32,000 nt of DNA from Zygophlyctis sp. KS116 (taxonomy: Eukaryota > Fungi > Chytridiomycota). Position 1 is the first letter of the stretch. The number at the start of each line of letters is the position of its first letter. The DNA lies in assembly GCA_054661495.1 (NCBI GenBank), contig BAAFSQ010000039.1:1-32000 (forward strand). The letters are read 5' to 3'. The translations under genes were made by a program, and so were the position numbers. The notes under the pieces are model-generated. The model had not been told where the DNA came from and made no database searches. It saw only the letters and a list, made by a program, of their open reading frames with translations. Shown here piece after piece: positions 1-32,000 of this stretch.

Positions 1-416
1 TTAAAAAGATCCTGTGATTCGTCCGCTGCATCGAAATCACTGTATGGTCTTTTATATCTCGACGGTGGGCTGGATGGTAAGATAGTATGGTCTTCAAAGT
101 TGATGGAATCTTCAGATAAGTAAAAACATTGCATACCAATTTTATGAAATTCAGAACCCAGTTGAGTCAACTGATTATCATTTGTATTCAGTGAATCTTT
201 AATTAGAGAGTCATTTGTTTGAGGTTTAGTATCATCATTATGATCATGATCATCCTGTGAAAATAAGTCCATCAGAAACTCTTGATCTTGCAATGTAAAT
301 CCCTCATGAACCGATCGGTAGATTTTATCGGCTTCATCCAATGCATCAGCCATGCATACTACCTTCAGGATAAGTATCAATGCAAAGTATGCCAGTCTAA
401 TAATAATGGCCCCCAT
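1..416 (-). CDS. Putative secreted acidic protein, 5' part (runs off window)
   Basis: Not in ORF track. Open frame from ATG at 416 to the window edge: MGAIIIRLAYFALILILKVVCMADALDEADKIYRSVHEGFTLQDQEFLMDLFSQDDHD... It has a hydrophobic signal-peptide-like N-terminus followed by a D/E-rich region; possible in-frame 27-nt intron GTATGC...TGAAG. Confidence 0.65.
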   Translation of the reverse strand, partial: MGAIIIRLAYFALILILKVVCMADALDEADKIYRSVHEGFTLQDQEFLMDLFSQDDHDHNDDTKPQTNDSLIKDSLNTNDNQLTQLGSEFHKIGMQCFYLSEDSINFEDHTILPSSPPSRYKRPYSDFDAADESQDLF

Positions 417-636
417 TTGTATTAAATGTTTGCAAGTAATTTTTTTGTGGCACTTTTTTTGTTGTTCAAAAGTTCGGACAAAATTTTTGTATTCATGATT
501 GCATGCATTATGATTGAGAAATTACAGGATATTATGATCTATGTACTCTGGGAAATTACTAAATATGTTAGCAAACAAATTATCCGTGGACTTGGGAAAT
601 GTTGGATCAGTCCCGACTCTCCGATATTAATAAAAT

Positions 637-1275
637 ATGGAGACTGTGACTGCCGGGGCTTCTCTTACTGGGTCTGTAACGACCGTAGTAGAATATTTAG
701 AGTTTGCGATTCACTCACTGCTATTTCAAAGGGGAATATATCCTTCTGACGGTAAATATATAAACTAAAATCAAGATTTCAAAATAATTAAAAAATATAA
801 TCTTTCTCTGCTTATTTCAAATGATAATCAAGTCAATGAATACGTTGGAAAAATAGTTTCTCAGCTTAAAGTTTGGCTGCAGGAAAAAGTGATTCACAAA
901 GTTGTCATGGTGATTTCTTCTAGAGAATCTGGATCTATTTTGGAAAGGTGGAGCTTTGATATCAAGATTGTTCAATCTTCTCGAGAGTATATTAGTTTGA
1001 TATAATATTTTAGAAAATCAGACAAGGAAGTGTCCTCTGAAATTTCTGCTGTTCTACGTCAAATTACTGCATCCGTATCATTTTTACCAGTGTTGGATGA
1101 GCCATGCACTTTCAATATTTTAGCATACACAGATAAAACTGTAGAAGCGCCTGCTGCTTGGGTGGATTCTGACCCAAAACTAATCGAGAAGAATGCAGAA
1201 CAAGTAAGGCTAAAGAGTTTCTCAACAACGATTCATCAGATTGATTCTTTAGTAGCTTATAAATTAGGAAATTAA
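637..1275 (+). CDS. MAD2: Spindle checkpoint HORMA protein Mad2
   Basis: Spliced at introns 752-775 (24 nt) and 987-1013 (27 nt) to give 195 aa: ...EYLEFAIHSLLFQRGIYPSDDF...LERWSFDI...LRQITASVSFLP...FNILAYTD...RLKSFSTTIHQIDSLVAYK, typical Mad2 motifs. Confidence 0.95.
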
Positions 1276-1294
1276 CTGAATTTTAACTGCTTTA

Positions 1295-2340
1295 TTAAGA
1301 GAAATTGTTGATGTCTCTCATAGTTGAGACAGAAATGACATTGTCTTTTGGAAATTCCTTTAAGATCAAATTTCCCAAAACTTTTGAAGGTCCTACAACA
1401 ATCCATTCTGACACTCCTTGACTTTTTGCATATTTTACACTCTTGTGCCATTGTACAGTTTCGGTGATTTGTCTAGATAATAACTGAACAATCACAGATG
1501 ATGATTCAAACTAAACTTTAACCAAAATTAGATACCGGTAATCCTGTTACATTTGATACAACTGGAATAATTGGATTATTAAATGAAGCACTTTTTAGAG
1601 CATGTGCCATCGCATCTAATGCAGGCGCCATTAGACTGCAATGAAAAGGAGCAGATACTGGTAAAGGTAGAGCACGTCCTGACAATCCATTAGAGTAAAT
1701 CACGGAAGCTGCATATTCTACACCTTTTACAGTTCCGCTTAGTACAATTTGAGACAAACTTTTCTAAATACTATAAAATTACCTATTAATGTTTGAGATT
1801 TCAACCACTTCACCATGAGGCAATGATGACTGTACTTTAATCATTAATTCTTGTATCTATATTTTGAATAGTTATTTATCCTACTTCCTCTAAATGATCA
1901 CCCAATATAACTATTGCTTTCATGCTATGATCAACTCCTTTAACTGAATACTGCATCGCATTTCCTCTTATGCGTACCAAACGAAGCGCATCTTCCAATT
2001 TAAGTGATTTGGTAGCAACAAGTGCAGTATATTCCCCCAATGAATGCCCCATTGCCATTGCACAGTCGCTGACTTTAAATCCCTTTTCAGCTTCAAGAAC
2101 AGATAAAAGTGCGATAGAATGACAAGCAATTGCAGGCTGTGCATTAGAGGTTTCTGTAAGAGTCTGTGGCGGTCCTTCAAACATGAGCCGCTTCAACGTT
2201 TTGCCAAGAATTTCATCGCAAGTGTCAATTACTGATTTAGCAGATTCAAAACTATTATAAATGTCCATTCCCATTCCTACAAACTGACTTCCCTGTCCAG
2301 GAAAGAGAAGAGCACGTTTAGCATGCTTTATCAAATGCAT
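1295..2340 (-). CDS. MCT1: Malonyl-CoA:ACP transacylase (FabD/MCT1, mitochondrial FAS II)
   Basis: FPGQGSQ, GHSLGEY, SAPFHC and VQW motifs across ORFs 1876-2346, 1518-1757 and 1295-1495, joined by three introns of 24-28 nt. Confidence 0.93.
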
Positions 2341-2376
2341 AATCACTTAATTCGTTTGAATTTTGACTTGAAAATT

Positions 2377-4416
2377 TTAATCGCAACTGTTTATTTTACT
2401 ACACAATTCCTCAACCTGTAACTGATACACTTGCCGCATGTCTCGAATATCCGCCTTGAGTTCATTAATCATCTCTTCTCTTTCACCCAAAAGTTCAGCA
2501 CATGCATACAATTTCTCCTCTAGTCCCTTCTTATCGTGTTGAATTCCATCCAATCCCTTTTTGGATATTTTTAAATCTTCATTTTCTGTAGAGACCTTGT
2601 ATAATTCATCTGCAAGTTCATCACGAGTTTTGGTAATTAGAGCTAATTGAGCTTGGAGAGAGTCAACTGTAGCTTCTAGTTGCTTTATAGATAATTGCAA
2701 TTTTTCAATCTTTATAACATTAGACTTGTTTATCTCAAACTGTTTATTTTCCTAGATCTTACTTCAATAAATTATACCTTTACAGAATCTGTACTATGCT
2801 GTGAAACAGAGCTCCTAATTGAATTTTCAACAAGACTTGAAGCTTTAACTCTAGAAATTTCAGCTTCTTTTTCTTCAAACCATTGCCTTTTTTCAGACTG
2901 CAGCTGCTTCTTAAATTTCAACTTGGATTTTAAGTTATTTTAAAATACCTGTAATGCAGACTTTACTTTATCTAATTCTCTTTCGTGTTTCTCTTTGAGT
3001 AAAACTGAAACTGAATTTTCCTTTGAAACCTTTTCCTTTTCTTCTTCTAATAGAATTTTCAAATCCTTTCTATTAAATTACAAGAAATTACATCTAATTC
3101 CACTTGTATCTTGGATTTTTCATTTTTTAAACGAGATACTACAGTTTCAAGGTTCTTAACCTTGATTAAAAGTTGTGAGTTTTCTTCTTGTAGTATCCTA
3201 GTTTTTTCTACACTTGCTGAACGACTTAATTCTGCGTCTTTTACTCTTTCAGACATTGATTTTTCTAAAGCCTCCCAATCTTTAAAAGAAGAATTATATT
3301 GAGCTTGAAGAGACTCTATTTGCCTCAAAAGAGGTTTGGTAGCTTCTTGTCCGATAGCAGATAAATCTTCATGTCTAGACTCTGATTTTTGTAATTTTAA
3401 ATTAAGATTTGCAATTTCTTTTTGATATTGATCTAAAATTTTAGTCTATATTGTCTTGAACCTTCTTTCCATCCATTTTCCTTCTCCTTTGTTGATAGTG
3501 CATTACGCAATTCATAACATTCCTTTTTCAATTCTAACTCTTTATTCTGTGAATTTTCCCTAAATTCTTCAAAATCCTTTAATAATTTCTGATAATCCTT
3601 TTGATTATTGACATCTAGGGACATAATTTCCTTTTCATGTCTTAATACTTGTAATTCTTTTTCCATATCTTGTTTTTGAGAATTCAATTTCTGAACTTCT
3701 ACTTGACTAGACTTTAATTTTTTACAAGTTTCTTGATTGTATTCATTTAATGAAGCAATACTTGTACTTTGATTCTTTTCCAATTCTAATAATTTATCTC
3801 TTGTTTTCTTTAATTCAGCAATTTCCCCTTGATTACTTGATAATTTCCTATTTAATTCCTTGATGACTCTACCATTTTCCAATTCTTTAGATTTAAGTTT
3901 TTTAATCAAGTCTCTTCCCTGTCCTTGTTTCTTTGAGAGTTCTTCTCCCTCCCTTCTCAACTCTTGCATCAATACGCTTTGAGAATGCAACTGTTTTTCC
4001 AAGTCTGACTGTATTACTTTAGTATTTGCAATTGTATTTTCCCCTGATTCTTGTACTTTTTCTTGAACAATTTCTCTAGTTTCCTCTGTATCTTGTCTAG
4101 TTTCTAGTGAACTGTGGGGTCTTGAGTCATTTTCGGGTTCTTCCTTGGAGTCTTTAGCGTCAGAGGGAGTTTCTTCCTTGGGTTCTTCCTTGGTTTCAGA
4201 CAGAGTAGTATCAGTAGTCTTTTTAAGAGTTTCATCCAGAGTCTTGTCATACAAAACTTGTTTCTCAGTCTCTTTAATCTGAAATACATTCATGAAATTA
4301 GAAGAATTCTGAGGTATTTCCAGCACAGAGTCCAGTTTAGCTTCCAGATTCTTCAACATTCCAGTCAATGACTTTGATGCATTTTCTGGGTCTGCAAGAT
4401 TACTGAACCAACTCAT
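2377..4416 (-). CDS. SGM1: TATA element modulatory factor / Sgm1-like golgin
   Basis: MSWF N-terminus, long coiled coil with LRREGEELSKKQ, and C-terminal ELLGEREE..ELKADIRDMRQVYQLQVEEL (TMF_TATA_bd-like); several tiny introns. Confidence 0.85.
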
Positions 4417-4455
4417 TGGAAATTTTGAATCTCAGACAATTAAACTAATTTGATT

Positions 4456-5921
4456 TTATTTCTTCTTCTTATCCTTTTTACCTCCACTCTTCTTTTTATC
4501 CTATATTTAAATTATAATAAATTACCAATGATCTGGACAGTGCACGTCTGACTTGCCAACCGCGAACAACTGCCTGGATTTTGATGGCTGCTAATACTTG
4601 TTTAGCTAAAAGTTGTTGAATTTCTTTTTCTTTTTGTTGGGCTAATCTTCTTTCTTCCATGATTTTATCATGTTTGATTTTTACTTGATCATATTTTGAT
4701 TGTAAAAGTGATAATGCGGCTCTTTCTTCTTCAAATAAATTAGATATATCATCAATTTCTAATTGTTTTTCTTCCATTTCTTGATCATATTTTGAAATCC
4801 AATTTTCAACTTCAGATTCAATTTTGAATTTACGTCTACGGTACAAGGATTCCTTTTCACGATTTTGTAATTCTAATTCTGATAAAGTAGTTGCTAAAGA
4901 TGAAATTTCAGATTTTAAACTATTTTCACGATCTTGAAATACTTGTAATTCTGAATCTTCTTTTTGTTTTGATCTAAAAGACATTTTCTTTGTAGCTTCT
5001 TCTGCTTGTAATTTAATTTCTCTTAATTCTTCTTTAAGTTTTCTAATAACATCATTTTTCTTGTTGAGTTCATGTAAGCGATGTTTTCTGGCTTTTTCTA
5101 ATTCTTCTTTTAATAATTTGACTTCGTTTGATGTCTACGATTAGAAAAAGGAAAATTTTAAGAATTCTCTTTGAGATCCAAAAAAAATTTACAAAATTTT
5201 AGAAAAACTTACCTTTTGTTCTTTTGCAATAGTGATTGAAAGCTGATCTTGTTTTTCTTTTTCTTCTTCAACTGTTGTTTTTAATCTTGCAAATATTAGC
5301 ATTTTGATTTCTTGTAATAAATGTTCAAATTGGGACATGGCTTGTACTTTAGTAGATTTAAGGTATTTAAGTTTGGTAGATGAAGTTGGATTCACAGAAA
5401 AATGTCGGGCTAAAGATCTAGTAGAATTTCTCAAGTCTTTAGCAGTCTCTTTAATTTCATTCTAGGATTAAGTTTTCAAAATTTACAGTTAATTCATGTG
5501 AAATTATTCCACCTTTGGGTCTTGTGTCTATCAAGTTTTTATATTTAGATTCAAGTTGACGATGTTCCTGATTTTATTTAAATTTGAAATTTACCTTTAT
5601 AAGAGTAAATGTCTCGCTACCAAAAACTGATGAGACTCGATTATCCATTATGTCTGGTAAAAGTCCGATTTGAGACACCTTTTTTTGAATTTCTTGAATA
5701 ACAGAAATTATTCTTTGAGCTTCTATATTTGATAGCTTTCCTGAAATTGAGACTTCTTCTTCAGACTTTAAATTCAATGATTGATCAGGCATAAAAGCTG
5801 ATGTCCGATTATCAACAAAAAACGATGATCTAGTATTTGAGCCATATTGTGATTGATGTAAACTGGGAATAGAAGGAAGAGGAGGCTCCTTTGGGAATGT
5901 AAGATCATTCATGGTCGTCAT
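4456..5921 (-). CDS. IQCD: Dynein regulatory complex subunit 10 (IQCD)
   Basis: EAQRIISV near the N-terminus, LYRRRKFKIESEVENWISKYDQEM, C-terminal IQ motif AAIKIQAVVRGWQVRR and spliced lysine-rich tail DKKKSGGKKDKKKK*. Likely start MTTMNDL at 5921. Confidence 0.85.
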
Positions 5922-5968
5922 TAAGCAAAAGTCTGAAATTTCCGAGTGTGTCGTCATCCGTTTTCTTA

Positions 5969-7766
5969 ATGAGACAGTTAGACAAGGCCACTGCCATTGA
6001 TGACGAACTAAAAGATCTAAAGCTTCGCTTTGAATTATTGGGTAATACATGATTGTAATCGTTAGAGGGTGATAGAAAGGCGTACTATGAAACTTCCCAA
6101 TGGGCAATTCGACGAAATAAAGAGGAAATGAATGCCCTGAGAGTTAAAAATAAGGAGCTGAGAGATGCAGTCTCTAGAATTAAAAAGCATGATCTGTCAT
6201 CTTCAAGTCATAAGCTATCAATGACTCCGATCGAGAAGTTGGATCATCGAATTTGTGAAATTCACAAGAAATACGATGATCTTCAATTGGAAGCAAGATC
6301 AAAAGACTCAAAACTGAAATCTTTAAGAGATCAATTGGACGAACTTAAAAAAGATGGTGAAACTGTAAAAGCAAATATTGAAGATTCATCTTATGCTAAA
6401 GTAATAATTCGTAAAGATCTGATAAATTAGCAAATAAGAGGGCTAGAGAATCGATTGGATAAGGCCATGATCAAATACAATGAAGCACAATCAATTCGTA
6501 AAACGTATGAGCAAATAATGAAACGTTTACAAGAGGAACGTCTAACATTTGATACACAATTAGCAAACTTTGAAAAAGCATTAAAAGCAAAGAAAATGGA
6601 CGCTGCTCAGTTGGAAGTTATGTCAAAAGATGCTAACCATGCTAAAGAAGTAGCAAAAGTAATTAACTAAAAGTTTTTACTTTAATAGGCTGAATTGGCA
6701 AGATTTGAGCAGCAAATCAACGAAGAAAGGAAACTTCGTGAAAAGGAATTGCATTATAGAAAAGAATTAGTGAAGCAAAAGTTGGAAATCAATGAGAAAT
6801 TGGATCGCAAAACTCTTTTGTTGGACGATCCTAACGCAGAAACAAATGTAGCTAAAGATTTAAATAAGGCTCAAAATGATGAGATTCAAGAAAAAAAGCT
6901 GGCGGAATTTGAAGAAACTATGCGTTTAATCAAGGAGGCTACAGGTGTGAATAATATTCATGAGGTTATTGCAAAATTAAAATCTCAAGGGGACACGAAC
7001 ACTCAATTAACTCATTTAAAAACCTTGAATGAGACTCGTATAGAAGAATTGCAAAAAAAGAAAATTGAAATTCAAAATGAATATGATGAATTGAAATTTT
7101 CTGGTGAAGCAAAGAGTTCGCATGCACAAAGTACTCTTGAAGAGTTAGAAAAACATCGTACTGAAGCTGAGGCTCTTATGCATGAAGCGAAACAAAAGCA
7201 TGACAGATTATCCAAATTACTCATAAATTTACAATCCGGAATTTATCATATCTATGATAAACTCGAATTAATTTCAGTTGTAAAACTAATTTTATTAATT
7301 TTAGACTGATTTACCACCAAAATCTGCTGTTACTGAAGAAAACTTAAATGAATTTATTTCTGCATGTACAAAAAAACTTCAAACTTTATGTGCAAATCTT
7401 CAAGGAAAAGAATTGCCAGATGTATTTTTTGTGAACAGTTTAATATATAGTTGGCTCAAGCATCAATCGCAATAACTACTCCAAGTTCTGGAGAGGCCAC
7501 TAGTATTCTTCAAGTTAGTCCCAGTGTTTTACCTGCTTTTAATACCAGAGTCAAACTTCGAGCTTTAGAGTTTGAAGCTGCTGATCCGGACGGTATATTT
7601 TATTTATTTTATTGTAGATGAAGATGATAATAACGATGAAATGGATGTACCTGATCGTGAAAGTATGAAGAAACATACAATGCAATTAGTCAACTCAAAA
7701 CTGAAGTCTAAGCAAGTTAAGAAACCAAAAAAGAAACGGTCATCAAAAGAAGATGATGAAGCATAA
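5969..7766 (+). CDS. CCDC151: Outer dynein arm docking complex subunit CCDC151/ODAD3
   Basis: First exon plus 24-nt intron gives RFELLEGDRKAYYETSQWAIRRNKEE; later LENRLDKAMIKYNEAQSIRKTYEQI and IKEATGV, matching the CCDC151 family pattern. Confidence 0.85.
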
Positions 7767-7960
7767 ATTTAAGGAATAAAAACATTATGGTCTGTTTTTA
7801 TTAGTTTGGAGTATTTGAGATCCTAGTTCTTTTATTCGAATTCTATAGAAAAAATTGAAAATCAACTTCAATCTTATAGTCTAGATACCACATTTAAAGT
7901 TCTATTTATTCATCCGGTTCCATTTTAGCTGCCCTAGAGAATTTAAATAATCAAGGCGAC

Positions 7961-9222
7961 TTACTGAGCTCTAGAATACGCTTTACCCTTCCGTTTTCGA
8001 TTTCCAGCATTATTCAACTGTTCAAAAATATCATTGTCCTTAATTTTTCTATTAGCGTATTTTTGAAATTCAATTCTAAAGGATCAGAAAGATTAGACTC
8101 ACTCTTTTTGGGCGCAAATAGAATCAATCGACAGTTCTGCGAATTTACCAAGGTCGTCAAATGATTTTTGGATTTCATCTTTAACTTAAAGCGGTGAAAC
8201 CTACCTATTTTTTGAGGAAATAAGCTGATAAAGTCATTTTTCCAAGATCTTATGAAATCGTCTATATTCACACCTGAAACTTGTGCCTGAGATCTAATCC
8301 AAGATGGCGATGCGCCGATTTGAGCAAAAGTATCAACTCCTATGGTTTATTTTTGATATAGGTGCTACCTGCTGGAATTACTAAGGGCTTTGATATATCG
8401 ACTGATGCTGATTTGACTGGACTGGCATTGAACGCCAAGTGACTTAAATGTTGTTTTAACTTTTGCTTTAATAATAATTCAATACCCTTAATAAGCTGCC
8501 ATCATCATTTTGAGATACCGTAAACACAGTACCACCATTCAAATGTCCAACGACTCTTAGAAATTTTAAAAGTATTTTGCGCATTTCTGGCTCATAATCT
8601 CTAATGAGATCAAGTTTTGTTCCAATAACAGTGAGTGGGATCGGAAAGGGCCTAACACATTGACTTCCGGTAAGCTGTCGATTAATATACCTATCAGGAT
8701 GATCTTTCCAATTATTTTTTATAGAGCTTTGTAATTCAATATTAGTAGTCAACAGTGAATTGGTATGATTTCGAGTATTTTCTAAAACTCCTTCTATAAG
8801 ACTTATCCAAGTAAACGGCCTTGACAAATCCAAGCATATGATAAAAACACTGGCTGCTAATTTGTCTGATTTTAGAGGAATATTTATCAAATCTAGCAAA
8901 GAGTCACCACCACCTTTAATTAGAATGTCCGAATGGCATTTGACTTACCCAGTTCCCATATATGAGCAACATCCTTGACGGCGCTCATTGCCTTGCTCTT
9001 TCTAGCAAATGTATATTCTAATGCAGTCGTCGGCTGAGGATTCTCATCTAAATTTATGAGGATGGAGCAAATTCACCTCTGTCCAAAAAGCGCAAGATAA
9101 CAGAACTCTTTCCCGCACTCTTTGACCCTGTAAAAAACAGCACTGAATCATGATTCTCTAATTTCAATTCTCGATTACTAACCTGGTTTGTTGCTATGAA
9201 TAATATCCCAAATCTTTATCAT
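7961..9222 (-). CDS. DYNC2LI1: Cytoplasmic dynein-2 light intermediate chain (retrograde IFT)
   Basis: Spliced: MIKIWDII...FTGSKSAGKSSVILRFLDRDE.PQPTTALEYTFAR...AHIWELGGG...LDLSRP...KDHPD..PFPIPLTVIGTKLD...SKPLVIPAGVDTFAQIG. The stop is at 7961, or at 7906 if a further intron is spliced. Confidence 0.9.
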
Positions 9223-9258
9223 TTGGAAAGTGTCCGAACCGTGTCTAACAACACGGTA

Positions 9259-9591
9259 ATGTCACTTGTGAATGATGTCCTTGATTCAGTCTCATCAGAA
9301 GTCTTAGAATCAACATCTTCTTTATCTGCATTAGGTAATACTATTGTAGATCCCATGATTTAGAAAATGTAGATTTCAACGATATAGAACTCTTGTCCGA
9401 ATACAAGGAAAGAAAGGTAATTAAAGATACTAAAATAATAGAAACTTTTACTAAACTCTCATAAGAAATATCTCTCATCAAATCCAAAATTAAAATCACT
9501 AATGGCAGACTATACTCAAACGCTCTTGTTGAGAAAGCCAGACAATGTATATGAATTTACTTTAGCCTACTTCAATAATACCCAATTGTAA
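9259..9591 (+). CDS. Small RIIa/dimerization-docking domain protein resembling the C-terminus of CATIP / RIIAD1
   Basis: Missed by ORF track. Introns 9335-9363 and 9417-9441 give 92 aa ending DIELLSEYKERKKLLLNSHKKYLSSNPKLKSLMADYTQTLLLRKPDNVYEFTLAYF, the YL..P.L..L..D....LL..P.....F...YF pattern of RIIa-type DD domains. Confidence 0.8.
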
Positions 9592-10323
9592 ACATGATTT
9601 ACGCATTATTTCACCTAACTGTTCCAATTCACCATGTAATAATGATATTGTTAAATCCACTTTTTCCAATTTTTCCAAATCATTTGAGTTACTTTTACTT
9701 TTCCTTACTGATAACTCATACAATTCTCCAGAGCAAGAATTAGGTCGATTAAATAACCGATCAGCGATACTGGTCATTACATTTCCCAAAATTTCCCAAT
9801 CTTTACTTGAAATACCATAAACTTGGTTAGAATCCTTTGAAATTTGAGATGCGATCCCTGCCATTTCCTTCCAAGCAGAATAATCATCGGTTCTAATCTG
9901 TAAATAGCCGATAAAACAATTAAAAGCCAAACCATAATTCCCTAAAGCAAAATGCAATTGACCTTTCAAGTATGTTATACTTGGATCATTTTTCTTTATC
10001 CCATCACAAATGCTCAATGCATCATCCAGCCGATTTAATCTTTTTAGAACTCTAGCCTTGATCTCTAGAAATTCATTCTTTTTTGAATAATTCAGATCTA
10101 AACCTTTTTGAATATAATCTAGACATTGATCATACTCTTTAATAGAATACAAGTGATTAATAATATGTAATAATTTTGTGATTTGTAGAGCAGGAGTTGT
10201 TTCACTTGAATCTTGTAAGAACCATTTGCTAGTGATCAATGTCCTGGGATATGCCACTGGTTCTATTATTATAGCCTTTGGAGCATCGAAATCCCATTGC
10301 GCAAGTCCATGAGAGAAATCCAT
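9562..10323 (-). CDS. TPR-repeat protein, C8orf76-like
   Basis: Intronless ORF with TPR-like helices (EFLEIKARVLKRLNRLDDAL, YLKGQLHFALGNYGLAFNCF); N-terminal Y......KWF pattern recalls C8orf76. Confidence 0.6.
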   Translation of the reverse strand: MDFSHGLAQWDFDAPKAIIIEPVAYPRTLITSKWFLQDSSETTPALQITKLLHIINHLYSIKEYDQCLDYIQKGLDLNYSKKNEFLEIKARVLKRLNRLDDALSICDGIKKNDPSITYLKGQLHFALGNYGLAFNCFIGYLQIRTDDYSAWKEMAGIASQISKDSNQVYGISSKDWEILGNVMTSIADRLFNRPNSCSGELYELSVRKSKSNSNDLEKLEKVDLTISLLHGELEQLGEIMRKSCLQLGIIEVG

Positions 10324-10528
10324 TACCAATGATTATCACTTATAAATTTGACTCGAGGTCCAGACATTTACCCATTGATGCTAAGATCCGACAATGCATA
10401 TAATTCAGATTGAACAAATCATACCAACGTTCAACTGATCAATTAATAGTAAATTATTTCGGACAGAATCCATCATTAAATAGCAACAATCAATTGCAAT
10501 TACAGCGGATCAGACGCAATTTTTTAGA

Positions 10529-11272
10529 ATGGAAAGACCAACAGATGCAGAGATTCTAGCGTTTGAAAAGTCAATAAAGGAAGAATATATGGCATCTGAT
10601 CTGATAGGCCCCAAGATTTCTACAAATGAATTATCTGCCGAGTTTGTTGATGCGGATCCAGTCTATCAAGTCAAGTTGAGATTATTGGGCGAGTCTTTTA
10701 GTAGCATAAGGAAAGTAAGGAAGGATGGAAATTGCTTTTATAGAGCTTTGGCATTCTCTTTTGCAGAGATTTCAATCGCAAATCCTAAAGCGATTGAGAC
10801 ATTGCAGGCTACAAATGTATTGATGGCGGATTGTGGCTACGATATGGAGCTTCTCTCTGATTTCTATCAAGTGTTTTTAGATGCTTGCTCTTTAAAAAGT
10901 TTAGATGAATTGGTAGAGTTTTTTAATGTTGAGTATCAATCTGATACGATCGTGTGTTATCTTCGACTACTCACGGCTGGGATACTTAAAAGTAATGCTG
11001 AATTGTATGAAGCATTTATTTTGGATTCATTTCCTGATTTACAAGCTTTTATTTCAAGTCAGGTCGAACCAATGAATGTAGAATCTGATCAAATTCATAT
11101 TGTTGCAATGGCTAATGCTCTAAATTGTTCTTTTAAGATTGCTAATTTAGATCACTCAGTAGTTGAAGATAATGGTATTAATTATCATGAAATATTGCCA
11201 AGTGAAGGGGAAGATTTATTCAAAATATACTTGTTGTTCAGGCCGGGTCATTACGATGTGCTCTATAAATAA
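10529..11272 (+). CDS. OTUB1: Otubain-type deubiquitinase (peptidase C65)
   Basis: IRKVRKDGNCFYRA catalytic Cys motif, VEPMNVESDQIHI and LLFRPGHYDVLY His motif; intronless. Confidence 0.93.
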   Translation: MERPTDAEILAFEKSIKEEYMASDLIGPKISTNELSAEFVDADPVYQVKLRLLGESFSSIRKVRKDGNCFYRALAFSFAEISIANPKAIETLQATNVLMADCGYDMELLSDFYQVFLDACSLKSLDELVEFFNVEYQSDTIVCYLRLLTAGILKSNAELYEAFILDSFPDLQAFISSQVEPMNVESDQIHIVAMANALNCSFKIANLDHSVVEDNGINYHEILPSEGEDLFKIYLLFRPGHYDVLYK

Positions 11273-11273
11273 A

Positions 11274-13521
11274 TTAGTCTGAATTGGATGAAAAGCTAAA
11301 GAAGCCTCTTGAATCAAATTTCTGATCTTGTTTAGCGCAAGTTTTTGAACAAATCCAAGTCATTTTTGATTCCTTTGTCCTTTTCATTTCGTACATTCTA
11401 AGAGATCCAGATGCCGTACATGCTCTTGAGCATAAAGCACATACATTTATTTCACACAATTGGTTTTTTAAATGTTTTGGTAACAAAATTTTTTGAAGAT
11501 TAGATTTAGTTAGATTAATGTCCGGTTTCATCTCGTGTAGTTCATTGAGTGCTAATAGGTGTGATGCATATGATCTTATCGCAATATCTCCTAGACTAGA
11601 TATTTCTTTTGGATGCATATAAACAGCACGATCATCTCCAGATTTTGTGAATCTAGTAAATATATAGTAGAGTATAAACCACAGATCAGAATGGTCTTTA
11701 ACCTTTTCGGATGCCTCGAAAATATAGTGTACTCCACCTTTCTCGATTATTTCATCCCTGCATGCTTCAGACTCGGATATATTGAGTAATGCAACACTTC
11801 CAAATAATTGTAAAAGAAGAGGCTTAGAGCATTGTATTCTAAGATTACCACGACGATACCTATTGTTTAAACTGAATTTTTTCAACTTACAGTACTGGCT
11901 CTGGATTTGTACTGGCCATTTTATCATTACTGCTAATATTTTTTGAGTTTGAATTTTTTGAATTTTGTTTGCCACTGAAATTGTTTTTCATTGCCTTCAA
12001 TATCAATGAAATTCCGTCCGCATTCAAGACTGCAACACGATGAGTTTCTAAAAATGTGATATTTAAGACTATTACCATTTTTCATTACGATAGATCCAAG
12101 CGCAAAAATAGCCGTAGTTTGCAAAGATTCATTGTCTGAGTATCTTTTCATTGCTTTTAAGATTGTTTGAACTCCTTGATTTTCACTGACAATCGTATCT
12201 GGGATGGTGAAATTGAAAAAAAGATGTGCCAAAGCAAAGCATGATGTGATTTGGAACATGACGTTTGAAAAATACCTGTTCATGGAAGCGAATATGATTA
12301 TCACAATGCTTTCTTTAAATTGATTGAGTGATATTCCTAGATATTAATCAAATCTTTTTACCAGAATTCGCTAGAGCCCCGACTGCATGAAGAGCTGCTG
12401 AAACAAGTTCTACATGGTTTTGATGATTTTCTAAAGATTTTATAATTAGCTGGGTAAAATCAGACTGATCTATTGTTTCTCGTCCTATGGTTCCTAAACA
12501 TGCCATAGCATGAAATGCTTGAATATGTAGCTCGACTGCATTTGGATGAAGTTTCATTGCTTTCAAAATCAAACCGCATCCTCCATTTGTTATGATATGC
12601 TAAATGTTATATACAATCTGTGCAGGCTTTACCTTGGCATTCGCATCTAAAATATTATTAAAATAAAATATTTACCATGACAGCATAAGTTTGCTAACGT
12701 TGCAAATAATTCTGTTTGTACGTCTGGGAGATTCATGAACCTCGCCATGTTATCAAGAACTTGCTGGATACAGCCATCCTCCAACATAGAGACTCTGTTA
12801 TGCTCTACTGATGCCATATTAGCAAGTGTCGCTGAGGAATCTATTTGAATTCTCATGTTTGTTGGAAATGCCTTCATAATTTGGAGGATCAGAGCAGTCC
12901 CCTGATTTTGTCCGATAGTGGAGGCCAGCTTCTCTTTTTTTAAGTCAGTTATATATTACCAAGGCGAGAAAATATTCTCATTAGTTTCATGCATACTATA
13001 AACTGTTCTCTGATGAAATCGAATGCTGTATCTGAGATTGATCTGTAAGGTGGATGTAATGTTGCGATCGCAGACCACCCAAATGTCATTATATATCTAA
13101 TAATTGCCTCTCCGCATTCTAAATTAGTGGAGAAATAATGCTCATGGTCCAAATCTATTTCCAATTGGTTTAATCGACTTACAGTTTCGGACAGATGTAA
13201 AACAGTCCAGAAATGAGTTCATATACTACAGATATTAATTGATCGCTGACATACAGAATTGCTTATGCATTTTTTATTTGATATGCTGTCATTAAAGCTG
13301 ATTGTAGTAGATTCTAAGGAATTTACATCGAAATCAATAGGAAAGATTCGTGAAATATGCTTGAAGAGATCATCCAAGGTAAACGGACTGATGTCTAATG
13401 GAATTATAGATACGTTGTCTTTCTTAGAATCAGACATGTTTACAATCAGAATATTTGATTTTGGCTCGGATGATTGGTTGACGTAATCTCTCCGGTACAG
13501 TGTGTTGGAGATTAACTGCAT
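11274..13521 (-). CDS. Armadillo-repeat protein with C-terminal SOCS/BC-box-like and Cys-rich segment
   Basis: Repeated 'G...ILKAMK.H/Y...LQ..A..AL.NL' ARM units across several exons; C-terminal CALC...CSKTC. Confidence 0.7.
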
Positions 13522-13559
13522 TTACAGCAACCGTAATTCAAGATAATCTTGCATTTTAT

Positions 13560-15590
13560 TTAAGATGAAGGCTTAAAAATATCAGGAGAAAGATCATGGA
13601 TTAGACGCATAGCATTTCTTTTTCCAACTTCGTCTGGAAATAGTTTTGTAGGCGTAGTTGAGTTGTCTTGCTTAGGAGAATCGCCAAAATCTATCGGAAA
13701 AGCTGAGTGAAGCAGCTCATATGTAGCCAAAGTAACACCAAATTGTGGTGACGATCGAAAAACTCGGGCTAAACCACCTTTGAAAAAAGCTTTGGGTCCC
13801 TCTTCTCTCATTATTTTTACAAAAGCATCTCTAATCCCACTGTAAGTTGTATCTCCTTTTCGAGCTTGAACTTGCAATCTGGTTTTGATTACATCAGCTG
13901 GAGTAACTAAATAAGCCGCAGGCACACCTGCAGATGCTCCTGATATCAAGAGCTGAAATTAAAAAATCTTGAATTACCTCTCCTATGCTTAGTTTTTTTC
14001 CATTCTTTCCTTCATCAAAAACATCTTTCTTCATATGGGCGTAAACTGGAAAATAAATAGCAGAGAACGGAATGTCTCTTAAGAGACATGCACTGACACC
14101 TTTGTAAAGACCGACCAAACCAAGTTGCCTGACTATAGAAGCCGCAGACATTCTAGCTGGAACCTCTACTCCTTCCACTGTAGCCGTCCTGATGATTTCA
14201 CCCTGTACTACATAATTAAAGGAGCAATAGTATTACCTTGTAATCTAATTTTCACAATCTCCAATGGGTTTGTAAATAGCACCTGACTTCCTCCAGCACT
14301 TGCACCAGCTAATATCTCGGCATATAAAGGGATTTCACCCGTTTTAGAATCCTTAAATCTTCCTCTTATTAAATCATTCATGGCCAACTTGATTGCCTTT
14401 TCAGGAGCGACTTAATTATTTATTTTAGAGATAACATACCACCTACAAGCTGCGGCAAAAGTCCAGAATACAATCCTACAAATCCCTCATTTCTGAATAC
14501 TTTTTTGAAACAATCAATCGAGTTCTTATACAAAACCTGTCCGACTACTTTACTCCTCTGATTCTGAATTCTTGTTTTCACCAAATCTATTATAATTAAC
14601 AATAAAACGATCATTACCAATAGGATAAACAAAGGTAGCACCAACAGCTCCAGCTACTGAACCGAGTGCAAAATTATAAATCCCTTTCAGTACTTCAGAC
14701 CAACCGGATAACTTTTTAGTTTCAGAGACTTTTGCCTGTGATTCCACTCCATAATTTGGATATAATAGTTTTTGAAATGCGCTTGCTGGAATTTCTTCAT
14801 TTAGACTACTATTTGGACTAGTCACTAGTTTAAAAATAGTGTCTATTTCAATCGGAGTAAATCCATCAAAAGTGCTAGACTTTGCCGATGCCCTAAATAA
14901 TGATTGCCTAGTAATTAGACCATCTTTAGATTCTGAAGCCGCTAAAGAAATTGCATTTTCTACTGAATCAAGATTTTTTAAAACATTCATTAGAGCCATT
15001 ACGCTTCCAAAAGAAACATTTGAATCAGGATAGAGAGTTTGTAACCTATCAATGGTCGCTGGAGATAATCTATGACCGGCTATTTCCAAAACTAATTCCT
15101 GAAAACTTTTTTGAGAGATGTAGCCAGATTTTTCTTTATCTTTTGCCTTAAATTCTATTACGACTCGTTCATTTTGAAGGCCTTTAATTAATTGAGCAAA
15201 TTCAGGATAAGAAATTGGTTTATCTTCTGTCCCAAGATATAAATTAACAGTGTCAATTCCAAACTTATCTTTAGTATTTTTTGACCAAAAGTTTTTGAAT
15301 TGATTTACTTTGAGCACACCGGCGTATTGAGAATCAATAATTCTAAAAAGAATTTCAAACTCTGCATCAGGTTTAGATAGCAATGCTTCGAATGCCAAAA
15401 AATCTGCTTTAGAAATCTGTCCAGTTTTGCTTCTATCTGCCGCCTGAAACAGAATTCCATAGTTGGATTTATCAATATTATAAAAATCAACCGGGGGAGA
15501 AATTGCTGCTATGAAATTATCTTTGGTCATAAAAGAGACCCCATTCTCAGTCGTCGCATAATCATCAAACAGTTTATTCAGTCTGTCCAT
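13560..15590 (-). CDS. AGC1: Ca2+-binding mitochondrial aspartate/glutamate carrier (aralar/citrin/Agc1)
   Basis: N-terminal EF-hands ([18 protein letters not shown]); [49 protein letters not shown] and [10 protein letters not shown]. Confidence 0.93.
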
Positions 15591-15706
15591 ACCAGCGCTA
15601 ATAATGTTTGTTTACGGCGGCGTAAAGATTTCCTGATCAGTTCAACGCAGCCCTAATGACTTTAGTTGACGCCATCAGTTCAGATAAAATACGTTATATG
15701 AGATTT

Positions 15707-18499
15707 TTACACTGTATTAATCTGACTCAAAGATCCGCATTCTACCCATCTTCTGTACGATTCATAACGATTCAAATCCTGATTTGTAGTTGGTAAAATA
15801 AACTTATTGGTGATTTTTGAAGACTCCACGTATATAGCATATAAAATCTCGGCACTCATTGGGTCTTTCAATGATTGTCGATTTAAAATTTCTACGGTTC
15901 TTGGGAATCGAGAAATACACCCAACAGATTCACCAAAGTTTGTGTGATTTTGAAAAATAGAGTAATCTGCATGAAGGGATGGTGGGTTGGAATCCATAGA
16001 TATAGATTCGGATTGGAATTTTTCGACATATTTTTCGTATATTTTCTCCTCTTCTTCTGAAATAGTTGCATTTATCAGAGCTTTTGATAGGTCAGAAGAT
16101 AAAATATGAGATGAATCTGATTTTAAAGGACGCTTAGAAGGACTATATAATTTAGAATATAGTCTTTTATCCTTTGGAGGAGTATCTGGGGGTTTATCAT
16201 TGTCAGAGTCATCACGCAAAGGCTTCCTGTTTGAATCACTAGATAGAGTGAGCCAGGGTTTTACTCCTCCAATGTTTAGAGAATACATCATTAAAGATCG
16301 ATTGGGATTTGCAGAATTATTGAATTGAACGCAAAAAGGAGATTGGAGATCTTCTTCTCTAGATCTAAAGCGTAAATTATGGTATATTACCTGGTTCCTG
16401 TACTCATGGTACTTATCATGTGAAAAGCAAACAGATTAGTAAAAGTAGTAAGTTGGTGAGGGCGGTAATATTCAACAAAGACTGATTCATGAGTTATGTT
16501 TTGGCCGTAATCAGTAATAGAATCTATATTTTTATCTGGAATTAACTGCTCAGATGAATCAGTCCACCATTTCCTATAGCTTTTGACGGGTTCACGCTGA
16601 CGGGGATCTACATTATGCAATAAGAAATCATTTGGAAGGTCCCATAAGTGTGTTTTACCGTCTGGAATAAAATTTCCCAGGAATAAATTCATAGCGTCCT
16701 GTTTTTCAGCATCAGTAAAGGAATTGCTGTAATATCTTCTAATGGATTCTATCATGTCTCGGGAATGAGATGTCCAAGGAGATATCTTTCGATAAGTTTC
16801 CATCGTATTGACCAAATGACTTCCCCCATATTGTAAAGCAATCGTATCACCGTGATCGTGATACATCACATTCAATAGATTGACTGCATCAGAATCAAAA
16901 GGAACTGTAGGGGCAGAAATAATCCCCAGAGCAAATAGTTGATGGGCTAGTGCTTCTTTTGCAACAACAAATTGAGCTGCATTCGTTCGATCTAAGCAGT
17001 CAACACAATTAGTTCTTAAAATTCCATGCTGGAGGCGTTCATTTTCTCTTGTCTTTGAACCAGCCAAAATATTTGTAAAAGGCTCTGGGCCGCTATGAAA
17101 GAATCCTACTTTTTGAATGACTTCTTCTGCAATATTTTCCAACACAGTTATGACATCTTGATTATTTGACTTTGAAGCATGTGCCATATCCCAAGCTATA
17201 TATTTTATTTTCTTATCCTCTGGTGGAAATTGATTCAAGTAAAGAATTAAATCACTAAATTGATCCAAAAGTATAGCTTCTCTTTTAACTTTTTCTTTAT
17301 TCTATAAATTTTAATTATAGCATGATGTACCTTTACCAAATTTAATACGATTATAGGAGTCCCGTATCGTTTCATTAACTGATCAAAATGTTTCGCAGCT
17401 GCAGTATAAAACGGATCCACAATATTCAAAATTATTGGAGGTTTAGCCACCATCCCAGTTGTATCTTGAGACCAAAATAATGGAATCGACCCTCTTTAAT
17501 CATAAAAAACATAAAATCAAAATACCTATGCTGAACAAATGAAGTAAATGAAGCGTTTTTTCCTTGCCTAGTCTGAGGGAATGCAAAAAAAGTAGTTTTA
17601 GCATCATGTACTATTTGTTCCGTCTCAACATCATTTGCAACATATCCTTGATCATTCACTCCTCTCTTTAAAAACCTCGCGCCTGCAAAGTACCTAGAAC
17701 GCCTTCCAATCAGAGTGACAAATATATTGTGAGAATATATAGAAATTTCTAGTATTAAAGACTATTATTTACTAGCTTGATCAACAAAACCATGAATAAT
17801 TGGTAAAACCCAATCTGTACTTAAATCATCAGATTGTCTAGTTAAAAAGAAATTCCACATAAACATATCTGAAATTTTTAGATGCACTTTTTTAGTCAAA
17901 TTCACTTGTAAAGACTGTGTAATATCATAAGTATACGAAAAATAAAAGTTTTTTGAAAGATCCACCTGGTCAAAAATCTGTAGATACCTAAAAAAATCAT
18001 TTAGATATTATAACCTTGATTCCTCTGCCTTATTTTCCTTCTTAGTGAGAGGTCCTGGTATATAAATTTTTTGAGTTTCATCTACATGATAAATACAATG
18101 ACCTCCAATCAGTCTATTAATTAATCCAAGAAATAATACGCAACAGGTGATTTTTTAGTAATAATGATTAGATAGTATCCCTCCAAGAACCTGATAAACC
18201 CAACAATCCCATAGAAATGCGTCACCAACCTAAATCCCGTTGAGCGATTTCCCAATTCAAGCGTATTTAACAATTCATACATTTGTTCCTTTGAATAAGC
18301 AATCCCATCATCTGAGAGTGCTAAATCATGCGTCAGAGTACGATCTATCTTGAGAATACGAAAATGCACATCGTCATGATTACATCCAACAATGTAGAAT
18401 CTCTAAAAATCACTGTGGAAACTTACCGTTTTTGTTTCGTATAAACTGTATTTACTAAATAATTAAGAAGAAATATTACTTTAGAGTAAGTTTTGACAT
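15707..18499 (-). CDS. FIG4: PI(3,5)P2 5-phosphatase FIG4 (SAC domain)
   Basis: Spliced start [22 protein letters not shown]...RILKIDRT; [21 protein letters not shown], catalytic [12 protein letters not shown] and [16 protein letters not shown]. Confidence 0.95.
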
Positions 18500-18589
18500 T
18501 TTCACGACAGAAATTGTAAAAATTAAAAGAATTTATAGTTTAAACTTGAATCAGTTATCTACTTTCCTGTCAAGAAAACTAAAACTAAT

Positions 18590-18662
18590 TGCAGAATGTG
18601 AGGATCGAACTCACGACCTTAGGATTATGAGACCTACGCTCTACCAACGGAGCTCATTCTGC
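18590..18662 (-). tRNA. tRNA-Met(CAT), elongator type
   Basis: Reverse complement GCAGAATGAGCTCCGTTGGTAGAGCGTAGGTCTCATAATCCTAAGGTCGTGAGTTCGATCCTCACATTCTGCA: 7-bp acceptor stem, anticodon loop CT-CAT-AA, TTCGA T-loop and G1-C72. Confidence 0.93.
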
Positions 18663-18773
18663 GATAAAATTGGAAATTTGCACTCCTTTATATATCAATA
18701 AAAAAATGTAACTGTCTTTTAAAATTCAAAATTCTTAAGCTCATTTTATTAAAAAAGAAAAAGAATAAAAGCT

Positions 18774-19284
18774 TTATTCCCTCTCTGCAGCACTTTTTTC
18801 TCTTGCAGCTTGAGATTCTTTCTGAATTAATTGTAATTTAGTCTGCATTATTTCAACAACTGCACCTCTTTGATCTTGTTTTGTATTAATTGTAATTTCT
18901 AAAGAATCCATATTTTCCTTTAATAATCCAATTTTTCTTGAATAAAAATCATTTGCAGATGCTACATCCATATCTACATAATACCCTGTTCCAACATCAA
19001 CCATTACATTTTTAACATCACTCATTACCCCTTTCACGTACAAAGACTGTGTCATTGGAACAAGACAAGATTTATCTATTAAAATTAATTTAGAATTTTA
19101 TACCTTGATTGTTATTATTAAAACTCTTTAATGCTGCTTGACCATTATGAAAAGATACCAATGCAGACTTTAATTTTCCATAAGAACTAGTCAGTAGATT
19201 TAAATCTTTTTCTAATTCTTGCTTGATCATTTGGAGTTGCTGTAGAGGCAATTGTTGTATTGGAACGGATCCTTGTTCCATCAT
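18774..19284 (-). CDS. PFDN5: Prefoldin subunit 5
   Basis: Two exons; LVPMTQSLYVKG and VMVDVGTGYYV alpha-prefoldin motifs. Confidence 0.92.
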
Positions 19285-19402
19285 TTTTTTAAGTTTTACC
19301 TAGTCTTTTAAAGATTCAGAGTTCGATTCCCACTGCTTGTTGATTTATTCACTTTTTTTTCTATTGGAGCGTTCGGGTTTGTGAGGTGCCACAATTTACT
19401 AA

Positions 19403-20056
19403 ATGTTGAAAATCATATTCTTTTTATCAATATTTTCAATCGGAAATACTGCAAATGTATTTGACGATACTATAGAAATTTCAAGCTCAGATTCGATTAC
19501 ATCTAAAAATATAGATTGGGATTATCCAACTGATGAACGATCAAGAAGAGCAAGTTTTACAGTTCCAGAATATATAGATTTGAATTTCTTGGATGATTTG
19601 GATGCATTACAAAAAGATCCAATTTTACAAGGTGCAATTTCTATAGATAAAGACACTAATAGCATTCAAGAAACTCAAAAAGTCTCTCATAATGATTTGA
19701 AGAAAGATTCGCCAACAAAAGACAGAGTATACAGATTAAAAAAGTCTAGAAATTCAAAAGACACTTTTAGAAATAATCAAAGATCTCTAATTGCAAAAGC
19801 TTTGGGAGAGAAATTACAAGTTAGACTAAAATCTGATTCAAATGTTTGTATTCCTTGGACTATGATGACTGGCGGTGATATTTTAAATTGGCCAGAAAAT
19901 GTTCCTTTTAAGAAATTACCAGAACTTAAAGTATGGGAACTTGATCAAATTGCTAAAAACTTGGATAAACTGGATTTCTCTGCGGATTTCTTGTCAAGAC
20001 TAAAGGGGATGAAATTTAAAAGGGAACCTCGTAGATCATACAAAATCAAGAATTGA
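19403..20056 (+). CDS. Putative secreted protein, one PW..GD..NWP domain (family member 1)
   Basis: Signal-peptide-like MLKIIFFLSIFSIGNTA; IPWTMMTGGDILNWPENV...LDFSADFL is homologous to the downstream genes. Confidence 0.75.
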   Translation: MLKIIFFLSIFSIGNTANVFDDTIEISSSDSITSKNIDWDYPTDERSRRASFTVPEYIDLNFLDDLDALQKDPILQGAISIDKDTNSIQETQKVSHNDLKKDSPTKDRVYRLKKSRNSKDTFRNNQRSLIAKALGEKLQVRLKSDSNVCIPWTMMTGGDILNWPENVPFKKLPELKVWELDQIAKNLDKLDFSADFLSRLKGMKFKREPRRSYKIKN

Positions 20057-20233
20057 GATTTTATTTTAGTTTTTTTTAATTTTTGATCATATTCAAGATC
20101 GAGAACTCTAAGCAGGATCTACAACTACTGATCCTTGTAGATCGTTGAAAAATTGTCTGCACGTTGGAGAATTTTATTGGGTTTGGAAATCTGTTTTTGA
20201 GCAAAATTGATTTCCGCTTTTATTGAAGTTGAT

Positions 20234-23200
20234 ATGAGATATCTTTTTAATTGGAGTTTAGTTATCTTATCTATTGGAGCATTTAAACCAAAAAATGATA
20301 ATACTCTTGGTAGCACTAAAGTTGATGGTCAAGCAGTATCGGGCAATCAAAGATTACCATTTCCCGACAACTTGAATGTTGATGATACATTGTTAATTGA
20401 AGCTGTCGATCAAACGGTTGATGAATTTGAACAATTGCTTCAAGAGGATTTTGGACTTTCTATTGACAGCGATGAGGGGATTTTGCCATCTCAGCAGAAT
20501 TCTGATATTTCTGAAAGAGGGGGCACGGTAGAGTCTCTAAAGATATCAAACTTGAAGAATGATGATCCTAAACAAGATGTGAAATTCCCTCCGAAAGCAT
20601 TCAATTCTTTTTTAAATGATGAGTCTACTACTGGTAATTTGATAATAGTTAATTTCTAGATGATGTTCAATACACTTCACATATTGATTATCTTCAGAAC
20701 GATAATCCTGAAATCCCTGATAATACGGAAAAAGGACAGTTTGCAGTTGATGACCCAATTCGTCAAGGGAATCGTATGCACCATTCTGTCTCGCAGTCAA
20801 CAATTGGCGATGATTTTAAAGATCCAGAACATTTAGAAGATGATGAAGATTGGGTTCTAGAGTTTAATAATCAAAAAAGTTCTTCTGAATCAGGAAAGAC
20901 GCCTGCATATCAGCGTACGATCTCGCAGTCAACGATTGACAATGTTGAAGACGCCCAAACTATTGAAAACCCCACGTTTAATGAAGAGATTCCTGAAAAA
21001 GAGAGTGTGGCCAAACATGAAGCTGAGACTTACATTGCTGGTACATTTAAATTATAATTTTTAGAAAATGCCCCTACTAATATAGATTTTTTCCGCAATG
21101 ATATGCCGAAAATTTCTGATAAAATGCTAGGAATAAATTTCGTTATTGATCCATTCCTTCGCCCAGTACGATTTGGAAATAGTAGATCGGAGAAGGTATG
21201 TCATGATTAAAAGCTGATTAATAGATAAAACTACCGACTTATTCAGAACTCAAAATGATGCGATCTATAATCAGAAATCATTTGCTTCAATCTATGAATA
21301 AGGGATATCAATACATGAAAAAAACCAAAAGTATTCCAGCATTTCAATCTACATATATCCCATGGACACTCATTCAAGAGGGTGATATAGTGAACTGGCC
21401 GGTTGGTGTAAAGAGTATTAGACCTTCTAAATTACCAAAATCAGATCAGTTAAAGATATATGAAAATCTGCATAGTATGTATTTTAGCTATGATTCTCTA
21501 AACAGAATTTCTACTCAAGAAAGACGAAATTATCATATCTGGAATAGAAGAGTGATTGAACTTAGTAGAGTCTTGAGTGAAAAATTACAGGAACAGTCTC
21601 AAGGGGCATCTAAACATGTCCCGTGGGACACGTTAAAGCCAGGAGATATAATTGGATGGCCTGATAGCATTGAAACCAGCAGGCCTATTTTCATTGAGCC
21701 TTCGGATTTGAAAAAGATTCTTAAAAATGTGCACATCATGCACTTTAGCCCATCATTTATTGCAAATATTCTACAGTCTAGTTCCGCACATCGGCATGAT
21801 GAATTGGAACAATTGCTTCATGAGGATTCTGGACTTTCTATTGACAGCGATGAGGGGATTTTGCCATCTCAGCAGAATTCTGATATTTCTGAAAGAGGGG
21901 GCACGGTAGAGTCTCTAAAGATATCAAACTTGAAGAATGATGATCCTAAACAAGATGTGAAATTCCCTCCGAAAGCATTCAATTCTTTTTTAAATGATGA
22001 GTCTACTACTGGTAATTTGATAATAGTTAATTTCTAGATGATGTTCAATACACTTCACATATTGATTATCTTCAGAACGATAATCCTGAAATCCCTGATA
22101 ATACGGAAAAAGGACAGTTTGCAGTTGATGACCCAATTCGTCAAGGGAATCGTATGCACCATTCTGTCTCGCAGTCAACAATTGGCGATGATTTTAAAGA
22201 TCCAGAACATTTAGAAGATGATGAAGATTGGTTTCCAGAGCTTAATAATCAGAAACGTTCTTTTGAATCAGGAACGACGACTGCACATCAGCGTACAATC
22301 TCACATTCAACGATTGACAATGTTGAAGAAGCCAAAACTATTGAAAACCCCGCGTTTAATGAAGAGATTCCTGAAATCTTTACTGACGGTATCTTTAATA
22401 ATATTGACGAACAGAAGATGTTTCTTTAAATATTGAATATTTTGATGATGAAATGCCTAAAATTTCTGATTTAAACACGGATGTTGAAAGAGATCAAATA
22501 ATTAATTCAGCACATTCGGCGGAAAACCCCAGACTGGATGATGTACGTTTTACTTTTAAGCTTATCAATAGATAAAACATACGAGGAAGCACCTCCATAG
22601 ATTTTTAGATACAAATCAATTAAAGGATAATGAATTTTCCACCGATCAAGCAACCAAGAATTCAAAAAGGCCTCGCTATGATCCAACTGACGAGACTACA
22701 GTAACAATTCAGAATGCTCCAGATGAAAAACAAGTGATTGATTTAAGTCAAACAGCAGATGAAAAAAAAGTTAATGACTTTACCGATACATCAGACAAAA
22801 CGCATGTTATTGACTTAACTGACGAATCAGATAAAGATAAAGCGCATGTTATTGACTTGACTGATACATCAGAGAATAATCAACTTGATCCTTCAATTGA
22901 TAAAGAGAGTGTGGCCAAACATGAAGCTGAGCCTTACATTGCTGGTACATTTAAATTTTAATTTTTAGATAATGCCCCTACTAATATAGATTTTTTCCGC
23001 AATGATATGCCGAAAATTTCTGATAAAATGCTAGGAATCAATTTCGTTATTGATCCAATCCTTCGCCCAGTACGATATAGAAACAGTAGATCGGAGAAGG
23101 TATGTCATAATTAAAAGCTGATTAATAGATAAAACTACCGACTTATTCAGAATTCAAAACTATGCGATCTAGAATCAGAAATCATTTGCTTCAATCTATG

Positions 23201-23719
23201 AATAAGGGATTTCAATACATGAAAACAACCAAAAGTATTCCAGGATTTCACTCTTCATACATCCCATGGACATTAATTCAAGAGGGTGATCTAGTGAACT
23301 GGCCGGTTGGTGTAAAGAGTATTAGACCTTCTGAATTACCAAAATCAGATCAGTTAAAGATATATGAAAATCTGCCTAGTATATATTTCAGCTATGATTC
23401 TCTAAAAAGAATTTCTACTCAAGAAAGACGAAATGATCATCTCTGGAATAGGGGAGTGATTGAACTTAGTAGAGTCTTGAATGAAAAATTACAGGAACAG
23501 TCTCAAGGGGCATCTATCAATGTCCCATGGGACACGTTAAACCCAGGAGATATTATTGGATGGCCTAATAGCGTTGAAATCAGCAGGCCCATGTTCATAG
23601 AGCCTACGGATTTGGAAAAGATTCTTAAAAATGTGCACAACATAGAGTTTACCCCATCATTTATTACAAATATTATACGATCTAGTTCTGCACATCAACA
23701 TCCATTAGGAATTATATGA
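20234..23719 (+). CDS. Putative secreted protein, about 1090 aa, four PW..GD..NWP domains, internally duplicated (family member 2)
   Basis: Start MRYLFNWSLVILSIGA. Introns 20634-20659, 21041-21064, 21196-21224, 22012-22037, 22389-22414, 22543-22571, 22945-22968 and 23100-23128 join all + ORFs into one open frame (3273 nt). Confidence 0.75.
20419..22376 (+). repeat. Direct repeat A (20419-20998) / A' (21797-22376), offset 1378
   Basis: Near-identical 580-bp copies read directly; the identical antisense ORFs 20612-20803 and 21990-22181 confirm it. Confidence 0.95.
20998..23701 (+). repeat. Direct repeat B (20998-21797) / B' (22902-23701), offset 1904
   Basis: 800-bp copies, colinear without indels, including two introns. 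Confidence 0.95.
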
Positions 23720-24028
23720 TATTCTGAAAAAATAACATTGAATTTATTATATACAGATATATGAGAATTTAATTCTGATGGATTAACAGAGTCCACTGAT
23801 CATGTCGTGCTTTGGCCATCATTTTTTACCAAAAGCATTGGATTGATCAATTGATGCTTTTTAGACTGTCACATGGGATGATTATGATTACCCTGATAAG
23901 ATCAGAAAATACTCTGCTTTTTGATTGCAACTTTTCCTGCTGCGATCAAGTTTTTCCTGCTGCGAATCATTTCGTGGCTCAGCCAAAATTAACTTTAAAT
24001 TCAATTAAATTTGATTCAATTGTAAATC

Positions 24029-26005
24029 ATGTTGACGCTATTTGTGATTAGTGCACTGTTAAGTATTTGTCCTGGCAATATTGCAATGGACGCCCAAACT
24101 AATTTGGCAAAAACTTCAAATTCTCCTGAAATTATAGATTCTGTGAAATATCCCCTCAAAAAAGCTCCAACGTCTGATTTATCTCTGACAGGGAATGTAC
24201 ATAAGGACCAGTCTCTTCCGATTGTAGTTCCCGAAGAAGCGGAGAAAGAAAGCATGGGTGGTTCCATCACAAAAAATTGGAAATGGCTTGAAGATATTGT
24301 TGAATCCGAAATAAATGAAGATTTGGCAGAGGAAATGGGACTTAGAAATGACGACCAAAGTTCTCTTAATAGTAATAATGAAGTTGATGATCTGCGATTT
24401 GATTATTTAGAGGAACTAGAAATGGTTTTGGACGATATTGAATTTCTTAATGATGAGAATCGAGGTAAAAGTGATTCACATATGTTGACTGTAACCGACT
24501 CGGAACATAGAAAGTCTAATCCTAAGAGGGTTTCACCGGTTCAACGTAAAGTAAGATGGAATTTGCCTGAAAACCATCAAAAAATAGGTCCTGAAAGATT
24601 AAGAAAAGTATCAATGGACGAATCAAAATATAATCAAGTTGGAAGCGGTGATGAATTGGTGTCAGATTCTAGTAGATCTGTGCAAGATGAGAATTTAGAA
24701 CGTGGAAACACTCGGGAAAAAATTTTATATGATAGTGGAGCATTTCCTGATCTTCCTTTAAACAGTATGTCTTTTGAAATTTATATGTAGATGAAATTAA
24801 TTATCCGGCTAATATCGAAGATTTTCATGAAGATATGCCAAAGATTGCGGATGAAATGCAAGGAGTAGAGTTTGAAGTTGATCCATTCGTCAGAGTCAAA
24901 AACGCTGGGAATAAAGAAATAGAAGATTCAGAAATGTTAATTCTACCAGCACAAACGAGTATTGGACGCATAAGTCCTGAGCAAAGTACTACTCAGCAAG
25001 TTCCTATGGTCAAGAGCCGCGATGAAAGTAGCCCAACACAAGTGAGTGATGACCAGGCGGATGTTATGGAAAATGATGACTCAAATTCAGTTGAAACAGA
25101 TGCTTTGTCTTCTGAAGAATTGAAAAGCCTATCTAACGATTTTAATGATATTCCACTCTTTTCGGATGAAATTCCTTACATATCTCTTTCTGGTATATAT
25201 TAAATAGTTTATGGTATAGATGACATTGAATATCCTACAGATATTGACTACTTTCATAATGATATGCCACAAATTGCTGATCAATTAGAAGGCATAGATT
25301 TAGTAGTTGATCCGTATGTACGCAAAGAAGAGGTAAGTGGTTTTCATCAATAATGCACAGAATAAAACCCCCATATATAAGTCAATTAATGGTAAAGAAA
25401 TGCAAAAAAAAATTAATCGTCACCTTTTCCAAAAGATGATTGATGGCATTAGAATTGTATCAGAGACGGAAAATATAAGACCACATAAATTTGTGAATGT
25501 TCCATGGAAATTTCTTAAACCAGGAGATTTAGTGAATTGGCCGCAAGATGTTCAATATACTCGCATTTTTAAACTAAATGCACAGGACTTGCAAAAAGTA
25601 TACGAAAACCTACACAGTATAAATTTCAGTCATGGTGCTTTATTAAGACTTGCTCATTTTGGTAATAAAGACTTGAAGAGTCCTACCAGTTCTAAGGCTG
25701 CTCCATCGGACAAAAATGCTGATGGATGGGGAATGAAAAGAAATTGGATTTCAAAAGTTCTAAATGGAAAACTCAAAGAGCAAACTAATAGAAAATCTGT
25801 TAATGTTCCATGGAGTTCATTAGTCTCTCAAGATATTGTCGGATGGCCTGAAAACGTCAGATTACAAAGGCCATGGTATATACCGACAAAAGATATACAG
25901 CATATTATTGATCGTTTGCCTCTATTAGAATTTAGTAAACAATTCATTGATGATTACATGGCAACTGTACCAGAAGCTGTTGTGAAAAATGCACGCATGA
26001 ATTAG
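24029..26005 (+). CDS. Putative secreted protein, about 631 aa, two PW..GD..NWP domains (family member 3)
   Basis: Signal-peptide-like MLTLFVISALLSICPGNIA; introns 24765-24790, 25193-25219 and 25333-25360 join the three ORFs in frame; VPWKFLKPGDLVNWP and VPWSSLVSQDIVGWP. Confidence 0.78.
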
Positions 26006-26291
26006 ACTTGCAAAAATACATATTTTATACAAAGGATTATCTGCATTATGGCCTTGATTTCAACTAGCACATTCTCTTACCCTTTTAATAAATTGTGTTG
26101 ACCATTTGATGTGCTAATTGAGAGAATGACATACCGATTATCGATTTGTAACACTAATGCATAGATTCATCCATCTAACTACTCGATGGTTGGACTTAAA
26201 TGTCTGATTCAGAATCAGTTTTGGGATCATCTGATAAAGTACAAAATCAAGAAACATTAAGAATTATAAACAATTTATTATTGAAAGAAAC

Positions 26292-26603
26292 TTATTCTTG
26301 ATCTTCAATGCATGATTGGATATGACCCATCAGATCTCTATTTTGCTCATACAAACTCTTGATGACCCTTTTAGCTTTCATGAGCTCGATCTGTAAGCTT
26401 TTTTGTTTCTAATGTTATGATAAAAATCTTACAGCCAGTACAGCTTCTAATTCCTCTTGTGCAGACTCCAAATTGTTCAATTCAGATGGGATCATTGGCT
26501 CAACCTAGGCCAAGTCACTAATTTGTCTTTACAGGGTTTGACTTTATACATTATACCAGTTATTATAAACTGTCAAAAGGCGTGAGAATGGGCGGTCGCA
26601 CAT
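26292..26603 (-). CDS. Small coiled-coil protein, unknown
   Basis: Missed by ORF track. A 24-nt GTAAGA..TTAG intron joins MIPSELNNLESAQEELEAVLA to KQKSLQIELMKAKRVIKSLYEQNRDLMGHIQSCIEDQE*. The start is either 26495, or 26603 via two more tiny introns. Confidence 0.5.
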
Positions 26604-26632
26604 GATGATGTCACCATTGTGTTTTAATAACA

Positions 26633-27598
26633 ATGGATGCAGTCGATGCTCCAAAGAGAATTGGCATTGATGATTTGGATTTTGTCCGATATGGTCTGTA
26701 TGGATCAATATTTATAGTGGGAATCAATGCTACTCTTTTCCCTTTAGATACAGTTACAACTATCAGAATGGCTACTAATAATTCATGTGAATCAAGGATT
26801 TCAATTTTTAAATTAGTAAAGAATATGTGGAAAAATGAAGGAATTACAAGGTTTTGGAGAGGAGTTTTGCCGACTGTAATTGGGGGATTACCAGGACAAA
26901 TTACATATTATTCAGCTTATGAGATCATGCAAAAATATACTCAAGGTGTAATTCCAGGAGATGGGGATTTTAATGTCTTTGCTAGAGGATTTATATCAGG
27001 AGCAAGCGCTGAACTTGCAGGTGGGCTTTTTTATGTTCCTGCAGATGTTGTAGCTCAAAGACTTCAAGTGCAAAATTGTTTAGGATTTACTCATAATTGT
27101 AGATTGTATAATGGAGCTACAGATATTATTGGGAAAATCCTGAAATTTGAAGGATTTCTTGGATTTTATCGTGGTTATTTGGCTTATTTGGCTGCTTATG
27201 CTCCTGGATCAGCTGTGCAATGGGGATCTTATGAACTCTCAAAGAAAATGCTATATTCTTTATTCAAGATTATTGAAAACACCGACAATACCAAAGAAAT
27301 TTATTACAAGGAGCAGATTGTTAATGCTACTGCTGGTGGATTAGCTGCAGCTTGTGCTGTTTCTACAAATAATCCACTTGAAGTTTTAAGAATTAGACTT
27401 CAGTTGTTAAATTGTTCAAATCCCAAACATGGTCAGTTTATTAAGGAGGGATATATACCATTGTTTATAAAAATGTATACAGAGGAAGGATGGAGAGTAT
27501 TTTATAAAGGAGTTGGAGTTCGACTGTTTATGGCAGTTCCTACTGCTATGTTGGCTATGAGTGGTTATGAAACTGCAAAATCTTGGGCAGTAGATTAA
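26633..27598 (+). CDS. Mitochondrial carrier, SLC25A44-like
   Basis: Three Px[DE]xx[KR] repeats (FPLDTV, VPADVVAQRLQ, NPLEVLRIRLQ); N-terminal DDLD..RY and YAPGSAVQWGSYE recall SLC25A44; intronless. Confidence 0.85.
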   Translation: MDAVDAPKRIGIDDLDFVRYGLYGSIFIVGINATLFPLDTVTTIRMATNNSCESRISIFKLVKNMWKNEGITRFWRGVLPTVIGGLPGQITYYSAYEIMQKYTQGVIPGDGDFNVFARGFISGASAELAGGLFYVPADVVAQRLQVQNCLGFTHNCRLYNGATDIIGKILKFEGFLGFYRGYLAYLAAYAPGSAVQWGSYELSKKMLYSLFKIIENTDNTKEIYYKEQIVNATAGGLAAACAVSTNNPLEVLRIRLQLLNCSNPKHGQFIKEGYIPLFIKMYTEEGWRVFYKGVGVRLFMAVPTAMLAMSGYETAKSWAVD

Positions 27599-27696
27599 AA
27601 TCTTTTCTATTTTTTTCAAGTTTCTATAGAGATGGCAAAATGATGGAGGATTTGTATTCTAAGTGACTGCCTTTTTCATCATTCAACGCCGTCCTA

Positions 27697-29566
27697 TTAA
27701 TGATTTTTTTCTTCAAGCAGGAAAGCTGATTTGCTCTTAATGGTTCTAAATGATAGTGTGGTTGTTTTATCATTGGGGGAAAGGAATTCTGCAGGGTTTG
27801 CTCTGAAAAAAGTTGATTTGTTTCTATTGAAATGGTGACAATTACCTGTATTAATTGCTTTAGCTTTTGATTCAGGGGTGCATGGAATATTCTTGACAAA
27901 AAAGTTTGAAATGAAGTCAGCATGGAGCATAGTTCTAAAATTTAGCAATATCAATAATATACCATTTATAGAAAGACATAAAGTTTCTTGGTTTGCTGAG
28001 GTATAGGAAATGTCATCAATAGTTGCTGATTTCCCTTTATAAGTTTCTACAGGCTGTCTAATTGATAAAACAGACCGAGCTCTTTTCTTAAGAGAAAGTT
28101 CAATTTCTAAATAAGAATTTAATCCAGCAATCAAAGAATCTAACAAATCACAGCAGTATGAATCCATAATTTTAGTGTTTACGTCGATTGATTTTTCCCC
28201 AATAAGATAATGTAGCTCCAAAATTGTTCCTACTGCCCTTCCAAATCCCATTTTCCTGGTATATTTCTTTAGAATTCTATCTTTACAATGTTTTACTAGT
28301 ATATTTAATTTTAAGAATATATTCTGAAGCTTCTTATTGTGAACGTTCAACTGAAATAACCCAATTAGAAGAAGTATATCATTCTTAATTTCATGAGATT
28401 GCATTGAGTTCTCAATCATCGCAAATTTATCCAGCACTGCTATAACAAAGAACATAAAGCAGAAGAAATTTTCCCCGCTTACCAAATGGTTCAAAATTAG
28501 ATCATTTAGATAATTTCTTTCTTGTTCTTGACATGGATAAGTTGACCAGTGTGTGTACATATCCCCCAATCCTGCTTTATGATTCAAAATCTTTAATTTT
28601 TGAAAGGCCATATAGCTTGCAATATTTATATTCTTTGCAGAGACAAAATATTTACATAGTAAACGTTCCATAGAATTGCAAAACTTCTTGACATATTCAG
28701 GCATTGAATAATAAAAGATATTATTACTTGTGTCCAGATTTAAGAATCCGGACTTGATTTTGATATAGATTTGTAATAATTGTAGATATATATTTGTTGA
28801 ATTTACGATTATTCCATCATTTCTAATATATTATCAAGAATGTAGATACAATTCAATCCATTTTAAAATATCTTGCAACTCCTCCAACGACGCTTGAGTT
28901 TTAGATTTTAAAGACAGAATATTAATGTAATCAGATACACATAGATTTAAATTTTTAAATGGGAGTGATAATAACCTTAGTATAATTCGGGAACTTGAAC
29001 TCTTTTGAATAGCTATATTCAATATCCTTCGAAAAATCTTTTCCAGATTACATCTTAAATTAAATAAATAAAGATTACTGACTTATCCAATTCCTTATCC
29101 TTGAATCATCCAGTTCCAAAAAAGCCGTAAATATATTCAGAATATCTATAATTTCATCGTTATATTCCACCAAATGAGCGGTAATCATGGTTTCTATTTT
29201 TTCCAGTAGGATTAATATCAAGTTTGGTGAATTCACTATCATAATTAAACCATTCCTCTGATTTAAGATCTACGAATATTACCGTAGCATAAGCCGCATC
29301 ATTCTTTATATTTAACAGCTGTAATAAGCATTTATAAATAATGCTTCTTCTCTAATTGTCAGTTTTAATTTTAAGATATTCTTGTCCGGACGACCCTGAA
29401 AAGATTTAGGTACCTTTGAGTTACTCTTAAGACATGATATCCAGTGATTAAGAAAATTAGGCTGCAATAATAGTCCTCTTTGAATCGTTTTATCCTTGCA
29501 TATTTCATCAAATTTTAAAAAAGATTCAGATGTGTCCGAACTAAAGAAAATAATGATATCTTCCAT
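27697..29566 (-). CDS. Unknown multi-exon helical protein
   Basis: Three same-strand ORFs (84, 62 and 335 aa) separated by short intron-like AT-rich segments; no motif recognised. Confidence 0.55.
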
Positions 29567-29708
29567 TGAGCGACGTAAGTTTGAGAATGTCCCGATCAGT
29601 AACTAAAATACTTTCAACATGAGCGCAACTATTGGAAAGCTATTAGTAATGGAATTTATAAAGTTTGGACACTCTACAAAAAGATAAATTTGCAATTAGA
29701 AAATTCAA

Positions 29709-31472
29709 ATGCAAAATTTCAAGATGATCAAGTCGTTGATTTGGTTTGGTTTACTAATGCATTCCTCTTTGGCTATGGATATAGACCAGGAATTGCAAAG
29801 ATCCTTCAAGAAATTAAAAATCACCCCTCGACCTCCTTCTGAGTTATCTAAACTTCCTAATGAGGCATTGACGAGGATTGCATCGTTTGGAAAACAGCCA
29901 CTATCTGATTTGATTTCTCTCTATAGAACTATAAATCCTCGAATTGACCCACTTGATATGGAAGCGGATAACCCACTAAGTTACCATGATGCATCAGTTG
30001 ATCATCAGTCTGGATTGTCTGATTGGTTGCGAATGCCTCTCAATTCCCCAAAGAAACAATTTCAGTTAAAGAAATTATTGGAAAATCCAACGGTAGACTT
30101 CAATATTCAAAGGAAATTAAAAGCAATGATAGAAGCTGAGGCTGTTCCGTCTATAGGATTTTGGCCTAATGATCACTTTGATCCAAGGAAAATTGCAAAG
30201 CTAGATCTTGCTATAACTCAAGTTTTTCTACTGGGAGATTTGTATTCATTTAATCTGTTATTAGATAAAGGAGTGATTCCTGATTGGGGGACTCAAGTTG
30301 TGGTCATAAAAGCAGGAAATTTGGAGCTGACTAAGCGTATATTCAAGATAAGGGAGGAGGTTTTTAATACAATAGAGGATGTCCCAAGGTATTATCTTCT
30401 TTATGCGATACCTTCAGGAAATCTAGATCTGGTGAAATATTTGGTTGAAGAAAGAGGAATTCAAGAAATTAATGAGGAAGTCATTTCTGAAACAATAGAA
30501 AAGGGGACTTTAGCAATAATGGAATATTTCATGGAAGAGAAGAGATATATAGTAGATCGATGGATGGATCTTGATATACTACATCTAATCCTTAGCAAAG
30601 CTGCCCGAAAAGGAAACCTGGATATGTTTGAATATTTGCAGAGTTTACAAGAAAATGTGTTTGGAAATAATGAAATTAAAAGATCTCTTTTAAGAGATGT
30701 TTCGGGAAGCGGAAACCTTCCCATGCTGATATATTTGATGATAAATTTCAATAATGTTCAACCTGACATGGAATGCCTATATGCCGCTATTGATAACGGT
30801 GGATTGTTTGTTTTAAAATATCTTGTTCAAATTGTTGGTTTGGTCCCAGATGATGAATGTTTATTACGTGCTTCAAAAAAAGGTTATTTAGTAGCTGTTA
30901 GATATTTACTTCGACCTAAATCCAGCACTTCACATCAATTAGTCCCTAGTTTAGATTGTTTGCAGGAGGCTTCTCATATCGGAAACATTTGGTTGGTGAA
31001 GCTATTTGTCGAAAGTTATGGACTGATTCCGAATTCAGAAACTTTGCAAAATACACTAGAGGTCTTTAATATCGATTTGATCAAATACCTGATTAAAAAA
31101 ACTGGACTTAATCCATCCAATCAATTCTTGAATAAAGCCGCCGAACAAAGAAAATTCAATTTTATCAAATATTTGACTAGTCTTGGTGTCAGAGTCTCTA
31201 GTACAACAATTGAATCTGCGTGTCTTGGAGGAAATATCGAAATAGTAAAATATCTGATAAATCAGAGTGGAATGACTCCAAATCAAGAGTGCCTTAAACA
31301 AGCTGCCATGAGTGGAAATATCAAATTAGTCAAGTTTCTTGTTGAATATTATAGAATCATCCCTGAAGGAGACACTCTGAATTTTATAAAAGATCATGGA
31401 AAATGGAGAGATCATGATTATTCTGAAATATTATCCTACTTGAAATCATATATGAATCTGATGGAAATATAA
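29709..31472 (+). CDS. Putative secreted F-box-like + ankyrin-repeat protein
   Basis: Intronless 587 aa; hydrophobic leader MIKSLIWFGLLMHSSLA; LSKLPNEALTRIASF F-box-like motif; about 12 short ankyrin-like units (A..GNLDLVKYLVE, A..GNIEIVKYLI). Confidence 0.8.
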   Translation: MQNFKMIKSLIWFGLLMHSSLAMDIDQELQRSFKKLKITPRPPSELSKLPNEALTRIASFGKQPLSDLISLYRTINPRIDPLDMEADNPLSYHDASVDHQSGLSDWLRMPLNSPKKQFQLKKLLENPTVDFNIQRKLKAMIEAEAVPSIGFWPNDHFDPRKIAKLDLAITQVFLLGDLYSFNLLLDKGVIPDWGTQVVVIKAGNLELTKRIFKIREEVFNTIEDVPRYYLLYAIPSGNLDLVKYLVEERGIQEINEEVISETIEKGTLAIMEYFMEEKRYIVDRWMDLDILHLILSKAARKGNLDMFEYLQSLQENVFGNNEIKRSLLRDVSGSGNLPMLIYLMINFNNVQPDMECLYAAIDNGGLFVLKYLVQIVGLVPDDECLLRASKKGYLVAVRYLLRPKSSTSHQLVPSLDCLQEASHIGNIWLVKLFVESYGLIPNSETLQNTLEVFNIDLIKYLIKKTGLNPSNQFLNKAAEQRKFNFIKYLTSLGVRVSSTTIESACLGGNIEIVKYLINQSGMTPNQECLKQAAMSGNIKLVKFLVEYYRIIPEGDTLNFIKDHGKWRDHDYSEILSYLKSYMNLMEI

Positions 31473-31662
31473 TAATTGATCTGAAATATGATGATGGCAT
31501 TAATTTCAATAAAATGTAGGGATCAATTTATAATTCTAGAAACAATGTTTTTGTGGGAATTGAGCAAATAGTACTACCGTTTGCTACGCTATTCATGTCT
31601 GAAAATATTATATTCCTTCAATCATAAAAAATAATTGACAGCTCTATTATCAATAAAATCAA

Positions 31663-32000
31663 TCAAATGGAATGAAATGGCAAAAGATTCGCTTCCGTGA
31701 GGAAATTATTAAAAACTCCAGAAACGGCAGCTATTCTGAATGCTCTAAAAGGAGTGATCTCCTTTAGATCATCAACCAAATGCATATATAAACCTGAATG
31801 TGCTGCCAATGCAGCAAATCGGACTTTTAAATCTGTCGAGATCTTTCCCAATGCTCTATTTATCCGTTCTCCTTCAACCGAGTCCAACTTTTCCAAAATA
31901 TATATTATAACCTTTGAAGATTGTAATTTTCCAGTTTGATAGTCTGAAGACACTCTTTCCAAAATCTTAATATCCGGTACAATATGATAATTCTTCATCA
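31663..32000 (-). CDS. 3' end of a gene entering from the window edge, possibly a paralogue of the ankyrin gene
   Basis: ORF open at the edge; KNYHIVPDIKIL resembles the linkers YYRIIPEGDTL and GLVPDDECL of 29709-31472. Confidence 0.45.
   Translation of the reverse strand, partial: MKNYHIVPDIKILERVSSDYQTGKLQSSKVIIYILEKLDSVEGERINRALGKISTDLKVRFAALAAHSGLYMHLVDDLKEITPFRAFRIAAVSGVFNNFLTEANLLPFHSI

Follow-up and report, generated by a model that had tools for sequence, protein, structure and literature searches.

The GTF2I-like repeat of vertebrate TFII-I and GTF2IRD1 binds both DNA and proteins. Tandem DNA-binding repeats, together with an acidic activation region, are also present in the TAL effectors of Xanthomonas. 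To our knowledge, almost no effectors have been described for zoosporic fungal parasites. Within the vertebrate TFII-I family (GTF2I, GTF2IRD1 and GTF2IRD2), GTF2IRD1 is a nuclear protein which has a nuclear localization signal (NLS), is SUMOylated and binds partners carrying SUMO-interaction motifs, or SIMs (PMC3493543). Secreted effectors targeted to the nucleus include PsCRN108, an HhH-motif CRN effector of Phytophthora (PMC4695088), and RiNLE1 of Rhizophagus (PMC8048545).

The window analysed here is a stretch of 32,000 bp from contig BAAFSQ010000039.1 of Zygophlyctis sp. KS116, an uncultured freshwater fungus whose nearest named relatives by genome are Rhizophydiales chytrids. Three co-oriented paralogous genes were found in tandem, with one, four and two copies, respectively, of a domain of about 80 aa which is almost certainly a divergent form of the GTF2I-like repeat (Pfam PF02946) known from vertebrate TFII-I/GTF2IRD1. 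Each gene begins with a signal-peptide-like leader, and the N-terminal part of a fourth gene is visible at the contig end. The gene models and leaders (all three cluster leaders being rule-based calls) are as follows:

19403-20056, + strand: gene 1, single exon, 217 aa, with leader, acidic stretch, basic patch and one GTF2I-like repeat
19403-19453, + strand: leader of gene 1, MLKIIFFLSIFSIGNTA
20234-23719, + strand: gene 2, nine exons, about 1090 aa, four GTF2I-like repeats
20234-20633, 20660-21040, 21065-21195, 21225-22011, 22038-22388, + strand: exons 1-5 of gene 2
22415-22542, 22572-22944, 22969-23099, 23129-23719, + strand: exons 6-9 of gene 2
20234-20281, + strand: leader of gene 2, MRYLFNWSLVILSIGA, the leader region being written as MRYLFNWSLVILSIGAF
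24029-26005, + strand: gene 3, four exons, about 631 aa, two GTF2I-like repeats
24029-24764, 24791-25192, 25220-25332, 25361-26005, + strand: exons of gene 3
24029-24085, + strand: leader of gene 3, MLTLFVISALLSICPGNIA, with a cleavage region conserved in the syntenic orthologue L033
1-416, - strand: N-terminus of the fourth gene, with leader MGAIIIRLAYFALILILKVVC followed by an acidic DEADKIY..EGF..QEFLMDLF region, the N-terminal architecture of the family

The distribution of the domain copies over three genes holds provided that the genes have tiny GT..AG introns, 24-29 nt in length. At each of the 11 junctions an intron of this kind that fits the frame was found, and all exons of the three genes were open. 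The same intron class was present in the adjacent prefoldin gene, where the removal of 28 nt restored the conserved LVPMTQSLYVKG. RNA-library contigs covered parts of genes 2 and 3 and showed no splice joints, one of them reading unspliced across the proposed intron 23100-23128 of gene 2; carry-over of DNA into this library is possible. The original prediction had described three co-oriented genes with 1 + 4 + 2 domain copies, and both the profile of the copies and the frame-compatible introns bear this out.

Gene 2 contains an in-frame internal tandem duplication. The segments 20419-20718 and 21797-22096 were 99% identical, as compared to 95% for the pair 20994-21293 and 22898-23197. Both junctions of the duplication were bridged by DNA contigs from two runs. 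A mini-exon module, DMPKI, was repeated in genes 2 and 3:

21067-21195, + strand: DMPKI module, copy 1 (gene 2), directly 5' of the repeat-pair exon
22417-22542, + strand: DMPKI module, copy 2, divergent (gene 2)
22971-23099, + strand: DMPKI module, copy 3 (gene 2)
24793-24921, + strand: DMPKI module, copy 4 (gene 3)
25222-25332, + strand: DMPKI module, copy 5 (gene 3)

No repeat was seen in the fourth gene because it is cut by the contig end. Its leader and acidic region resembled those of a leader-bearing repeat protein on contig C1054, and its tail matched the N-terminus of the two-repeat protein P0009.

The seven domain copies were located at the following positions:

19754-19999, + strand: GTF2I-like repeat of gene 1
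21261-21506, + strand: GTF2I-like repeat 2a, gene 2
21522-21767, + strand: GTF2I-like repeat 2b, gene 2, the copy used for the structure model
23165-23410, + strand: GTF2I-like repeat 2c, gene 2
23426-23671, + strand: GTF2I-like repeat 2d, gene 2
25403-25648, + strand: GTF2I-like repeat 3a, gene 3
25709-25954, + strand: GTF2I-like repeat 3b, gene 3

In the alignment of these copies, residues P, W, D, W, P and F were invariant and the mean column identity was 50%. A profile built from them matched exactly these seven in the window (E 5e-35 to 1e-31). The Pfam GTF2I model itself gave weak matches in two of the window ORFs (14.4-14.6 bits, E 0.04-0.05), below the PF02946 gathering cut-off of 27 bits, which was passed by a paralogue on contig C24 of the same genome (34.2 bits) as well as by P0015, an environmental relative (32.3 bits). 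Membership of the window proteins therefore rests on transitive, profile and fold evidence. A profile search, which the original prediction had called for, was run against 1.84 billion proteins, and profile A2 found vertebrate TFII-I family proteins at E 9e-13, 5e-11 and 9e-11; Pfam confirmed these as GTF2I at about 1e-140 to 1e-150. Against all PDB sequences, profiles A1 and A2 matched GTF2I/GTF2IRD1 repeats alone at E<=10. The hhalign comparison of A2 with 25 vertebrate repeats gave a probability of 96.3% and an E of 1.9e-9 over 69 columns.

The structural comparison, another of the proposed checks, gave the same result. The AF2 model of repeat 2b (pLDDT 94.5) had the fold of the solved GTF2I domains, which is built of a long N-terminal helix, a short strand pair and C-terminal helices. 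Only GTF2I domains matched this model in the PDB: they made up the whole of the Foldseek top 10, with probabilities of 0.96-1.0 and TMq of 0.53-0.74, and all other matches were at a probability of 0.04 or less. In the ESM Atlas the best match was TFII-I (TM 0.79). The original prediction had not recognised the domain as a named family, which the profiles, hhalign, the fold and the C24 paralogue show to be wrong. The GTF2I identity nevertheless supports its core inference, of a nucleic-acid- or chromatin-binding unit in secreted proteins working inside a host cell, since the homologous repeat belongs to a family of nuclear transcription factors which bind DNA. No other Pfam domain was detected in the window proteins.

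The bona fide GTF2I repeat matches obtained here, and those in the Atlas clusters (commonest phylum Chordata), were vertebrate proteins, and our search of the published literature found nothing linking the TFII-I repeat to fungi. Its presence in a chytrid extends the known range of the domain. Similar folds (TM 0.68-0.75) were observed in Atlas clusters of unannotated proteins from a different fungal phylum, the Basidiomycota, and the sequence profile found KAF8530140.1 of Hysterangium stoloniferum (E 9e-8), a protein without a clear leader.

With the vertebrate TFII-I family the window proteins share, in addition to the domain as seen by profile, profile-profile and fold comparison, the presence of several repeats per protein, the basic charge of the repeats, NLS-like patches and a link to SUMO. 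They differ by being fungal, by their N-terminal leader, by the lack of a leucine zipper and by having 1-4 repeats instead of 5-6. The vertebrate motif VPY..P....GLP.GIPF is shifted to [IV]PW....GD[IL][IV][NG]WP in the window. Assignment to the TFII-I / GTF2IRD1 orthologue group itself was rejected, as the members of that group have an N-terminal leucine zipper, five or six repeats and no signal peptide, as opposed to leaders and 1/4/2 repeats here. The closest non-window match to the window profile was the five-repeat C24 paralogue (P0003; E 4e-18), whose repeats grouped with the window repeats in a tree, with weak support. Unlike the window proteins, it has no hydrophobic leader, carries an N-terminal KNKRQK patch and passes the Pfam GTF2I cut-off.

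The three leaders, judged by n/h/c-region rules, share one layout: the n-region is short, the hydrophobic run has 11-15 residues and no charge, and small residues stand ahead of a plausible cleavage site. A hydrophobic run of this length is too short to serve as a membrane anchor. Similar leaders were found on contigs C711, C492 and C1054, where leader and repeats are in a single ORF, as well as in the fourth gene of the window (416-1). Most family members of this genome with an intact N-terminus have a leader, the C24 paralogue having none, and 22 of the 58 non-vertebrate relatives with a complete N-terminus have one. In the syntenic orthologue L033, the leader and cleavage region were conserved while the rest of the protein diverged. 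The claim that each gene has a signal-peptide-like leader is thus upheld as a sequence feature which is rule-based, recurrent and conserved. It could be argued that the proteins regulate transcription in the fungus's own nucleus and that their hydrophobic N-termini do not serve as signal peptides, owing to other start codons or promoters, to isoforms lacking the leader or to wrongly modelled first exons. The homology to a nuclear transcription-factor repeat and the existence of the leaderless C24 paralogue would fit, and splicing from leader to repeat exon in genes 2 and 3 is predicted. However, gene 1 encodes leader and domain in one uninterrupted ORF without an alternative start, and as no methionine is present between them, any product with the repeat must also carry the leader. 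Together with the single ORFs on the three other contigs, the conservation in L033 and the frequency of leaders among relatives, this makes a role in the fungus's own nucleus quite improbable.

Cysteine is nearly absent from the mature proteins: the total of about 1930 residues includes 2 Cys, and one of these is within a leader. Long, cysteine-free and strongly acidic stretches, in which amphipathic acidic motifs occur, alternate with repeat exons that are basic (pI 9-10). The mean net charge per repeat was +4.0 in the window and +3.2 in vertebrate repeats. The acidic/hydrophobic stretches and basic patches quoted in the earlier reading were present in the cluster proteins. A bipartite NLS-like pattern was also seen at 19700 in gene 1, in addition to the following motifs:

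22665-22676, + strand: NLS-like KRPR, within KNSKRPRYD (gene 2)
22734-22862, + strand: three tandem SUMO-interaction-type motifs VIDLS, VIDLT and VIDLT (gene 2)
24509-24559, + strand: bipartite-NLS-like RKSNPKRVSPVQRKVRW (gene 3)

Each VIDL[ST] motif of gene 2 is followed by acidic or Ser residues, and the DNA is here a 36-42-nt repeat. Motifs of the NLS, SIM and activation-like types are short, and low-complexity sequence rich in acidic or basic residues readily gives rise to them.

Secreted or cell-surface proteins acting outside cells would have the same leaders. The GTF2I fold would then have been co-opted for binding a ligand different from nuclear DNA, such as wall or mucilage polymers, extracellular DNA or a host surface, the acidic stretches serving as spacers. 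Surface and adhesion proteins, too, typically form large, fast-evolving families expanded in tandem, and the fold exists in Basidiomycota proteins. We consider this rather unlikely: so few cysteines are uncommon in extracellular proteins of fungi that are stable, neither a wall anchor nor a GPI-like or carbohydrate-binding domain was detected in the cluster proteins, the repeats retain the basic charge seen in the vertebrate repeats that bind DNA, and NLS-like and SIM motifs serve no purpose outside cells.

The joining of an export signal to the TFII-I DNA-binding repeat suggests that these proteins may be exported in order to regulate genes in the nucleus of another cell. We propose that the leader acts as a cleavable-type signal peptide by which the proteins would be routed through the secretory pathway and out of the fungal cell. 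Their NLS would then bring them into the nucleus of another cell, host or prey, where the basic GTF2I-like repeats would bind DNA or chromatin, and the acidic stretches and SIMs could recruit the transcription or SUMO-dependent machinery of the host. Such transcription-factor mimics may have evolved from a TFII-I-like nuclear protein of the fungus itself, represented by the leaderless C24 paralogue. To this statement as a whole, including the export and host-nucleus steps, we give a probability of roughly 45%. The family is a concrete and testable candidate for the means by which parasitic zoosporic fungi might manipulate the nuclei of their hosts. The parts logic is that of TAL effectors, PsCRN108 and RiNLE1, namely a putative export signal, an NLS and a module directed at nucleic acid or chromatin, to which tandem repeats and an acidic region are added as in the TAL effectors. 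The domains and delivery routes are unrelated, and the likeness is an analogy of design and not family membership.

The family comprises at least 41 GTF2I-like repeats in the genome, with many copies on short contigs of 1-2.6 kb. It is expanded and fast-evolving at a conserved chromosomal position. In two related genomes the locus was found in the same syntenic place, flanked by housekeeping genes, and the orthologues kept the leader, whereas the repeat exon of gene 3 was about 30% identical, as compared to 80-82% for the adjacent mitochondrial carrier and 56% between the C24 paralogue and its environmental orthologue. When the two units of the gene 2 duplication were compared, dN/dS was about 0.9-1.0, a value which relaxed constraint also fits. 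Among the strain variants listed, 27 were nonsynonymous and 12 synonymous. A dN/dS of about 1, the many copies on short contigs and the weak gag-like Pfam matches in P0015 are what a decaying or selfish repeat array would show, made of pseudogenising duplicates or mobile-element cargo without organismal function. The open exons and frame-compatible junctions, the invariant core residues, the synteny and the absence of transposase, reverse transcriptase and terminal repeats in the cluster region make this highly improbable.

Carried further, the export of nuclear regulators might represent a fungal counterpart of the TAL effectors, in which an own TFII-I-like factor would have given rise to an exported family reprogramming the transcription of an algal or protist host, with related leader-bearing forms in a Rozellomycota-like lineage. 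This analogy is possible, if doubtful. Should the repeats bind DNA with a readable specificity, they would constitute a new modular DNA-binding scaffold. Leader-bearing relatives were also found in a genome whose seryl-tRNA synthetase had its nearest match in Paramicrosporidium, which belongs to a lineage of intracellular parasites. The matches to the window DNA came from freshwater metagenomes only.

The three co-oriented genes lie between a prefoldin gene and a mitochondrial carrier gene, on a contig belonging to a eukaryotic assembly of 12.7 Mb (1175 contigs, approximately 33% GC). The features are the following:

18590-18662, - strand: tRNA gene (Rfam, 61 bits), just past the prefoldin gene
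18774-19284, - strand: prefoldin gene, one flank of the cluster
19403-20056, + strand: gene 1, single ORF of 217 aa
20234-23719, + strand: gene 2, nine predicted exons
24029-26005, + strand: gene 3, four predicted exons
26633-27598: mitochondrial carrier gene, the other flank of the cluster

The tRNA gene was the only match of the Rfam scan of the window, and a bacterial promoter/terminator scan, irrelevant to a eukaryote, gave the same result as shuffled sequence. The reading frame through genes 2 and 3 requires the removal of GT..AG spacers of 24-29 nt, an intron size class unusual for fungi, and a frame-compatible spacer was present at 11/11 junctions (20634-25360, + strand). Excision of a 28-nt GT..AG segment in the prefoldin gene (19062-19089, - strand) restored the conserved LVPMTQSLYVKG, indicating that introns of this size do occur in the genome. 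Protein searches for genes 2 and 3 were made exon by exon. The RNA-library contigs over 20150-26100 covered parts of genes 2 and 3 only, with zero splice joints; being 94-97% identical to the window, they derive from a related strain. A freshwater metatranscriptome contig (23021-23259, 96% identity) retained the proposed 29-nt intron 23100-23128, and could correspond to pre-mRNA, to DNA carry-over or to a wrong intron call.

The original prediction described three co-oriented, leader-bearing genes carrying seven copies of a domain not recognised as a named family. The first part was confirmed. Seven units of approximately 80 aa, split 1+4+2 over genes 1-3, showed a mean column identity of 50% with invariant P, W, D, W, P and F residues, and a profile built from these copies recovered exactly those seven in the window (E 1e-31 to 5e-35). 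The second part was wrong, as Pfam, PDB, fold and profile evidence identified the domain as a divergent member of the GTF2I-like repeat family (Pfam PF02946), which is found in vertebrate TFII-I, GTF2IRD1 and GTF2IRD2. The Pfam GTF2I signal was weak in two window ORFs (E 0.04-0.05, 14.4-14.6 bits, under the 27-bit cut-off). The cut-off was cleared, with 34.2 bits, by a leaderless five-repeat paralogue on contig C24, whose repeats were the nearest matches to the window profile outside the window (E 4e-18). When all PDB sequences were searched (E<=10) with the seven-copy profile and with a second profile built from 36 copies found genome-wide, only GTF2I/GTF2IRD1 repeat structures were returned, 4/4 in each case. 

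The original prediction had looked to an HMM of the copies, searched against the genome, proteins and Pfam, and to AlphaFold with Foldseek, and both were run. The genome contained at least 41 repeat matches over at least 13 contigs. The 36-copy profile found 151 matches at E<=0.001 among 1.84 billion representative proteins, three of which (E 9e-13, 5e-11 and 9e-11) are TFII-I family members by Pfam (E approximately 1e-140 to 1e-150). Aligned by hhalign to 25 vertebrate repeats, this profile gave a probability of 96.3% (E 1.9e-9, 69 columns). The AlphaFold model of the copy at 21522-21767, built with the same profile, reached a pLDDT of 94.5; the Foldseek top ten against the PDB were all GTF2I domains, with probabilities of 0.96-1.00 (TMq 0.53-0.74) and others at or below 0.04, and the top match in the ESM Atlas was TFII-I (TM 0.79). 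For the complete gene 1 protein, AlphaFold run on the single sequence gave a mean pLDDT of 31 with the repeat itself unfolded, and is uninformative on disorder.

Short hydrophobic leaders open all three genes (MLKIIFFLSIFSIGNTA in gene 1, MRYLFNWSLVILSIGAF in gene 2 and MLTLFVISALLSICPGNIA in gene 3). By a rule-based call, each consists of an uncharged hydrophobic run of 11-15 residues, a length that would not suffice to anchor a protein in the membrane, followed by small residues and a plausible cleavage site; the same rule scored only one of the window's unrelated ORFs as leader-bearing. The combination of leader and repeats was found again in single ORFs on contigs C711, C492 and C1054. Among the non-vertebrate relatives starting with Met and having at least 44 residues ahead of the first repeat (n=58), a signal-peptide-like leader was present in at least 22, a lower bound because many of the others visibly begin at an internal Met of a downstream exon. 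The C24 protein showed no leader and carried a KNKRQK-type basic patch at its N-terminus. That the cluster encodes regulators of the fungus's own nucleus, with leaders that are not used, appears rather improbable, since the single-ORF architecture of gene 1 speaks against it: there is no Met between leader and repeat, and any translation product with the repeat must include the leader.

A fourth gene, truncated by the contig end, starts at 416 (1-416, - strand) with the family leader MGAIIIRLAYFALILILKVVC and an acidic DEADKIY..EGF..QEFLMDLF segment. Its N-terminal module also heads the C1054 protein and the database relatives P0050 and P0052. Near the cluster, a 587-aa ORF (29709-31472, + strand) begins like a signal peptide, with MQNFKMIKSLIWFGLLMHSSLA, and carries ankyrin repeats at its C-terminus (Pfam Ank_2, 1.9e-20), a second instance in which a leader of the export type is combined with a domain of the intracellular type.

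The three proteins contain 2 cysteines in approximately 1930 residues, one of them within a leader. The exons that encode the repeats are basic (pI 8-10) and are interspersed with strongly acidic ones (pI 4.1-4.8; net charge between -9 and -23), in an alternating order; DEFEQLLQEDFGLS is one of the acidic stretches. The mean net charge per repeat was +4.0, similar to the +3.2 of vertebrate repeats. NLS-like patches were found at 22665 (KRPR) and, as bipartite patterns, at 19700 and 24509. Gene 2 contains three tandem VIDL[ST] motifs (22734, 22806 and 22848), each followed by acidic or Ser residues, as in canonical SUMO-interaction motifs (SIMs). By comparison with these candidate SIMs, GTF2IRD1 is a nuclear protein which is itself SUMOylated and whose partners carry SIMs (PMC3493543). 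A mini-exon module of 37-43 aa (NID.F.NDMPKI.D...GI.F..DP, the DMPKI module) was present in five copies, 3/5 of them immediately before a repeat-pair exon. It is restricted in this genome to the three-gene cluster, and opens the environmental relatives P0005, P0012, P0054, P0060 and P0107. Pfam found no domain in the acidic exons or in the DMPKI module. One acidic motif occurs twice:

20423-20470 and 21801-21848: acidic motif, DEFEQLLQEDFGLSID / DELEQLLHEDSGLSID

This motif presumably resembles the second activation subdomain (H2) of herpesvirus VP16, and is taken as a lead only.

The locus is a tandem cluster of genes whose modular products bear leaders, are poor in cysteine and combine acidic and basic parts with GTF2I-like repeats; they belong to a family which is expanded in this chytrid. 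We propose, tentatively and with a probability of roughly 0.45 based on these sequence features, that the proteins would be exported out of the fungal cell and would act as transcription-factor mimics in the nucleus of another cell. This reading is favoured because it gives the best account of how a predicted ER signal can go together with a domain of the nuclear DNA-binding type, NLS-like patches, candidate SIMs and the absence of disulfide potential. A GTF2I fold co-opted for an extracellular or surface role would also account for the leaders, and appears unlikely next to the nuclear-type features.

Gene 2 is the product of an in-frame internal duplication, the corresponding parts being 95-99% identical. 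DNA contigs from two runs span both duplication junctions, which excludes an assembly artefact. The dN/dS between the two units was approximately 0.9-1.0 (small counts). In run X1, the likely source run (20150-22231), contig depth was 198 at the leader-side junction, 336 at the internal junction and 511 in the shared repeat, roughly their sum; the gap between the two junctions may reflect a difference between haplotypes or cells in the duplication, or amplification bias. In the repeat tree, the first repeats of the pairs in genes 2 and 3 (2a, 2c and 3a) clustered together, as did the second repeats (2b, 2d and 3b), so that the two-repeat unit is older than the split between these genes. The NWPENLPIKSP-type repeats of other contigs formed a separate, well-supported clade.

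In two related environmental contigs (L033 and L034), the orthologue of the mitochondrial carrier is 80-82% identical to that of the window and, as in the window, a GTF2I-repeat gene lies directly upstream. The repeat exon was only approximately 30% identical to gene 3, and L033 retained the leader and cleavage region (...TNS/MDADAQS versus NIA/MDAQT). The family thus keeps its chromosomal position, its leader and its repeat core while evolving fast. Among the strain variants listed, 27 were nonsynonymous and 12 synonymous; the C24 protein, which lacks a leader, is 56% identical to its orthologue. A decaying or selfish repeat array is very improbable, given that the frame stays open across every junction, that the repeat core is invariant and that the locus is syntenic. 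A transposon origin was rejected, as ORFs for transposase or reverse transcriptase and terminal repeats were all absent from the locus, whose place between housekeeping genes is syntenic.

For the mitochondrial carrier, the closest relatives with a name were from Rhizophydiales chytrids, with Batrachochytrium and Homolaphlyctis in front (51% identity) and Polyrhizophydium, Entophlyctis and Globomyces next; Rozella was rejected as the source organism on this basis. The window contains flagellar genes (ODAD1), and its DNA was detected in freshwater and estuary metagenomes. Nearly all database relatives, 30 of which were looked up by cluster, came from environmental assemblies. Two leader-bearing relatives were found in the NCBI assemblies GCA_048222815.1 and GCA_048222835.1. 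The seryl-tRNA synthetase encoded next to one of them is nearest to the enzyme of Paramicrosporidium, from a lineage of intracellular parasites (70% identity). The leader-bearing protein P0117, with two repeats, belongs to the genome with this synthetase (L030, 2983-4230, GCA_048222815.1, and L031), indicating that the architecture of leader and GTF2I repeats extends beyond chytrids. A literature search for GTF2I repeats in fungi found nothing. The chytrid profile matched a protein of Hysterangium stoloniferum (P0099, KAF8530140.1; E 9e-8), and unannotated basidiomycete proteins (ESM Atlas Basidiomycota clusters) share the GTF2I-like fold (TM 0.68-0.75). This fold also showed a weak resemblance to PF11001 (YDR124W-like) and to the Nrf1 DNA-binding domain.
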